Assembly (NCBI GenBank): GCA_030599585.1
Contig: JAUVNS010000003.1
Coordinates: forward strand, 1-64,000
Source: Promethearchaeota archaeon
GTDB taxonomy: Archaea; Asgardarchaeota; Lokiarchaeia; Sigyniarchaeales; SOKP01
Direction of reading: 5' to 3'
Length of the DNA: 64,000 nt
Notes under the pieces: model-generated
The model's input: only the letters and a program-made list of their open reading frames with translations
What the model was told of the DNA's origin: nothing
The model's database searches: none
Part shown: one piece after another, positions 1-64,000 of the stretch
Layout of the letters: each line of letters begins with the position of its first letter
Position numbering within the stretch: the stretch's first letter is position 1
Position numbers and translations under genes: made by a program

Positions 1-100
1 CTAAATAATCCATTAACTTATCTACTGCGGCTCTACTAACGATTTCGGCTCCCGCTTTTTTCATTAAAGCTCTAAGCGGACTCCATGCGAATGCTGCCAT
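1..100 (-). CDS. Archaeal histone (HMf-like), runs off the window edge; missed by ORF track
   Basis: Manual translation from ATG at 100: MAAFAWSPLRALMKKAGAEIVSRAAVDKLMDYL..., matching histone-fold helix 1/loop 1 (P-x-R-x-x-K-x-x-GA-x-x-VS-x-x-A); GGAGG SD-like motif upstream. Confidence 0.85.
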   Translation of the reverse strand, partial: MAAFAWSPLRALMKKAGAEIVSRAAVDKLMDYL

Positions 101-465
101 TATTTTATTCCTCCACTAATATTTTTTTGTTAATTCCCTCACTTTTTACAAGTTTGGGTTAAATTCTTTAATTTTTAATTTTTGTTTAAAAATGTAAAGT
201 ATTTAAATTAAAATTGGTATTATTCCTATATAAATGTGTTGGTTGATCATTGTTTATCCGAGTGATTTTATCATCCAATTATGGTCGACAAAAAGAATTA
301 TTGTTGCTGAGAAAAAAAAAATTTAATAGCAAAATCAGATCGTAAAAAATGATCAAATGTTGACTTCGGTTGTAAATTTGGATTTAAAGTTGAACTTAAG
401 ACCTAATAATATTGTTGAGATCCTTGACGAGTTTTCAGAAAATATTCTTGTTAGTAAAAGATAGG

Positions 466-525
466 GTAGGTTATAATATGAAACTTCAAATATTCAGTGT
501 TTTTGAGCCACATATTCTAACCTAC
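466..525. repeat. Inverted repeat / long hairpin
   Basis: gtaggttataatatg (466-480) is 14/15 complementary to catattctaacctac (511-525); 30-nt spacer with a weaker inner stem (ttcaaa/tttgag). Confidence 0.75.
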
Positions 526-595
526 TTTTTTATTACTTCTAATCTATAGAAGTTATAATATATAAAATATGTATTTCAATTCTAGACCGTAAAAT

Positions 596-1075
596 TCATT
601 CTATATTTTCAATTACTTTACCGAGATCACTAAAATCATCTTTATGGGCACATCCCTCGCATTCTGATCCCCCGCCACAGTTTTTTTCTGCTAAGTTCAT
701 GCTAATTAAAATATCCCCAAAATTTCTAAAAGGACCAACGTATCCATGAAAATCTTCCAAGATAGTTTTATAGTTTTGGGTAAAAATTTCAGCGATTCTA
801 TGGATTTTAAAATTAATTTCATCTGTATCATCATCAACATCAGTGACAATTACATAAAAGATGTTTGGATCGTTTGGATCTTTAAAAAAATGAAGAGCGA
901 TTTCTTCAAAATTCATAGATTTTATCGAAGTGCCTGTAATTTCTACAGAAAGTTGTTGAACAGCATAAAGATAACTCGAAACGAGATTAATATCTCTACC
1001 TAATGAATGACATTGGCCAAAATCTTGGTTTATTAACACAACCCCCGCTTTAAAAACAAAGACGTTTTGTATCAA
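596..1075 (-). CDS. Longin-like domain protein with C-terminal Cys cluster
   Basis: N-terminal MIQNVFVFKAGVVL beta-hairpin, LVSSYLYAVQQLS helix, IKSMNF and FYVIVTD pattern typical of Asgard longin/sigma-adaptin-like proteins; ends with CGGGSECEGC. Confidence 0.6.
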   Translation of the reverse strand: MIQNVFVFKAGVVLINQDFGQCHSLGRDINLVSSYLYAVQQLSVEITGTSIKSMNFEEIALHFFKDPNDPNIFYVIVTDVDDDTDEINFKIHRIAEIFTQNYKTILEDFHGYVGPFRNFGDILISMNLAEKNCGGGSECEGCAHKDDFSDLGKVIENIE

Positions 1076-1176
1076 AAGTAATCCTAATTTATTTTAATCC
1101 CTAAGTTCAGAATTAAGAAATGAGATATAAATCTTCATTTTATATTTTATCAAGAAAGACTAAGATATAGATTATA

Positions 1177-1992
1177 CTAATCGTCGATCATCCTTTGATG
1201 CCCATTTGGACACGTACCACAAGTGCAGTCGTAAAAACCATCATCATATTCTTCTCTTGCCTTATAATGTTCCCAACAATAGATATTGTCGCATTGAGGA
1301 CAATAGGCATCGAGACCTTCTTGAGAGTGATATTTTTGCATGAACTGATGAACTTCTAATAGATTTTCATTTTTGAGGATATTAAATAACTCACTGGCGA
1401 GTTCCTTTCTTAATGATCTACTATGCGTGATGCCCGTGTAAATAAGCGATTCATGTTCATCGAATCGACCAGTACCAATTCTGTATACAACGGAAATTTT
1501 ACCACAGACTGAACAAAGTAGGTGATATTTTGAAGTAGATACCTTAATAATTCTTGCGATAGGTTTAACAATTGGTATTAACATATCAAATTCAAAATAA
1601 AAAGCGTTCCAGCATTTTTCAAACCTAATTTCAACTACTTTTATAAGAGAAAATACGATTTCTTCTTTATAATATTTTAATTCGCTTATAGATTTAGCTA
1701 ATCGACCTCTTGCGCTGTGTAAAAAGTGTCTAGAATTATCTACATGCTTTAATTTTCCTTTTGAAACCATGTTATATAGTAGTTCCCATGCAGACACGGT
1801 ACTATAATAAATACCTTTTACATCGGAAATCCATAAGTTTTTAGTTACTTCGTCCAATTTCTTACGGGAGTTTAAAAAATCTACGATACCATCTTTTATA
1901 TCCTCGAGATCTTGGATGTAATCTCTAATCTTCCAAATTCTCTCTAATGCATCTTTTTTATCGCTTAATTTTTCATCGGTACTCATAAGCAA
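1177..1992 (-). CDS. Hypothetical protein with Zn-binding motifs
   Basis: 271-aa ORF; CSVC, YCPQCDNIYCWEH and CTCGTCPNGH motifs. Confidence 0.6.
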   Translation of the reverse strand: MLMSTDEKLSDKKDALERIWKIRDYIQDLEDIKDGIVDFLNSRKKLDEVTKNLWISDVKGIYYSTVSAWELLYNMVSKGKLKHVDNSRHFLHSARGRLAKSISELKYYKEEIVFSLIKVVEIRFEKCWNAFYFEFDMLIPIVKPIARIIKVSTSKYHLLCSVCGKISVVYRIGTGRFDEHESLIYTGITHSRSLRKELASELFNILKNENLLEVHQFMQKYHSQEGLDAYCPQCDNIYCWEHYKAREEYDDGFYDCTCGTCPNGHQRMIDD

Positions 1993-2030
1993 ATTACCTA
2001 GTCGTAATCAATTAAGAAAAATCCACTGTC

Positions 2031-2492
2031 TTACAAATCAATTTTTGTTTCGATAGCAGCTTTTTCAGCGTAAAAGAATCGGCCTGATCCCATAACATCG
2101 ACATGTCTAAAAGTTATCTCGTGGTAGGTAAATAGTTGAGACTTGATTTGATGTTTTAGTTTTAATGTTTTCATTTGCTGTTTGGAGTAAGACTCAGTAA
2201 CTTGTATAATTAATTTTCCTAATTCTGAAACTAACAATTCATCTTCCGATGGATAATATTGGTCTATATCTGCTCCAATCGCAACATTCCCCTTCCGAGT
2301 ACCTCCAGGATTATTCTCAGCGGCATTTCTATGTTTTACAAAATTGGTTATAATCGCTTTTAGATTATTGATACTAGGTTCTCCGATTTCTTCAAGGATT
2401 TTATAAACATTGCTTGGCTTTCTTAGATAATCTTCAAGAGTATCCGGATTAATCTTTGGTTGATAATCAGGAAACATATTTTTTTCGTTCAT
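2031..2492 (-). CDS. Hypothetical protein
   Basis: 153-aa ORF with ATG start and AGGA SD; no recognised motif. Confidence 0.55.
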   Translation of the reverse strand: MNEKNMFPDYQPKINPDTLEDYLRKPSNVYKILEEIGEPSINNLKAIITNFVKHRNAAENNPGGTRKGNVAIGADIDQYYPSEDELLVSELGKLIIQVTESYSKQQMKTLKLKHQIKSQLFTYHEITFRHVDVMGSGRFFYAEKAAIETKIDL

Positions 2493-2618
2493 AATTCCTA
2501 TATTTCAATTCGAGAATAAAAATTTCTCTCTATTACATAAAGGTTTAATACCAATAATGATGTATATTTCTAGAATCTAATAGATTTTTAAGAGAGTAAA
2601 CTTCCCAGTTGATAGTAA

Positions 2619-3197
2619 ATGTCATTTGAACCCGAAAAACAACCACATTATATCTTCAAGATATGCCTGCTCGGTCAAGGAGGTGTAGGAAAAACTTGTA
2701 TTGCGAGAAGGCTGTGCTTTGATACATTCGATGCGAATACGAGACTTACGATAGGAATCGATTTTTACACATATGACCTTCCGATTATTGTAGATGGAAA
2801 TGAAACATTTGTTCGCCTCTCCTTATGGGATTTCGGTGGCCAAGAACAGTTTAAACAAATGTTTAGTTACTATATTCATGGAGCAAACGGAATATTTATG
2901 ATATTCAGCTTGTTCAACCTGAACAACACCTTACTTGGTTTGGATTGGTGGTATGAACATCTTATAAAACAGAAGCAAGGGCAAACTCCAAAGTTACTAA
3001 TCGGATGTAAAAGTGATTTAGCAAAAAAACTGGAAAAAGTTGATGAGTTAGTCATAGAAAATTTTCGAAAAAAACATAAAGATGTTGATTTTTTTAAGAC
3101 TTCTGCTAAGAAAAACTATAATGTAAAAGAAATTTTCGTAGAGATGACCAAGAACATCTTGGATACTCATAACTTTAAGTATGATAAACTGCTCTAA
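2619..3197 (+). CDS. Rab-like small GTPase
   Basis: G1 GQGGVGKT, G2 TIG, G3 WDFGGQ, G4 CKSD, G5 SAK; no CAAX. Confidence 0.92.
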   Translation: MSFEPEKQPHYIFKICLLGQGGVGKTCIARRLCFDTFDANTRLTIGIDFYTYDLPIIVDGNETFVRLSLWDFGGQEQFKQMFSYYIHGANGIFMIFSLFNLNNTLLGLDWWYEHLIKQKQGQTPKLLIGCKSDLAKKLEKVDELVIENFRKKHKDVDFFKTSAKKNYNVKEIFVEMTKNILDTHNFKYDKLL

Positions 3198-3213
3198 AAA
3201 ATCCTTTAACACT

Positions 3214-4170
3214 TTATATTATAACCACAATTACTCCTAAAATCGTAGCAAGTACTCCTAAAAAACCGTATTTACTAATTCTTTCTTTATTCAACCAATA
3301 GGTCAGTGGAAGCGAAAATAAGGGGCTTGCACTCGCTAATAATGACATCACAATGGCTCCAGCTGTGTGAGCAGCTTCAGTATATAAATATGCTCCTAAA
3401 GAAGTACCAATAATGGATGCTATCAGCAGAATAAACCATGTTTTAGAAGGCTTTCTAAATGAGTAAAAATTTTGGTTCGCATCACCAAATCTATTTTCTC
3501 TCCAAACCATTAACAACAAAATTGACAGAGCAAATGGAAATCGAATTACATTGCTAATAATAGAACTTATTCCTTTTGTAACTAAGATTTGATCAATTTG
3601 ATTTGTTACAAAATCTATTATGACAAGACCAATAGCCCATCCAAGCGAAGCGATTAATGCATAGACGATTGGTTTATAGGAAGGATGGGAATTTAATTTT
3701 TGAGGATGAATTTTTGAATCGAGAGCGTTTTTGTTTTCAGCGTTTATTTTGGATTTCCCTATCACTATAATCCCTGACCCAATAAGAACAATCGATATAA
3801 TTATCTTATAGTCAAAAGTATGGTTTAAAAAAAGCAATGATAGAATGACGGTAAACAAAGGAAATGTCATGGAAATCGCTAAAGCAAGCGTAGTACCAAG
3901 TTCTTTTTGGGCTTTAAAATATGCTGTGTCTCCAATTACTTGTCCAAAAAGAAAACTTAGAAATGTTATTATCCATAAATTCCATGGTAATAAAAATATA
4001 TATGTAAAAATACCTAAAATAACAGCGATTACTATAAATGTTAACGTTCCAATTGCAGTGCGAAAAAAGTTAATGAAAACAGGGCTAGCATGCTTTTCAG
4101 TTTTTCGAAAGAGGACATTTGATACAACAAAAGTTAAGACTGCGAAAATTGCGATTAATTCTCCAGTCAT
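3214..4170 (-). CDS. DMT/EamA family transporter
   Basis: About 10 TM helices in two EamA-like halves (FFRTAIG, GDTAYFKA, SPLFSLPLTYWLNKERI). Confidence 0.88.
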   Translation of the reverse strand: MTGELIAIFAVLTFVVSNVLFRKTEKHASPVFINFFRTAIGTLTFIVIAVILGIFTYIFLLPWNLWIITFLSFLFGQVIGDTAYFKAQKELGTTLALAISMTFPLFTVILSLLFLNHTFDYKIIISIVLIGSGIIVIGKSKINAENKNALDSKIHPQKLNSHPSYKPIVYALIASLGWAIGLVIIDFVTNQIDQILVTKGISSIISNVIRFPFALSILLLMVWRENRFGDANQNFYSFRKPSKTWFILLIASIIGTSLGAYLYTEAAHTAGAIVMSLLASASPLFSLPLTYWLNKERISKYGFLGVLATILGVIVVII

Positions 4171-5624
4171 GAAGCTACTTTCCTCTTTTTACCATATTCG
4201 TATAACTTTAGAAACGACTTTGCTGCGCTCTCTATTGATTCGTATACGAAAAATCCATCGTTTTTTAGTCTGTTGGATAAAGTCTTACGTGATTCGCTAG
4301 GATACTGTGGTAATATAATCACAAAGATTTTATCTAAAGATTCTACATGTTTTCTAATTCCTAGTAAATTACTGTAAAAATTTGTAAATTTCTCATCATC
4401 TAAAGTCCTCCAAGCATCAGTTACTACTAATACTAAATCGACAGTGTCATCTATCGCTGCCTTACAAACCTCCAAATACACTTTTCTTGAAACAATCCAA
4501 GGTATATCCAAAGGATTAGTTAAACTCCCAACCCTAATAGGATATATTTGTTTTAGAGTGTCTAGTTTTTTTCCTGATATAATCGGTAGGTTCAAACCTA
4601 ATTCAGTCAAAAGATCCGTAGCTAAAATTCCAAAACCTCCAGACCATAAAATTACTAAAACATTTTTGGATTTGGGATACTCCACCTCTTTCTTTCTATC
4701 TTTATAACTTTGTAAGTGTGTGGAAAATAGGTAAGTATAATCGATTAACTCATCTAAAGACGGTGGAACCTCAATAATTGGTGTCTGTTTAAATATTGCT
4801 TTCCATATATTACTTTTTGATGCCAAGGAGCCCGTATGGGTCAATACTGCAGCTTGACCTCTCTCAGTCCTACCTCCGCGCATAAAGAGTACGGGTTTTT
4901 TCATATTTTTGAATACTTCGAAGAGCTTTCTTCCCTCATTTTCTTGTAAAACAGGTAGACCCTCGAAATATACGCAAATAACTTGCGTTTCATTGTCATT
5001 GTTTAAGTATTGTAATAATTCGGAAACTTGAATATCAACGCAATTTCCTACGCTTACCCCTTTCGAATATCGTAAATTGTATCTTCGAGCACCAAACTTA
5101 ACCATCTTAGAATGCAAATCTCCTGACTGAAAGATTAATCCCACCTCCCCACTTTCAATTGGAAACGAGGAATAATACGCTATCTTTCCATGGGGACAGT
5201 ATAAACCCATACAATTTGGGCCTATGCTTCTCGTAGAGGGATAGGCATTAAGAATTTCTTTAATTTTCCTTTCAATTTTTGCACCTTTTTCATCAAATTC
5301 TCCAGTACCCGCTGTAAAAATATGAATAAACTTAATTTTCTTACGAGATAATAAGTTTGATAATTCTTTAATCAAATTGTCTCTTCTAACGGATAAAATA
5401 ACGAGATCGATCGAATCAACAGGGACATCTTCGACAGATTTTATGCATTTAACGCCTAATAGTTCTTCAACTTTAGTAGAAACGAGATAGAGATTTTCCA
5501 AATTGTATCCCTGTCTAATAAATCCATCAACAAAAAATGAAATTTTTGGCTTTGCATCATATATTAGGACATTTTTTGGTTTAAACATTCGTTCAAATGA
5601 CATTATTTCATTTCCCGTTTCCAA
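4167..5624 (-). CDS. Acyl-CoA synthetase (NDP-forming) alpha-subunit-like CoA-binding protein
   Basis: MFKPKNV, IGPNCMG, FQSG, SVGNCVD, THTGSLA (phospho-His), NPLD motifs; true start probably the second Met (MSFE). Confidence 0.85.
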   Translation of the reverse strand: METGNEIMSFERMFKPKNVLIYDAKPKISFFVDGFIRQGYNLENLYLVSTKVEELLGVKCIKSVEDVPVDSIDLVILSVRRDNLIKELSNLLSRKKIKFIHIFTAGTGEFDEKGAKIERKIKEILNAYPSTRSIGPNCMGLYCPHGKIAYYSSFPIESGEVGLIFQSGDLHSKMVKFGARRYNLRYSKGVSVGNCVDIQVSELLQYLNNDNETQVICVYFEGLPVLQENEGRKLFEVFKNMKKPVLFMRGGRTERGQAAVLTHTGSLASKSNIWKAIFKQTPIIEVPPSLDELIDYTYLFSTHLQSYKDRKKEVEYPKSKNVLVILWSGGFGILATDLLTELGLNLPIISGKKLDTLKQIYPIRVGSLTNPLDIPWIVSRKVYLEVCKAAIDDTVDLVLVVTDAWRTLDDEKFTNFYSNLLGIRKHVESLDKIFVIILPQYPSESRKTLSNRLKNDGFFVYESIESAAKSFLKLYEYGKKRKVAS

Positions 5625-6216
5625 TTATTTCCCCTAATTCTTCTCTTAAATAAGTATTACAGTTATAACAATATTTAGGTTTTGACTCGAATTTAGCTCC
5701 ACATTGAGGGCATTCTGATCTATTTTTTAATTCGATATTCGTTATATCTTCTTTCATTTCTTCATTTCTAATTAATTTTAATAATAATGATAAAACTATG
5801 GAAATTATCACGAGTGTAATTGCTAGTGCGATAGTTTCGACTAAAAAAGTTGGGAATATAGAATTAAACGATGTTTTTGAATACCTCCAATAGAAAACAT
5901 AAAAAAAGAAATTAGGAAAAAAGAATGTTGTTAAATTCATTGAATAGGCTTTTCTGAAATTGTTAAAAATTAGAATTGGTAATAATGATACAATTACCCA
6001 TATAATATTTATATATAAAAAACCAAAACTTGTGTTATATAAAATTATGTTAGCAAGAAATTGGATTACATATTGTTGTTCGCCTGCTCTAGGGTCAGTA
6101 CTCAAATCAAAATCAATTTGAATTCGATAACTAAATATAGCGCTAGATATCAGCAAAATTGATATTTGAAGGCAGAAAATCATTATTTTACTTTTAAATA
6201 GCGACTTTATTTTCAT
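5608..6216 (-). CDS. Membrane protein with C-terminal zinc ribbon
   Basis: About 4 hydrophobic helices then CPQCG-x-YCYNC. Confidence 0.7.
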   Translation of the reverse strand: MKIKSLFKSKIMIFCLQISILLISSAIFSYRIQIDFDLSTDPRAGEQQYVIQFLANIILYNTSFGFLYINIIWVIVSLLPILIFNNFRKAYSMNLTTFFFPNFFFYVFYWRYSKTSFNSIFPTFLVETIALAITLVIISIVLSLLLKLIRNEEMKEDITNIELKNRSECPQCGAKFESKPKYCYNCNTYLREELGEIIGNGK

Positions 6217-6404
6217 TATTCCTTGAGTGAATCCATCATAAAATAAACTACTTGATATAAAGTAATAAAAGAATAGATAAAAAAATGTCTAATCCGAAAA
6301 ATTTTTAATATTTGCTTGCTTATTTCCTCTATAGTGCAGAACTTGTTAACTTATTCTTTATTGTTTTATAGTTTTAATTCAAAAATTGAGGTTATTTTAG
6401 ATTT

Positions 6405-9347
6405 ATGAGTTATTCATTCAGTCGTACTAAATTAGTTGAAAAAATCAAATTCGGGTTATTAAGTCCCGATGAAATTAGAAAAATGTCTGCTGCTCGGATA
6501 ATTACGGCAGATACTTATGATGAAGATGGTTTACCAATTCCTAGTGGACTTATGGATCAACGGTTAGGAACTATTGAGCCGGGACAGAGATGTCAGACTT
6601 GTGGCAACCTTGTAAGTAATTGTATGGGGCACTTTGGCCATATAGAATTAGCAAGGCCCGTTATTCATGTCGGTTATGCGAAAAAAGTCCTTAAAGTCCT
6701 TAGAAGCATCTGTCCTGAATGCTCACGGTTAATGCTAACAGTAGAAGAAATGGAATTATTCAGACAGGAACAAATAAAGCACCGTAGAATTTTCTTTGAA
6801 GATGATGAAGATGCTACAAAGAACGTGTTTAAGCAGGCAAGAAAAAGCAAAGCTTGTCCATATTGTGGCGCAAAAAAGAAAAAAATTGTAATTGAAAAAC
6901 CTACTACTTTTTATGAAGAAGAAGAAACTAAGGGCTCCCGAAGGATTACTCCTATTGAAATACTAGAACGTCTTACAAAAATGACTGATAATGACCTTAG
7001 GATTTTTGGAGTATCCCCTGAAAATGCGAGACTTGAATGGGTAATATTTACAGTCTTGCCAATCCCACCAGTTTGTGCTCGACCATCTATTACGTTAGAT
7101 AGTGGGATTAGGTCTGAAGATGATTTAACCCACAAGCTAGTTGATGTTATTCGTATTAACCAAAGACTTAGAGAAAATATTGATGCGGGTGCACCTCATC
7201 TCATCGTTGAGGATTTATGGGAATTACTTCAGTATCATATCACAACTTATTTCGATAATCAGGTTTCTGGAATTCCACCCGCGAGACATCGATCTGGAAG
7301 AGCGTTAAGAACTCTTACGCAACGATTAAAAGGGAAAGAAGGAAGGTTTAGAAGTAATTTAAGTGGAAAAAGAGTTGATTTTTCCGCACGCTCCGTAATT
7401 TCTCCAAACCCTTTTATTAGTATTAATGATGTAGGAGTGCCATTGGAAATAGCAAAAATTTTAACCATACCTACAAATATAAACGATTGGAACATCGAGG
7501 AGATGAAACAACTCGTTCTTAATGGACCTTTTCATCACCCTGGAGCAAATTACATAATTAGAAGCGATCGTAGAAGAATAGATTTACGGTATGTCAAAAA
7601 TCGTAAAATAATTTCAGAAATGCTCGCTCCAGGATATACAGTTGAACGACATTTAGCTGATGGTGATTTGGTTTTGTTTAATCGACAACCATCCCTTCAT
7701 AGAATGTCTATTATGGCTCACGAGGTTAAAATAATGGATGGTCGAACTTTTAGGTTAAATTTAACTGTTTGTCCACCCTATAACGCCGATTTCGATGGTG
7801 ATGAAATGAATTTGCATGTTCCACAAAGCGAAGAGGCTCGAACTGAAGCCGAACTACTACTGAAAGTTCAAAACCACATATTATCCCCGAGATTTGGTGG
7901 TCCAATCCTAGGAGGAATTCAAGACTTTATTTCCTCTGTTTTTCAATTTACTAGTTTAGACTCAGTTTATAACAGAAAAGACGCGTTAAAATTACTATAC
8001 CTTGGAGATGTCTTTAATACTAAACCAGATTTTAGTTTAGATGATATTGTTCCCTTTAAAACCGATCCTGAGCCGTTATACTCAGGAAAACAAATTTTTA
8101 GCACTCTTTTTCCGAACGATTTGAATATAAAAGTAAAATCGAAATTTTGTAAGAAGTGTGACGTTTGTAAGGAAGAAGGTTGTGAATACGACGCTTATGT
8201 GGTAATTAAAAATGGTATTCTTATAACGGGAACAATTGACGAAAACTCATTTGGTGCTATGCAATCTAATAGTATACTACAGCGTGTAATTAAAGACCAT
8301 GGAAACGCTCGAGGGAGAGAATTCTTAGACAACGCTACAAAAATGCTATTGTACGTTATCCGCCAGAATGGGATGACAATGGGATTGGATGAAGTTTATG
8401 TTTCCGGGGAAGCTTATGAAAAAATTCAGACAATCTTAAAAGATGCTAATGCTGAATCAGGAAAACTAATCAAAGCGTATTACGAAAACGATACAACGGT
8501 TTTGAGAAGAGCCCCAGGACGTTCTATGCGCGAAACACTCGAACTTAGAATTCGTCAATTGTTAGCAGAAGCGAGAAAAATGGCTGAAGAAACTGCAGCT
8601 CTCCATATTGGAGACGAAGCTCATTCAGTCATTATGACAAAATCGGGAGCTAGAGGAAATATATTAAATTTAGGACAAATGTCCGCTGTAGTGGGTCAAC
8701 AAGCGATAAGAGGTGAAAGAATTAATAGAGGATACAGTTCAAGGACTCTTCCACATTTTAGAGTAGAAGATTTAACACCTCAAGCAAGAGGTTTTGTCGA
8801 AAGTTCTTACCGAAAAGGACTAAATCCCGAAGAATTCTTTTTTCACGCCATGGGTGGTCGAGAAGGTCTAGTTGATACTGCTGTTCGTACTTCTACTAGT
8901 GGTTATATGCAAAGACGGTTGGTAAACGCTTTGCAAGATATGATCATCGAAAATGATGGGACTGTAAGGAATAGTGATAAAAATATTATCCAATTCCGCT
9001 ATGGTGATGACGGTATCGATCCTATGCATACCGACCATTCTGATGCTGTAAATCTTGATGTTCTTCTGCTCAAAGCTAAAGCACTTGATTTATCCGAAAT
9101 TCGTGAGGAAATTAAAAAAAGTCCAAAACCTAAAGCTACAACTAAAAAACTCCCCGCTAAAAAACCTGCACCCAAGAAAAAAGCCCAAGATAAGCCTAAA
9201 AAGCAAGAGAAAGCAGTTAAAAAAGTTCAGACTCTCAGTGAAGATGATTTGAGGGAAATGTATCACGCAGAGACGGATAAAAACGCAGAATGGAGAGGAA
9301 AACTCACAAAAGGATATTTAGAGTGGAAAAAAAAAAGATTAGGATAA
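6405..9347 (+). CDS. rpoA1: DNA-directed RNA polymerase subunit A' (Rpo1N)
   Basis: NADFDGD active site, CxxC/GHFGHIEL, GGREGLVDTAVRT; extra Lys-rich C-terminal tail. Confidence 0.98.
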   Translation: MSYSFSRTKLVEKIKFGLLSPDEIRKMSAARIITADTYDEDGLPIPSGLMDQRLGTIEPGQRCQTCGNLVSNCMGHFGHIELARPVIHVGYAKKVLKVLRSICPECSRLMLTVEEMELFRQEQIKHRRIFFEDDEDATKNVFKQARKSKACPYCGAKKKKIVIEKPTTFYEEEETKGSRRITPIEILERLTKMTDNDLRIFGVSPENARLEWVIFTVLPIPPVCARPSITLDSGIRSEDDLTHKLVDVIRINQRLRENIDAGAPHLIVEDLWELLQYHITTYFDNQVSGIPPARHRSGRALRTLTQRLKGKEGRFRSNLSGKRVDFSARSVISPNPFISINDVGVPLEIAKILTIPTNINDWNIEEMKQLVLNGPFHHPGANYIIRSDRRRIDLRYVKNRKIISEMLAPGYTVERHLADGDLVLFNRQPSLHRMSIMAHEVKIMDGRTFRLNLTVCPPYNADFDGDEMNLHVPQSEEARTEAELLLKVQNHILSPRFGGPILGGIQDFISSVFQFTSLDSVYNRKDALKLLYLGDVFNTKPDFSLDDIVPFKTDPEPLYSGKQIFSTLFPNDLNIKVKSKFCKKCDVCKEEGCEYDAYVVIKNGILITGTIDENSFGAMQSNSILQRVIKDHGNARGREFLDNATKMLLYVIRQNGMTMGLDEVYVSGEAYEKIQTILKDANAESGKLIKAYYENDTTVLRRAPGRSMRETLELRIRQLLAEARKMAEETAALHIGDEAHSVIMTKSGARGNILNLGQMSAVVGQQAIRGERINRGYSSRTLPHFRVEDLTPQARGFVESSYRKGLNPEEFFFHAMGGREGLVDTAVRTSTSGYMQRRLVNALQDMIIENDGTVRNSDKNIIQFRYGDDGIDPMHTDHSDAVNLDVLLLKAKALDLSEIREEIKKSPKPKATTKKLPAKKPAPKKKAQDKPKKQEKAVKKVQTLSEDDLREMYHAETDKNAEWRGKLTKGYLEWKKKRLG

Positions 9348-9376
9348 TTTATTAAATTTTATAAAGGTCAAATGAA

Positions 9377-10585
9377 ATGGGAAAAGTAACTAAAGCAATT
9401 TTAGAGGAAAACTTAAAAATACTCACAGAAGATGGTATTCCTGAAGATCTCATTAATAGAATCAGAAATCGTATCAAAGATGAAGCTCTTGAAGAAGAAC
9501 AGCTGGAATACCTTTTAAATAAGATTTACATTAATTTTAATAACGCTATTGTCGAAACTCATGAACCTGTAGGAACAGTAGCTGCTCAAAGTATTGGAGA
9601 ACCCGGAACACAAATGACTTTGAGAACTTTTCACTACGCAGGCGTAGAAGAATTCTCAGTCACTCAAGGTCTTCCTAGACTCATAGAAATAGTAGATGCT
9701 CGACGCTTTCCAAGTACTCCTCAACAAACAATTTATTTAGAAGAACCTTATAATCAAAGTGAAGAGAAGGCTATTGAAGTTCACAAAAGAATCGAACAAA
9801 TTCGCATTGAACAAATTACTCATGATGTTGACTTAGATTTTGTCAACTGGAACATCATCATCAACTTAATACCCGAAATTTGTGAGAAACGCGGTATCGA
9901 TATAGAAGGTATCCCTGAAATATTAAAAAGATATAAAAAGAAGGGAACAATTAAACGCGAAGGTAATTCTATAATAATCGATCCTCAGATAGAAGATATT
10001 CAGAATCTGCAGAAATTAAGAGAAAAGATACTTAAAAAAGTAGTGAAGGGTGTCCGTGGTATTAAAAGAGGGTTACTAACTCTAACCGACGATAGAAAGG
10101 AATGGGTTATTAAAACCGAAGGAACAAATATGCATGGCGTCGTTCAAATCGAAGGAGTAGATATTACTCGGACTGTATCAAATCATATTCATGAAATTGA
10201 AAAACTCTATGGAATCGAGGCAGCTCGAAACATGATAATTAAAGAGGCTCAAAAGGTTTTAGAACAACAAGGTTTAGATGTTGATAAAAGACATCTCCTT
10301 ATTTTGTCCGATTTAATGTGCGTAGGGGGCTCAATTCAATCAATTGGAAGACATGGAATTTCAGGTTCTAAGACGAGTGTATTTGCCAGAGCAGCGTTTG
10401 AAGTCACAGTAAATCAATTACTAGATGCAGGATTGTATGGTGAAGAAGAGAAATTGCTCGGAATTCCCGAAAATGTTATCATAGGACAAATCAGTCCCAT
10501 CGGTACGGGTCGTGTAAATGTAATGTTCGATTTAGATGCTAACCTCAAAATATTAGAACAGTTAGGAAAAACCGATAATACATAA
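9377..10585 (+). CDS. rpoA2: DNA-directed RNA polymerase subunit A'' (Rpo1C)
   Basis: [31 protein letters not shown] motifs. Confidence 0.98.
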
Positions 10586-10782
10586 AATAATGATACAGTG
10601 TGAATCACAATCCTGACCTACGAATTTAACGCTTCATAAATACAACAAAAAAAAAACTTAAATTTAATACAAATTTGAAAATCATTGAAAGCAAGAGAAC
10701 ATGCGATAAAAATTTAAATTATTGTGTATTTTTTTTATTACATTATTTTTGAAATTTAAAACTGATACAGCAAGTTAGGACG

Positions 10783-11157
10783 ATGGCAAGGAAAAATATG
10801 AAGATAAGCGATACAATCGATTTATCACGAAAGAAAGTAAAAGAATTTGATGTTGACACTAATATAAAAGTTGCTTATAAGACGGGTAAAATGATTTTTG
10901 GGAAAACGCAAGTCTTAAGGCAACTAAGACAAGATCCTTTTAAGATGATCATTATCGCAAATAACTGTCCGGCTGAATTAGAAACCCAATTAAGTTATTA
11001 TAATTCTCTCATAAATAACAACATATATATATATAAGTATAAAGGTTCTTCTTGGGAATTGGGACTAGCGTTAGGTAAGCCTTATATGGTTTCGATTATC
11101 GGATTAAACGATTTTGGAGATTCGGACTTATTAACTCTGAAGGATAAAAATAATTAA
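10783..11157 (+). CDS. rpl30e: 50S ribosomal protein L30e
   Basis: KTGKMIFG, IIANNCP, YKGSSWELGLALGKPY; canonical position after rpoA2. Confidence 0.95.
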   Translation: MARKNMKISDTIDLSRKKVKEFDVDTNIKVAYKTGKMIFGKTQVLRQLRQDPFKMIIIANNCPAELETQLSYYNSLINNNIYIYKYKGSSWELGLALGKPYMVSIIGLNDFGDSDLLTLKDKNN

Positions 11158-11164
11158 AGACTAA

Positions 11165-11653
11165 ATGGAACGTTTAAAGATGTTACGAAGAAATATCAAA
11201 CTCGACAGAAAATCGATGGAATTAATATCGCTTTTCAATAACATTTCCGGTGCTATTATTAAAGATTGTTTAATATTTGAATCTCCCGAAAATCACTCTG
11301 AAATAATTATATTCTTAGTTAAAAAGGAAGATGTTGGGAAAGCAATTGGGAAAGCAGGGGAACATGTAAAAGACCTTATGAATAAGCTTCAAAAGAAGAT
11401 TGATGTGATTCCCTGGTCAGATAATCTTGAACAATTCATTCAATTCATATTAAATACTACTAAGAATTCAATTCAAGTTCAAAACATAGAAGTAAAAGAA
11501 AGTAGAAACGAGAAAAAAACCGTGATTATTTCTGTACGGCCTCAAGATCGTGGAAAAGCTATCGGTAAAGAGGGTTCAATGATAAGAAAAATAAAAGAAC
11601 TCGTACTACGTCATTTTTCTGTAGATAATGTAATAATCAACACAAAAAACTAA
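11165..11653 (+). CDS. nusA: Archaeal NusA (two KH domains)
   Basis: Two GKAIGKxG KH motifs; canonical operon position. Confidence 0.95.
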   Translation: MERLKMLRRNIKLDRKSMELISLFNNISGAIIKDCLIFESPENHSEIIIFLVKKEDVGKAIGKAGEHVKDLMNKLQKKIDVIPWSDNLEQFIQFILNTTKNSIQVQNIEVKESRNEKKTVIISVRPQDRGKAIGKEGSMIRKIKELVLRHFSVDNVIINTKN

Positions 11654-11968
11654 CTGGCATAGGAGTTTTGCCAAATCATCAAATTGGTAAAATTACTAAT
11701 AGCGCTAAGAGCATAAATAGCGTGGTCTCACTTCTTATCTTCATTGTATTTTTGATTAGAGTGCTAATATTTACTAAATAATTAAAAATAAAATTTGGGA
11801 AATGATTACTTAAGTTTGAAATTCAAAAATTTTAAGTTTTAAGAAAGATGTTAAGTTATATCTCAATAACCAATATTTATAAAAAAAAAGTAAGGAAAGG
11901 AAAACTAAAATGCCTTCTGCTAAGAGTAGTTGCTTTGTGGACCGATTCTACGAAAAAAGGTGAAAAAA

Positions 11969-12403
11969 TTGGCGAAACCAAAAGGGTTATATGCGGCTCG
12001 TGCACTAAAAAATAACCGAAAGAAGCTTAGATGGAGCAAAACTAAATATAAAAGAACGAAGCTTAAATTAAAACAGAAAGTTGACCCTATGGAGGGATCT
12101 CCTCAAGCATTGGGTATCGTGCTTCAAAAAGTAGGGCGAGAAAGTAAACAACCTAACTCTGCTATTCGAAAATGCGTCCGTGTTCAGTTAAAAAAGAATG
12201 GAAAAACTATCACTGCTTTTCTTCCGGGAGACGGTGCCCTTAATTTCATCGAAGAACATGATAGAGTACTTGTGGAAGGAATTGGTGGAGCCAAGGGTCG
12301 AGCAGTGGGTGATCTTCCTGGTGTGCGATGGCGCGTTGTTATGGTAAACGGTGTAAGCTTACAGGCATTAATCGCAGGCAAGAAAGAAAAACCAATGAGG
12401 TAG
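11969..12403 (+). CDS. rps12: 30S ribosomal protein S12 (uS12)
   Basis: [23 protein letters not shown]; start placed at TTG 11969 after AGGTGA SD ([11 protein letters not shown]). Confidence 0.97.
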
Positions 12404-12412
12404 GTGTAAAGT

Positions 12413-13030
12413 ATGAGTAAAGTGAAAAAAGACATTAAACTTTTTAATAAGTGGTCATTTGAAAACATTGAAGTTAAAGATTGGACATTAGAAAACTATA
12501 TTAATCTGAGACCGGTTATAATTCCTCATACCGCAGGAAGACATGAGCATAAACGCTTTTGGAAAACTACTAAAATATCTGTTATTGAGCGTTTTGTAAA
12601 CAGATTACTAGCACCCGGTTTTATTGGCAGTAAAATTAAAGGACATAAAAGTTCATATAGCTCTGGCAAAAAAAGTAAACTCTTAAGGAACTTAGAAAAT
12701 GCTTTTACTTTATTGGAATTAAACACAGGTAAAAATCCAATTCAAGTGCTAATTGACGCAATATGTAACACGGCACCTAGAGAGGAAACGACACGTATTG
12801 CTATGGGCGGAATCAGTTATGCGTCTGCTGTAGATGTTTCGCCACAGCGTCGAGTAGATTTAGCAATTAAGTATTTAGTCCAGGCAATTGGTTCAAGTTC
12901 TCACTCAAGCGAAAGACCTTTTGCTGCAAATGTCTCTAGGGAGTTAGCTTTAGCCTCTCAAGACAGCATTGAATCCAAAGCAATAAAAAGAAAAGACGAA
13001 GTAGAACGAATTGCCGTTTCTGCTCGTTAA
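12413..13030 (+). CDS. rps7: 30S ribosomal protein S7 (uS7)
   Basis: NPIQVLIDAI, PREETTRI, VDVSPQRRVDLA, ERIAVSAR. Confidence 0.97.
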   Translation: MSKVKKDIKLFNKWSFENIEVKDWTLENYINLRPVIIPHTAGRHEHKRFWKTTKISVIERFVNRLLAPGFIGSKIKGHKSSYSSGKKSKLLRNLENAFTLLELNTGKNPIQVLIDAICNTAPREETTRIAMGGISYASAVDVSPQRRVDLAIKYLVQAIGSSSHSSERPFAANVSRELALASQDSIESKAIKRKDEVERIAVSAR

Positions 13031-13265
13031 GAAAAATCAAATCTAGTGATCGGATTCAAATCTAGTTATTATTTTTCTTTATTTACTTAAACTAATTTAT
13101 TTATTAAACTGACTAGGTTAGATTATCAAAAGTTAATCGTGCGATATCACCCACATAATATCAAATCTTACTTTGGGTTAATAAAATTCCTAATTTTTAT
13201 ATATCTCTTAAGTATATTATTTAGTTAAGCAAAATTAATGTTTTTTATGATGACTTAAACTTAAA

Positions 13266-15263
13266 TTGAATTCCGACAAAAATCACGATGTTTTAGAAAA
13301 GCACCTTAAAACATTAGGTCAAAAGATAAGAATTGATATTTTAAAGAAATTAAGTCTAAGCAGTAATCCTTTACCCTATTCTATACTTCAAAAGGAAGTT
13401 TTAGGAACTAATCCAAATTCAGTCAATTTTTCATTTCACTTAAAAACATTGAAAAACAGCGACTTGATGTACACTACCGACGAAGGATATGTTTTGAGTG
13501 CTTTAGGGAGGCAGATTCTAAAGAATATTGTCTCTATTGAAAAAATTCTAAATGATAAAAACAAAACAATAATGATTAGAACCTCTAAATATTCAAAGGA
13601 ACCATTTGATTCGAGTAAAATTAAAAATTATCTAATCAAGGAAGGCCAAGTAGGTGAGCACTTAGCAAAACAGATTGCAAAAGAAGTTGAAGAACGCTTA
13701 TCTAAAACGAATATAACATATTTAACAGCTCCTTTAATGAGGGAATACATAAATGGTATTCTATTGGAAAATGGCCAAGAAGAGATTAGACATAGGTTGA
13801 CTCGATTAGGGACTCCTCCTTATGAAGTTTCTAGGTATTTTGATAACAGTAGAATTAATCCTGAACTACTTCTTTCTAAACTAGGATCAGAGGTTTCAGA
13901 GCAATATTTATTGCTAAATTTGCTTCCAAAGAATTTAGCGGACATGTATCTGTCTGGAGAATTAGTTTTACTGAACTTAAATTACTGGAGTTTAAGACCA
14001 TTGGGCTTTTATATAGACTCAAATTCAATTATATCTTATCTATCAAAACGAAAATTAGTAGACATTAATAATTTAGACAAACCAATTGAATTGGTTAAAC
14101 TAAGTTCTTACTTTTTTGATGTACTGGATAAGATAAAGCCTTATGTATCTGAAGATATTCTGCTAGGAAATTTTTCGGACTTTTTAATCAAAATTATTAG
14201 TTCGAACGAAAATTCAGAGGCTCTTATTAATTTTCTAAATTCAAAAATATTGAATCTTTCAAATAGAATCTACGACCAAAAGCCTCATCTCTCTTTAGAA
14301 GTTTCTTCTTCAAACCTATTTGAAGATTCTCGCTCCCTAAATTTGAATATTCCATCTATCTCTTATTTTTTTGGTAAATTATTTAACCAGATTAATCAAA
14401 ATGATGGATTTATTTGTCCTATGATTGTATTTGATTACTCAATACTACCTGATGATAAGGCTGGATATGAATTTTTAAGAGAAACCATAAATTCCCCTCA
14501 TAGTAACGATTTAATATTCTCTTTAAATAATAACCTAAGTTTACTAAATTCTACTTTGATAAACGTGAATAAGAATAAGACCAAAGAAGAAATTAAATGT
14601 AAGGTTGTGTTAGATAAGATTTTAGTAAATTTACATAATATTGCTAATAATTCTAAGCAGAACGATTCTTTATTTTTTGATCAAGTTCAAGAAAAGCTTA
14701 ATTCAGTATTTGAAATTTTTGCTTATAAAAAAGATTTAATGAATAGAAGGTTATCTACTTCAAAGGAATTGAATAATATTATATCTGATTTCAATAAACC
14801 TGAATCCTATAATTGGATAGATGACTCATTAAAATCAGTTAGTTTTTTCGGATTAAACGAAGCCATTAAAACTCATTGCGGAATCGAGATCGATAGGATA
14901 GAAAACAGCGAATCGTTTGCTTATAATCTACTAATGTTTATGAAAGATATAATTAACGAAATTAACCAAGACCAAAACGAAAATTATATATTTACTCAAC
15001 CTCATAACGGCAATTATCTTTCTAAAAACTGGTGCAGTAATATGGAAGATGTAGGTAATGGTCCTAACAAATATTGCATAGACATGGTACGGGGGAATTC
15101 AAAATTATCGTTAGAGAAAAGAGTTCAGATTTATAAAAATTTTGAAGGTATTGTTGATGGAGGGAGTGTTTTTACATTTAATGTAAATAACAAACCCATA
15201 AAAGAATTAATGGCACAATTATCTTATTCAAAAGTGAGCATGTTTCAATTAAAAATAGAATAA
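13266..15263 (+). CDS. wHTH + ATP-cone + degenerate class III ribonucleotide reductase (NrdD-like) protein
   Basis: N-terminal ArsR-like RIDILKKL...FSFHLKTLK; ATP cone IRTSKYSKEPFDSSKI...LTAPLMREYIN; NrdD-like TRLGTPPYEV, GLNEAIK, DGGSVF; no C-terminal Zn ribbon or RxxGY loop. Confidence 0.75.
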   Translation: MNSDKNHDVLEKHLKTLGQKIRIDILKKLSLSSNPLPYSILQKEVLGTNPNSVNFSFHLKTLKNSDLMYTTDEGYVLSALGRQILKNIVSIEKILNDKNKTIMIRTSKYSKEPFDSSKIKNYLIKEGQVGEHLAKQIAKEVEERLSKTNITYLTAPLMREYINGILLENGQEEIRHRLTRLGTPPYEVSRYFDNSRINPELLLSKLGSEVSEQYLLLNLLPKNLADMYLSGELVLLNLNYWSLRPLGFYIDSNSIISYLSKRKLVDINNLDKPIELVKLSSYFFDVLDKIKPYVSEDILLGNFSDFLIKIISSNENSEALINFLNSKILNLSNRIYDQKPHLSLEVSSSNLFEDSRSLNLNIPSISYFFGKLFNQINQNDGFICPMIVFDYSILPDDKAGYEFLRETINSPHSNDLIFSLNNNLSLLNSTLINVNKNKTKEEIKCKVVLDKILVNLHNIANNSKQNDSLFFDQVQEKLNSVFEIFAYKKDLMNRRLSTSKELNNIISDFNKPESYNWIDDSLKSVSFFGLNEAIKTHCGIEIDRIENSESFAYNLLMFMKDIINEINQDQNENYIFTQPHNGNYLSKNWCSNMEDVGNGPNKYCIDMVRGNSKLSLEKRVQIYKNFEGIVDGGSVFTFNVNNKPIKELMAQLSYSKVSMFQLKIE

Positions 15264-15270
15264 TGGAAGA

Positions 15271-16194
15271 TTAGTCAGATAATAACTCCGCTAAGATTGC
15301 CATTCTCATAGGTATTCCATAATATGCTTGTTTGAAATAAATTGATTTAGGAGAACCATCGATTTCAGGTGAAATTTCTGTAATCCTTGGTAATGGATGC
15401 ATAATTTTGAATTCGTCTTTTGTTTCTTTTAAGTCCTTTTTCCCGAATACATAGAAATCTTTAACTTTTTCATATTCTTCAATATCAGCAAATCTTTCTT
15501 TCTGAATTCTTGTGACATAGAGAATATCTAAAATATTTAGTATATCTCTATATTTTTCTATTTCTTTGTATTTTACTTGTCGTTGTTGTAAGAAGTCTTT
15601 GTCTCTTTTTCGCAACATCAAATCTTTAGGGCTAATAAAATAGATATTTGCGTTATAATTTGAAAGCAATATTGACAATGAATGGACTGTTCTTCCAAAT
15701 TTCAGATCCCCCATTATACCAATATTTAAACCGTCTAAACTATGGCCCTCTTCAGTAATTGTTAATAAGTCTAATAAAGCTTGAGTCGGATGCTCACCAC
15801 TTCCCGAACCAGCATTTATGACAGGTATTTTTGCGAACTTTGCTGCCAGCCTGGCTGCTCCTTCTAGATTATGTCTCATTACGATACCGTCGCAATAGTT
15901 TTCTACAGTACGAATTGTGTCAGCAATACTTTCTCCTTTTTTTATTGATGAAACATCACCAGTATGAAATCCTATAATATTTCCTCCTAAGCGATACATC
16001 GCAGATTCAAAACTTAAGCGAGTTCTCGTGGATGGTTCAAAAAACAGAGTAGCTAAAATCTTACCTCTCAGAATTTCTGAGTTCTTTTTGTTGAGCATTA
16101 CATTCTTAGCTTTTTTTAAGATGTAATCTATATCCTCTCGAGTAAAGTCTTTTGCGGATATGATACCCTCTCTAAATTTCTCTTTAAAAGACAT
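15271..16194 (-). CDS. pyrB: Aspartate carbamoyltransferase catalytic subunit
   Basis: FFEPSTRTRLSF, HPTQALLD, GDLKFGRTVHS, MHPLPR. Confidence 0.97.
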   Translation of the reverse strand: MSFKEKFREGIISAKDFTREDIDYILKKAKNVMLNKKNSEILRGKILATLFFEPSTRTRLSFESAMYRLGGNIIGFHTGDVSSIKKGESIADTIRTVENYCDGIVMRHNLEGAARLAAKFAKIPVINAGSGSGEHPTQALLDLLTITEEGHSLDGLNIGIMGDLKFGRTVHSLSILLSNYNANIYFISPKDLMLRKRDKDFLQQRQVKYKEIEKYRDILNILDILYVTRIQKERFADIEEYEKVKDFYVFGKKDLKETKDEFKIMHPLPRITEISPEIDGSPKSIYFKQAYYGIPMRMAILAELLSD

Positions 16195-16351
16195 AATTCT
16201 AAATGAAAGTTTTAATAAAATTATGTTAATACCATTTAAATTATTTTTTATTAAATTTTGCTTTTCTAATTAAGAATAAAGCAGAACTAATAAAATTTAA
16301 AATTTATAAATAATTTATTGAGTTATACTCTAAATCAAAGTTGTTTGAAAT

Positions 16352-16633
16352 ATGAAATATCCTCGTACAATTAATCGCTATTGCCCAACTTGTAGAATTC
16401 ATACTAAGCACAGTGTTTCGCTTTATAAGAAAGGAAAAGAACGGGCTCTCAATCACGGGCGTAGGAGACTGGAGAGAAAGAAGAGGGGATACGGGAGCTT
16501 CCCCAAAGAAATATTTCACCAGAACGCTAAAGTAAATAAACGGTCATTACCCGTATTAGAATGCCCAAAATGTAAAAAAAAACAGTATTCTAAATCTTAT
16601 AGAGTTAAAAAGTTCGAACTTCAAGAAGTCTAA
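16352..16633 (+). CDS. rpl44e: 50S ribosomal protein L44e (eL42)
   Basis: MKYPRTINRYCPTCRIHTKH, GYGSFPK, LECPKC. Confidence 0.95.
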   Translation: MKYPRTINRYCPTCRIHTKHSVSLYKKGKERALNHGRRRLERKKRGYGSFPKEIFHQNAKVNKRSLPVLECPKCKKKQYSKSYRVKKFELQEV

Positions 16634-16645
16634 AGGTGTTATATT

Positions 16646-16852
16646 ATACCAAAAAAAAAAGCAAATAAAGAATTAATCCCTCAACCCCAAAGTAGGTTTT
16701 TAAGAGTGAAATGCTTAAATTGTGGAAACCAACAAATAATTTTCGGTTGTTCCGCTACGGATGTAGAATGTTTAGTATGTGGAAAGACTCTGCTTCAATC
16801 TACTGGCGGTAAAGCGCGAATTTTAACCAAAATTTTAGAAGTTCTTTCTTAA
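16646..16852 (+). CDS. rps27e: 30S ribosomal protein S27e (eS27), apparent ATA start; missed by ORF track
   Basis: Manual translation (I)[67 protein letters not shown]; AGGTG SD at 16634-16638; canonical position after rpl44e. Confidence 0.93.
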
Positions 16853-16890
16853 AAAATAGCTACACACTAAATTTTTAATAATATTTTAGA

Positions 16891-16912
16891 TCGTGAAACC
16901 ACTCTTTCACGA
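16891..16912. terminator. Hairpin between convergent rps27e and nitroreductase genes
   Basis: tcgtgaaa-ccactc-tttcacga, 8-bp perfect stem; terminator role inferred from position only. Confidence 0.4.
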
Positions 16913-17000
16913 AGATTATTGCATGACTAAACAATGTAGGAATAGGATGCAAGACGTAAATTAATAATATAATAAATGTCAAGAAAAAATAAAAAATTGA

Positions 17001-17804
17001 TTATAAACCTTTTACATGCTTTAAACGACGAGGAGGAGTACGATAAAGAGTATAATCCGGGTATCCAATCGTGAATGCTCCAAGTGCTTTAGCTCTAATA
17101 TGAGCTAGTTTTCTTATTTTTGGGTTTAATTCGATGCCAGCCTGCGTCCAACCGTTCCAACATGTACCTAAACCTAATGAATGGGCAGCTAATCTACCAT
17201 AAGTGATTATATTAGCAATATTTTGAATTCCTATTGGTGTAGATAACTGTGATGATACAATAATTAGATGTGGTGCATCAAAGTAGACAGGTATTTCAAA
17301 TTCTTTAGCAAGATTTGCTAGTCTTTCACCATATAACCATCCCCATGCCTTGTCGTTAGTTAAAACTTCCTGAATTGCGTTTGATAACGCTTTTAATTGT
17401 TCTTTGTCAGAGATAATTATAAATGTTTCCGACCTCATATTCCGACCCGTTGGAGCCCATTGCATCGCATTAAAAACTTTTTGTATTACCTCTTTTGGAA
17501 TTTTCTGTTTTTTATATCGTCTAATCGAACGGTGGACTTGAAAAAATTTATACATATCCTCAAAAGCAATTATCTCTTCAGACTTATTTATCTCTTCAAA
17601 TTCAAAAGATTCTCCCATTTCTTCAAAAAGAACAGCATCTTCTGGACATCTCGCAATACAGTGTCCACATCGGATACACATTGAATTAGGATCTTCAAAA
17701 TTAATTTTGTCTCCTTCTTCATCTTTAAATAATCGTCTAGGGCAAGTTGTTATACAAATTCCACAAGTACTACATTTATCATAATCAATACCAATTATAG
17801 GCAT
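17001..17804 (-). CDS. Nitroreductase family protein with N-terminal 2x[4Fe-4S] ferredoxin domain
   Basis: Two CxxCxxCxxxCP motifs; HRSIRRY, APTGRN, LGLGTCWNG. Confidence 0.93.
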   Translation of the reverse strand: MPIIGIDYDKCSTCGICITTCPRRLFKDEEGDKINFEDPNSMCIRCGHCIARCPEDAVLFEEMGESFEFEEINKSEEIIAFEDMYKFFQVHRSIRRYKKQKIPKEVIQKVFNAMQWAPTGRNMRSETFIIISDKEQLKALSNAIQEVLTNDKAWGWLYGERLANLAKEFEIPVYFDAPHLIIVSSQLSTPIGIQNIANIITYGRLAAHSLGLGTCWNGWTQAGIELNPKIRKLAHIRAKALGAFTIGYPDYTLYRTPPRRLKHVKGL

Positions 17805-17925
17805 TTTAATTCATTCCAAAAAACTTGATTTCTTATAAATTAATCTTATTTTTATATTCTTAAAAAATTATCGGCATTTCAACGCCTTTAATTAATTATT
17901 AAGTTAATTTAAAAAAATCTTTCTT

Positions 17926-18264
17926 TTAATATTCTCGCCAGGTGTGTTTACATTCAACACACCTAAAAAAAGAAGTACTTGGTTCGTCCGCACTTCGAGT
18001 TTGTTCTTGCCAAGCTTCAGCTTCTTTGTTGGTGCATTTAGGGCAAATTTTTTTTACGATTGGGTGAACGGATATTTTATCTGCTTGAGCGACTATAATT
18101 AAATTCTTATTTAAAGCCTCTTCTTTCAATTTAGCATTTTTTTTTATGTCTTCTGCATTTAGGGATAAATCCTTTTGAAAGCCGCACCTACAAACTAATG
18201 TTTTACTTTCGCCAATCACTTGTCTTCGTAAGAGATTTGAGCATTCTGGGCAAAATTCAACCAT
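17926..18264 (-). CDS. tfs: Transcription factor S (TFS/RpoM family)
   Basis: FCPEC N-terminal ribbon; QTRSADEP acidic hairpin; CVECKHTWREY. Confidence 0.93.
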   Translation of the reverse strand: MVEFCPECSNLLRRQVIGESKTLVCRCGFQKDLSLNAEDIKKNAKLKEEALNKNLIIVAQADKISVHPIVKKICPKCTNKEAEAWQEQTRSADEPSTSFFRCVECKHTWREY

Positions 18265-18445
18265 TTTTATAACTTTAGAATATCGTATTTTTCCTTAAAA
18301 GGAAAAAGTAAGCGTGTCTAATAAATTTTTTCGTTATATTTAATATAATTTTCACTATTTCAAGAAATAGCATAATCTACTATTTCAGTTTAAGTTAATT
18401 GAGCAAGTATATAATAAGTTTGAGATATAGAGCTTGTTTTTACCT

Positions 18446-18769
18446 TTAAACTAAGTTTAACTCTTTTTTAATCTCGTATAATTTCAAATAATAATCAAAG
18501 TTCAGATTTTTTTTATCCTGTATAATTTCTGCTTCTATTTCTTTTTCGCCAGCCATATTGATGTTTAATTCACCAATAACATTGATTAAATCCTCTTTTT
18601 GATAAATCAAATCAACATTTTTAATATCAATTTTTATATCATTAGACTTATCTTTGAGAATTATGTGGTCATCATCGACGATATCCTTAATGAAACCAAT
18701 TATTTGAACTCGACTGTCGGAACTTTTTATATCCTGAATAATCCTTTGAGCTGCGTGTTCGCGAGACAT
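18446..18769 (-). CDS. Small OB-fold protein, RPA3/RPA14-like
   Basis: RVQIIG...IILKD...INVIG...EAEIIQD OB-fold pattern plus C-terminal helix as in archaeal Rpa3; divergent from PCNA. Confidence 0.7.
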   Translation of the reverse strand: MSREHAAQRIIQDIKSSDSRVQIIGFIKDIVDDDHIILKDKSNDIKIDIKNVDLIYQKEDLINVIGELNINMAGEKEIEAEIIQDKKNLNFDYYLKLYEIKKELNLV

Positions 18770-18939
18770 AATAATAACTTTTTTTTATTTATATAATTTA
18801 AAAAATTTAAGATGAGTATAAATAATTAATTCAAAAATTACAAATAGGTATTATTAAACCTCTAATACTGAATTTTATAAATATTGTCAATAAAACTATA
18901 TTAATATAAATAAGTAATCAATTAAAGTGCTGATAAATA

Positions 18940-19740
18940 ATGAGCTTTACACTTAAGCTGGATAATAGTAGGATATTAAAGGGAATAGTCGAAACTCTTT
19001 CAAGCATCATCGATGAGACAGAATTCAAAGTTTCTCCTAAAGAATTTGTTATTACTGCAATGGACCCTAGTCGAATTTGTTTGTTAAAATTGTCGATTAA
19101 AAAAGAGAATTTTGACGATTACAATTGTGTTAAAGAATCAAAAATTGGTTTAAACTTGGACGATTTGGATAAAATACTCAGAAGAAGCGCCTCGAACGAC
19201 AACATTGAAATTGACTTTAAAGAATCGGAACAAAAAATCAAAATCACTATGCAAAGAGAAGGAAACACTCGCAAACGGACGTTTAGTTTAGCTTTGATCG
19301 ATCTGGAAAGAGAAGAAATTCCAATGGATAATCTGTTAAAAATTGAATATCCTTCTAATTGGGTGATCGATACCGACTTTCTAGTAGAGGCTATTAAGGA
19401 CGCAGAAATATATTCTGAAATCTTGAACATGAAGGCGGTTGCTAACGAAGGATTAGTCTTTAGTTCTACTGGACAAATTGGAGAAATGGAATATGATTTG
19501 AGCATCGATGACCTAATTGAGAGCGATATTAAGGAAACATGTACGGGTGCCTATAGTCTAACGTTTCTAAAGGCAATCTTAAAAATCGCTTCAATCACCG
19601 AAAAGTTAGAAATTTCATTGAAAACGGATCATCCTCTTAAAATGATATTTAACCTATTAGAGGGCGGCGAATTAAATTACTTTTTAGCTCCTCGAGTTGA
19701 AGAAGCTGAATTTGACGACGACGATATGGACGAATTTTGA
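18940..19740 (+). CDS. pcn: DNA polymerase sliding clamp PCNA
   Basis: AMDPSRI, YSLTFL, YFLAPRVE; acidic tail. Confidence 0.96.
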   Translation: MSFTLKLDNSRILKGIVETLSSIIDETEFKVSPKEFVITAMDPSRICLLKLSIKKENFDDYNCVKESKIGLNLDDLDKILRRSASNDNIEIDFKESEQKIKITMQREGNTRKRTFSLALIDLEREEIPMDNLLKIEYPSNWVIDTDFLVEAIKDAEIYSEILNMKAVANEGLVFSSTGQIGEMEYDLSIDDLIESDIKETCTGAYSLTFLKAILKIASITEKLEISLKTDHPLKMIFNLLEGGELNYFLAPRVEEAEFDDDDMDEF

Positions 19741-19831
19741 ATGATATTTTAACATATTTTTGAAATAATAAAAAACCATTTTACTCATATCAATTTAATA
19801 TAAATTCTTTTTAATTTCATTTAAGACGCCT

Positions 19832-21061
19832 ATGAAAAATTCAAATGATGACTTGGAAATATCCTCAGAATTGATTATAAGATATCCTTGGCTTCCCTCT
19901 TTAGATGAATATAAAAAAGATTTTAAATCAATAGATACGAATACTATTGATTTTATTGAAAATACCTTATCATCAGAATCTAATGAAGCCTTAAGAACAC
20001 TAATCTATGAATTCTTCAAAGCCGCATTTGATAATTTGGAGCATTTTTCGTATTATAAAATAGATGTTATGAATATTTTTCTATATTTATCAATCCAAAT
20101 TCTAATCTATTTTCTTAATAATCAGAGGATAACAAATCGAGTAGCTAATTTGTATTCAAAAATAGTATATGACGATTTTCAGACTAATGTTAAAAGAAAT
20201 AATTACTCAAATCTGTTTGAAATTTGTAAAGACTTAAAATATGACTTACAATATGATGAAAATCTTACAGTCTTTAGAGTAAAAACTTTTAAAGGACAAA
20301 AAGAAAAGCAATCGACTCATCTCAGGATCTTTTTTACTGATTTCCTTAAACTTGCATCAAATCTCAGAGATGATGATAGGAGATTAATTAATAATCCTCT
20401 TAAGGGGGGTTATGTTTTTATAACACCACACACATTAACAAGACTATTACAAGAATATGTAAGAAATAAATTCCTTACCAAAAGAAACGAAACTATAACA
20501 AATCTTGAAAGATTTAGGCAGGAAGCATTCAAATTTGAAAAATTTAAAGAGTTATATGATAATATAGATAATAATTGGAATTTAAAAAAAGAAGAGTATG
20601 AATTCCCCGTAGAAGTAGTTTTTAAAGAGGGTTCAGATACTTCTTTTCTTTTTCCACCTTGTATGGGCAATATTCTTTCAAAAGCTCAGGAAGGCCAAAA
20701 TTTACCTCATACTGAAAGATTGGTAATCTTATTTTATTTACATGCAATTGAATATCCCATTGATATGATAATACAAATTTTCTCTTCTCTTCCTGATTTT
20801 AATGAAGAAAAAACCAGATATCAAGTAGAATTTGCCAAGAAAAAGGGATATATTCCTCATTCTTGTTTGACATTAAAATCATTAGATTTATGTATGGCAA
20901 AACAAAAAAAAGATAAACTTTGTTTGGAAGGCTATTACTCTATTCAGAAAGGAGAGGAAAGGAATATTTCACATCCATTATCCTATATCCGGATAAAACA
21001 GTACAGGTTGAATAAAGAAAAGAAAAAAAATGATAAACAACAAAAACAAAAAAATGAATGA
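19832..21061 (+). CDS. priL: DNA primase large subunit
   Basis: FPPCM, NLPHTER, PDFNEEKTRYQVE, Fe-S Cys (SC...LC...LC), HPL. Confidence 0.92.
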   Translation: MKNSNDDLEISSELIIRYPWLPSLDEYKKDFKSIDTNTIDFIENTLSSESNEALRTLIYEFFKAAFDNLEHFSYYKIDVMNIFLYLSIQILIYFLNNQRITNRVANLYSKIVYDDFQTNVKRNNYSNLFEICKDLKYDLQYDENLTVFRVKTFKGQKEKQSTHLRIFFTDFLKLASNLRDDDRRLINNPLKGGYVFITPHTLTRLLQEYVRNKFLTKRNETITNLERFRQEAFKFEKFKELYDNIDNNWNLKKEEYEFPVEVVFKEGSDTSFLFPPCMGNILSKAQEGQNLPHTERLVILFYLHAIEYPIDMIIQIFSSLPDFNEEKTRYQVEFAKKKGYIPHSCLTLKSLDLCMAKQKKDKLCLEGYYSIQKGEERNISHPLSYIRIKQYRLNKEKKKNDKQQKQKNE

Positions 21062-22334
21062 AAATCTCTACTTGAAACGCTTATTCCATACTTATTACAA
21101 GGAGAAGGCTAGTACTTTACCTCAAGTTAGCTTCATAGATAAAAGAGAATTTGCTAGCATTCCATGGGAACATTTCTATATGGAGCGGCATACAGGTTTA
21201 AATGACAAAAATATTTTAACTCAATATATTATTGATAGAAGCCCGAAACATTTTTATTATAGCGGATCTCTTTATTTGCAACCTGATAACAAGAATATGG
21301 AAAATAAAGGTTATCAGGGCTGTGATTTTATCATCGACATCGATGTCGATCATTTTTTCACTCCATGTAAAAATAGACACGATTATTGGCGTTGTAAAAA
21401 TTGCGATACTTCTGGCAAGGGAATGATCACTAAATGTCCAAAATGCAAGAGTAAAAAATTGAAAACTTTAAGTTGGATATGCGAAAGTTGTTTAAATAAA
21501 GCGAAAGAAGAAATACTGAAAATAATTTATGATTTTTTAATACCTGATTTTAATATCAGCGATAAAGACATGAATATAGCCTTTTCAGGACATCGTGGAT
21601 ACCACTTGAAAATTGAAAATGAAAAAATGAGGGGTTTAAGTGGTGAAGATCGTAGAGAAATTGCTAATTATTTAACTGGTGAAAATATATCATTAGATAT
21701 CCTGGGAATTCAAGAAAAGGAGGGTGTAATTTATGGACTTTCAAAAGAAAGTATTGGTTGGCCATCAAAAATCATTACGAAAATTGAAGAATTTCTTTTA
21801 AAACCAATTCCAGAAATAGAAGCATTCTTATTAGATAAGAACTATGTAGGATTTGGTCCTAATTTAGTTAAAGCTTTTATTAATTCAAAAGATGATTTTT
21901 ATGAGATTTTAACCAGGCAAGATCACAATATTTGGTTTATCAATGATTTTGGCAAAGCAAGATGGTTCAAGTTCTTAAATGGAATGATCGCTGACATTGG
22001 AGCTGAAATTGATATACCAGTAACAGTTGATATCCATAGACTCATTAGATATCCTGGATCTTTACACGGGAAGACAGGTTTTAAGGTTCAAGAGCTTACT
22101 TTAAATGAATTGAAGAATTTTAATCCTCTAGATGAAAAGAACGAAAAATTAGATCCAATTGTCTTTGAAGGAAAAAAAGATCTTACTCATAAACTAAAAA
22201 TCATTGAAAATACCACACCTATGACAAAAATCAAAGGTGAGCAATATGGCCCTTACAAGAATGGAGAAATAATAGAAGTTCCTCACCATATCGCAGTATT
22301 TTTATTGTGTAAAGGAGTTGCTAAAACGATTTAG
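21054..22334 (+). CDS. priS: DNA primase small (catalytic) subunit with C-terminal GINS-B-like domain
   Basis: DIDVD, FSGHRGYH, IDIPVTVDIHRLIRYPGSLHGKTG; Zn-ribbon insert; C-terminal YGPYKNGEIIEVP. Confidence 0.95.
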   Translation: MNENLYLKRLFHTYYKEKASTLPQVSFIDKREFASIPWEHFYMERHTGLNDKNILTQYIIDRSPKHFYYSGSLYLQPDNKNMENKGYQGCDFIIDIDVDHFFTPCKNRHDYWRCKNCDTSGKGMITKCPKCKSKKLKTLSWICESCLNKAKEEILKIIYDFLIPDFNISDKDMNIAFSGHRGYHLKIENEKMRGLSGEDRREIANYLTGENISLDILGIQEKEGVIYGLSKESIGWPSKIITKIEEFLLKPIPEIEAFLLDKNYVGFGPNLVKAFINSKDDFYEILTRQDHNIWFINDFGKARWFKFLNGMIADIGAEIDIPVTVDIHRLIRYPGSLHGKTGFKVQELTLNELKNFNPLDEKNEKLDPIVFEGKKDLTHKLKIIENTTPMTKIKGEQYGPYKNGEIIEVPHHIAVFLLCKGVAKTI

Positions 22335-22395
22335 GATAAAATAATATTTGGTCCTATCCTTCATTATTATAACATATTTCAATTGTCTGAGACTT

Positions 22396-23085
22396 ATGGA
22401 TTTAAAAAAGGATTACGATAAACTTTATCAACATTGGCTTAATGAATTTGAGCAACCCGAATTGACTCATTTAACCCAAGAAATATTTGACAATTACAAA
22501 AAAAGTTTAAGCTACATCACCCAATATCAGATAGAGGAAAAACCCATAGTTGATTTGTCATTATTTAACTCATACAAGGAGCGTTTCACTTATTTATTTA
22601 ACGACTTCTTAAAAATTCGAGAAGTGAAAATACTTAATTTTGCTCTATCTCTTAAAGATATTGATCTAAATGATGTAATCGAAGCAGAGAAATTATTCTT
22701 TCAAAATTTAGTTAGCACGATTAAGGGATATAAAAAACTTAAAAAGCTTGCTCTCTACGATGATCAGAAACCACTTGAGCTGGAAGAGATTTTAATAGAC
22801 GATGAAAAACTTGATAATATCCCCCCTATAGAGGAATCCACTGAGGAATATTCAATTGAAACAAATAGTATCACTCAACTTAAAAAAGTAGAGAAGGATC
22901 AACCTTACCAAGAAAATAAATATAATTACACGCTTATTAGATTTAACGAGCCTTCTCCGCCTTTAGTAGGGATTGACCTTATTAATTATGGACCCTTTCA
23001 GGTAAATGATATTACTAATATGCCTTATAAGAATGCGAAAATCCTCATTTACGAAAAATTAGCAGAAAAAATCGAACTATCTTAG
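22396..23085 (+). CDS. GINS15/Gins51-type DNA replication protein
   Basis: Helical A-domain (KIREVKILNFA) plus B-domain VGIDLINYGPFQVNDITNMPYKNAKIL; follows priS. Confidence 0.85.
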   Translation: MDLKKDYDKLYQHWLNEFEQPELTHLTQEIFDNYKKSLSYITQYQIEEKPIVDLSLFNSYKERFTYLFNDFLKIREVKILNFALSLKDIDLNDVIEAEKLFFQNLVSTIKGYKKLKKLALYDDQKPLELEEILIDDEKLDNIPPIEESTEEYSIETNSITQLKKVEKDQPYQENKYNYTLIRFNEPSPPLVGIDLINYGPFQVNDITNMPYKNAKILIYEKLAEKIELS

Positions 23086-23273
23086 TTATTTTTATACCTT
23101 TTTTTAAACTCCTCTTTAAAGTATGCGAGTCGATACTTTGCATATTTATCGATAGGAGAGTATTTTGGAGGAAATGGGTTAACTAAAGTACCTTTACAGT
23201 GTTTACACACCGATTTTGTATTGATCAATCCATATTCTCCACAGTTACTACATTTTTGAAGGTATTTTGTCAT
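23082..23273 (-). CDS. nop10: H/ACA RNP protein Nop10
   Basis: CSNCGEY..CKHC..PPKYSPIDKYAKYR; follows aIF2alpha. Confidence 0.92.
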   Translation of the reverse strand: MTKYLQKCSNCGEYGLINTKSVCKHCKGTLVNPFPPKYSPIDKYAKYRLAYFKEEFKKRYKNN

Positions 23274-23301
23274 CGTTCTAGTTATAAAAAAATATTAAGT
23301 T

Positions 23302-24126
23302 TTAATCTCTAATAAATTCAAATGACCCATCAGTTTTTTGAGTGGATGATTCAAGAACTTCAAGAACATCTGAGAGAATACTTTCTGCGTCGATATAATC
23401 TTTAGTAACAATTTCTAATCTATAATAAGGCGCACCCAAATATGATAAACTTAATTTACGAGTTTCTACTGACTCTTCTATTACATTCACAACTCCATTC
23501 AAAGTTTCTTTTATTTTAATAATCCCATCCCCGCTTTTATTGATAAGTTTTATTTTACCAATTATATTTACCGTAGAAATCTCAACATTTTCATCTATAA
23601 TTTTCATAAAAGCATCTCTAACATTATCTGGAATGTCTGTAAGTTCGTTTAAAAGTTCCTCCCCTTCTTCTTTAAGTGCTTCAATAGCTTCTTGATAAAA
23701 ATCAAATTGTTCTTTTATAGGCCAGCCTATTGACTCGTAAGTTTGCTCTAAGGTTAGATCAATTCCCTCCGTTTCAGTTAAAAACTGCAGAAGAATCTCA
23801 AATTTATTAGCATATTTATGTTCTTTTGCTATCAAAGCTTTCTGGGCAGAATTGACGCGTCTTAAGGAGAGATCAATTTGTCCTTTTTCAGGAACAACTT
23901 TCACAACTCTCAATACTACTCTCTGACCGACTCTCACGATACTTCTAATATTCCTAACCCATCTACTTGAAATTTCACTAATATGGATCATTCCTCTTGC
24001 AGTTTCTTCTGATGGGAGACCATCGTAATCCGGCAAGTCCACATAAATATATTGTCTTTCGATATCGACAACGCGCGCCATGATAAACGCTCCTTCTTTA
24101 GGAAATGGATTTCTATTCTTGACCAT
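23302..24126 (-). CDS. eif2a: Translation initiation factor 2 alpha subunit
   Basis: S1 domain IHISEISSRWVRNI, KGQIDLSLRRV, YLGAPYY. Confidence 0.95.
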   Translation of the reverse strand: MVKNRNPFPKEGAFIMARVVDIERQYIYVDLPDYDGLPSEETARGMIHISEISSRWVRNIRSIVRVGQRVVLRVVKVVPEKGQIDLSLRRVNSAQKALIAKEHKYANKFEILLQFLTETEGIDLTLEQTYESIGWPIKEQFDFYQEAIEALKEEGEELLNELTDIPDNVRDAFMKIIDENVEISTVNIIGKIKLINKSGDGIIKIKETLNGVVNVIEESVETRKLSLSYLGAPYYRLEIVTKDYIDAESILSDVLEVLESSTQKTDGSFEFIRD

Positions 24127-24279
24127 GATAGCAACAAGCTTTTTTTTTTTTTTTTAATTACATTGTAATTTAACGAACTATAACTTTTTACTTTTATTAA
24201 ACAAATGTTAGAAAAAGGTTTTTTTTTACCATTCTCTATCAAATTTATAGTATAGAACAAAATAAAAAGTGATCTAAAA

Positions 24280-24735
24280 ATACCTAACTGGATCGTGCAT
24301 AGTAAATGGGCAAAAAAGGCGGGAATTGACGAATTTATCGCTGATTATGTAAATAGAAACATCGATTATGGAACTTCTTGGGCATTTGCTGAGAGTGATA
24401 AAGAATTTTCCGTAGATGAATACGAAAGTGCTGTAGCAAAGCAGCTGAATTATTTTCATCAGAAAGATTTAGAGGAGAAATATAACCACAATTCATATGT
24501 TAAAGCGTATTACTTGCATCACTTATTAGATTACTTTAAAGAAACGCGAATAAACATATATGAGATAAATGCCGTTTTCGATCAATTTTTAAAAGAAAAA
24601 ATAAAAACTGAAATCATAAATAAGGAAGGGAACAAAGTTAATTTCTCGAAAGAAATTCATCAAATTTTCGACTTTTTAAGAAAAAATAAAGAAGAATTAT
24701 ACTCAGATCTTAAAGGGGGATATTTTTCTAATTAG
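24280..24735 (+). CDS. Hypothetical protein, possible metal-binding helical hydrolase; start may be ATA 24280 rather than GTG 24295
   Basis: (I)PNWIVHSKWA...NRNID...YYLHHLLD; His/Asp spacing like Zn-dependent helical hydrolases. Confidence 0.5.
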   Translation: MPNWIVHSKWAKKAGIDEFIADYVNRNIDYGTSWAFAESDKEFSVDEYESAVAKQLNYFHQKDLEEKYNHNSYVKAYYLHHLLDYFKETRINIYEINAVFDQFLKEKIKTEIINKEGNKVNFSKEIHQIFDFLRKNKEELYSDLKGGYFSN

Positions 24736-24821
24736 AACATTTGAAAAGATAAATCAACTCTTACTCAATAAATCTATATAGTGCTTCCTTTCGAACTAAT
24801 GCTAGAATTTATAGTAAAAAA

Positions 24822-24865
24822 TATATATTTGATATCATTAAGGATTATATATTTGATATCATTAA
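24822..24865. promoter_or_regulatory. Perfect 20-bp direct repeat with palindromic core upstream of EF-1A
   Basis: tatatatttgatatcattaa at 24822-24841 and 24846-24865; core TGATATCA palindrome. Confidence 0.6.
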
Positions 24866-24936
24866 TCTAAAATTATATTTTATGATTTCATATTAAATTA
24901 TCAAACCTAATAATAAGTAGAGGAAATTGATTTAAA

Positions 24937-26265
24937 ATGCCAACTGATAAACCACATTTAAATTTGGTTGTAATTGGTCACATAGACCACGGTAAAAGCA
25001 CTATGATGGGCGCAATGCTCATTAAAACTGGAGCAGTAACCGACAGAGAAGCACGAGAACTTGAGAAGTTAGCAAAAGAATACGATAGAGAATCTTGGTC
25101 ATACGCATATGTCTTTGACAGATTAAAAGAAGAGCGAGCACGTGGTATTACTATTGATTTAGCTTTCCGGAAATTCGAAACTAATTCAAAATATTTCACT
25201 ATTATTGACGCTCCGGGTCATGCTGACTTCGTAAAGAACATGATCACCGGTGCCTCTCAAGCTGACGCCGCAATTTTAGTCGTTTCTGGTAAGAAAGGAG
25301 AAATGGAAGTCGGTGTAGCCGCAAATGGTCAAACTCGAGAACACGCTTATTTAGCCCAAACTCTAGGTGTTAAGCAATTAGTTGTAGCTGTTAATAAAGC
25401 AGACGCTTATGATTATAGCGAGCAGCGCTACAATGAAGTAAAAGACGCTGTCACTGATCTCTTAAAAAATATCGGTTTTCCAATTAAAAAAATTCCATTT
25501 GTACCTGTTAGCGGTATTAAAGCAGAGAACTTGACGGAAAAAATTGATAAGCTTTCATGGTACGACGGTCCAACCTTAATTGAAGCGATTGATTCCTTTG
25601 AACTTCCTCCAAAACCTACTGGCAAACCATTACGCATTCCAATTCAAGACGCATATAGTATTAAAGGTACTGGAGTTGTTCCTGTTGGACGAGTTGAAAC
25701 TGGGGTATTGAAGAAGAATGATAAAATTATTATCATGCCAACTGGTTTTGTAGGCGAAATAAGAAGCATCGAAATGCACCACGAAGAGCAAGAAACTGCC
25801 GAACCTGGCGATAACATCGGTTTTAGCATTAGAGGAATTTCTATGGCGGATGTTGGTCGTGGAGATGTCATGGGTCATCCGGATAATGTACCAACTGTAG
25901 TCACTCCAAAGGGGAACTGGACTGGACAAATAATTGTTATTTGGCATCCAACAGCAATTGCTCAAGGATACACCCCTGTAGTTCATGCTCATACAGCTCA
26001 AGTAGCTGCTAAGTTTATCGAGTTAAACAAAAAGTTAGATCAGAAGACTGGTGCCGTAATCGAGGACAATCCGAAATTTCTTAAAAAGAATGAGTCAGCA
26101 ATCGTCAAACTACAGCCAATCAAAAAGATTTGTATTGAAAAATACGAAGATTTTCCAGAGCTCGGCCGATTTGCAGTAAGAGATATGTCAAGAACATCTT
26201 GCGTAGGGATTGTGAGAGACCTTGAAGTAGGAGAATCAGAAGAATCAGAAGAATCAGAAGAATAA
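24937..26265 (+). CDS. tuf: Translation elongation factor EF-1 alpha
   Basis: GHIDHGKST, ERARGITID, DAPGHADF, NKAD, LGRFAVRDM. Confidence 0.98.
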   Translation: MPTDKPHLNLVVIGHIDHGKSTMMGAMLIKTGAVTDREARELEKLAKEYDRESWSYAYVFDRLKEERARGITIDLAFRKFETNSKYFTIIDAPGHADFVKNMITGASQADAAILVVSGKKGEMEVGVAANGQTREHAYLAQTLGVKQLVVAVNKADAYDYSEQRYNEVKDAVTDLLKNIGFPIKKIPFVPVSGIKAENLTEKIDKLSWYDGPTLIEAIDSFELPPKPTGKPLRIPIQDAYSIKGTGVVPVGRVETGVLKKNDKIIIMPTGFVGEIRSIEMHHEEQETAEPGDNIGFSIRGISMADVGRGDVMGHPDNVPTVVTPKGNWTGQIIVIWHPTAIAQGYTPVVHAHTAQVAAKFIELNKKLDQKTGAVIEDNPKFLKKNESAIVKLQPIKKICIEKYEDFPELGRFAVRDMSRTSCVGIVRDLEVGESEESEESEE

Positions 26266-26274
26266 GAAGAATAA
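26233..26274 (+). repeat. 9-bp tandem repeat spanning the EF-1A stop codon
   Basis: (gaatcagaa)x3 then gaataagaa, gaataa; encodes ESE-ESE-ESE-E-stop. Confidence 0.85.
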
Positions 26275-26453
26275 AGAATCTTTCTTTGATTTTTTTAATT
26301 AATATTTAATTTTACTTTATTTTTATTTACTTTTTTCTGCTAATCCAATTTCTATTAGTTTTATAACTTCATATTATGTGAATATTATTTTCATTTTTGT
26401 AAGATAATTTGCCTTTTCTAATTATCATAAATCATGGTTAGAAAGGGTTAATT

Positions 26454-26930
26454 TTGTTAACAACTAAGAAAAAGATATGCTTGATAGGGGAACAATCTGT
26501 GGGTAAAAGTTCACTGCTATCCTTATTACAGGGAAGAGAAGTCAAAAAAGAAAGAGTTCCTACCGTAGGTTTAGAAGTGGAAGACTCTCTCTTGAACGGT
26601 CAAAAATGTTCCGTTTGGGATTTAGGAGGTCAGAATAGGTTTAAGTTTATGTGGCAAGATTTTCTTAGGGGAGCCGGTTTAGCAGTGATCGTGTGTGATT
26701 CTACTGAAAAAAATGTAGAGCAGACAAAGGAAATCTATGATCGATTTGAACGTAGTTTAGGAACTAAAATCATAGCAATCGCAAATAAACAAGATCTACC
26801 GGGTGCCTTAAGTGCTAAAGAAATTCAGAAAAAGCTAGGCGGTATTAAAACTTACGGAATGTCAGCTATTAGACCAGAGTTACAACAAAGGATGAGAGAA
26901 ATATTAGAGTATGAGATTAATACTAACTAA
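26454..26930 (+). CDS. Arf-like small GTPase
   Basis: GEQSVGKSS, PTVG, WDLGGQ, ANKQDL, SAI. Confidence 0.9.
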   Translation: MLTTKKKICLIGEQSVGKSSLLSLLQGREVKKERVPTVGLEVEDSLLNGQKCSVWDLGGQNRFKFMWQDFLRGAGLAVIVCDSTEKNVEQTKEIYDRFERSLGTKIIAIANKQDLPGALSAKEIQKKLGGIKTYGMSAIRPELQQRMREILEYEINTN

Positions 26931-26949
26931 AACTCTTTTATTAATGTTA

Positions 26950-27510
26950 TCATAACGCTTTTCCTATTATATGAGCAAGGCGCACTGGTTCGGGGATTTT
27001 TGAATCGATGCAAACTTTTTGAAATAAAGAATTAACATCTTTATATGAAATTCCTTTAGAATGAAAAAACACTTTCGAAAGACCTCCCGCTGTTTCAGTT
27101 ACAGTTTCATATAGATTACCTGCATTTACTATTTTTCTTAATTTAGCTATGCTATTTTGAGGGAATTTTTTTAAAATCGCTTTTTTAACTGCATCAAGAT
27201 CCACTTCTTTTTCAGTTACAGCAATAATTGGTTTATTCGTAGCGTTGTAGACTTCTTCTAAATCAATTATATTAAAACCACCAAAAGTAATAGTATCAGT
27301 AAGTATGAATTGCACATGTTTTTCATTTTGCCTTACAAGATCGATTAGAACTTCCGTAGCATCGTCTCCATCAATAATAATTTCTTTTTTGACCATGCCA
27401 ACCATTCTCGTGCCTTGACAAACTATTCCAATTAAATCGGTAGATTTTGATTCAGAATTAAATTTAAATTTCGCATCATCTATTCCAATTGTTATCGGGA
27501 ATTCTTTCAT
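26950..27510 (-). CDS. DUF99 family protein (endonuclease V-like / endonuclease dU)
   Basis: IGIDD, DGDDAT, ITFGGFNIID, IPEPVRLAHII. Confidence 0.88.
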   Translation of the reverse strand: MKEFPITIGIDDAKFKFNSESKSTDLIGIVCQGTRMVGMVKKEIIIDGDDATEVLIDLVRQNEKHVQFILTDTITFGGFNIIDLEEVYNATNKPIIAVTEKEVDLDAVKKAILKKFPQNSIAKLRKIVNAGNLYETVTETAGGLSKVFFHSKGISYKDVNSLFQKVCIDSKIPEPVRLAHIIGKAL

Positions 27511-27512
27511 GC

Positions 27513-27965
27513 TTAGCTCTCGGGTAGAAACTTTTTAATGTGTAACAGCAGGTTAGTGAAAGCTATGGTTGCATTTTGAATTTCCTCGCTTCTATTGTAT
27601 AGGTCACCACTTAAAGAATCGGCGAGAAAATTAACCATATCCTTTATCGTCATTTTATCACGAAACCATATGTAAGCAATAAGAGCTTCAACGGTATCAG
27701 CAAAATCGTGAGCGTCTGCCCTACTTTTTGAAAATTTTTTCATGTCTGCCTTTTTTAGAGCTTCTGCCAGAATTTTTTTACTTACTTTTAATCCCGTTCG
27801 TATGCTCTTATTGTTTTTGTTAATTTTAGTTAAAAAAATAGATTTTGCTATTGAGTAAGTAAGATTAACAATACCGTCTCCTATTTTCGCTAACCCTTTA
27901 TCAGTCCCGATCGACTTACAAGTTAGAATAGAATTTATATCCTCTAACAAAAATTCATATGGCAT
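27513..27965 (-). CDS. Archaeal ribonuclease III-like protein
   Basis: DKGLAKIGDGIVNL and ADTVEALIAY RNase III-type signatures. Confidence 0.8.
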   Translation of the reverse strand: MPYEFLLEDINSILTCKSIGTDKGLAKIGDGIVNLTYSIAKSIFLTKINKNNKSIRTGLKVSKKILAEALKKADMKKFSKSRADAHDFADTVEALIAYIWFRDKMTIKDMVNFLADSLSGDLYNRSEEIQNATIAFTNLLLHIKKFLPES

Positions 27966-28025
27966 TAAGAATAGAAGATCAGTAATTTCTTATAAAGTTT
28001 TCATACAAATACAAAAAAGAGAGGT

Positions 28026-28514
28026 TTACATAAGTTTTTTAAATACTTTTTCGACTTTTCCAACTTCTGCTCTCAAGACTTCTATCGTTTTGTAAAGGAT
28101 TTCATTTATCTTATAACCATCCTCTAACCTAATAAATATTTCTGGAGGAACAAGTTTGGTGATTTTATACGCCGCCGAATTTACACCTTCCACTTCTAAT
28201 AAGAGTTGCACAAAAATGTTACAAAATCCATGCGATTGTCCTTCTACGGATAACACATAATCATCTTCTCTAGCACCTTCTTTTTTCATGGCTAAGGTTA
28301 GATATTTATAAGTTGGTTCTGGTTCTGGTTCAACTTCATAAGGTTCTTCTTCTTCTTCTTCTTCGTCAACAACATCTATAGCGACTGATTCTTCTTTTGA
28401 TTTTGAATCATTTGATACATCTGGATAGTGGCTTTCTACCTTTTCATCATCAAATAAGTCTTTATCGTCAGAATCTAATTTTTCTTCTTTCGGTTCAGCT
28501 TTTTTTTTTGCCAA
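28026..28514 (-). CDS. rpoL: RNA polymerase subunit L (Rpo11) with acidic N-terminal extension
   Basis: VEGQSHGFCN...VEGVNSAAYKI resembles RpoL GEDHTLGN...VEFAAY; in csl4 neighbourhood. Confidence 0.8.
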   Translation of the reverse strand: MAKKKAEPKEEKLDSDDKDLFDDEKVESHYPDVSNDSKSKEESVAIDVVDEEEEEEEPYEVEPEPEPTYKYLTLAMKKEGAREDDYVLSVEGQSHGFCNIFVQLLLEVEGVNSAAYKITKLVPPEIFIRLEDGYKINEILYKTIEVLRAEVGKVEKVFKKLM

Positions 28515-28596
28515 AATAATCCACCAAAACTAAGTTCTCTAATCTATAATTAAATAAATGTTTTTTGGTTTTAAAACAATAACAAGATAAGCATCT

Positions 28597-28818
28597 TTAT
28601 AAATATTGGTTAGCGAGCTCCCTTAATCTTTCACTGGCTAAATATTGAAGATCTCTCGGTCCAAATAACGTGATTTTTATTGCTTTTCCATCAACTTTAC
28701 AATTTATATTAAGATAATTTATTTTCTTTTGAACTTCTTCAAGAAATTTAACAAGATTCGCTAACTCTCCGCTTGAATTATAGAAATTTATAACTTTTCT
28801 TCCTCCACGGTTACCCAA
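28597..28818 (-). CDS. Small conserved-looking hypothetical protein (possibly DUF2067-like N-terminal fold)
   Basis: 73-aa ORF between csl4 and rpoL with GAGGA SD and TTG start. Confidence 0.5.
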   Translation of the reverse strand: MGNRGGRKVINFYNSSGELANLVKFLEEVQKKINYLNINCKVDGKAIKITLFGPRDLQYLASERLRELANQYL

Positions 28819-28881
28819 AGTAAATCCTCTTCGTAATTATTCCTATTAATCTAAACATGTGTTAAAAAGAAGTTAACTGAT

Positions 28882-29490
28882 TCAGTATCTTAAACTTTCA
28901 GAAACGCTTCCATAATCGCTAGCTAATTTCCTATTTTCAGTGCTTCCACATCGTGGACACTTTAACCTATTTTGGCCTATTTTCTCAAGAGTTGATCCAC
29001 ATATGCTACAATCAGCATGAATAACACCTAAATTATTACCTTTAGTGCTTAGGCTGTATTCACTTTGTTCCTGCTTAATAACTTTAGCTCTGACAATATC
29101 GGTAATTTGAAAAGCATCAGAAATTTTTTCAATAAATTTATGGGATATATGAGATACATGGATATTGCCGAAGTAAGAACTATTAAAGTGAACTTTATTA
29201 TTGATCGTAGCAAAACTAATTCCAACAGAATAAAGTCTTAGAAATTGAATTGTTCCTATTAGTATATCGTTAATTTTTATCGTTTTTCGATCTTCGTCGT
29301 GGTGACTTTTAATTTCTATAGCTCTTCGTTCTTTATCGATGCTGACTATTCCTGTTTTAGTGGCAAAAATTTGACCATCTCTTACATAAGTAGACTCTTT
29401 ATCAGGTAAGTATTCTTCCACAACGCCTAAATATTGACCTGTAAGAACTATTTCATTATTTTTTGCAGATTCATTCATAAATTTCAACAA
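28882..29490 (-). CDS. csl4: Exosome complex RNA-binding protein Csl4
   Basis: VLTGQYLGVVEEY, S1 domain IHVSHI...DIVRAKV, LGVIHADCSIC...CPRCG...RKLA. Confidence 0.93.
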   Translation of the reverse strand: MLKFMNESAKNNEIVLTGQYLGVVEEYLPDKESTYVRDGQIFATKTGIVSIDKERRAIEIKSHHDEDRKTIKINDILIGTIQFLRLYSVGISFATINNKVHFNSSYFGNIHVSHISHKFIEKISDAFQITDIVRAKVIKQEQSEYSLSTKGNNLGVIHADCSICGSTLEKIGQNRLKCPRCGSTENRKLASDYGSVSESLRY

Positions 29491-29594
29491 AAATCTTTTA
29501 ATTTCTCTATTTAATTATTATTAATTAAAATAATTAAATTTTTTCATAATTTTTCATAAAATAAATTATGAAGAACAGGTTTTAGGCGATTACT

Positions 29595-30242
29595 ATAAAC
29601 AAAAGAGATTTGATAACGTTACTTCAGCAAACTGAAGGATTTTCGAATCCTAATATTAAGTTAGAACAATATTGCATTGATGCAAAAAGTGCCGTTGACA
29701 TTGTTTTCTTCGCAGGAGTCGAATTTAACGATATCAAAAATCGATTGATTTTGGATTTAGGAGCTGGAACCGGAAGATTATCCATTGCGTGTGCGTATCT
29801 CCAAGCAAATTATGTATTAAGCGTAGACATAGATTTCAGTGCTTTGAAAATATTAAAAAAAAATATCAGAAATTATGGTTTAGAGGCTATTGTTTTCCCT
29901 ATTTGTTCTGATATAAATCACTTTGAACTTCTTCGAAATGTAAATCCCGATGGTTTTTATATCACTACTATTATGAATCCTCCTTTTGGAGTCCAAAAAA
30001 AAACTGCGGATCGCTCTTTTTTAGCGAAAGCTTTTAACATCTCACATGTTGTATATTCGATACATCTTGCAAATCCAAACGTACACCAATTTATCTCGAC
30101 ATACGTAAAAAAATTTAATTGGGCGATCGATTATGTGTTTCCCTATCATTTGAAACTTGCTAAGACATACAAATTTCACAAACAAAAAACTAAATCAATT
30201 AATGTCAACATTTATAGATTTAAAAGAAAAAAAGAGAGTTAA
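29595..30242 (+). CDS. METTL5-family N6-adenine RNA methyltransferase; start may be ATA 29595 (or TTG 29610)
   Basis: LEQY, LDLGAGTGRL, MNPPFG, VVYSIH. Confidence 0.88.
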   Translation: MNKRDLITLLQQTEGFSNPNIKLEQYCIDAKSAVDIVFFAGVEFNDIKNRLILDLGAGTGRLSIACAYLQANYVLSVDIDFSALKILKKNIRNYGLEAIVFPICSDINHFELLRNVNPDGFYITTIMNPPFGVQKKTADRSFLAKAFNISHVVYSIHLANPNVHQFISTYVKKFNWAIDYVFPYHLKLAKTYKFHKQKTKSINVNIYRFKRKKES

Positions 30243-30248
30243 GAAAAA

Positions 30249-31553
30249 TTACATGTAATCCATCCAGGATTCAAAGTTTTTGGGGTATTTTGCTTTATGA
30301 CCCAATGCTTCTTCTATACGGAGTAGTTGATTAAATTTACACGTTCTATCGCTTCTACATGTGGCACCTGATTTCATTTGTCCCGTACATAGACCCGTAG
30401 CCAAATCAGCAATGAAATTATCTTCAGTTTCCCCAGAACGGTGTGATACCATTACATTGAACCCATTATTAAATGCCATTTTAGCCGCTTTTATCGCTTC
30501 TGTTAGCGATCCTATTTGATTAACTTTAAGTAATAGCGCATTACCTGCTTTTTCATCTATCGCTTTTTTCAATATTTTTATGTTCGTAACAGTAAGATCA
30601 TCGTCGACAATCTGAATTGATCTATCAACCTTAGCTGTTAAATTTGAAAAAGATCTAAAATCTTTCTCATCAAATGGATCTTCAATAGATTTAAATGGAT
30701 ATTCGTGTATTAAATCTATGTAATACTCCATCAGTTCCTCATTTGTGAGCTTTTTCCCATCAATATTATAAATTCCGTCTTCGTAAAATTCGCTTGCTGC
30801 TGCATCCATCCCAAGTACGAAATCTGTGCCCATCATAAAACCCGCTGCTTCAACGGCTTCTATGATTATATCTACAGCCTCCGAAGTTGTTGATAAATTT
30901 GGAGCGAAACCCCCTTCATCGCCTACATTAATTGCTGAAGGGCCATAATTCTGTTTCAGTAGCTTCTTTAAGTTTTGATAGACTTCAGCAACATGTTGTA
31001 TTGCGTTAGAAAACGAATCAGCACCTATAGGTAATATCATAAATTCTTGTATAGCTAGGTCATTTCCAGCGTGTTTTCCCCCGTTAATTATATTACATGA
31101 TGGTAAAGGTAGTAAGAAGTCTTCCCTTGATTTTCCATATGCTAATTCGTAGAGATATTGATATAAAGGTTTCTCAGATAGAAGCGCAGCCAATTTTGAA
31201 ACAGCTAAAGACACCGAAAGTATTGCATTAGCACCTAAGTTGCTTTTATTTTCCGTGCCATCAATTGCAATCATCTCCTCGTCGATGTTGGTTTGTTCTC
31301 GAACATCAAAACCTTGTAGTTTATTGCTTATTATAGTGTTTACTTTAGATACTGCAATAGTAACGTGTTTACCCAAGAAAGCATCTCCTCCGTCTCGTAA
31401 TTCTAAAGCTTCCATAATTCCCGTTGATGCTCCTGAAGGCACTGCAGCTCTTGCATATGTTTTTCCCGCAAATACATCAGATTCGACGGTAGGATTTCCC
31501 CGTGAATCTAAAATCCATCGCGATTTAATTTTTGTGATTTTATAATCTGTCAT
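30249..31553 (-). CDS. eno: Enolase
   Basis: DSRGNPTVE, VPSGASTG, GDEGGFAP, LLLKVNQIG, SHRSGET. Confidence 0.98.
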   Translation of the reverse strand: MTDYKITKIKSRWILDSRGNPTVESDVFAGKTYARAAVPSGASTGIMEALELRDGGDAFLGKHVTIAVSKVNTIISNKLQGFDVREQTNIDEEMIAIDGTENKSNLGANAILSVSLAVSKLAALLSEKPLYQYLYELAYGKSREDFLLPLPSCNIINGGKHAGNDLAIQEFMILPIGADSFSNAIQHVAEVYQNLKKLLKQNYGPSAINVGDEGGFAPNLSTTSEAVDIIIEAVEAAGFMMGTDFVLGMDAAASEFYEDGIYNIDGKKLTNEELMEYYIDLIHEYPFKSIEDPFDEKDFRSFSNLTAKVDRSIQIVDDDLTVTNIKILKKAIDEKAGNALLLKVNQIGSLTEAIKAAKMAFNNGFNVMVSHRSGETEDNFIADLATGLCTGQMKSGATCRSDRTCKFNQLLRIEEALGHKAKYPKNFESWMDYM

Positions 31554-31671
31554 TGTATCGTTTCTTTGTCCATTTTTTAAAGTTGTATAATAATAATAAA
31601 TAAAGAAACTTTAATTCTTAATAGTATTTTTTTATTTATTATTTGTAAATCTATTTATATTTGGTGTTACA

Positions 31672-32643
31672 TTGGCAGCTGAAAACAAACCGTGGGTGGA
31701 AAAATACAGACCTCGCATATTAGATGATGTGGTTAACCAAGAAGGAATTATTAAACGACTGAAGCAATTCGTAAAGGATATATCGATGCCGCACCTTATA
31801 TTCGCTGGTCCGGCTGGTACTGGTAAAACAACTTCTGCCTTAGCTATGGTCAGAGAATTATACGGAAGTAAAAAGGCAATTAATATTACATATTTAGAAC
31901 TGAATGCAAGTGATGCCAGAGGTATAGATGTTATAAGAACTTATATCAAGGATTTTGCCAAAGCTAAACCTCCTTCCGATATCTCTTTTAAAATTCTAAT
32001 TTTAGATGAAGCAGATAATATGACAGCAGCTGCTCAACAAGCTTTAAGGAGAACAATGGAAAAATATACACGCAACTGTAGGATGATATTAATTTGTAAT
32101 TATTCTAATAAAATTATTCCACCTATTCAATCTAGATGCGTGGTTTTCCGTTTTTCATCTTTGAATAACGTAGATATTAAAAATCGTGTCAAATTTGTTG
32201 CAAACAAAGAGGATATAAACATTACTGCTGATGGTTTAAACGCTTTAGTTGACGTCTCAAAGGGAGATTGTCGCAGAGCTATCAATTACTTGCAATCATG
32301 CGGAACAATCTCTAAAAATATTGATCAAGATGTAGTGTTTCGGGTTGCTGGAGAAGTCCCAACAGAACGGATCAGCGAAGTTCTTAAAACTGCTCTTAAG
32401 GGTCAATTACAATTTTCACTAAAATTGTTAAATGATATAACGAGAGAATATGGATTGTCAGGTATAAATATCATAAAGAATTTACATCGAGAAATTTACG
32501 ATTTGAATGTATCGGAAAATGTAAAAATAGAGCTAACAAAACTCCTAGCAGAGTTCGAGTACCGATTAAGTCAAGGAGGTACGGAAGAAATTCAGTTACA
32601 AGCCCTTCTCGCTAATATTGTTACGCTGCATGAGACTAAATAA
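31672..32643 (+). CDS. rfcS: Replication factor C small subunit
   Basis: PWVEKYRP, GPAGTGKT, ELNASDARG, DEAD, IQSRC. Confidence 0.97.
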   Translation: MAAENKPWVEKYRPRILDDVVNQEGIIKRLKQFVKDISMPHLIFAGPAGTGKTTSALAMVRELYGSKKAINITYLELNASDARGIDVIRTYIKDFAKAKPPSDISFKILILDEADNMTAAAQQALRRTMEKYTRNCRMILICNYSNKIIPPIQSRCVVFRFSSLNNVDIKNRVKFVANKEDINITADGLNALVDVSKGDCRRAINYLQSCGTISKNIDQDVVFRVAGEVPTERISEVLKTALKGQLQFSLKLLNDITREYGLSGINIIKNLHREIYDLNVSENVKIELTKLLAEFEYRLSQGGTEEIQLQALLANIVTLHETK

Positions 32644-33453
32644 TTTCTGCTTAGTTGAAAATTTTATTTCTTGTTGCAGGAAGAATTTATTCATTCTCTC
32701 TTGTGATTTGGTATCAATTATGAATTGAATTTTTTCTCCGTAATTAATATCCCATAGTATTAATCCTAAGGGATTAGCGGGTTGATAGGAGTAGGTTTTG
32801 GAGGGGTTAAATAAATCTAAAAACTCTTCAAAAGTTATTATTTCTAAACCAATTTCAAAGATCTTTGCAACCATTCTTCTAATTTGCTGTCTTAAAAAAG
32901 CCCGACTCTTGAAATCGAAAATTAAGAAATCACCGTTTAATCTCAGGGATGCTAACATAATGTCTCTAATAGTTTTTTCATTGTCTTTCTCTTGTTTGGA
33001 AAAGTTACTAAAATCGTGTCTTCCTTCAAATTCTTTACATGCTTTAATCATTTCATTTAGATTATTTGAGGTCATCCCTCTACGAAAGATTTTTGAAGAG
33101 GGAATAATATACTTGTAATGTCTATACAGAGCATTGTATCTTGAAAAAAAATCATTTGGTACTTTGGAATATCCCCAGATTCCAATATTTTTTGGGAGAG
33201 CTGAATTGATCTCCATTAAAATTGGTTTTTTTTCAGATTCAAAAGAAAAACTAGATCCGCGGGCGGAAACGTACCTATCAGTCCTGCTTGCCACTTCGAA
33301 ACCCGATTTCTTATCATCTATTATATATTTTCTCTCCTTTAAGGCATTCAACAGACAATCTTCAATTGTTAGATAATCGGGTTGGCGCTGAGAACCATGA
33401 TATTTTTTTTTCCCAATGTAATAGAATTTAAAGATATACCTTGTTTTTTCCAT
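32596..33453 (-). CDS. truA: tRNA pseudouridine(38-40) synthase TruA
   Basis: GSQRQP, ASRTDRYVSA, GRHDFSNF, FLRQQIRRMV. Confidence 0.92.
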   Translation of the reverse strand: MEKTRYIFKFYYIGKKKYHGSQRQPDYLTIEDCLLNALKERKYIIDDKKSGFEVASRTDRYVSARGSSFSFESEKKPILMEINSALPKNIGIWGYSKVPNDFFSRYNALYRHYKYIIPSSKIFRRGMTSNNLNEMIKACKEFEGRHDFSNFSKQEKDNEKTIRDIMLASLRLNGDFLIFDFKSRAFLRQQIRRMVAKIFEIGLEIITFEEFLDLFNPSKTYSYQPANPLGLILWDINYGEKIQFIIDTKSQERMNKFFLQQEIKFSTKQKLFSLMQRNNISEKGL

Positions 33454-33636
33454 CCTAATAATTACATACTTAAAATTTTAATAATTTAATGGATGAAGTA
33501 GGATTTTTATGATAAATGAATTTCGTGTTAGAATATCAAGACCAATTATTTTGCTAAAAAACAATCTTTTAATGTTTTAAAATCTTTTAAATTTCATAAC
33601 TATTATACCCTTCAACAATATTATAAAAGGAAAAAT

Positions 33637-36600
33637 ATGTCCTATATTTACTCATCTTTAAAAAATCTTAGAGATCGCGCAAGAGCAAGTATAACAATAA
33701 AAACATTTAACATCGTGTTTTTCTTTGCTCTCTTTTTAGTTGTAGTTTTAGCAATTTTCATTAGACTCTCACCGATTATTTCTGGTAATACCCTTATAAA
33801 AGCATTTGACCCCTGGATACAATATTACAACGCAGAATATTTATCAACGCATTCTGTATTTGAATATTTTAATTGGCACGACCTAAAAAGTTGGTTTCCT
33901 GAAGGATATAATCGAGGAAACCTTAGACCTGGTTTAACTTTTACTGTGGTAGCAATTTATCAAGTTATTAATTTTATAGGAATTCCAATTTCACTGTATG
34001 ATATTTGTTACTTTTTTCCAGCGATTATGGGAGGTTTGTCTGTTTTAGCTATCTATCTCGTAGGGAAAGAAACGCTCGATCGAAGATGTGGATTAATAGC
34101 AGCATTCTTCTTAGCTTTTAACCCTGGTTTCATGCAAAGAACAACGGCAGGATTTTTCGATAATGAAACTATCGGCGTTTTCGCTGCTTTAATGACTTTC
34201 TATTTCTTTATTAAAACAGTGAGAACAGGAAAATTCTATCATGCCGTTTTAGGTGGGCTCTTTTCTGGTTATTTAGCTTTAAGTTGGGGAGGATTTAATT
34301 TCGTTTTTTTAATTCTGCCAGTTGTGTGTGGTATTATGATTTTACTGAAAAAATACGATTCTAACCTCTTAATCGCTTACGCAGGAATCGAAGGAGTTGG
34401 ATTACTAGTGTATTCTTTAAGCATTAAATTCCCGTTTAATTCTTTCTTTAGTAGTATGGAGCTTGGTTTAATTTTTTATTTTACTCTTTTCCTAATTATA
34501 TTTCATATTTTATATACAAATAGAAACAACTATTCTCGTCTATACAATGGTCTAATAAACACCTTAAAGTGGGGGCTTATCCCCGTAATCGTCATTTTAG
34601 GCGTTATTATATGGGTTGCACCAAATTTAATTCCTTTTGGATTTGGTCAACGATTAGTAAGTGTTTTAAGTCCTTTAATTAGAAATACTTTAAATATTGT
34701 AGCTTCCGTAGCTGAACACATGCCAAGTTCATGGAGTGTATTTTACTATAATACTTTAATTCCTCTGACTCTTTTACCTCTTGGATTATTTTTCTTATTC
34801 AAAAGAGCTAATGTCGCTGATATTCTACTACTCGCTTTTTTAATTTTAATTTTTTATTTTACTGGTAGCATGATTCGAATAATATTACTATTTGCCCCCG
34901 CGGCATGTTTAGTGGGTGCGTATGGATTAGTTAGTGTTTTAAAAATATTTGGCAGTTTTTATGGAGAAAAAAGAATAGGTGTTAGTAGAAAACGAAAGCG
35001 CCAAGTCAAACGGATGGTTGGAAAATCCGAAATTGGAGCTGTTTATTTCATAGTTGGGATTATGTGTATCGCCCAAGTTATGCACGCTTCTAACATCGCT
35101 ATAACACAACTATCACAGAGTCAATTAGCACCAGGAGGGCAAATACACGATTGGGAAGAGTCATTAACTTGGATGAAAACAAATCTCCCTGGAACAAGTG
35201 TTGTTGTCTCGTGGTGGGATTACGGTTATTGGTTAACCCCGATAGGAAACATGACAACGGTTAACGATAACGGAACAATCAACGAAACTCGAATAGGTTT
35301 GACAGGAATGGCAATGATGCAAACAAACGAGATATATAGCGCTAAAGCGTTTAAAGCATTAAAAGCAGACTATGTATTAGTCTATTTTGGAATGCTGTAT
35401 CCTAATCTAGGAGGAGATGAAGGCAAATGGAATTGGATGGTAAGGATTTGTAACGATAACTACCAAAAATATAAGAATCTTGGAATGGAAGAAGACAATT
35501 GGGCTTCGAATTCCGTATTCGTAGAAAGCGAATATTTTAACACAACTACTGGAACCCCCACTCCAAAATGGTTCCAGAGCCAGTTAGTTAGATTAATGTT
35601 TTATGGAAACCCAACGGCTCCTCCATCAAATCCTAATAATATCCAAACATTTACTGAGTATTACCAAAACCAAATTCATACATTAAGAGAGGATCAAGGA
35701 GGCCTATATCTCGAACACATACCTGAAGATGGATTATATGATTTCAAGGTTTTTACGCCCGCTTATATCTCATCAAATGGAATGGTGAAATTGTTCAAAC
35801 TTGATTACACTGCTTTAGAATCTAGTTTTCTAATAGAAAATCCAGAAATATTAGATACGGGTTATGCAACTTTCAGGTTAAAGAATACGGGCTCAAAGGA
35901 TTTAACGATTAACGCCGTAAAAATAAACGGAGAGAGTTACAATTTTAAAATGGGCAAGGGGTTTGAAACTAATACTCTAATCGCAGATGAGGATGATTTA
36001 GTTTGGGTAGACATTCAATCTAGTGGAAAATCTTTTGAAACAAACGATGTAGTAAACATTGAAGTCGAGGTTCAATCAATCGCAGTTGATTCTTCACCTT
36101 TCACTTTCACAAATAGCACAAGCAATTTATTTGTAAAAGAAGCTAAGGAAGGAGATATTAGAATTAATAAAATCAACAGTAATATCGTTCAAGTTAATAA
36201 TTCGGCGAGTGAAATAAATCTAGAAATTGAAAACACAGGGCTAACTACAATAATATTGAAAGATTTCTACATTGATAATGAGGTAAATACACTCAATAAC
36301 ATAACTTATTCTTTAGGATCTCCAATTTTAGAACCGGGGCAAATAGCACATGTCAAAATTCCAAATACACTCTACCCCTTTTATCCATTAAGAACTGAAC
36401 ACTTGATAGGCGTAATTACTCCTAATAATATCAAAGATGAGTTATTATTCACCTCAAATTACGATGGTTTTAAAATTTCTATTCTTGAAGAAACCAGAAT
36501 AGCATCCCCAGAAGCTCTAATTACCACTCAATCTGATTTTCGAAAACACGTACCAATTAATCTCGAAAAAACATTTGCGTATACTTATGCTAATGGTACA

Positions 36601-37509
36601 ACTCAGGTAAATTTAATGGTTAAAAACACTGGAGATATCATACTAGGGCTAGACTCAATATATCTGTCTTCTTCTTCAAGTTGGACATCCATATTGAGTT
36701 TTGTGCCATTTAATTTAAATCCGGGGCAAGAGAGAAGTCTTACTATCACAGCCTCAGATTATTTAACAGGCATTGAAGTAAACGATGAGGTAGGAATTAT
36801 AGTTACCGCAAATTTCGATGGTACTACAAAAGCTTCTGATATTGGCTTCGTTCACACGATTGTAGACAAACCAGATATAGAAATCATTGATGATGTAGAA
36901 GGACATACTGCTTCTTATATAGCTGCTAACGAAACAGGCAAAATTTTAATCAAAAACACGGGAGATGAAGAGATTACATTAGATAAAATATACCTGAATA
37001 GTACTACGAGCTTATCCTTTACAAACGATGTAATTTTTGAATATGGAGATATCACCCTCGATATACAAGAGTGCGCTTTAGTTTCTTTCAATATAACTGG
37101 CTTAAAGTTAAATTCCACTAATATTGTAAACGTGAACATCACTACAAACACTTCTGCTCAATATAACATGGACTTTCCCGTTTTTCTAGATTCAACTTTA
37201 TTCGAAATAAATATCGACGATACTGGAACGTTTGCATCTAATACCGGTAACGTTGTAATCAAAATTGACAACATTGGAATTTATAATCTCACAGTAGATT
37301 CAGTTTATATAAATAACACATTAATTTCTTTGAGTAATTTTATTGAAAATATTTACGAAATTGAAGCAGGAAGCTCAATTCAATTTACAATCAGCATGGT
37401 AAATCTTGAAAGTATAATTGGATCTGTTGATATTGGCGAAAGTTTAAACATTTTAGTTCGAACCAAGGAAGGTGCAGAGGATATACACGAAGAAATCGTT
37501 GCCTCATAA
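33637..37509 (+). CDS. aglB: Oligosaccharyltransferase AglB/STT3 with long C-terminal beta-sandwich repeat extension
   Basis: FDPW, GFFDNE, SVAEH, WWDYG, DNGT, DEGKWNWMVRI (DK motif); many TM helices; five NTG-type repeats after the catalytic domain. Confidence 0.93.
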   Translation: MSYIYSSLKNLRDRARASITIKTFNIVFFFALFLVVVLAIFIRLSPIISGNTLIKAFDPWIQYYNAEYLSTHSVFEYFNWHDLKSWFPEGYNRGNLRPGLTFTVVAIYQVINFIGIPISLYDICYFFPAIMGGLSVLAIYLVGKETLDRRCGLIAAFFLAFNPGFMQRTTAGFFDNETIGVFAALMTFYFFIKTVRTGKFYHAVLGGLFSGYLALSWGGFNFVFLILPVVCGIMILLKKYDSNLLIAYAGIEGVGLLVYSLSIKFPFNSFFSSMELGLIFYFTLFLIIFHILYTNRNNYSRLYNGLINTLKWGLIPVIVILGVIIWVAPNLIPFGFGQRLVSVLSPLIRNTLNIVASVAEHMPSSWSVFYYNTLIPLTLLPLGLFFLFKRANVADILLLAFLILIFYFTGSMIRIILLFAPAACLVGAYGLVSVLKIFGSFYGEKRIGVSRKRKRQVKRMVGKSEIGAVYFIVGIMCIAQVMHASNIAITQLSQSQLAPGGQIHDWEESLTWMKTNLPGTSVVVSWWDYGYWLTPIGNMTTVNDNGTINETRIGLTGMAMMQTNEIYSAKAFKALKADYVLVYFGMLYPNLGGDEGKWNWMVRICNDNYQKYKNLGMEEDNWASNSVFVESEYFNTTTGTPTPKWFQSQLVRLMFYGNPTAPPSNPNNIQTFTEYYQNQIHTLREDQGGLYLEHIPEDGLYDFKVFTPAYISSNGMVKLFKLDYTALESSFLIENPEILDTGYATFRLKNTGSKDLTINAVKINGESYNFKMGKGFETNTLIADEDDLVWVDIQSSGKSFETNDVVNIEVEVQSIAVDSSPFTFTNSTSNLFVKEAKEGDIRINKINSNIVQVNNSASEINLEIENTGLTTIILKDFYIDNEVNTLNNITYSLGSPILEPGQIAHVKIPNTLYPFYPLRTEHLIGVITPNNIKDELLFTSNYDGFKISILEETRIASPEALITTQSDFRKHVPINLEKTFAYTYANGTTQVNLMVKNTGDIILGLDSIYLSSSSSWTSILSFVPFNLNPGQERSLTITASDYLTGIEVNDEVGIIVTANFDGTTKASDIGFVHTIVDKPDIEIIDDVEGHTASYIAANETGKILIKNTGDEEITLDKIYLNSTTSLSFTNDVIFEYGDITLDIQECALVSFNITGLKLNSTNIVNVNITTNTSAQYNMDFPVFLDSTLFEINIDDTGTFASNTGNVVIKIDNIGIYNLTVDSVYINNTLISLSNFIENIYEIEAGSSIQFTISMVNLESIIGSVDIGESLNILVRTKEGAEDIHEEIVAS

Positions 37510-37640
37510 ATCCCTACTTTTTATTTATAATAGTAATAAAAATAAACTATGTTAGATTAAAAAATCTATAGACCTATCGTCTATAAATTAAGTTTAACTT
37601 CATCTTTAATTAATCTTCAAATTTTGGTGTCTAAATTATA

Positions 37641-39644
37641 ATATCTAATTTCAAAATTGAATCTAGTTTCAAACCTAGCGGAGATCAACCAGAAGCAATC
37701 AAGAAACTCGCCGAAAACATAAAAAACGGAAAAGTCTTTCAAACTCTTTTAGGTGCGACAGGTACGGGTAAAACATTTTCTATAGCACAAGTCATACAAA
37801 GAATCCAAAAACCTACATTAGTAATGGCACCTAACAAAACATTAGCAGCACAATTATATAACGAACTTAAAGATTTATTTCCTAAGAATGCGGTTCATTA
37901 CTTTGTTAGCTACTACGATTATTATCAGCCTGAAAGCTATATGCCTGTGTCAGGTTTATATATTGAGAAAGATTTCAGTGTGAACGAGGAAATCGAGAGA
38001 TTAAGGCTAGCTGCTACTCATGCAATTAGAACGAGGAACGATGTTATCATTGTTGCAACTGTATCATGTATTTATGGTATTGGTGATCCAAAAATTTGGA
38101 CCGCAATTTCCCTAAATCTTGATGTTGGACAAACTATTCAAAGGAAGGAAATAATTAAAAGGTTAATACTGATGAACTATGAAAGAAAGGATATCGAGTT
38201 TAAACCAGGAATAGTTAGAGTTAAAGGAGATATCGTCGATATCTTTCCCGCGTATTTGAACAATGCAATTCGCGTTTCATTATTTGGAGATGTAATCGAG
38301 TCTATACAAGAAATACATTATGTTTCTAATAATGTTTTAAAAGATTTATCAAATTGTAGGATATTCCCAGCTACTCATTTTATAATACCAGAAGAAAATA
38401 AAGCTAAAGCATTAATTTCAATTGAAGAAGAGTTAGAACAACAAGTAGCCAAATTCATGAAAGAAAAGAAATATGCTGAGGCACAACGTATTGAAAAAAG
38501 ATCAAAATTTGATCTTGAAATGATGAGAGAAATGGGTTGGTGTAAGGGAGTGGAAAATTATTCTAGACACCTAGATGGCAGACCACCCGGTAGTCCACCG
38601 ATGTGTTTAATTGATTATTTTCCAAAAGATTTCTTGATAGTTGCTGACGAGAGTCATATAACGATACCTCAAATTCATGGAATGATTGGGGGGGATAGGT
38701 CAAGAAAAAGGAATCTCATTGAGTTTGGGTGGAGATTACCATCCGCATACGATAATAGGCCTTTGACTTTTGAAGAATGGGAAGCGAAAATAAATAACAT
38801 AATTTTTATGAGCGCTACTCCCGGAGCTTGGGAACTTAAAAAGAGCGGTGGAGTATCTGCTGAACAAATAATTAGACCGACTGGCTTGGTTGATCCCCAT
38901 GTGGAAATTCGTCCTGCTAAAAATCAAATTGATGACTTGTTAGATGAGATAAGGAAAGTCATAAGCAGTAAAGGAAGAGTTTTAGTCACCACTCTTACTA
39001 AAAGGATGTCGGAAGATATTGCTGAGTATTATTCTGAAATAGGTTTAAAGGTTGCTTACCTACATTCAGAAGTAGGAACCGTTGAACGATTTGAAATATT
39101 AAGACGTTTAAGAAATGGTACTCACGATGTATTAGTGGGAATTAATCTTCTTAGAGAGGGATTAGATCTACCCGAAGTTAAATTAGTAGCAATTTTAGAC
39201 GCAGATAAAATGGGTTTTTTACGCGACACGCGATCGCTTATACAAACCATTGGTAGGGCTTCTCGTAACTTAGAAGGTAGAGCGATATTATATGCCGATA
39301 AGACAACTCGAGCTATGAAAGAAGCAATTGAAGAAACAGATAGAAGAAGAAAAAAACAAATAGATTACAACGAGAAATTTAAAATTACACCTCAAACAAT
39401 TAAGAAAAATATCTTAAATTCGCTTTCTGAGGAACATGAGTTCAAAGAAAGAGAAACAAAGAAATTGAAAAGAAAAGTTAAAGATAAAATTAAAGATTTA
39501 GAAAAAGAGGTAGATAAAACTTTGGTAATTGAATACCTTGAAAATAAAATGTTTCTTGCAGCTAAAGAGCTACGGTTTGAGGATGCTGCCTATTTACGAG
39601 ATAAAATTAAGGAAATTAAGAAAGATTATAAAATAAAAGTGTGA
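37641..39644 (+). CDS. uvrB: Excinuclease ABC subunit B; true start about 61 codons upstream of the ORF-track start, at ATA 37638 or 37641
   Basis: In-frame upstream extension ISNFKIESSFKPSGDQPEAI...QTLLGATGTGKTF contains Walker A; FVSYYDYYQPE, DESH, GINLLREGLD, UVR domain. Confidence 0.95.
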   Translation: MSNFKIESSFKPSGDQPEAIKKLAENIKNGKVFQTLLGATGTGKTFSIAQVIQRIQKPTLVMAPNKTLAAQLYNELKDLFPKNAVHYFVSYYDYYQPESYMPVSGLYIEKDFSVNEEIERLRLAATHAIRTRNDVIIVATVSCIYGIGDPKIWTAISLNLDVGQTIQRKEIIKRLILMNYERKDIEFKPGIVRVKGDIVDIFPAYLNNAIRVSLFGDVIESIQEIHYVSNNVLKDLSNCRIFPATHFIIPEENKAKALISIEEELEQQVAKFMKEKKYAEAQRIEKRSKFDLEMMREMGWCKGVENYSRHLDGRPPGSPPMCLIDYFPKDFLIVADESHITIPQIHGMIGGDRSRKRNLIEFGWRLPSAYDNRPLTFEEWEAKINNIIFMSATPGAWELKKSGGVSAEQIIRPTGLVDPHVEIRPAKNQIDDLLDEIRKVISSKGRVLVTTLTKRMSEDIAEYYSEIGLKVAYLHSEVGTVERFEILRRLRNGTHDVLVGINLLREGLDLPEVKLVAILDADKMGFLRDTRSLIQTIGRASRNLEGRAILYADKTTRAMKEAIEETDRRRKKQIDYNEKFKITPQTIKKNILNSLSEEHEFKERETKKLKRKVKDKIKDLEKEVDKTLVIEYLENKMFLAAKELRFEDAAYLRDKIKEIKKDYKIKV

Positions 39645-39686
39645 ATAATTTCATTACACATACATTGATTGTTAACAGGAGTCATT

Positions 39687-42572
39687 ATGAATCATAATTC
39701 TATTATTATTAAAGGAGCAAGACAAAATAATTTAAAAAATATTGATGTTACAATTCCAAGAAATAAATTAGTAGTGATTACAGGAATTAGTGGTAGCGGT
39801 AAATCTAGCTTAGCTATGGACACATTGTATGCTGAAGGTCAAAGACGGTTTCTTGAGTCATTATCAAGTTATGCCAGACAATTTCTTGGTGAAATGGATA
39901 AACCCGATGTAGACTCAATAGAAGGTCTATCTCCTGCCATAGCTATTGAGCAAAAACCGTTGTCAAAGAACCCGCGAAGTACTGTAGGAACTGTTACAGA
40001 AATATATGATTATTATAGACTATTATTTGCCAATATTGGGATTCCTCATTGTCCCAACTGTGGTAAAGAAATTACACCCCAAACACCTCAGCAAATAATT
40101 CAACAAATATTAGATTCTATAGAAGAGAATCAAAAATTTATGATTAAAGCACCCGTTATCCGAGATCGCAAAGGTGAATATAAAGACCTTCTTAAAGATC
40201 TCAAAAGACAAGGATATGTCCGGGTTGAGGTAGATGGGATTCAATATACTTTAGACGAAGAAATTCCTATGGACAAGAATATAAAACATAATATTAATGT
40301 AATTCTTGATAGATTAGTAATGAAAAAGGACATAAAAACCAGATTAGCAGATTCAATCGAAAGTGCTTTAAATCTAGCGGAAGGAATCGTTGTTGTAGAA
40401 GTTCTTGACAAGAAAGAGCAAACTTATTCTGAACATTTAGCGTGCATTGATTGTAGCATTTCTTTTCCACCTATTAATCATAAAATGTTCTCATTTAACA
40501 TACCACATGGTAGTTGCAAATATTGTAGTGGATTAGGAACTGTAATGGAATTCGATTACGAATTGGTATTAGGAAAAGATTCTGATATTCCACTTCAAGA
40601 AACTCCGATTAGAAAAATACCTGGGTTTGGTACTTTAACGGGATATTTTTGGCAATCCGTGAGACAAGTTGCTGAACATTACAAATTTGATACAGATAAA
40701 ACAAAGATAAAGAATATTGATCCAAAAAAGCTGCATAAGATTTTATTTGGAACGGATGATGAAGTAATAGAATTTCATTTCGAAAGCGAAAACAATGGTT
40801 TTGGAAATCAAAAAAATGAAATAAAATCATCGTATCATGTTGCTAGACCTTTCGAAGGGCTAATTCCTATGTTGCATAGAAGATATATGGAAACACGTTC
40901 AGAGTGGGCTCGCGATGTATACGAAAGTTTTATGAATCGAATTGATTGTCCACAGTGTAAAGGTCAAAGACTAAGACCAGAAAGTCTATCAATCATCATA
41001 AATAATCTTAATATTGCTGAATTATCCGATTTATCTGTCAAAGACTCATTGAATTATTTTAAAAAATTAAAGTTGAACGAGCGTCAAAAAAAGATCATCA
41101 AGGATGTATTAAAAGAAATTTTAGATAGGCTATCTTTCTTAGAAAATGTTGGATTGGATTACATAACTTTAAGCCGAAGATCACACACTCTCTCTGTAGG
41201 AGAAGCTGAAAGAATTAGGCTGGCAACTCAACTCGGTTCACGTCTAGTTGGTGTGCTGTATGTGTTAGATGAACCTTCTGTAGGTTTACACCAACGAGAT
41301 ATCTCCCAATTGATACAAATGTTAAAGAAATTAAGAGATTTAGGGAATACCGTAATCGTTGTAGAACATGACGATGAAATTATGCGTAATGCCGATCATA
41401 TTATAGATCTTGGACCTTTAGCAGGCGAGAACGGGGGAGAAATCGTTGCTGAAGGCCCTATTGAAGTTATTTTAGAATCAAAAACTTTAACTGGTAAATA
41501 TTTATCAGGGAAAAAAAAGATTGAAGTCCCTAAAAAAAGACGAACCACTAACGGCGAATTTATTGAAATTAAAGGTGCGCGAGAAAATAACCTAAAAAAT
41601 ATAAATATCAAGATCCCTTTGGGTATATTTACATGTATTACAGGTGTTTCTGGAGCGGGAAAAACAAGTTTGATAATAGATTGTTTATACAAGGGACTAC
41701 ATAATATTATAAATACTCGCAGTTCACGTTTAAGTACGGGCGATTTTGACGAATTGATAGGTCACGATAAGATTGATAAAATAATTAACATAGATCAATC
41801 TCCAATTGGAAGAACTCCTCGGTCGGTCCCAGCTACATATACTAAAGCATTAGATTATATAAGAGACATTTTCGCTAGACTTGAAGAATCAAGAGAGAGG
41901 GGTTATAAGAAAGGGAGATTCAGCTTCAATACTAAAGAAGGGCACTGTAAAAAATGTAAAGGAACAGGATACATCCTTAAAGAGATGTATTTTCTTCCGG
42001 ATGTTTACATTAGATGCGATTTGTGCAACGGAAAGAGATATAACGCTGAAACCTTAGAAATTAAATTTAAGGGAAAAACGATTTCAGAGGTGCTTAAAAT
42101 GACGTTTCATCAAGGGTTAGAATTTTTCGATAGCATTCCAAATTTAAAACGAACATTAAAAACTGTAGTGGATGTTGGATTAGGATATCTAGAGTTGGGT
42201 CAATCTTCAACTACCTTGAGCGGAGGTGAATCTCAACGTTTGAAAATAGCAAGGGAACTAAGGAAAACAAGCACAGGGAATACATTATATATACTTGATG
42301 AACCAACTACGGGATTGCATGCCTATGACATAAATTTTTTATTGAAAGTACTTCAAAAATTGGTTGATAAAGGTAATACTGTAATAGTAATAGAGCATAA
42401 TATGGATGTAATTAAATCTTCAGATTATATTATTGACCTTGGACCAGAAGGAGGAGAAGGTGGAGGGTCTATTGTCATTGAAGGCGTACCTGAATCGATT
42501 ATAGATTTTAAAGAATCATATACATCAACATATTTAGCGAAATATATAAATAATTCATCAAAATCGAAATAA
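39687..42572 (+). CDS. uvrA: Excinuclease ABC subunit A
   Basis: GARQNNLKN, GISGSGKSS, Zn fingers, LDEP x2, GVSGAGKT, LSGGE; ATG 39687 after AGGAG. Confidence 0.97.
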   Translation: MNHNSIIIKGARQNNLKNIDVTIPRNKLVVITGISGSGKSSLAMDTLYAEGQRRFLESLSSYARQFLGEMDKPDVDSIEGLSPAIAIEQKPLSKNPRSTVGTVTEIYDYYRLLFANIGIPHCPNCGKEITPQTPQQIIQQILDSIEENQKFMIKAPVIRDRKGEYKDLLKDLKRQGYVRVEVDGIQYTLDEEIPMDKNIKHNINVILDRLVMKKDIKTRLADSIESALNLAEGIVVVEVLDKKEQTYSEHLACIDCSISFPPINHKMFSFNIPHGSCKYCSGLGTVMEFDYELVLGKDSDIPLQETPIRKIPGFGTLTGYFWQSVRQVAEHYKFDTDKTKIKNIDPKKLHKILFGTDDEVIEFHFESENNGFGNQKNEIKSSYHVARPFEGLIPMLHRRYMETRSEWARDVYESFMNRIDCPQCKGQRLRPESLSIIINNLNIAELSDLSVKDSLNYFKKLKLNERQKKIIKDVLKEILDRLSFLENVGLDYITLSRRSHTLSVGEAERIRLATQLGSRLVGVLYVLDEPSVGLHQRDISQLIQMLKKLRDLGNTVIVVEHDDEIMRNADHIIDLGPLAGENGGEIVAEGPIEVILESKTLTGKYLSGKKKIEVPKKRRTTNGEFIEIKGARENNLKNINIKIPLGIFTCITGVSGAGKTSLIIDCLYKGLHNIINTRSSRLSTGDFDELIGHDKIDKIINIDQSPIGRTPRSVPATYTKALDYIRDIFARLEESRERGYKKGRFSFNTKEGHCKKCKGTGYILKEMYFLPDVYIRCDLCNGKRYNAETLEIKFKGKTISEVLKMTFHQGLEFFDSIPNLKRTLKTVVDVGLGYLELGQSSTTLSGGESQRLKIARELRKTSTGNTLYILDEPTTGLHAYDINFLLKVLQKLVDKGNTVIVIEHNMDVIKSSDYIIDLGPEGGEGGGSIVIEGVPESIIDFKESYTSTYLAKYINNSSKSK

Positions 42573-42590
42573 GAGAGTTCTCACAAACTT

Positions 42591-43337
42591 TTATTTAAAA
42601 TAGCATACTAATCCACCAAATTTCTTTACGCTAATACCCGCCTCAGATTCTTCATTGACGATTTTAGTTTTAATCTTAAGATTTTGTGCGATTTGTAAAA
42701 TTCGATGTGTCTTGTTTCTATTTTTTGGATTTTTTAGATATTCTTCAGTTAGAATTATGTAATTTGGTTTAGGTAAATTAGAATTTTGTTTAATAAGTCT
42801 TAGTTCATAATCGATTTCTCTCCACGAATAGAGAATCTTTGAAAACTTTTCATTTTTGTTAATTATTTCTGTCAATTCTTCTAGTATCAACAAAGCTTCT
42901 TGGTTTGAAGTTTCCCCTACGATGTCTTTAAAATAGTCTTGCGTTTTTAGGTAATACACATCCTTTTGAGTCTTCGCCTGATTACCTACGATCTTAGAAA
43001 AAACAACCCCTTGATTCCCCTTTTTTAATAACCATGAATGATGTTTATTAACATGGCTAAGAAATTCATCTGAATATTCTTCTTTCGGTGGGGAGAGTAG
43101 TATTACACTTCTAATTCCTTCTTTAATTATAGGTCTTAATACGTTAATGATTTCCTCATGAAAGTGAAATAAATGTTTTTTATTTTGATTTCTTCTTTTC
43201 CTTCCACGATTTATTTTAAAATGGGGTCTAATACTTTCACTGAATATTCTCCAAAATACAGCGTCGTTATCATGCAGACCAATAAGGATTGCTACTGGAT
43301 GACCGCGTCTTACGCGTTTCTTTCTTTTTTTAGACAT
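42591..43337 (-). CDS. Pelota/eRF1 domain 2-3-like protein lacking the N-terminal domain
   Basis: AILIGLHDNDAVFWRI, FHFHEEIINVL..VILLSP, C-terminal EAGISVKKFGGLVCY resembling pelota/eRF1 domain 3. Confidence 0.55.
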   Translation of the reverse strand: MSKKRKKRVRRGHPVAILIGLHDNDAVFWRIFSESIRPHFKINRGRKRRNQNKKHLFHFHEEIINVLRPIIKEGIRSVILLSPPKEEYSDEFLSHVNKHHSWLLKKGNQGVVFSKIVGNQAKTQKDVYYLKTQDYFKDIVGETSNQEALLILEELTEIINKNEKFSKILYSWREIDYELRLIKQNSNLPKPNYIILTEEYLKNPKNRNKTHRILQIAQNLKIKTKIVNEESEAGISVKKFGGLVCYFK

Positions 43338-43547
43338 GATAAAATAGTAGATTTAATGTTTCCTAATTTTTTTAAATTTCGTGTTAAATAAATTCAAGTA
43401 TTTGTTAAATATTCCAGATGTAGTTAAAAATAGCTAGCAGATGATTTTTACTTTTTCATTAAATAAAATCTATATCATATTATGCTTTCTATAATTATGA
43501 GAATTAATTAGATTTTTACCATTATTTTAAATCAAAAGTGAGTTTAA

Positions 43548-45359
43548 ATGGCGACTGAAACCGATAAAAAAATTTTAAGGGCTCCTATTGCTTCGATTTT
43601 AGGGCATATCGATCACGGTAAAACATCTCTGTTAGATTATATTCGAGGAACCGTAGTGCAACAAAGAGAGGCTGCAGGAATAACCCAACATATAGGAGCA
43701 TCTTATTTTCCTACTAAGGATATAAAAGAGTTCTTAAAGAAATCAAAGCAAGAATTTGCTGAAAAAGAAATTCAATTACCTGGCATTTTGATTATTGACA
43801 CTCCCGGACACGCTGCTTTTATGAACCTACGCAAAAGAGGGGGGGCTGTTGCGGATATAGCAATATTGGTTATCGATGTAACAGCCGGGAACATGCCAAT
43901 TACGTGGGAATCAGTTAGAATTTTACGCGAGCGGAAAGTACCATTTGTAATTGCTGCTAATAAAATCGATAGGATATCCGGGTGGAAATCTGTTAAAGAT
44001 GCTGATTTCTTAGATTCATATAATAAGCAAAAACCTCATGTAAGAGATTTTCTTGACGAAAAATTAATTCAAATTGGGATAGATTTCTTACAGGAAGGTT
44101 TTACAGGAATAGATCGATACGATAAGATTAAAGATTTTACTAAAAAAGTAGCAATCGTACCTACGAGTGCCAAAACAGGCGAGGGAATATCGACTTTATT
44201 GATGGTTTTAATGGGATTAGTGCAACAATTTTTAACTGAAAACTTGAAATTTAGTGAAGGACCCGCTAAAGGCGTAGTTTTAGAGGTAAAGAAAGAAAAA
44301 GGCCAAGCAATAACTATGGATGTCCTAATTTACGACGGAGTAATCAAGAAAGGCGAAGAATTCATTGTTGGTGGCTTAGAAAAACCTATTAAGTCGAAAG
44401 TAAGAGCTTTACTCATACCGAAACCTCTAGATGAGATAAGAGATCCTAGACAAAAATTTGATTCCGTAGACATAGTAAGTGCGGCAGCGGGGATTAAAAT
44501 TCTCGCCCCTAATCTAGAGAATGTTGTTGCTGGTTCTCCATTTAGAGGAATTGGTGATGATCCTTCACAAGAAGAAATAGTATACAACGAAATTGAATCT
44601 GAGGTAGAAAGTATTCGAATTAAAACAGATAAAGCCGGGGTTGTGTTAAAAGCAGATACTTTAGGTTCTCTTGAAGCATTAGAAAATCATTTCACAAAGA
44701 ATGGTGTTAAGATAAGCATTGCTGATGTGGGTCCGATTAAGAAAGAAGATGTCATGAATGCGAATTTAGTTAAAATTCTTGATCCGTATTCAGCAGCCGT
44801 TTTAGGTTTTAATGTGGCTATTCTACCTGATGCAAAAGAACAAGCTATAACAGACAATATTAGAATTTTCACGAATAATGTCATTTACAGATTGTTGGAA
44901 GATTATATAGAATATGCTGAGATACGAAAAGCAGAGGAGACTGCTAAAGGATTAAGCGAATTAATATTACCTGCCAAGCTAAAAATGATTCCCGATTTTA
45001 TATTTAGAAACTCCGATCCCGCAGTATTTGGAGTTCACGTTGAAGAAGGTACTTTATATCCTAAAGTAATGTTAATCACTGCTGACGGAAAGAAAGCGAG
45101 AAGAGTTCACCAAATTCAAGATAAAGGTAAAACTTTAGAAAAAGCCGTAAAAGGTTCCGAAGTAGCAATATCTATTCGCGGCATTGAGATAGGGAGAGAT
45201 ATCGATAAAGACGAAACTTTGTTCGTTAATGTACCTGAATCTCACGTGAGACAGTTAATGGGAAAATTCCTAGATGAATTAACCGTGGACCAAAAACAAG
45301 CTTTACGAGAATATATTATCCTCCAAAGGTCGATGCAACACCCGTGGTGGGGTATGTAA
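43548..45359 (+). CDS. infB: Translation initiation factor aIF5B (IF-2)
   Basis: LRAPIASILGHIDHGKT, ITQHIGA, DTPGH, NKID, KADTLGSLEAL. Confidence 0.97.
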   Translation: MATETDKKILRAPIASILGHIDHGKTSLLDYIRGTVVQQREAAGITQHIGASYFPTKDIKEFLKKSKQEFAEKEIQLPGILIIDTPGHAAFMNLRKRGGAVADIAILVIDVTAGNMPITWESVRILRERKVPFVIAANKIDRISGWKSVKDADFLDSYNKQKPHVRDFLDEKLIQIGIDFLQEGFTGIDRYDKIKDFTKKVAIVPTSAKTGEGISTLLMVLMGLVQQFLTENLKFSEGPAKGVVLEVKKEKGQAITMDVLIYDGVIKKGEEFIVGGLEKPIKSKVRALLIPKPLDEIRDPRQKFDSVDIVSAAAGIKILAPNLENVVAGSPFRGIGDDPSQEEIVYNEIESEVESIRIKTDKAGVVLKADTLGSLEALENHFTKNGVKISIADVGPIKKEDVMNANLVKILDPYSAAVLGFNVAILPDAKEQAITDNIRIFTNNVIYRLLEDYIEYAEIRKAEETAKGLSELILPAKLKMIPDFIFRNSDPAVFGVHVEEGTLYPKVMLITADGKKARRVHQIQDKGKTLEKAVKGSEVAISIRGIEIGRDIDKDETLFVNVPESHVRQLMGKFLDELTVDQKQALREYIILQRSMQHPWWGM

Positions 45360-45976
45360 TGATTGAAATTCGCAAAATTTTGCATCTTCCCGTCGATAAA
45401 TTAAAAACTGCTGGAATTATCCTTAGTAAGGCATTTAGTCAGGATCCTATTTTTAGTTATCTTATTCCGGATACTAAACATCGATTAAAAACACTTAATC
45501 TTTATTTTCAACATGTTATCAAATATGGTTTACGTTATGGAGAAGTATACTCATCTCCAAATTTAGAAGGTATTTCTATTTGGTTACCACCAAAGAATTC
45601 ATCTCACACCAGATGGAAAGCAATAAAAACGGGGGCATTAGTTCTGCCCTTAAAAGTTAAATGGAAATACCTGACTTTACAAAATAAACTTTATAAATTT
45701 ACAGATAATCTTCATAAAAAATTTGTTCCGTACCCGCATTGGTACTTATCTCTAATTGGAGTAGGACCCATCCATCAAGGAAAGGGTTTTGGACAACAGC
45801 TATTATCTACAACTATTAATAGAATTGATCTAGAATACAAACCAATTTATCTTGAAACGAATAAAGAAAAAAATATAGAAATTTTTAAGCGGTTCGGCTT
45901 TCGCATCCTTCAAAAAGTTATTGTTCCAGGTACTGAGATTTTTCATTGGAGTCTTTTAAGGAACCCAAGTAAATAA
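45359..45976 (+). CDS. GNAT family N-acetyltransferase
   Basis: AFSQDP, HWYLSLIGVGPIHQGKGFG, YLET, RFGF; ATG overlaps aIF5B stop. Confidence 0.9.
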   Translation: MIEIRKILHLPVDKLKTAGIILSKAFSQDPIFSYLIPDTKHRLKTLNLYFQHVIKYGLRYGEVYSSPNLEGISIWLPPKNSSHTRWKAIKTGALVLPLKVKWKYLTLQNKLYKFTDNLHKKFVPYPHWYLSLIGVGPIHQGKGFGQQLLSTTINRIDLEYKPIYLETNKEKNIEIFKRFGFRILQKVIVPGTEIFHWSLLRNPSK

Positions 45977-46105
45977 AGAATTTGTATGAAAGTTGAAGTT
46001 AATTGGATAAAAATGCTTAAGTTAATAGAATTTATTTAAATTCTGAATACCTTTATATAATAAGAACAATTTTTACTTCAATCAACGCTTCCAAATCATT
46101 CACGC

Positions 46106-47560
46106 ATGACTTTAATAAATACAATCTTTGAAGAAGTTTTAGAAGATATTATTCCAACCCAACTTGAACTCACTTTAATCAATGATATCATTAAAAAACT
46201 CATAAAATTATTAAATGAGAAAGCTCAACAATTAGAAATCAAATATACAAAAATTGAACCTCAAGGCTCAACAGGAATCAAACAAACGCAATTAAAAAAC
46301 GATTTTGACATAGATCTATTTGTTGGACTCGATTATAAGTTATATAAACCAAAATACGAAGGTTTAAGCAAAAATAAATTAAAAAAAGCATCTAAGAAAG
46401 ATTTTCTTAATTTGTGTAATAATTGGATAAAAAAATCGTTAACTCTAAAAGAATTTAGCAATCCACGGCTCCTTTATGCTGAACATCCTTATGTAACGGT
46501 TGACTACTTAGCTGAAAATTATAAAATTAAAATTGACATCGTTCTTTTTTTCGATTTAGATTTAGATTTTATAAGTAATTATGGACCCGTAACGGCAGTT
46601 GATAGATCACCTTGGCATGGTCATTTTATCAAAAATAATTTAACGGAAGAACAAAAGAATGATGTAAGAATATTAAAGCAGTTTTTCAAAGCTAATCATT
46701 GCTACGGTGACAAAAGTGCTGTCGGAAAAGTGGGATTCATTGGCTATAGTGCAGAATTGCTTATAGCTCATTACAAAACTCTGCAAAATTTGTTTTCTAA
46801 TTTCAGTTTACTTAGAGACAACCCTATTGATTTTCATAATAGATCCATTGATGATTTAAGAAAGATTCACCATTTTCAAAACGATTATCTCATCGTTACT
46901 GATCCTATTGATAAGAATCGAAATGTAGCTTCAGCAATTTCAGAAAAGGCATATAAATATTGTAATCAGAGAGTCAAGGAATTTCTAGATAATCCCAATA
47001 AGAAGTTCTTTGTTATAGAAGAAATTCCGGAAATAAATATCTCCACTATAGATAGGTCCCTTGTTGATAATATTTTCATAGTCGAGCTTAAAAACGAAAA
47101 CACTGAGATTCATTATACGATTAATCGAGATAAATTATACTCCATAGGGGATAATATAAAATCGAAGGGAGAAAAAGAATTCTCGCACGCTCAGCGATTT
47201 GGTAAAATAGAATTTGAAGTGTATTTTGAAGCAGATCATGAGGATTATAATATCGCTATTTACTGCGAATATCCCGAAATAGAGAAATCTTATCTACGTC
47301 GAGGCCCTCTAAGTAAAGATATTATCCACTCAGACAAATTTAAACAAAAGAATCCCGGTTGTTTCGAGAAAGACGGCTACTTATGGGTAAAAACTATAAG
47401 AGATTATGACATTTTTATAGATTATTTAAAAAATTTCGTCACAAACAAAATTCCAGATAATTTAAGAATTGTTAATTTATCGAATTCTAAAGAAACCGTG
47501 ACAAAACCAGGTAAAAGAAGTATCTACGTCTTGGTAAATATGGTTTTACCTTTTGTCTAA
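46106..47560 (+). CDS. cca: CCA-adding enzyme (class I, archaeal)
   Basis: QGS...DFDIDLF, YAEHPYV, TAVDRSPWH, GYSAELL, DPIDKNRNVASA. Confidence 0.93.
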   Translation: MTLINTIFEEVLEDIIPTQLELTLINDIIKKLIKLLNEKAQQLEIKYTKIEPQGSTGIKQTQLKNDFDIDLFVGLDYKLYKPKYEGLSKNKLKKASKKDFLNLCNNWIKKSLTLKEFSNPRLLYAEHPYVTVDYLAENYKIKIDIVLFFDLDLDFISNYGPVTAVDRSPWHGHFIKNNLTEEQKNDVRILKQFFKANHCYGDKSAVGKVGFIGYSAELLIAHYKTLQNLFSNFSLLRDNPIDFHNRSIDDLRKIHHFQNDYLIVTDPIDKNRNVASAISEKAYKYCNQRVKEFLDNPNKKFFVIEEIPEINISTIDRSLVDNIFIVELKNENTEIHYTINRDKLYSIGDNIKSKGEKEFSHAQRFGKIEFEVYFEADHEDYNIAIYCEYPEIEKSYLRRGPLSKDIIHSDKFKQKNPGCFEKDGYLWVKTIRDYDIFIDYLKNFVTNKIPDNLRIVNLSNSKETVTKPGKRSIYVLVNMVLPFV

Positions 47561-47715
47561 ACTCCTTTTTTTTGCTCTTTCGCGGGATTTAGAATAGTTC
47601 ATCAAATGTTCAAGAGTCCATTCATAGTTTAGCATTAAAAACTAATTATGCATCTTTACCTTATTTTAATTAATAACAAAAAACAAGAAAAATAAAAAAA
47701 AGGAGGTAAAAACAA

Positions 47716-47787
47716 ATGGAAAGAACCAATATTAAAGCCTTAAAAGCTAAAATGAACTACAAAACTTTGAATTTTGTTGTAAGATAA
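47716..47787 (+). CDS. Putative 23-aa micro-ORF 1
   Basis: AGGAGGT SD at 47701-47707 then ATG; MERTNIKALKAKMNYKTLNFVVR. Confidence 0.45.
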   Translation: MERTNIKALKAKMNYKTLNFVVR

Positions 47788-47862
47788 GCATGAAATAAAT
47801 TCTTTTTTTAACATTTTATTTTAATTTAAAAATACCAAAAACCCCATAAAAGGTAAATAAAA

Positions 47863-47934
47863 ATGGATAAGTATGAAAGAAAAACAATAATAATAAAATC
47901 TGATAGCGCTTTTCCTGAGCGTATAAATTTTTAA
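47863..47934 (+). CDS. Putative 23-aa micro-ORF 2
   Basis: AAGGT SD then ATG; MDKYERKTIIIKSDSAFPERINF. Confidence 0.3.
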   Translation: MDKYERKTIIIKSDSAFPERINF

Positions 47935-48161
47935 TTACGATTTCTTCTAAAGAAATATACTAATTTTTCGTAGGTTACCGATTAATTATCAAGATTTGTC
48001 ACTCTAATTTATAAAAAAACAATTAATAAATCTTTTGAGTTAGCGGTAGATTGCTTTTTCCATAAAATTTTTATGATTTTATTAATTTACTATTTTAAAT
48101 ATTATTCTTATTATTTCATAGTTAATTACTATGATCTTTAAGTTAAAAGAGAGAAAATGAA

Positions 48162-50414
48162 ATGGTTAAAGTAAAAAATCCCGAAGAGATCGCACGCCTC
48201 ATTACATCAGGTTCATTTGAGAAAAAACGGTTGTTTTCAATAGTAGCTCATATAGACCATGGTAAAACCACCGCAAGCGACTATTTGTTAAGACGTGCGG
48301 GATTAATGAGGGAAGAGGACGCCGGACAACTTCAGATGACTGATTCTGACGAAGAGGAGCAGGCAAGAGGAATTACTATTTTTACGAGTGTTGTTTTGTT
48401 AGCATTCAATGATCCAAGAAAACCGGATGAAGATGAACCATACATCCTCCAAATTAATGATACCCCGGGACATATTTCTTTTACCGGAGAAGTCTCGCGT
48501 GCTCTTAGAGGTAGCGATGGGGCAATAATTCTCGTTGATGCTTTAGAAGGAGTTATGACTCAAACGGAGACAAATATCCGATTATCCGTTGGTGAAGAGT
48601 ATTGCAAACCTGTATTATTTGTTAATAAGGTAGATCGGTTAATAAGTGAGCTTAAATTAAGTCCACAAGATACCTTCGCAAAAATTGATAAAATATCAAA
48701 ACAGGTAAATGAATTAATCAAAAAGATTAGACCTAAAGGATCGGGTTGGACCGTTGATTTTGCAAAAAACAGTGTTGCTGTTGGCTCAGCGAAACACGGC
48801 TGGGGGTTTACGTACGAAATTTTAATAGAAAAAGGTTTAACACCACAAGATGTATTCGCAAAATATAAAGAAGGCGACATTCAGTGGCTAAGAGAAAATC
48901 TTCCACTTGACGAGCCTATGTTAAGGATGGTTGTAGATCACTTACCTAATCCTGTTGAAGCTTCAAAGTATAGAATCCCTCACATATGGGGGGGTGATTT
49001 AGAATCAGAACTAGGACAATCACTTCAAAAGTGTGATCCTAATGGACCTCTCTATGGTATGATTACAAAAATATTCTTAGACCCCCGAAGAGGGTATCAA
49101 CCTACTCTTATAGGTCGTGTTTTTTCTGGTACATTCCGATCCTCGGACTCGATCTATTTGGTAAATAACAGAAAAACTAATCGAGTAAAGCGATTGGGAG
49201 TCATGGAAATTACAGATCTATTAGATATCCCAAAAATTCCTGCAGGAAATTTGTTTGCTTTATACGGTTTTATTTGTCCCTCTGGAGAGACATTTATGTC
49301 AGCTAGTGATGTCCCAAAGGATAAAAAAGAAGCTTTACTTCTGCCGTCTTTTGAAAAAATCCAATATGCATGCGAACCCGTAGTTTCAAGAAGTATAAAA
49401 CCAAAAGACCCTCACGAAATCGACAAATTAGATACGGTAGTAAGTAAGTGGCTCCAAGCAGATCCTACTGCGATGTATCGGCGGGACAAAGAATCTGGAG
49501 AGTTCATTTTAAGTGGAATCGATCCGCTTCAAATTGAAATCCTTACCAAACGGATCAATATCCAAGTTCCAATTATAATCGGTGAACCGATTATAGTGTA
49601 TCGAGAAAAAATTACTAAGAGAAGCAGAAATTTTTATACAAAATCAGCTAATTCCCATAACCGCATATTGTTATACATTGAACCGCTGGACGAGATTACA
49701 GAAAAACTAATTGACTCTGGAAAAATAACAGATTTGATGCACGATAAGGATAGAGCTAAAATCTTGAGAGAGGAAGCAGGTTGGGACGCAAAAGAAGCTA
49801 GAAGGATCGTTGATGTATACCAAGGAAGTTTACTCGTAAATGGTACCTCAGGATTACAAAGGTTTGATAAAGTTAAATCTTATTTAACGGCCGCTTTTAG
49901 GGATTGGCTTGGAGAATGTATTCTTGCGAAAGAACCAGCAGCAGGATTTAAAATAGTTTTCACAGACATGACTATTCATGAAGACACTCGCCATACATCT
50001 TATGGTCAAATTGCTGGTATGACATTTTCAGCGATGTCTCTTGCAATGTTGGACGCTGATCCTCATCTTTTTGAACCTATTCAGAGAATTGACGTGAAAA
50101 CTCCAGATGGGTCAGAGGGACCAGTAAATGCTATTATAAACAGACGACGTGGCAAAATTACGAATGTGGTTCCAGAAGGAGAATATGTAAGAGTTTATGG
50201 TGTAATTCCCGCAGCTGAAACTATTGGTATAGCGGACGATATACGAGGTTCTACTCAAGGAAGAGCGTTTTTTGGATACGAATTTTCGGGTTTTGAAAAA
50301 GTACCGAATAGTTTAGAAGAAGATCTTATCCTCGAAATTAGGAAGAGGAAAGGTATGCCAGATCATTTGGCTAATACTTCAAGCTGGGATCGATTTATTT
50401 ACAAAAAAACTTAA
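48162..50414 (+). CDS. fusA: Translation elongation factor aEF-2 (or aEF-2 paralog) with non-canonical diphthamide loop
   Basis: AHIDHGKTT, RGITI, DTPGH, NKVD; HEDTRHTSYGQ in place of HEDxxHRGxxQ. Confidence 0.93.
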   Translation: MVKVKNPEEIARLITSGSFEKKRLFSIVAHIDHGKTTASDYLLRRAGLMREEDAGQLQMTDSDEEEQARGITIFTSVVLLAFNDPRKPDEDEPYILQINDTPGHISFTGEVSRALRGSDGAIILVDALEGVMTQTETNIRLSVGEEYCKPVLFVNKVDRLISELKLSPQDTFAKIDKISKQVNELIKKIRPKGSGWTVDFAKNSVAVGSAKHGWGFTYEILIEKGLTPQDVFAKYKEGDIQWLRENLPLDEPMLRMVVDHLPNPVEASKYRIPHIWGGDLESELGQSLQKCDPNGPLYGMITKIFLDPRRGYQPTLIGRVFSGTFRSSDSIYLVNNRKTNRVKRLGVMEITDLLDIPKIPAGNLFALYGFICPSGETFMSASDVPKDKKEALLLPSFEKIQYACEPVVSRSIKPKDPHEIDKLDTVVSKWLQADPTAMYRRDKESGEFILSGIDPLQIEILTKRINIQVPIIIGEPIIVYREKITKRSRNFYTKSANSHNRILLYIEPLDEITEKLIDSGKITDLMHDKDRAKILREEAGWDAKEARRIVDVYQGSLLVNGTSGLQRFDKVKSYLTAAFRDWLGECILAKEPAAGFKIVFTDMTIHEDTRHTSYGQIAGMTFSAMSLAMLDADPHLFEPIQRIDVKTPDGSEGPVNAIINRRRGKITNVVPEGEYVRVYGVIPAAETIGIADDIRGSTQGRAFFGYEFSGFEKVPNSLEEDLILEIRKRKGMPDHLANTSSWDRFIYKKT

Positions 50415-50419
50415 AAATT

Positions 50420-51820
50420 TTAATTTTTATCATCTTTTGTTTTATTATTTTCCATTAATTTCAGTCGTAATTTAACATTTTTAGATACTCTTTTTATTCC
50501 TAGGTCAAAATCATCTAGTGTGATTTCTATTTGTTCAAGATACTTCGGATCAATCTTTTCAGAATCGAACTCCATTGATGGTAGTAACCTTCTCAACACA
50601 AAAATTAAAGCTTCTTTACATACCGCAGAAATATCAGCTCCACTAAAATTATGAGTCTTTTTAGCTAATTCTTTAATTGAAACCGATTTTTCTAATGGCA
50701 TACTTCTTGTATGAATTCTAAATATTTCTGCACGACTATTTTCTTCAGGTAACTTTATCTCAATTATTCTGTCAAATCTCCCCGGGCTAAGTAAAGCAGG
50801 TTCTAATAAATTAAGCTTATTGGTTATGCCAATTACAATAACTCTTCCTCTGTCATCGAACCCATCCAGTAAGGACAACAACTGAGATGTAACTCTTCTA
50901 TCTACTTCTCCAGTCTTTTCGCCTATTTTTGGAGCAATTGAATCTAATTCGTCGATAAGGATAATTGAAGGCGCGTTTTTTTTAGCGTCATCGAAGATAT
51001 CTCTTAGATTTTGTTCGCTTTGTCCATAAAATTTACTCATGATTTCAGGACCGCTAATAGTTATAAAATGGGCATCAGTTTCAAATGCAACTGCTCTGGC
51101 TAACAGAGTTTTTCCCGTTCCAGAAGGACCATGTAATAAAACACCTTTAGGTGGATCGATTCCAATGGTTTTGAATATTTCTGGATGTCTTATTGGCAAT
51201 TCGATCATTTCACGAATTCTCTGAATTTCGTCTTCTAACCCTCCTATATCTTCGTAACTTACCCTTGATTTTTCTCTTTCAATAATTTCTTTATGAGTTT
51301 TTTCACTTAATTTAATCTCCGTACCAGAATGAATTCTTACTGCGGCAGTTTTTGGTAAAAAATCAATAACTACAAAGTCATATTTCTTATTATACGAGTA
51401 AAAGCTTAATATATCGTTCTTAGTAAGAACCCTATTCTCTAAAAGGGAGTTTAGTTGCTTCGGGCTAATTACAATCGTTTCTGTTAATCCTGCGAATACT
51501 ACTTTTTCCGCTAAAGCAACTTTAATTTTGCAAATCTCAACATAATCATCTAAGGTAGTATCGATGTTTCTGCGTAAAAATGGATCTAGCCGAATTATAC
51601 CTGCCCCATTATCTTCACGTTTACTTGGAAATAATAATGCAGCAGTTTTTAATTTTGAAATGGGGTTATATATCTCTAACACATCACCATTTTTTAAATT
51701 CAACTTTTTTACGACTTCAGCGTCAATCCTAATTCTACCTTGCCCAGAATCATTCTTGAAAGCGTCTTTCACTCTAAGTCTATTATCTTTTCCTTCCACA
51801 CCACTTGAAATTTCACTCAT
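50420..51820 (-). CDS. CDC48/VAT-like AAA ATPase, N-domain plus single AAA module
   Basis: Double-psi N-domain; [36 protein letters not shown]. Confidence 0.9.
50658..50800. repeat. 143-bp near-identical tract shared with 52163-52305
   Basis: 142/143 identical by manual comparison. Confidence 0.85.
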
Positions 51821-51915
51821 TTTGTAATCACACTCAAATCTTCTTATTATGCATTACTATCGTTATAATTCCGTTATTAACTTCTAAAAAATGATCGTCC
51901 ATTGTAGATTCAGAC

Positions 51916-53325
51916 TTAGATTTTTTTATTATTATTTTCTTTTGTTTTATTATATTCCATCAATTTTTGGCGTAGTTTAACATTTTTTGATATTTTTTTT
52001 AATCCCTGGTCAAAATCATTTGGTGTTATTTCTATTTGTTTAAGTAATTTAGAATCAATTTCTTCAGAATCTAACTCAATTTGTGGTAGTACTCTTCTCA
52101 AGGCAAAAATTAAAGCTTCTTTACATACTCCAGTAATATCAGCTCCACTAAAATTCGGGGTGTTTTTAGCTAATTCTTTAATTGAAACCGATTTTTCTAA
52201 TGGCATACTTCTTGTATGAATTCTAAATATTTCTGCACGACTATTTTCTTCAGGTAAATTTATCTCAATTATTCTGTCAAATCTCCCCGGGCTAAGTAAA
52301 GCAGGCTCTAATGATTCTATTTTATTTGTTATGCCAATTACAATAACTTCCCCTCTACTATACGATCCATCTATCAAAGAAATTAATTGAGCAACAACTC
52401 TCTTTTCTACATCACCAGTTTTTTCTTCTCTTTTTGGAGCAATTACGTCGATATTATCTATGAATATAATAGCTGGGCTGTTATTTTCAGCTTTTTTGAA
52501 TAGCTCTCTTAGTTTTTTCTCAGATTCGCCATAAAATTTTCTCATTATTTCTGGACCATTTATTGAAATGGAGAAAGCTTCGCTTTCATTAGAAATTGCT
52601 CTTAATAAAAGAGATTTCCCACACCCTGAGGGGCCATATAGTAAGATTCCTCGTGGAAGTTTTATCTCAAACCTCGAACTTAGAGATGGAATCTTTGAAG
52701 GGAGTTCTATAATTTCTCTTATTTCCATTATCTCCTCTTTTAACCCTCCAATTTCTTCATATGTAACAAGATCTGCTCCTCCTTCATTATCTTCAATTAT
52801 ATCATCGCTTATTTTTAAAATTGTTCTTGGTTTAATTGTACAAACTCCGTTTGGTTTTAAATTTATTACTTTAAATGTTATCTCTCTACTAATTCCTATT
52901 GATATTAATAAGAGATCTCCAATTGTAACGGGGAAATTATTTAATTTTCGTTGAACGAAGGTTTCAAACCTTGGGTTTGATTTTAATTTAACACCAATTG
53001 GTGCTAAAACGATATTTTGAGCGGTATGAGTTTTTACTTTTCTGATTCGAATCGTTTCATCAATACTTGTACCTATATTTTTTATCAATCTAGAACTGAT
53101 ACGAACAATTCCTAATCCACTATCATGAGGATAACTTGGCCAAGCTATTCCAGCACTCTCTTTCTTTCCAACTAGGGCGATGATATCTCCAGTTTTTATA
53201 TCTAATATTTCCATGGTTTCCTGATCAATTCTTGCAATATTCCTTTCTTTATCCCTCTTTTTTGCTTTTTGTACGCGTAAAGCTACTATTAAGTCATCTT
53301 CAATATTATTAGTTCTATCTTTCAT
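51916..53325 (-). CDS. CDC48/VAT-like AAA protein, N-domain plus single AAA module, Walker B altered
   Basis: [28 protein letters not shown]. Confidence 0.9.
52163..52305. repeat. Second copy of the 143-bp tract
   Basis: Matches 50658-50800 with one mismatch. Confidence 0.85.
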
Positions 53326-53514
53326 TATACATCAAAATTGAAATAAATGGATTTATTAGAATAGAAGGAATTCAGAGTTAAATAATTTCAGAACTTTAGT
53401 TGATCAATTCTTAAGATGTGATTTGGCAAAGTTTACAATAATACATAAATATGCTTAAAACATATACCATATCAATTTATAATTAAAAAAAATTAGGAAA
53501 ATTAGTGGTTAGTA

Positions 53515-54279
53515 TTGGATATTGTAGATATTTTGCAAGGAAGTCTTAGTCTAATTTTTGTTCTAATTTCCTTTGTTATCGGAGTCTCAATCATTTCCAA
53601 ATATGGTAAATTTAAGAGTCGCTTATACATTCTAGTAGGGCTAACCTGGCTCATGTTGTCCACTCTTTGGCTACCAGAAGCAGTTTCATTCCTAATGAGC
53701 TTAATTATTCAACAAACTCTCGTTATAGAATGGTATTTTATTCTCGGCAATGTTTTCGTTCCGGTCGCTGTTTTTACTTGGATTTATGCCTATACAGACA
53801 TGATCAGTAAAGATAAACAGAAATTTATTTTAATCTTAATAGTAATCTTTGGCATTGTATTTGAAGGGTTGTTTTTCTATCATTTCTTTTTGGATATAAA
53901 TTTAATTGGAGTAATTAGCCCGTTAAGACCATTTAGTGCCGATTTGGGATATTTTTTAACAATATTATTGTTAATATCATTTCTCATTTTATTTGTGACT
54001 GGTCTAAAGTTTGCTAGAAAATCAATAAAATCTGAAAATCAAGAAGTTAGATTAAAAGGGAAACTGCTTCAATTTGCTTTTATCGCTTTTACAATTGCCG
54101 CCCTGCTTGAGAAAACAGCAAGATCTATTCTGATAGGAACGGTTTTTCTTGATCCAACTATTCTATTCTTATCAGCGATACTAGTGATTGTAAGAGTGTT
54201 ATTAATATCAAGCGCTATTGCATTCTATGGTGGCTTTCTCTTACCACGCTGGATTAAGGAAATCTTTTTACAACAATAA
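53515..54279 (+). CDS. Seven-transmembrane hypothetical protein (paralog 1)
   Basis: Seven hydrophobic segments; about 80% identical to 56106-56867 by manual alignment. Confidence 0.8.
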   Translation: MDIVDILQGSLSLIFVLISFVIGVSIISKYGKFKSRLYILVGLTWLMLSTLWLPEAVSFLMSLIIQQTLVIEWYFILGNVFVPVAVFTWIYAYTDMISKDKQKFILILIVIFGIVFEGLFFYHFFLDINLIGVISPLRPFSADLGYFLTILLLISFLILFVTGLKFARKSIKSENQEVRLKGKLLQFAFIAFTIAALLEKTARSILIGTVFLDPTILFLSAILVIVRVLLISSAIAFYGGFLLPRWIKEIFLQQ

Positions 54280-54342
54280 TTTTTTTTTTTAATTTTTTTT
54301 TTATATGCAATACAAGAATTTCATTTAAGAAGAAATTTTAAA

Positions 54343-54903
54343 TTACCTTGAAACTTTAAAGTAGAGCTCTCTTACTAGCTTTTGAAACGCTTCAATAACT
54401 CCTTGTCCTGTCAAAGCACTTGTTTTAAAGTATTCGATGATGGTATGTTCATTTACAAATTTCGTAACGTTAAAATCCGAATTATCTTTATCCTCGTTAG
54501 AAAACAGCTCGGTTTCATCAATTAAATCGATCTTGTTCCCAAATAAAGCAATTGGAATATCTCCGCAAAATTTTTTAAGTTCATTCAACCACTTTTCGAG
54601 GTGATCAAAACTTTCTAATTCTTCGGGAGCATGGGAAAACACAATTATTGCCCCACTGCTTCCCTTATAAAACTTCTTGCGCATTAATTCAAACGTTTCC
54701 TGTCCCGCAATATCCCAAATGAACAATCGAACTTTCTTACCTTCTAGATATTCTTCATATTTCGAAAATTGAGCGCCTAAAGTGGCAATATAATCCTTTT
54801 GAAAAGCTCCCGTGGTGTATTTCCTAATTAAAGTAGTCTTTCCAACCGAGGGATCTCCAACTACTATTATTTTAAATTTAAAATCTTCTTCGTAGCCTGA
54901 CAT
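54343..54903 (-). CDS. Rab-like small GTPase
   Basis: GDPSVGKT, ATLG, WDIAGQ, NKID, TSAL. Confidence 0.93.
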   Translation of the reverse strand: MSGYEEDFKFKIIVVGDPSVGKTTLIRKYTTGAFQKDYIATLGAQFSKYEEYLEGKKVRLFIWDIAGQETFELMRKKFYKGSSGAIIVFSHAPEELESFDHLEKWLNELKKFCGDIPIALFGNKIDLIDETELFSNEDKDNSDFNVTKFVNEHTIIEYFKTSALTGQGVIEAFQKLVRELYFKVSR

Positions 54904-55080
54904 TATATTTTAGAAAAATTAAGTTTTTTTTTAAATTTTTAATATCTACAATGAATAATGAACTCGATTATTTTTATCTCTTTATAAAGTTCCAAATCTC
55001 AACATTTAAAGAATTAAAGATTTATTGTTACTATTAAGGAAATTTTGAAACTAATTAAAGAGAATAAATTTGATGTAAAT

Positions 55081-55977
55081 ATGACCGAAGATCAAGAAAA
55101 TCAAAACGAAGGTGAAAATAATACGGAGAAAGAAGAATTAAGCGAAGATCGAGACGATTTAGACACATATATCTCAGAAATGAAGCACCTTGAGACAGAT
55201 TTTTCTGATTTGGAAGACTTAGATTTCGAAGAATTAAAAGAAATGCAAGAAGCGATTGCAAAAGTAAAAGAATTAGAAAAATTTGAGGTTGACGGGAATT
55301 TCGAGGAAATTGTACCAAATATTCAATCATCTGAGCAAGAAGATTATATAGCGCAAAAAGAAGCGATGATAAGTGATTTTTCAGATATTGAAGGTATTGA
55401 TTTTGAGGAACTACAAGAAATGCAAAAAGCAATTGAATCTGTAAAACAAGAAGAAATTCAAGAAACTGGAGCAAATTTAAACCAAATGGGTGGAACCGAT
55501 TTAATATCTTCAGATTTGGAAGAACGGATAAAGCAAGAACTCTTAGAAAGAAAGCAAGAAACCAAGAAAAAAGTTATCACTCCAGAACTTTTCATTGAGC
55601 GCACTAAGGATAAGCTAGATAAAATTTGGTATCATGCGCTTTGTTATTTAGTTTATGAGGCAGAAGACCACATTGCGAGTAAGACACTTCTCTATGAAAT
55701 GTTGAAGGAAGTAACGAGCAAAAGTCCGATAGATCCCATTCCAGAAAACCAGTTTTATTTTGGATTAGGATACATTTTAAGATTATCGCTAAATGAGAAA
55801 CAAGTTGTTAAATACATCAAAGGGGGCAAATTTAAGGTTAATGTAGCCGAAAAAGGGATAAAAGATATTCTAGACGAATTAGGGGAACCAATAAGCAGAC
55901 GACCCATTCTCACGGATGAAGAAAAGAAGAAAATGTATGAAGAATTTCTCAATGACGATTTTTTCGATCAAATTTGA
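55081..55977 (+). CDS. Acidic repeat protein with C-terminal globular (possibly wHTH-like) domain
   Basis: Two DFSD[LI]ExxDFEELxEMQxAIxxVK repeats; ATG 55081 or TTG 55045. Confidence 0.65.
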   Translation: MTEDQENQNEGENNTEKEELSEDRDDLDTYISEMKHLETDFSDLEDLDFEELKEMQEAIAKVKELEKFEVDGNFEEIVPNIQSSEQEDYIAQKEAMISDFSDIEGIDFEELQEMQKAIESVKQEEIQETGANLNQMGGTDLISSDLEERIKQELLERKQETKKKVITPELFIERTKDKLDKIWYHALCYLVYEAEDHIASKTLLYEMLKEVTSKSPIDPIPENQFYFGLGYILRLSLNEKQVVKYIKGGKFKVNVAEKGIKDILDELGEPISRRPILTDEEKKKMYEEFLNDDFFDQI

Positions 55978-56105
55978 AGGAATGAAATAAATCGTAATGT
56001 TTATCTAAAAACTGCTTCTGATACTTAAAATTATAAATAGATCAAAATATTAATTACATACTTCTTACCATTTAATAAAAAAAAATAGAAAAATTAGTGG
56101 TTAAT

Positions 56106-56867
56106 ATGGATATAGTAGATATTTTACAAGGAAGTCTTAGCCTAATTTTTGTTCTAATTTCCTTTGTTATCGGATTTACAATCATTTCCAAATATGGTAA
56201 AATTAAGAATAGATTATACATTCTTGTGGGGCTTACTTGGCTCACATTGTCCACTCTTTGGCTACCAGAAGCAAGTTCATTCCTAATGAGCTTATTCATT
56301 CAACAAACTCTCGCTATAGAATGGTATTTTATTCTTGGAAATGTTTTCGTTCCGATCGCTTTAATTTGTTGGGTAACTGCTTATACAGATATGGTCAATA
56401 AAAAAAAACAAAAGATACCTATAGCGCTCATTTTAGTCTTTAGTGTTGTCTTTGAAGTGCTGTTTTTTTACCATTTCTTTTTGGATATAAACTTAATTGG
56501 AGTAATTAGCCCGTTAAGTCCCTTTAGTGCCGATTTGGGCTATTTCTTAGCAATATTATTGTTAATTTCATTTCTCATCTTATTTATGACCGGTTTTAAG
56601 TTTGCTAGAAAATCAATAAGGTCTGAAAATAAAGAAGTTCGATTAAAAGGGAAACTCCTCCAGGTAGCGTTTATTACTTTTACTATCGCTGCTTTATTAG
56701 AGAAAACAATTAGATCAATTCTTTTAGGTATCGTCTTTACAGACCCGACCAATCCGGTATTATCCATTGCGTTAGTGGTTGATCGATTACTCTTGATTAT
56801 TAGCGCATTTGCGTTTTACGGTGGTTTTCTCTTACCCGGTTGGATGAAAAAAATCTTTACCAAATAA
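56106..56867 (+). CDS. Seven-transmembrane hypothetical protein (paralog 2)
   Basis: Paralog of 53515-54279 including a shared upstream sequence (aaaattagtggtta). Confidence 0.8.
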   Translation: MDIVDILQGSLSLIFVLISFVIGFTIISKYGKIKNRLYILVGLTWLTLSTLWLPEASSFLMSLFIQQTLAIEWYFILGNVFVPIALICWVTAYTDMVNKKKQKIPIALILVFSVVFEVLFFYHFFLDINLIGVISPLSPFSADLGYFLAILLLISFLILFMTGFKFARKSIRSENKEVRLKGKLLQVAFITFTIAALLEKTIRSILLGIVFTDPTNPVLSIALVVDRLLLIISAFAFYGGFLLPGWMKKIFTK

Positions 56868-57018
56868 TTTTTTTTTCTTTTTATTATTAATTGATTAAAC
56901 CCTTTATACATAAAATAAGAATTTCTTCACTTAGTAAACTGTGAATGTTAATATGATTAAAAATATTTAATTAATTAGTAGATATCAAACATATAGCCAT
57001 ATTTTATTATTCAAAGCC

Positions 57019-57654
57019 ATGAAAGATAAACCTTCTCTACTGATTATGGGAAATTCAAATGTAGGAAAAAGTTCAATAACAAGACTATTACTCCCAAATC
57101 CAAAAAAGTTTAAAGGGAGGGCAGGTAAACAACCCGGGAGCACACTACTAATAAAATCTATAGGGTTTCCTCAGATGCCATATAAAATCGTGGATTTACC
57201 CGGATTTGGGTATATGAAGGACTCTAGCCGCCGAAGAGAGGAACACATAAAGAAACAAATAGTCATACATATTGAAAAACACCATCATGAATACTTTTTT
57301 GGTTTAATAGTACTGAATTCATTAAGAATTGAAGATGAGTTAAAAAAATATTTTAAGGAAAATGAGACTGCTATCCCTCTAACTTTTGAATTGATTAAAT
57401 TTCTAATTGAATTTGAAATACCACTTTTGGTCATTTTAAATAAAATAGATAAGATTTCAGTTTTCGATAAGAAAAGAATATTTTCACTTTTGATCAATTC
57501 TGCTAAGGCTTATGACTTAAACTTAGTTCAACTAACTGATGAAGTAGGTAATAATAATAATGAAATACCTTATTTAGAATTCTCGGCATTGAAAAAAACA
57601 AATTTAGATAAATTAAAAAGAGTTATAAAAGCATCCCTACAAAAGAAAGGTTAA
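57019..57654 (+). CDS. engB: EngB/YihA family GTP-binding protein
   Basis: GNSNVGKSS, GKQPGST, VDLPGFGY, NKID, SA. Confidence 0.88.
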   Translation: MKDKPSLLIMGNSNVGKSSITRLLLPNPKKFKGRAGKQPGSTLLIKSIGFPQMPYKIVDLPGFGYMKDSSRRREEHIKKQIVIHIEKHHHEYFFGLIVLNSLRIEDELKKYFKENETAIPLTFELIKFLIEFEIPLLVILNKIDKISVFDKKRIFSLLINSAKAYDLNLVQLTDEVGNNNNEIPYLEFSALKKTNLDKLKRVIKASLQKKG

Positions 57655-57670
57655 AAACTTTTTTTTGAAC

Positions 57671-58960
57671 CTAAGGATTTTTTATTACAGGATCTTTATT
57701 CTTATCCCAATTTATAGCAAACAAGAAATCTCTACTTGCCTTATTTCTATAGATCAATGGAAAGTTTCCTATTTCTTCGAATTTGAGAGCTAAATCTTCT
57801 AAATATTCGTAAGTAGGAAAGAAATACTGTATAGATTCTTCGCTATTTAATCGCTTATTTATATTTAGCGCTCGTGCTTGAAGTGTAAAACCCTTTATTT
57901 CAAAAAAATTGGGATTAGCCTTATCAATTAATTTAATATAGTCCTTTATGTAATTTTCAGATATATTTAAGTTTTTTACAGCTGTTAATCTTACTAAGGT
58001 TCTACAAGATAAACTTTCGACTATATCTAAGGTGTCCGATATTTTACTCCACCCATTTTTAATCATAGGACGACAAACTTTTTTATAAATATCTTCATTT
58101 GGTGCTGGTAGCGTGACATAGAGTTGGGATGGCAACGAGTTTAAACTTTCAATTCTTTCTGGTAACGTACCGTTAGTTACAATAAAGGTAGTCATATTTC
58201 GATTACGAAACTCACTTACCAATCCATCTAATTTTGGATATAAGAATGGTTCGCCATCAAGAGATATAGCTGCGTGATTAGGGTTCATAGCTTCACTATG
58301 AGCTTGCATGATTTCATCAGGTGTAGTTAAGGATACGTTGATCAACCTCACGACTTCTTCTCTAGAATCTATACAACAAGATATCTCTTCATCCAGCTTA
58401 TAATTTTTTAACGAATCATCTGAGGGATGAATAAATTCTTGATTTTTTAAAAGATTTACAGCTCTTTCAATTTTGTTCTTACTAACGTGAAGACTCTTGG
58501 ACAGAGAATTTATACTATGATCTTCGCTATTTTTTAACATGTAATAAAGCATATCTGCCATAATCTCATAATTTTCAAGATATCGTCTTAAAGGTAAGTG
58601 ATTTTTAATAATATCTTGATGGTGGCGTATCATTTCATCAACGAGTTCCTTGGGTTCATCTGGTATGACAATAAAATCTCTACCTAGATTTCCTAATTCG
58701 TTATCTCTCCAGCAAAAAACACATTGCTGATTACAAAAAGGCAAAGCAGGAGTATTTTGTAAGCATCGATGACTTTCAATACCAAAAACGCCCTTATAAC
58801 AATTTCTATTATTTCTACCAGTCATCAGTTTTTGTTCTAACCAATGACAAGGTTTAATTGCAGTATGTTTATTTTTTCCAATAATCCGATACGTTGATTT
58901 TGAATATGCTTCTACAAACGCATTTGTAATCTTATTGTCAATAATATATGGATTCGTCAT
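57671..58960 (-). CDS. taw1: tRNA 4-demethylwyosine synthase Taw1/TYW1 (radical SAM) with an inserted HTH-like domain
   Basis: HTAIKPCHW, CYK..FGIESHRC, CNQQCVFCWR, AISLDGEP, VTNG, QLYVTL, EIKG. Confidence 0.92.
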   Translation of the reverse strand: MTNPYIIDNKITNAFVEAYSKSTYRIIGKNKHTAIKPCHWLEQKLMTGRNNRNCYKGVFGIESHRCLQNTPALPFCNQQCVFCWRDNELGNLGRDFIVIPDEPKELVDEMIRHHQDIIKNHLPLRRYLENYEIMADMLYYMLKNSEDHSINSLSKSLHVSKNKIERAVNLLKNQEFIHPSDDSLKNYKLDEEISCCIDSREEVVRLINVSLTTPDEIMQAHSEAMNPNHAAISLDGEPFLYPKLDGLVSEFRNRNMTTFIVTNGTLPERIESLNSLPSQLYVTLPAPNEDIYKKVCRPMIKNGWSKISDTLDIVESLSCRTLVRLTAVKNLNISENYIKDYIKLIDKANPNFFEIKGFTLQARALNINKRLNSEESIQYFFPTYEYLEDLALKFEEIGNFPLIYRNKASRDFLFAINWDKNKDPVIKNP

Positions 58961-59089
58961 TCTCCAATACCATGTTTTTATTCAAAGTCTAATAGATTAT
59001 AATTATAGGTTAATTTAGATATTAAAAATTATTATTTAGAAATATAAGTAGTGATTAGGATTTCATAAGAATTTTTAACGGAGAAAAAA

Positions 59090-59965
59090 ATGCTAAATAA
59101 AATTAAAGGTCAGATGTTAAATTTGGGTTTGAAATTCATTTCTGTAAATGAGAAAGTAGTTCGGATGATATTGGAAACAGGATCTTCGAACATTAACGAA
59201 ATCGTGATAATGCCCGCTGTTAAGATCGTTATGAAAAAGTTAGCTAAGCGACTTCAAAATAAAATCGTTCATGGTAGAGTTTATAACGGTACTCTAAACG
59301 GAATTAAAGTAAGTATTATCCGATCTCAAGTAGGATGTCCCAACATGGCACTTACCTTAGAGTGTTTGAAAAGATCAAAAGCAAAAATAGTTGTAAGAGT
59401 AGATTTTTGTGGTGGTATTTATGGAGAGAATACTGCGATAAATATTGGTGATATTGTGATACCAAAATCAGCTTATTGTGGAGATGGAACGAGTTCTGAG
59501 TACTTAAGAGCTAATCCGACTCTTTTGAACCGATTAGAATCAATAACCAACCCACTTTCATCAACCCAAAATCTTATCGCTAGTCCACAAACAATTTTTA
59601 TATCTAAACCTAACGAAATTTTAAAACAACTTCTTATTAAGGAAGCTCGTTCTCTTTTAACAGGTAAAGTTATAGAATCGCACCTTTGGACTACAGATGC
59701 GTTATTTTGTGAAACGTATGAATTTGTACGTGCCCTAAATTCAATCGATATCAAAGCAATAGACATGGAATCCTCGATTCTATTTTTATTGGGGCAACTT
59801 TACAATATAAAGGTTGCGTCAATCCTATCTGTTTCGGATTTACCTGGAGATGAGAAATACGATCTGCTTAAATCAAATGATCTTCATCCAGATATGGAAT
59901 CTGGAATAGATAACGCTATTAAAATTCTAATAAAAGCTCTCCCAAAAATACAACATTCAATATGA
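59090..59965 (+). CDS. Purine/uridine nucleoside phosphorylase family protein
   Basis: VGCP, RVDFCGG, WTTDALFCET, AIDMESS, SVSD. Confidence 0.85.
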   Translation: MLNKIKGQMLNLGLKFISVNEKVVRMILETGSSNINEIVIMPAVKIVMKKLAKRLQNKIVHGRVYNGTLNGIKVSIIRSQVGCPNMALTLECLKRSKAKIVVRVDFCGGIYGENTAINIGDIVIPKSAYCGDGTSSEYLRANPTLLNRLESITNPLSSTQNLIASPQTIFISKPNEILKQLLIKEARSLLTGKVIESHLWTTDALFCETYEFVRALNSIDIKAIDMESSILFLLGQLYNIKVASILSVSDLPGDEKYDLLKSNDLHPDMESGIDNAIKILIKALPKIQHSI

Positions 59966-59976
59966 AAACAGGGTTA

Positions 59977-60882
59977 CTATAAACCGTTTAGTAATTTAGA
60001 GAAATCAGGTTCGTCAAAAAACTCGTTAAACTTTGTTAAAAGCTCAATATTTATCACGTGTATTTTTTGATTTTTTTGTGTTTTAACTGATTTCACTAAA
60101 TCTAATTCTTTTAATTTTTTTAAGTGGTATTGAACGGTTCCAGAATAGACATCAAGTCCTTCTCCTATCTTAGAAATAGAAATACCCTCTTCCCTAAAAA
60201 ATGCCTCTATTAGTTTTGGAATTAGAGGATTTGTAAAAACTACTTTAAATTTATCATAATCTTCTGGTACATCAGCTAAGAAATAATGTAAAGATTTTCC
60301 TATTCTTTTCGACCTTATGAGTTTGAAACGCTCTAAAGTCATAATATGTTTTAAAAAAGGAGTTCTCGTTATTCCTAATTCTTCTTCGACTTTGTCATCT
60401 CTAGCATGAATTCCTGGATTTTTTTTTATGAACTCCAATATTTTAGCTAGTTTATCGTTGTTTAGAATTTCTAACTTTGTTCTTCTTTCATTTGTGACAA
60501 TCCAACTTTTATCTTCCAAACTTCGTATTGCTAAAAATATTTCTTCCTTACTATAACCTTTCTTGTACGCTAGTTTCGCAATACTTTTTGCGTATAATTT
60601 CTCAATAATAGGAAATTTCTGCAACTCCTCTTCAGAAGATACGTCAATTTCAAAATCGGCATCATACCTTTTTAATTTTAAAATATCTTTTGCGATATTC
60701 AAAACATCAACTTCAATTTCAGTAAGCTCTTCGATTAATGGTTCAGTTTCTATTTGTGATTCCTTTTTTTTCTCTACTTTAGCATCTTGCAGAGGAGTAA
60801 AATCTACGCGTCTAAATGAACTTCCTTCTAATTCTCTTTTCCTGTGTTTTCCTTTTAGTTCTTTTCTTTTCTCTAACGACAT
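59977..60882 (-). CDS. Multi-winged-HTH transcriptional regulator-like protein
   Basis: ILEFIKKNPGIH...HIMTLERFKLI and ISKIGEGLDVYSGTVQYHLKKLKELDLV. Confidence 0.75.
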   Translation of the reverse strand: MSLEKRKELKGKHRKRELEGSSFRRVDFTPLQDAKVEKKKESQIETEPLIEELTEIEVDVLNIAKDILKLKRYDADFEIDVSSEEELQKFPIIEKLYAKSIAKLAYKKGYSKEEIFLAIRSLEDKSWIVTNERRTKLEILNNDKLAKILEFIKKNPGIHARDDKVEEELGITRTPFLKHIMTLERFKLIRSKRIGKSLHYFLADVPEDYDKFKVVFTNPLIPKLIEAFFREEGISISKIGEGLDVYSGTVQYHLKKLKELDLVKSVKTQKNQKIHVINIELLTKFNEFFDEPDFSKLLNGL

Positions 60883-60907
60883 TACTCAATGAGTTTATGT
60901 TTAAATT

Positions 60908-62479
60908 TTAGGCATTTTTTTCTAAAAACTGTACAAATTTGAACTGTTGGGCACTATCCATATATTTTAGTTCTTCTACTAACTTATTATAATATTTTGG
61001 CTTAAGATTTGGAAGCTTACGAATTCGTTCTATTAATTTATGAGGAATTTCTTCATATAATCCTTTTAACGCTTCAAGATACTTTAATTGTTCTTCCTCG
61101 GCAATGAAGGCTAATTCTTTTATAATATTTTTGCGTTCCTTTTTTGGGATATCAAGGTCTAATATTTGCTTTCTCAAATCTTTAGAGATTATATTAAATA
61201 TTTTGGAGAAATATTCTTTAACAATTTTCTTATCCTTCTCATTTTTAACTGGTAATAGAGATTCGTGAAGTCGTAATACAGAAAGGTCCTCTTTTTTCTC
61301 TTTTGTTTTTTCAATATCCGGTGTTTCAGTCTCAACTTCTTCTTTCTTTATTTCAGTAGTAGATTTGATTTCCTCGGGGATAACTTTTAATTGTACCTTC
61401 TCAGGCTCCACTTTTACAGTTTCCTCTTGGGGAATGATCTCTTCTTCAATTTGTTGAAGCTTCTCTTCTTTTTCTAAAGAATCTTTTTCTTTGCTATATT
61501 GTATTTTTTGAAAGGGCTCGATTTTTGGTTGAATTACTCTCATTTCTCTCTTGATAACGGAATCTATAGGTTTCCCTATGAATAATAGAAGTAATATCAG
61601 CGATTTTATTAAAATAAATATACCAATGCTAAGAAAAGCAGTGGATATTGCCCCCATTATAAATATTCCGATCACATAAGCTCCTGAAAACTCCTTCTTA
61701 TTATGAGTTTTTGCCTTTAAAGCTAAATCGATTATTAAAATGATGATAGGTATAATAATAAAAGAAAGATTTAATAAAATCATAAAGAGATTGTTGAAAA
61801 GATATGATAAAAAACCACCAGTAATCAGATTATTTAAAAGTAATAAAATAAGAACAAATCCCGCTTTCGCTGAAAAATAATTTATCGAGTTTTTTAGTTT
61901 GAGACCATAGCTGTAAAATTTATGATCTCCTCCTTTATGATATGCAATCGAATGAGTTAGAATCAAAACTCCTTTAATTAATAAAATGACACCGGATCCG
62001 TAAAAAATGCACCCTAATATTCCATAACAGATTGCATCTAGGGCAATTTCATCGTAGTTTTTTGACTGAACTCTTGGTGATATGTAACTTAGGTCGTAAA
62101 TTAATACTAATACGCTACCTAAAACGAGTAGGTAAGAATTAATTACATTAACAATACCCCCAGAAATGGGAAAATAAAAAAAACTCAAAACTAATATCGC
62201 AAACGCATAAAGGATTATAGGGATGTAATCAATTTTGTTCAAGAATTCTATTGCTTTTTCTAAATTAGTTTTATCCTTATTGCTCATCCCATATTTAGGA
62301 TGTTGCCGAATTTCGTTTGTTTGTCGCCTCGTTGGATGTTGCTTAAAGTTCACTCCCGATAAAGAAAAAGGTGTTCCACACATTTCGCAATAAACTTGAG
62401 TTCTACCATCGATCAGTTTAGATAATTCTTTTGGAAACACATAAGAACAAGTACGACAAATATACAGTTTTTCCGACAT
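60908..62479 (-). CDS. Membrane protein with N-terminal Zn ribbon, acidic linker and C-terminal helical repeats
   Basis: CRTC...CEMCG; hydrophobic core; Glu/Lys-rich linker; two EL-x7-Q-x-K repeats. Confidence 0.65.
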   Translation of the reverse strand: MSEKLYICRTCSYVFPKELSKLIDGRTQVYCEMCGTPFSLSGVNFKQHPTRRQTNEIRQHPKYGMSNKDKTNLEKAIEFLNKIDYIPIILYAFAILVLSFFYFPISGGIVNVINSYLLVLGSVLVLIYDLSYISPRVQSKNYDEIALDAICYGILGCIFYGSGVILLIKGVLILTHSIAYHKGGDHKFYSYGLKLKNSINYFSAKAGFVLILLLLNNLITGGFLSYLFNNLFMILLNLSFIIIPIIILIIDLALKAKTHNKKEFSGAYVIGIFIMGAISTAFLSIGIFILIKSLILLLLFIGKPIDSVIKREMRVIQPKIEPFQKIQYSKEKDSLEKEEKLQQIEEEIIPQEETVKVEPEKVQLKVIPEEIKSTTEIKKEEVETETPDIEKTKEKKEDLSVLRLHESLLPVKNEKDKKIVKEYFSKIFNIISKDLRKQILDLDIPKKERKNIIKELAFIAEEEQLKYLEALKGLYEEIPHKLIERIRKLPNLKPKYYNKLVEELKYMDSAQQFKFVQFLEKNA

Positions 62480-62792
62480 TAAAGCCTCACACTTATATAT
62501 TAATTATTTTATTTAATTTTTTTAATTTTGGTTTACACGTTTTTTATGATAGATTTTTGGAGGAAAAAATATTCTACGAGAATTGATTTGCTTAAAATGA
62601 TTTTAAATTTTAACCTAATACCACTAAATCCGATCATTTACTTACAACTACAAAAATATGCGTAAATTCTTTTTAAATATGAATAGTTAAATAAAAGAAT
62701 GAGAGGCGAGAATATAAAAAAAATGGAGTCCAATTTTTCCCAAAGAATTAAAATTTAATAATTTCACCAAATTTGCGTATTCGGACTTAAGC

Positions 62793-63317
62793 CTAAGTAA
62801 TGAGTTTACTCCAATTTAAGGTCGTTATAGTATCATTCAGGTCGTGATGATCTTCAGTCGTATGAAATTCCAGGTTAGTAAATAACTGGTAAGCTTGCTT
62901 GCGAGATGCCTTATATTGGGCAATTTCATCATTTTTTCCATGAAAAATGATAGTCCGGATGTTTAACGGTGAGATATTATCTATTTGAAGCATGGGAGAA
63001 GCTAAAAAGGGAGCCAATAATATTAAACGCTCAATGTTTTGAGAATTTCGAAGGGCATAAAGCGTAGCCATCAATCCTCCGAAACTTGAACCGATAATTG
63101 TCCATGATTTCCTTTGCTTAAGAATTAAATCCAATTGTCCCATTCTCTTTTTAAGGAGATTTTCAAGTGTTACACCACTTTTAAATTTTATAAAATCAGG
63201 TGTGAGAATATCTGGGAATAAATTCTTTAGGTAGTTTCCTTTAAATCCCATACCTGAGCTTTCAAGACCGTGGATAAAAATAATATTTTTCATTGTAAAT
63301 ATTTCTGAGTTATCCAT
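62793..63317 (-). CDS. Alpha/beta hydrolase (YqiA-like esterase)
   Basis: FIHGLES, GSSFGG nucleophile elbow, HGKNDE, catalytic His in DHHDL. Confidence 0.88.
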   Translation of the reverse strand: MDNSEIFTMKNIIFIHGLESSGMGFKGNYLKNLFPDILTPDFIKFKSGVTLENLLKKRMGQLDLILKQRKSWTIIGSSFGGLMATLYALRNSQNIERLILLAPFLASPMLQIDNISPLNIRTIIFHGKNDEIAQYKASRKQAYQLFTNLEFHTTEDHHDLNDTITTLNWSKLIT

Positions 63318-63319
63318 TA

Positions 63320-64000
63320 TTATTCAATATCAAAATCATCTGGACTTACAGGATTGAGTTCTTTATTCAATTCTTTCATCAATTTTTTCTGACCAAAATA
63401 AAAGAATAGAAAAAAGATACAAAAATACGCGGTAATCAGGATTAGTGTAAAGAAATAGTATTCTCTTGTGAACGAGACAAAATGGAGAGCGATACCAATA
63501 ATGAAACCCGTGAACAACCGAGATTCCGTTGTACTTGTCCTAAATAACAATTTTTGAGTTCCCCAATCAATTAAACCTGGTATAGGGAATATAATTATAA
63601 TTATAAACGCTAATTCGGAGCTAAATTGAGGGTTCACGATCAGTTGAAAGAGATGAGTAAAAAAGACTGATATTATCATTCCAATGATCATTCCGGAGCA
63701 TCTCGAGCAAAAATAGATTTTAGTTCGTCCAAATTGAAAATAAAAGGTGTGATCGCTAGCAGAAACTGGATGATGGGTTAACAGCATGTAATAAAGGTGT
63801 TGTTCTTTCGAAGCGAAAATCTTGTCAAAGATGATTAATAGAATTGGGACCGATATAATAACTGAAGTAAGGGTTTGAAAGAAAAATTTAAGTCCAAAGT
63901 TAGAAAACAACTCTGGTAATGGTAGGACACTGGGATGAAATAACATAGTAGCCGTTACTACTAACATAGTAGCTATTAAAGAATTGATAACCAAAATTAC
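63320..64000 (-). CDS. DUF2085-like membrane protein, 5' end outside window
   Basis: HH...DHTF...FCSRCSG, LIDWGTQ, RLFTG motifs; multiple TM segments. Confidence 0.7.
   Translation of the reverse strand, partial: VILVINSLIATMLVVTATMLFHPSVLPLPELFSNFGLKFFFQTLTSVIISVPILLIIFDKIFASKEQHLYYMLLTHHPVSASDHTFYFQFGRTKIYFCSRCSGMIIGMIISVFFTHLFQLIVNPQFSSELAFIIIIIFPIPGLIDWGTQKLLFRTSTTESRLFTGFIIGIALHFVSFTREYYFFTLILITAYFCIFFLFFYFGQKKLMKELNKELNPVSPDDFDIE

Follow-up and report, generated by a model that had tools for sequence, protein, structure and literature searches.

The window, i.e., the whole 64,000-nt stretch of Lokiarchaeial DNA that was analysed and to which all positions below refer, contains a gene, here called X, that encodes a winged helix, an ATP-cone and a catalytically dead NrdD barrel in one protein (Table 1). 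X follows rps7, the last gene of an rpoA-L30e-nusA-rps12-rps7 cluster, and converges on pyrB, with the stop codons of the two genes 7 nt apart. This placement had been described in an initial annotation of the DNA and it stands, as does the description of an intact open reading frame, 665 aa long and closed by TAA, without a gene for the NrdG activase near it; nrdG sits on another contig, C20. The orthologues of X begin at the matching aligned codon, using TTG, GTG or ATG, and the convergence of X and pyrB is found in all 24 loci of the taxonomic family. That X could stand in for the regulatory chain of aspartate carbamoyltransferase (ATCase) was considered and rejected, since PyrI is encoded elsewhere in the genome.

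Table 1. Features of the X locus, with positions in the 64,000-nt window
Feature	Position	Strand	Remarks
rps7, neighbour 5' of X	12413..13030	+	
Box A (ATATCACCyACATATTATC)	13143..13163	+	conserved in the promoters of 21 of 24 orthologues; lies about 50 nt 5' of the TATA box
Predicted BRE/TATA box of X (AAATTCCTAATTTTTATATAT region)	13187..13204	+	conserved block; 24 upstream regions aligned
Box B (TATATTATTTAGTTAAGCA), over the predicted transcription start	13213..13233	+	conserved block; putative role
Gene X	13266..15263	+	665 aa, TTG start, TAA stop
ArsR/SmtB-like winged helix-turn-helix (aa 1–98; DUF7347)	13266..13559	+	Pfam, fold match, dN/dS 0.09–0.13
CCGACAAAAAT element, codons 3–6 of X	13273..13283	+	same element in nrdD and nrdJ 5' leaders
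ATP-cone (aa 102–180)	13569..13805	+	Pfam, model alignment, dN/dS 0.07–0.14
NrdD-like alpha/beta barrel (aa 181–665), without catalytic parts	13806..15260	+	alignment, model, dN/dS
pyrB (aspartate carbamoyltransferase catalytic chain)	15271..16194	-	convergent with X

The N-terminal domain matches the Pfam family DUF7347 (PF24038; aa 14–88, E = 1.5e-9, 38.4 bits, cut-off 27.6), an entry that states no function and for which a full-text literature search found no paper mentioning the name. When the N-terminal 100 aa are modelled alone (pLDDT 94), they form helices alpha1–4, a beta hairpin and helix alpha5, and the closest folds are those of ArsR/SmtB repressors, i.e., ArsR (6j05), NolR in complex with DNA (4omy, TM 0.71) and CzrA (TM 0.72); over ArsR, NolR, CzrA and CadC, the TM values range from 0.66 to 0.75. 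The Foldseek E value is merely about 5e-3, as expected for a winged-helix domain, which is small. The putative recognition helix comprises aa 55–64 and contains an 'xHLKxL' motif, in which the His (His58) and the Leu are invariant.

The ATP-cone (PF03477, aa 102–174) scores 25.6 bits on the protein, where the cut-off is 25.8, and 30.2 bits in a six-frame search of the genome. Residues 100–180 of the model superpose on the cones of the P. copri and S. thermophilus NrdDs, and the cone residues Arg105, Glu112, Phe114, Ile119, Arg159, Arg175/His176 and Arg180 are at least 90% conserved among 67 family members, real NrdDs included. Where the cone usually begins its Lys-Arg pair with a Lys, X has Ile instead (Ile104-Arg105), and the genome's own NrdD is likewise without this Lys. 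The remainder of the protein matches the NRDD profile over aa 452–578, corresponding to profile positions 282–412 of 562 (E = 2e-12). In the AlphaFold model of the whole protein (pLDDT 83, pTM 0.76), residues 100–665 correspond to residues 1–674 of P. copri NrdD, i.e., to cone and barrel; the model aligns with the class III RNR 8p27 over 442 residues (VIA-align, Z 29.2, rmsd 4.0), and Foldseek matches X to 8p2c with E = 4e-19. The three domains that the initial annotation had assigned from the sequence (a winged helix of ArsR type, the ATP-cone and a barrel like that of class III RNRs) are all borne out by these matches. A predicted structure lacking the winged helix had been named there as evidence against its proposal, and the prediction gives the opposite, an ArsR-type winged helix.

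When residues 186–665 are modelled as a homodimer, the ipSAE score is 0.58, compared to 0.00 for the best of three controls. In the calibration, 20 of 30 solved homomers score this high, as does 1 of 23 monomers. The dimer runs agree on at least 74% of the contacts, with a pLDDT of at least 75 for the partner, and the predicted interface is made up of aa 188–219, 239–244, 285–293 and 494–502. Since NrdD dimers have already been solved, the score may reflect mere likeness to those dimers.

What X has lost is seen when it is aligned with the NrdD of the same genome (P0122). The thiyl loop 'SQCCRKF' of P0122 corresponds to a deletion in X, its bottom-face Cys181 corresponds to Gly247, and X terminates about 10 residues short of the CPHC...CPQC Zn ribbon and the RVTGYY of P0122. 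Against TIGR02487, the NrdD equivalog, X scores 41.1 bits where the cut-off is 326.35. Judged from the alignment, X is unable to do radical chemistry and cannot be an RNR, and the absence of finger-loop Cys, Zn ribbon and RxxGY loop, noticed before from the sequence of X itself, is confirmed by comparison with an active enzyme. Orthologues that retain glycyl loop and catalytic Cys, which would make X simply a truncated copy, are not what is found: the thiyl Cys (CCR/GCR motif) is replaced in all winged-helix relatives aligned, and of the winged-helix forms, about 74 in number, only 2 retain RxxGY. The Zn ribbon (CxxC...CxxC) is missing in X and in all short forms, and is kept by the long forms of other lineages. 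Since the orthologues and the longer relatives aligned are all without the catalytic Cys, X belongs to a family-wide pseudoenzyme and is not a single truncated copy.

The truncation is maintained. An intact orthologue of X is present in 68 of 68 genomes of the same taxonomic family, and each of the 24 loci fetched has an intact frame of about 645–709 aa, with synteny and promoter conserved. The dN/dS ratio is 0.18–0.27 for X overall (about 0.2), and falls to 0.04–0.07 in aa 181–260 (see Table 1 for winged helix and cone); the least constrained part is the mid-barrel (0.24–0.36), and the most constrained stretch is the helix of aa 199–219, which lies in the predicted dimer interface. The universal presence and the purifying selection confirm what had been surmised from the intact frame, i.e., a maintained truncation and not decay.

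Longer relatives, in which the Zn ribbon is retained, are found in at least 595 species of archaea. Most of these are Bathyarchaeia, joined by Asgard archaea and Methanomethylicia; the architecture, for which the initial annotation had suggested a survey across Asgard and TACK genomes, turns out to be widespread. Annotation pipelines name the relatives 'anaerobic ribonucleoside-triphosphate reductase', and a full-text literature search found no papers on the family that joins a winged helix to a dead NrdD. In other archaeal classes, GTDB species provide at least 595 loci, and gene neighbourhoods were surveyed for the best 80 of them: 39 of these 80 have pyrB downstream, and 14 have a canonical nrdD next in tandem. 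In single Bathyarchaeia genera, the relative of X, grx, nrdD and pyrB form a contiguous group. Among Asgard long-form loci, pyrB is adjacent in 8 of 14, with variable orientation. Relatives of X adjoin pyrB/pyrI and stand in tandem with real nrdD in several archaeal classes. In a phylogenetic tree, the real NrdDs form one side (100% support), within which a second dead paralogue, Y, is nested; Y has no winged helix and is found in sister genomes. The winged-helix forms all fall on the other side, where the short forms are a single clade (97%) inside the long forms.

The chemistry that X cannot perform is provided for elsewhere in the genome, by genes for NrdD on contig C32, NrdG on C20 and the class II enzyme NrdJ on C26. 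The class II RNR was detected via its ATP-cone, while a PF02867 search had wrongly suggested that the genome was without RNRs of class I or II. The contamination of the assembly is estimated at 8.9%, and these RNR genes are on contigs other than that of X; even so, the same genes are present in 35 of 41 genomes of the taxonomic family. The bacterial regulator NrdR was not found: TIGR00244 matches nothing in the genome, not even X, and the genome is estimated to be 100% complete.

Consider now the DNA around the start of X, where the transcription starts are predictions from TATA boxes. The metatranscriptome of the same sample contained nothing, and the one run labelled 'RNA-Seq' is probably DNA, so that neither bears on expression. 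Upstream of the gene, three conserved blocks precede the start codon (Table 1), and of these the BRE/TATA block is assigned its promoter role from the archaeal consensus. Box A occurs once in the genome, scoring 30.4 bits in a weight-matrix genome scan in which the second-best site scores 17.6; it was rejected as an operator of a regulon, as it is found only 5' of X and not at nrd or pyr genes. A different sequence, CCGAYAAAA, lies inside the gene. The string CCGACAAA(A) makes up codons 3–6 of X in 22 of 24 orthologues, and in these its synonymous positions are fixed: NCC is used in 22 of 22, compared to 11.9% elsewhere in the same genes, and GAC likewise in 22 of 22, compared to 18.2% elsewhere. 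The nrdD leader carries CCGACAAAA in 20 of 21 orthologues and the nrdJ leader carries (G)CCGAYAAAAT in 8 of 21, and the element is found in X, nrdD and nrdJ across genera. In this genome, the nrdD leader lies near position 29273 of contig C32 and the nrdJ leader near position 263812 of contig C26. The distance from the predicted TATA box to the element is 74–78 nt in 13 X loci (76 nt in 7 of them), 70 nt in 14 nrdD loci and 71 nt in 5 of the 8 nrdJ loci, so that this distance is constant while that from element to start codon varies widely (+7, about -77 and about -48). With a genome-wide motif density of about 1.8e-5 per position, two more matches at corresponding positions are not expected by chance. 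The distribution fits an autoregulated RNR regulon. The element is at about +45 from the predicted start, which is farther downstream than most archaeal repressor sites.

A few results tell against this picture, the downstream position among them. The element is absent from the pyrB promoters of the family and from the region upstream of the nrdG operon, and the X orthologues of one genus (g4) have neither element nor Box A. In the long forms of other classes, no shared upstream motif or operator was found, and their enriched k-mers apparently come from an upstream tRNA gene. Exact CCGACAAAA sites number 43 in the genome, where permuted words have a median of 30; intergenic sites make up 20 of the 43, but several of these 20 are in repeated, mobile-element-like loci on contigs C12, C51 and C32. 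No further regulon members could be named from the 9-mer, in that no obvious gene follows those other sites that are preceded by a TATA box at about 70 nt.

The reading that we consider probable, with room for others, is that X, an NrdD-derived pseudoenzyme, acts as a nucleotide-sensing, DNA-binding regulator. X keeps the cone, the helices of dimer and specificity site and the barrel, dispensing with the radical chemistry, and would most likely form a dimer like that of NrdD, in which two winged helices of the ArsR type are exposed. The adenine-nucleotide state would be read via the cone, and dNTPs perhaps via the former specificity or active sites; the reading would set DNA binding, and from this would follow control of the genes for deoxyribonucleotide supply and of X itself. 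The best candidate operator in this lineage is CCGAYAAAA, situated about 45 nt 3' of the predicted starts of X, nrdD and nrdJ, and X would then be an autoregulated repressor of the roadblock type, filling the role that NrdR has in bacteria. In this scheme we infer the binding of ligand, the binding of DNA, the identity of X as the reader of the element and the direction of regulation. The very old linkage between X and pyrB suggests that pyrimidine synthesis may belong to the same circuit. A regulator analogous to NrdR had been proposed in the initial annotation, and the proposal now has circumstantial support, from the missing NrdR, the nrdD and pyrB neighbourhoods and the common element, while its part on binding stays at the level of prediction.

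An unlikely, yet the strongest, rival is that CCGAYAAAA acts in RNA or through another factor, X being an RNA-binding translational regulator or a mere member of the regulon. Since the X element lies within coding sequence, a role in RNA or another factor is equally compatible with it: in the mRNA the element comes right after the start codon of X, in nrdD and nrdJ it is in transcribed leaders, and its position is fixed in relation to the predicted 5' end. The start codons of X orthologues are often weak (TTG or GTG) and without obvious Shine-Dalgarno sequence, and winged helices are able to bind RNA. Against this count the variable distance to the start codon, where that to the TATA box is constant, and the habit of ArsR-type folds to bind DNA; moreover, Rfam gives nothing credible in the upstream region of X or the nrdD leader, and inspection of the element regions of X and nrdD found no conserved hairpin.

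Somewhat less likely still is that X regulates at the protein level, by forming a heterodimer with active NrdD or by docking on NrdJ or ATCase, with the winged helix serving for contacts or localisation. The helices of dimer and specificity site, 31% identical to the genome's NrdD, are the most constrained of all (dN/dS 0.04–0.07), the interface predicted resembles that of NrdD, nrdD and pyrB are persistent neighbours of X, and the paralogue Y does without a winged helix. The winged helix of X is, however, itself strongly constrained, with its invariant His-Leu in an ArsR-type recognition helix, the identity between X and NrdD is only about 27–31%, over parts of the length, and the element shared by X, nrdD and nrdJ is left unexplained.

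It is very improbable that X is a non-radical enzyme or nucleotide processor that uses the old active site. Among dead and live family members alike, Asn455 does not vary and conservation is at least 90% for Gly632-Gly633 and Lys488, from which it follows that the pocket of X may still hold nucleotide; but both cysteines and the glycyl domain are lost, the mid-barrel is where constraint is weakest, and we know of no enzyme with the RNR fold that functions without a radical. A decaying or mis-assembled nrdD pseudogene, to which the shorter length of X than of NrdD and the reductase labels of its relatives might point, is refuted by the conservation described above (24 of 24 loci intact, 68 of 68 genomes, dN/dS about 0.2, synteny and promoter kept) and has a negligible probability.

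If X is a nucleotide-sensing regulator, it would clearly exemplify how an essential radical enzyme can be reused as a sensor, where the allosteric sites are kept and the chemistry is dropped. The control of RNR genes in archaea is largely unknown, since NrdR is rare there, and the family is a concrete and widespread candidate for it, with at least 595 species in Bathyarchaeia, Methanomethylicia and several Asgard lineages, among which are the closest relatives that eukaryotes have in culture. More tentatively, and with the odds against it, X and the long forms together could be the missing master regulator by which Asgard and TACK archaea govern their supply of DNA precursors: a dead dimer that senses ATP/dATP through the cone, as well as the dNTP balance through the specificity or active sites that it retains, and binds CCGAYAAAA about 45 nt into the transcribed region of nrdD, nrdJ and X, with pyrB/pyrI coupled to it. 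In that case, no earlier transcription factor would have been made from an entire RNR scaffold, and X might also be the first that can sense all four dNTPs. The common element is a testable operator hypothesis. Quite apart from regulation, reductase labels on dead forms can inflate the capacity for anaerobic dNTP synthesis that is deduced from metagenome-assembled genomes.

Among known systems, X is homologous to the class III RNR NrdD (structures from T4, T. maritima, P. copri and S. thermophilus; PF13597, TIGR02487) in its cone, dimer helices and 10-stranded barrel. The two have in common the archaeal-type cone motif (xRTxx...PFD..KI) and, according to prediction, the mode of dimerization; X has neither of the two cysteines of NrdD (thiyl and bottom-face), nor its Zn ribbon or glycyl loop, and adds the winged helix at its N terminus. 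That domain, a member of DUF7347, matches the ArsR/SmtB repressors (ArsR 6j05, NolR 4omy, CzrA 1r1u) in fold, topology and recognition-helix motif, but it is under the cut-off of the family (NF033788, 16.2 bits compared to 55), it has no evident metal-site cysteines, and where the ArsR/SmtB proteins are stand-alone dimers of 100 aa, the winged helix of X is fused to a large sensor body. NrdR, finally, is the bacterial repressor of RNR operons and consists of a Zn ribbon and an ATP-cone (PMC9110341, PMC12176259). X resembles it in the fusion of a predicted DNA-binding domain to an ATP-cone, and in its link to RNR genes through neighbourhood and through an element that is present also in its own gene. 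The differences are that the ArsR-like winged helix is unrelated to the Zn ribbon of NrdR, that about 480 aa of X are an entire RNR body, though a dead one, and that its candidate site is CCGAYAAAA about 45 nt 3' of the predicted start, whereas NrdR uses paired boxes in the promoter. With the exception of the cone, X is an analogue of NrdR and not a homologue.

The protein encoded by X begins with a winged helix of ArsR type, continues with an ATP-cone and ends in a barrel like that of NrdD, the class III ribonucleotide reductase (RNR). This succession was claimed in the initial annotation and is borne out both by Pfam and by predicted structures. In Pfam, the winged helix is DUF7347 (amino acids 14-88, E 1.5e-9), the ATP-cone covers amino acids 102-174, with 25.6 bits on the protein, which is at the cut-off, and 30.2 bits in a six-frame search, and amino acids 452-578 correspond to the middle of the NRDD profile (E 2e-12). 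A structure model with 67 relatives as input (pLDDT 83, pTM 0.76) has class III RNRs as its sole Foldseek matches (E 4e-19) and aligns with a class III RNR over 442 residues (Z 29.2, rmsd 4.0, VIA-align); its residues 100-665 span residues 1-674 of P. copri NrdD, i.e., the cone and the barrel as far as the point where the glycyl-radical domain begins. The first 100 residues, modelled separately (pLDDT 94), fold as alpha1-4, beta hairpin and alpha5 and resemble most closely the ArsR/SmtB repressors, with ArsR, NolR on DNA (TM 0.71) and CzrA (TM 0.72) as top matches.

Judged from its sequence, X cannot be a reductase. When X is aligned with the NrdD of its own genome, there is a deletion at the site of the thiyl cysteine, the bottom-face Cys181 of NrdD has become Gly247, and the C-terminus is about 10 residues short of the Zn ribbon, so that the claimed loss of the finger-loop cysteine and the stop before the Zn ribbon and glycyl loop both hold. 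Among the pocket landmarks still present, Asn455 is shared by all members, dead or live, and Gly632-Gly633 by at least 90% of them. Nor does the genome need X as a reductase, since working RNR genes reside on other contigs; NrdG, which had been noted as missing near X, is among the genes found there.

Location of X and of the reductase genes of the window's own genome, G000 (C, contig; L, fetched locus)
Feature	Location	Strand	Description
X ORF	window 13266-15263	+	665 codons, start TTG, stop TAA
Canonical NrdD	contig C32		712 aa; cone, 'SQCCRKF' finger loop, CPHC...CPQC Zn ribbon, RVTGYY
NrdG activase	contig C20		
Class II (B12-type) RNR with ATP-cone	G000 C26:263859-266111 (L161:2360-4615)		PF17975 1e-33, PF21995 1e-15

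In this assembly (4.85 Mb, 52 contigs, completeness 100%, contamination 8.9%), the class II RNR was recognised via its ATP-cone, and a genome search with PF02867 gave no match there. In several relatives the open frame of this gene is 1000-1660 aa long and matches in separate segments, a hint of inteins. A small gene for a MazG-like NTP pyrophosphohydrolase lies downstream of nrdD (C32, L001:1122-1436). A 994-aa frame with a weak match to the NRDD profile adjoins a radical-SAM activase-like gene (C26:155282-155518, C26:153093-153758; L003, L008), and the two probably form a separate glycyl-radical enzyme pair. NrdR, the bacterial repressor of RNR genes, was not found in the window's genome.

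That X is a maintained truncation and not a gene in decay, as had been proposed, is confirmed by its distribution and by selection. A search of 5.8 billion proteins gives 472 relatives; those with 57-100% identity stem from Lokiarchaeota/Promethearchaeota MAGs and have, with few exceptions, 659-671 aa. Among 301 genomes of the phylum, X is present in all 68 of the window's own family (identity 38-100%), and its frame is intact in 24/24 fetched loci. Against four close orthologues, dN/dS is 0.18-0.27 overall, 0.09-0.13 in the winged helix, 0.07-0.14 in the cone, 0.04-0.07 for amino acids 181-260 and 0.22-0.36 in the remaining barrel. The helices of amino acids 181-260, which is the dimer and specificity-site region of NrdD, also form the interface of a predicted X homodimer (amino acids 186-665), with an ipSAE of 0.58 versus 0.00 for the best of three controls. 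In the calibration, 20 of 30 solved homomers and one of 23 monomers came up to this mark; between runs, at least 74% of contacts agree, with a partner pLDDT of at least 75. Because NrdD dimers are already solved, the result may merely mirror the likeness of X to them.

The pseudoenzyme state extends to the whole family. An exhaustive representative search gives 695 matches, including forms of 700-800 aa (long forms) that share the winged helix and cone and also retain the Zn ribbon. The finger-loop cysteine has been replaced in every aligned winged-helix form, and most have lost the RxxGY glycine, the motif being kept in merely 2 of about 74 winged-helix forms from named genomes. With one genome per GTDB species there are at least 595 loci, the majority in Bathyarchaeia and others in Methanomethylicia/Methanosuratincola, other Thermoproteota, Culexmicrobium and Jord-, Odin-, Baldr- and Promethearchaeota. 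In a maximum-likelihood tree, a branch with 100% support parts real NrdDs from all winged-helix forms, and the short Lokiarchaeial forms, to which X belongs, are a single clade (97%) nested among the long forms. Loss of the Zn ribbon is therefore a secondary event in an already dead protein. Sister to the short forms is a group of proteins (P0166, P0200, P0186 and P0214; 839-888 aa) that carry large insertions, lack the Zn ribbon and end in a conserved 'Y[RN]xxGC[YF]KPL' tail where RxxGY would stand. Other genomes of the family carry a second dead NrdD paralogue of about 600 aa, Y (e.g., L074:601-2409 and L075:545-2359, from G008:C89 and G210:C3), which was not found in the window's own genome. 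Y has an ATP-cone and barrel without winged helix, its finger loop is deleted, its bottom cysteine is a serine, its C-terminal boundary is the same as that of X, and it is sister to Lokiarchaeial NrdD (100% support).

X follows rps7 and converges on pyrB, as the initial annotation stated, and in the window's family the convergent pyrB recurs in 24/24 loci from nine genera and rps7 in most; X identity goes down to 38% in the genome search, compared with 67-92% for pyrB in these loci. In other Asgard families pyrB adjoins X in 8/14 loci in varying orientation (convergent, pyrB>X, X>pyrB), and in one Asgard locus X is flanked by pyrB and a canonical nrdD. Among the best 80 of the at least 595 loci, from other classes, 39 have pyrB downstream, as a rule convergent and at a distance of 50-150 nt, with pyrI divergent from it in 28 of the 39, and a canonical nrdD (RVTGYY/RITGYY intact) follows X in tandem in 14. 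The X-nrdD spacer of Bathyarchaeial loci L094, L100, L102, L113, L120 and L132 holds a coding-like stretch resembling, by eye, a small glutaredoxin/NrdH-like ORF; if real, it would make the cluster X-grx-nrdD followed by convergent pyrB. Many loci of Bathyarchaeia, Odin- and Baldrarchaeota (L082-L159) have pyrB and pyrI divergent next to X, not joined in a pyrBI operon as is usual; the window's genome has pyrI at an unlinked site (C11:167932-168207) and rpl44e facing pyrB.

Alignment of 24 regions upstream of X reveals three conserved blocks: Box A, a BRE/TATA block and a block over the predicted start. Box A, ATATCACCyACATATTATC, occurs once in the genome and is therefore X-specific. The start codon is TTG or GTG in 16 of the 24 loci and ATG in the remaining 8, and no obvious Shine-Dalgarno sequence precedes it. 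'CCGAC' in codons 3-4 is invariant though residue 3 is Ser, Ala or Thr: in 22/22 element-bearing orthologues codon 3 is NCC and codon 4 GAC, versus 11.9% and 18.2% elsewhere in these genes, and the constraint is thus on nucleotides, not on protein. The unlinked nrdD has the same CCGAYAAAA element, as CCGACAAAA(A/T)T, in its long and conserved 5' leader (20/21 orthologues). The leader of nrdJ, the class II RNR gene, has it as (G)CCGAYAAAAT (8/21 orthologues); in the window's own genome the nrdJ variant reads CCTCGATAAAAT. The distance of the element from the TATA box is 74-78 nt in 13 X loci (76 in 7), 70 nt in 14 nrdD loci and 71 nt in 5/8 nrdJ loci, a near-constant spacing in contrast to its position relative to the start codon, which is +7 in X, about -77 in nrdD and about -48 in nrdJ. 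A degenerate form of the motif has 175 sites on both strands of the 4.85 Mb, or about 1.8e-5 per position, so matching positions in two more functionally linked promoters exceed chance expectation. The element was not found upstream of pyrB or nrdG, nor in X of genus g4, and the genome-wide sites name no additional target genes.

The nrdD leader (C32, L001:3619-4025 upstream) measures about 150 nt between TATA box and ATG and is strongly conserved across genera. Repeated loci at C12:2851-3225, C51:5002-5378 and C32:201658 have a TATA-like box with CCGACAAAAATTG 33 nt on, and those on C12 and C51 share a second block, GGAAGACG...GATTAC[GA]CCGACAAAA; these repeats resemble a mobile or RNA-encoding element present in several copies.

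In the simplest model, X would be a dimeric, nucleotide-sensing, DNA-binding pseudoenzyme: the dimer would sense nucleotides, bind DNA and so control the RNR genes, and it would control its own gene too. An element downstream of the TATA box, and in X within the reading frame, might instead act at the RNA level or have a third-party reader, which we consider unlikely. That X is a regulatory subunit acting at the protein level, a reading that leaves the shared element unexplained, seems less probable still.

Relatives of X are publicly annotated as 'hypothetical protein' or as active enzyme, and full-text literature searches found none that deals with DUF7347 or with a dead NrdD fused to an HTH; new here are the CCGAYAAAA element common to X, nrdD and nrdJ, and the X-specific Box A. 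ATP-cone signalling has been described within NrdD itself (PMC11226230, PMC12662201). As a regulator of RNR genes, X is proposed to be a functional analogue of NrdR, whose mechanism has been described (PMC9110341, PMC12176259).

Follow-up and report, generated by a model that had tools for sequence, protein, structure and literature searches.

A single locus in the genome of a lokiarchaeial archaeon raises the question of where the ribosome begins to read the gene for ribosomal protein eS27 (rps27e). The window, which is the whole stretch of DNA that was analysed, comprises positions 1–64,000 of the forward strand of contig JAUVNS010000003.1 (GCA_030599585.1). The genome under study, G000, is a metagenome-assembled genome (MAG) of 4.85 Mb in 52 contigs, with 32.6% GC, 8.9% estimated contamination and a completeness score of 100%. 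In the window, rpl44e (eL42/L44e; 16352–16633, plus strand) starts at ATG, ends at TAA (16631–16633), matches PF00935 (E 2.9e-23) and forms the first gene of a conserved rpl44e-rps27e pair. The eS27 frame is open from 16634, directly behind this stop, and reads AGG TGT TAT ATT ATA CCA AAA AAA AAA GCA AAT AAA GAA TTA ATC CCT CAA CCC CAA AGT AGG TTT TTA AGA GTG AAA TGC. A Shine-Dalgarno (SD) motif, AGGTG (16634–16638, plus strand), is complementary to CACCU at the 3´ end of the 16S rRNA (GGATCACCTCCT) and is followed by the 7-nt spacer TTATATT (16639–16645), which varies between species and contains a non-conserved ATT at 16643. The next codon, ATA (16646–16648), opens a coding sequence of 68 codons plus TAA (16646–16852, plus strand; stop at 16850–16852). 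We infer that this ATA is the initiation codon of eS27, with a probability of about 0.83, from its homology to the ATG of orthologues, its recurrence in independent assemblies and the enrichment of such codons at starts across the genome.

The first canonical start-type codon of the eS27 frame is a GTG at 16706–16708; no ATG, GTG or TTG occurs between 16634 and this position. The GTG encodes Val21, counted from ATA 16646, within the conserved RFLRVKC motif. The Pfam profile PF01667 (Ribosomal_S27e) matches residues 14–67 with 75.1 bits (cut-off 24.5; E 3.5e-21; profile positions 1–54 of 55), and the domain begins at 16685. Seven domain residues and an LIPQPQ stretch common to relatives thus precede the GTG, and a start there would cut off conserved residues of the domain. 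The GTG is replaced by GTA or GTT in close relatives and is therefore not conserved as a start codon. The claim of the earlier note that eS27 has no usable canonical start is borne out in this respect. The zinc-ribbon core (16712–16780), with C23-x2-C26 and C42-x2-C45, lies within the PF01667 match. The assignment to the eS27 family rests on this profile match over the cut-off, the C4 zinc ribbon, the single copy in the genome (one match in a protein search of G000) and the position directly downstream of rpl44e; the order L44e then S27e was found in every locus compared. An ORF list restricted to canonical starts yields just a 48-aa stump of the protein. The exact 68-aa protein is recorded at NCBI, and the 48-aa short form is recorded at ENA. 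The lack of a canonical start alone proves little, because at 32.6% GC a run of 24 codons without one is expected by chance in about 1 of 3 cases, as estimated from base composition. At the level of sequence, the case draws its weight from the conservation of the codons that precede GTG 16706 and from the alignment of ATA with the ATG of the orthologues.

This alignment was obtained from a protein search of 40 related genomes, which found eS27 in 36 of them in addition to G000; 30 loci were retrieved and read codon by codon. ATA 16646 aligns exactly with the ATG of 25 related genomes, of which 18 are congeners: ATT ATA CCA AAA AAA in G000 corresponds to ATC ATG CCC AAG AAG or AAT ATG CCC AGA AAA in the relatives. 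The codons behind the start position encode P/T-K-K-K in all loci, and with ATA read as Met the product would have the MPKKK N-terminus that the earlier note had proposed and that the relatives share. The same ATA is found in five species-level genomes of the genus (G000, G002, G004, G010 and G011). Differences between these species are almost all synonymous. Compared with G000, the counts of synonymous and non-synonymous codon differences are 9/0 in G004, 8/0 in G002, 6/2 in G010 and 26/5 in G011, which indicates that the eS27 frame is translated. Within codons 2–20, the corresponding counts are 3/0 in G004, 1/0 in G002 and 2/0 in two MAGs; judged from these substitutions, the segment between ATA 16646 and GTG 16706 is itself under purifying selection.

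The SD motif follows the start codon among these genomes. AGGTGT-N6-ATA is present in all five ATA-bearing genomes and in three further NCBI MAGs. In contrast, the full AGGTG was found upstream of eS27 in none of the 18 ATG-bearing congeners, which carry AGTTGT, GTGAT, AAGG or nothing recognisable instead. The restriction of the full motif to ATA-bearing genomes, among the genus members compared, suggests that SD pairing matters for a weak codon. The six nucleotides between AGGTGT and ATA read TAT ATT, TTT ATT, CAT ATT, ATT ATT, TTT CTC or TAT CTT, depending on the genome.

Codons of the type ATA, ATT or ATC (hereafter ATH) were examined at gene starts throughout G000 with a test set of 3524 stop-to-stop ORFs of at least 150 codons, of which the first 12 codons were considered. 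Trinucleotides located 5–9 nt after GGTG were counted when in frame with the long ORF and, as a control, when out of frame. This design of fixed gaps and a frame control replaced looser scans. Scanning for 4-mer SD matches within the first 40 codons of long ORFs left too much noise, with a share of no more than 12% for ATG itself and a background of 5–6%, and counts after SD 5-mers at any position were dominated by GGT-G codons within genes. The canonical codons separate clearly between in-frame and out-of-frame positions (ATG 94/1, TTG 45/5, GTG 20/1). All three ATH codons are enriched in frame as well: ATC 12/4 (OR 5.6, p 0.002), ATA 37/22 (OR 3.2, p 2e-5) and ATT 50/43 (OR 2.2, p 2e-4), ATT being the commonest of them behind GGTG genome-wide. 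None of the other non-canonical codons at this distance is significantly enriched, and the AT-rich controls AAT, TAT and TTT are depleted. The gap profile is also shared, with ATA and ATT peaking at gaps of 6–8 nt alongside ATG, TTG and GTG. The canonical codons peak within 5–9 nt of GGTG, a range that includes the 7-nt gap between GGTG and ATA 16646.

With a strict definition of the SD motif, 114 long ORFs carry an SD-preceded ATH codon upstream of the first canonical start, and in 239 long ORFs the first canonical start is itself preceded by an SD motif. SD-preceded ATH codons number 126, compared with about 68 expected from other codons, and this excess is a lower bound because the background is inflated by codons adjoining true ATH starts. 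By these counts, roughly 60–114 of the 3524 long ORFs would start at ATH, which corresponds to a few per cent of genes and to roughly one fifth of SD-led starts. The systematic use of non-canonical starts in the lineage, which the earlier note had suggested from a handful of genes, is thus recovered at the scale of the genome. Ahead of first canonical starts, ACG is the codon with the largest fraction of occurrences behind an SD motif (10/187) and may be a further near-cognate start, the numbers being small.

Ten ATH candidates were sampled for protein domains, and in nine of them a Pfam domain starts (at profile position 1–3) upstream of the first canonical codon. These nine are UvrB (37635/37638), a Ras-family GTPase, an FAD oxidoreductase, HisC, an aldehyde:ferredoxin oxidoreductase, a DeoC-type aldolase, a Gfo/Idh/MocA enzyme, a 3-hydroxyacyl-CoA dehydrogenase and CobO. 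In the remaining candidate, a second class I/II aminotransferase, the first canonical codon precedes the domain, so that this case has no bearing on the question. In uvrB (37635–39641, plus strand), which the earlier note had listed among the non-canonical starts, a TAA is followed by ATT 37635 and ATA 37638 behind GGTG. Its first canonical start comes 63 codons later, downstream of the beginning of the helicase N-terminal match at residue 13, in agreement with that listing. A methyltransferase-like ORF at 29589 (plus strand), the METTL5 gene of the earlier note, has an ATT 8 nt after AGGT as the second codon past the stop, and its first canonical codon lies seven codons beyond this ATT.

Two further ribosomal protein genes show the same replacement at a conserved Met position. 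The uS4 gene (contig C24:248684, minus strand; locus L034) has ATC behind AAGGTGA and reads TGA TTA GAA ATC GGA GAT CCA, compared with ATG GGA GAT CCA (MGDPRR) in other families. Among congeners, this position is ATC in 10, ATA in 2 and ATG in 7; the two ATA-bearing congeners have an alternative candidate start in a GTG that lies four codons upstream, within the SD motif. The eS19 gene (contig C40:65879, minus strand; locus L033, also L121–L123) has ATT at the Met position (ATT AGC ATA TAT compared with ATG TCC ATA TAT in most congeners), and this ATT is common to eight congeners. In another family, eS19 is likewise devoid of a canonical start in three genomes, which have ATT or ATA there; one of these, G032, is a complete single-contig genome.

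The gene for initiation factor aIF1 (SUI1), the proofreading protein that rejects non-cognate starts, located outside the window on contig C3 (C3:26021; locus L032/L035), belongs to the same group. Its ATT follows AAAGGTTGTGA, and no ATG, GTG or TTG occurs ahead of the zinc knuckle in G000. The start region, AAAGGTTG TGA AAA AAG AGT ATT AAA GAC, has an identical arrangement in 17 of the 17 congeners retrieved. Outside the genus, two genomes from a different family have ATA at this codon, and others have TTG, GTG or ATG. Of the 29 genomes of the order that were read, 26 have ATT, ATA, TTG or GTG as the aIF1 start and three have ATG.

The distribution of the start codons was mapped onto a tree of 16 proteins from four loci (2174 columns). 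G000, G002, G004 and G010 form one clade, and G011 groups with the ATG-bearing G013, G014 and G024. Monophyly of the five ATA genomes is rejected by the AU test (p 4e-5), the group having been defined after the states were known. The minimum number of changes in start state on this tree is two for eS27, four for eS19 and two for uS4. As reconstructed from these sequences, ATG and ATH have interchanged repeatedly within the genus, and ATH persists through speciation. Such repeated interchange and persistence fit a working start codon rather than a lesion.

Several other explanations of the eS27 locus have to be set against initiation at ATA 16646. The source is a MAG with estimated contamination, and assembled contigs rather than raw reads were compared, which leaves room for an assembly or sequencing error or for a decaying pseudogene. 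The contig of the source run is identical to the window at the eS27 start. An independent cold-seep metagenome DNA contig (depth 29.5, covering 16598–16776) keeps ATA and the run of ten A residues behind it, with one synonymous difference. An RNA-library contig from a related strain has ATC at 16646–16648, which is likewise an ATH codon. In GCA_054384435.1, GCA_054383015.1 and GCA_054384815.1, the recorded eS27 gene begins at ATA behind AGGTGT by NCBI's own call. Eight independent assemblies and the cold-seep contig therefore agree, and the presence of the same ATA in five species-level genomes, three NCBI MAGs and an independent metagenome excludes an assembly error of this codon. A pseudogene would have to be the sole eS27 copy of the genome and still accumulate almost purely synonymous differences. 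The multiple assemblies effectively refute this explanation, the probability of which is negligible. Initiation could also occur at ATT 16643, one codon upstream, to give M-I-P-K-K-K; the earlier note had left the choice between AUA and AUU open. ATT is the commonest ATH codon behind GGTG and occupies 16643 in four of the five ATA-bearing genomes. However, G011 has CTC and one NCBI MAG has CTT at this position, whereas ATA is kept in all, so that ATA is the conserved candidate. Moreover, ATT 16643 lies just 4 nt after GGTG, a gap at which ATG occurs in 3 cases compared with 17–23 at each of the gaps of 5–9 nt, and the starts of the orthologues align with the ATA position. Of the two codons, AUA is thus retained and AUU is very unlikely. 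A different view accepts the ATA start and holds that it is driven mainly by ribosomes that terminate at the rpl44e TAA and restart with a looser choice of codon, rather than by SD-guided binding de novo. The stop and the ATA are only 12 nt apart, the two genes are adjacent in all relatives, and contigs from RNA libraries cross the rpl44e-eS27 junction, showing that the region is present in these libraries. The occurrence of the full AGGTG in every ATA-bearing genome and in none of the 18 ATG-bearing congeners argues against restart as the main driver, as do the many ATH-start genes of the genome without a closely preceding gene end, and we consider it highly improbable in that role. The reinitiation and SD routes are compatible with each other.

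The remaining explanation concerns a detail beside those of the earlier note. A GTG lies inside the SD motif (16636–16638) in the -1 frame, and the AAA codons of the KKK stretch form an A10 homopolymer (16651–16660), a possible slippage site; the loss of one A would place this GTG in the eS27 frame. Translation would then start at GTG 16636, two bases past the rpl44e stop, by termination-reinitiation, with one A of A10 lost through polymerase slippage or skipped by a +1 shift, and the product would begin MLYYTKKKANKE. In the DNA as it is, this frame ends at a TAA after 10 codons. Each of the five ATA-bearing genomes has this GTG, with its -1 frame uninterrupted as far as the A run. In addition, a metatranscriptome contig (run X17, record 4; 131 nt, depth 4.5) has A9 at the 16651 run, one A fewer, which would bring the GTG into frame. 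The three other differences of this contig are all synonymous and have the same bases as G002, whose DNA has A10; at 16640, the contig and G002 disagree. A further two RNA contigs of run X17 stop within the A run, which a DNA contig spans, and this is a weak hint toward slippage. Reverse transcription and PCR errors are common at A10 tracts. The A9 could reflect transcript slippage, such an error or a strain difference, and it was seen at a depth of 4.5. The explanation needs two unusual events, while a single G-to-A change of the ancestral ATG is enough to produce the ATA. The residue behind GTG 16636 varies between L, F, S and Y, and G011 differs throughout, so the upstream frame shows no conservation of its protein sequence, and the spacer resembles non-coding DNA in its variation. 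The A run consists of the KKK codons, and these lysine codons occur in ATG-bearing orthologues too. The position of AGGTG, 7 nt ahead of ATA, is as expected of an SD motif, and uS4, eS19, aIF1, uvrB and others reach the ATH state without a homopolymer. Transcriptional slippage at poly(A) tracts is known to rescue reading frames (PMC5009743). The eS27 locus shares with such systems the A10 between an out-of-frame GTG and the main frame, and the single A9 RNA contig, and it differs from them in having no conserved upstream frame, in keeping the ancestral ATG position as ATA and in the company of ATH-start genes without a run. Slippage onto GTG 16636 is therefore unlikely, and initiation at ATA 16646 is the preferred reading.

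The initiator tRNA and aIF1, to which the earlier note had pointed as components worth inspecting, bear on how an AUA could be read. The sole initiator tRNA found (C3:55175–55309, minus strand) is canonical: it has A1:U72, three G-C pairs closing the anticodon stem and the anticodon CAT. It contains a 49-nt intron at 37/38, and it was located by pattern and spliced by hand. Aragorn found 17 tRNAs without introns and gave doubtful calls with introns, and the Rfam tRNA model gave 27 matches and missed the initiator. Standard tRNA finders thus recover just 17–27 tRNAs, although the genome is scored 100% complete. Many tRNA genes (on C3, C4, C8, C24, C28 and C40) bear introns, some of them more than one, and an elongator-type tRNA(CAT) at C8:35969–36106 appears to carry two. 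An altered initiator anticodon is ruled out as the cause of ATH starts by the CAT anticodon. Reassignment of ATA to Met is likewise ruled out: ATT and ATC also act as candidate starts, and ATA is a frequent codon that stands opposite Ile codons in alignments of gene interiors. For instance, a conserved Ile position of eS19 has ATA aligned with ATT, and the genome contains a candidate tRNA-Ile(UAU) gene with an intron. Stop readthrough to an L44e-eS27 fusion is ruled out as well, given that rpl44e and rps27e are in the same frame in G000 and in different frames in G011 and that their products belong to different ribosomal subunits.

In the mechanism that we propose, the rpl44e-rps27e mRNA would bind the small subunit through pairing of AGGUG (16634–16638) with the 3´ end of the 16S rRNA; the AGGTG motif is present as the earlier note had stated. 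This pairing would put the P site 7 nt downstream, on AUA. Met-tRNAi (CAU) would pair with the first two bases of AUA, the mismatch at the third position being tolerated, and a loosened check by aIF1 would let the AUA pass. The product would begin Met-Pro-Lys-Lys-Lys, as in relatives, and ribosomes ending rpl44e 12 nt upstream may contribute through coupling. In dozens of genes of the genus, among them uS4, eS19 and aIF1, a strong SD motif would make AUA, AUU or AUC (AUH) acceptable as a start. AUA is a poor initiator in well-studied systems, which sits awkwardly with a stoichiometric ribosomal protein such as eS27.

The start of aIF1 itself suggests how stringency could have become low. Since aIF1 appears to be translated from AUU throughout the genus, a loop in which the factor tunes its own synthesis is plausible. 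We tentatively extend this to a scheme that is possible, with the odds somewhat against it: start stringency would be low genus-wide, and less so order-wide, and would be set by feedback, as aIF1 is made from an AUU or AUA start, a low level of aIF1 lets AUH starts fire, and more aIF1 results. At the level of stringency so reached, AUA, AUU and AUC would function sufficiently well after a strong SD motif for changes from ATG to ATH to reach fixation, ribosomal protein genes included, with occasional reversion.

Starts of this kind have precedents. In E. coli, infC (IF3) and pcnB use AUU starts, and NCBI table 11 lists ATT, ATC and ATA as initiators. The arrangement described here resembles these genes in having a near-cognate AUH behind an SD motif, probably read by the normal initiator tRNA. 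It also resembles bacterial infC in that the gene of a fidelity factor uses such a codon (here aIF1, with ATT in 17 of 17 congeners). Unlike in E. coli, where the few cases are regulatory, the candidates here include the stoichiometric eS27, uS4 and eS19 and extend to about 60–114 of 3524 long ORFs, and the machinery is archaeal (aIF1, aIF1A and aIF2) instead of involving IF3. In animal mitochondria, AUA and AUU begin core genes, as they appear to do here; there, however, AUA is reassigned to Met throughout, whereas ATA is an ordinary, abundant Ile codon in G000. AUH starts behind an SD motif are thus already known, and what is new is their lineage-wide use, including in aIF1 and ribosomal proteins. 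Assignment of eS27 to this class as a new member is well supported by the comparisons described above.

Within the same archaeal class, a rare ATT start has been proposed for the tubulin gene AtubA in a MAG of the Kariarchaeaceae (Lokiarchaeia) (PMC13394414; Sci Adv 2026). As in eS27, the deposited protein was too short and an upstream ATT lay at a plausible distance from a ribosome-binding site; unlike the present case, that proposal concerns one gene, whose start is called rare in the methods; neither ribosomal proteins nor ATA starts enter into it, and it includes no comparison between genomes or test across a whole genome (PMC13394414). This single ATT start was the only mention retrieved in a literature search, which found no paper on frequent or systematic ATH starts in Asgard archaea. 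In eukaryotes, eIF1 is autoregulated through a poor start context, and near-cognate initiation occurs at CUG, ACG and AUU (Ivanov et al., 2010, as cited in PMC6237735). The orthologue aIF1 resembles eIF1 in having a weak start in most of the order, and start stringency may be self-tuned here as well. Unlike in eukaryotes, which depend on cap scanning and Kozak context, the start here would be positioned by the SD motif.

Gene finders limited to ATG, GTG and TTG shorten or miss such genes, as illustrated by the 48-aa stump of eS27 at ENA, compared with the NCBI call from ATA. Shortened calls distort Asgard protein families, structure predictions and marker-gene sets. Few archaea are as closely related to eukaryotes as the Lokiarchaeia, and the choice of the start codon is a central difference between the domains. 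If a few per cent of genes begin at AUA, AUU or AUC, as the sequence evidence suggests, archaeal initiation can run far below the stringency implied by the ATG/GTG/TTG rule. The feedback of aIF1 on its own start, if true, would be an archaeal counterpart, and possibly a forerunner, of the autoregulation of eukaryotic eIF1, and the lineage offers a natural system in which to study self-regulation of the aIF1/eIF1 type.
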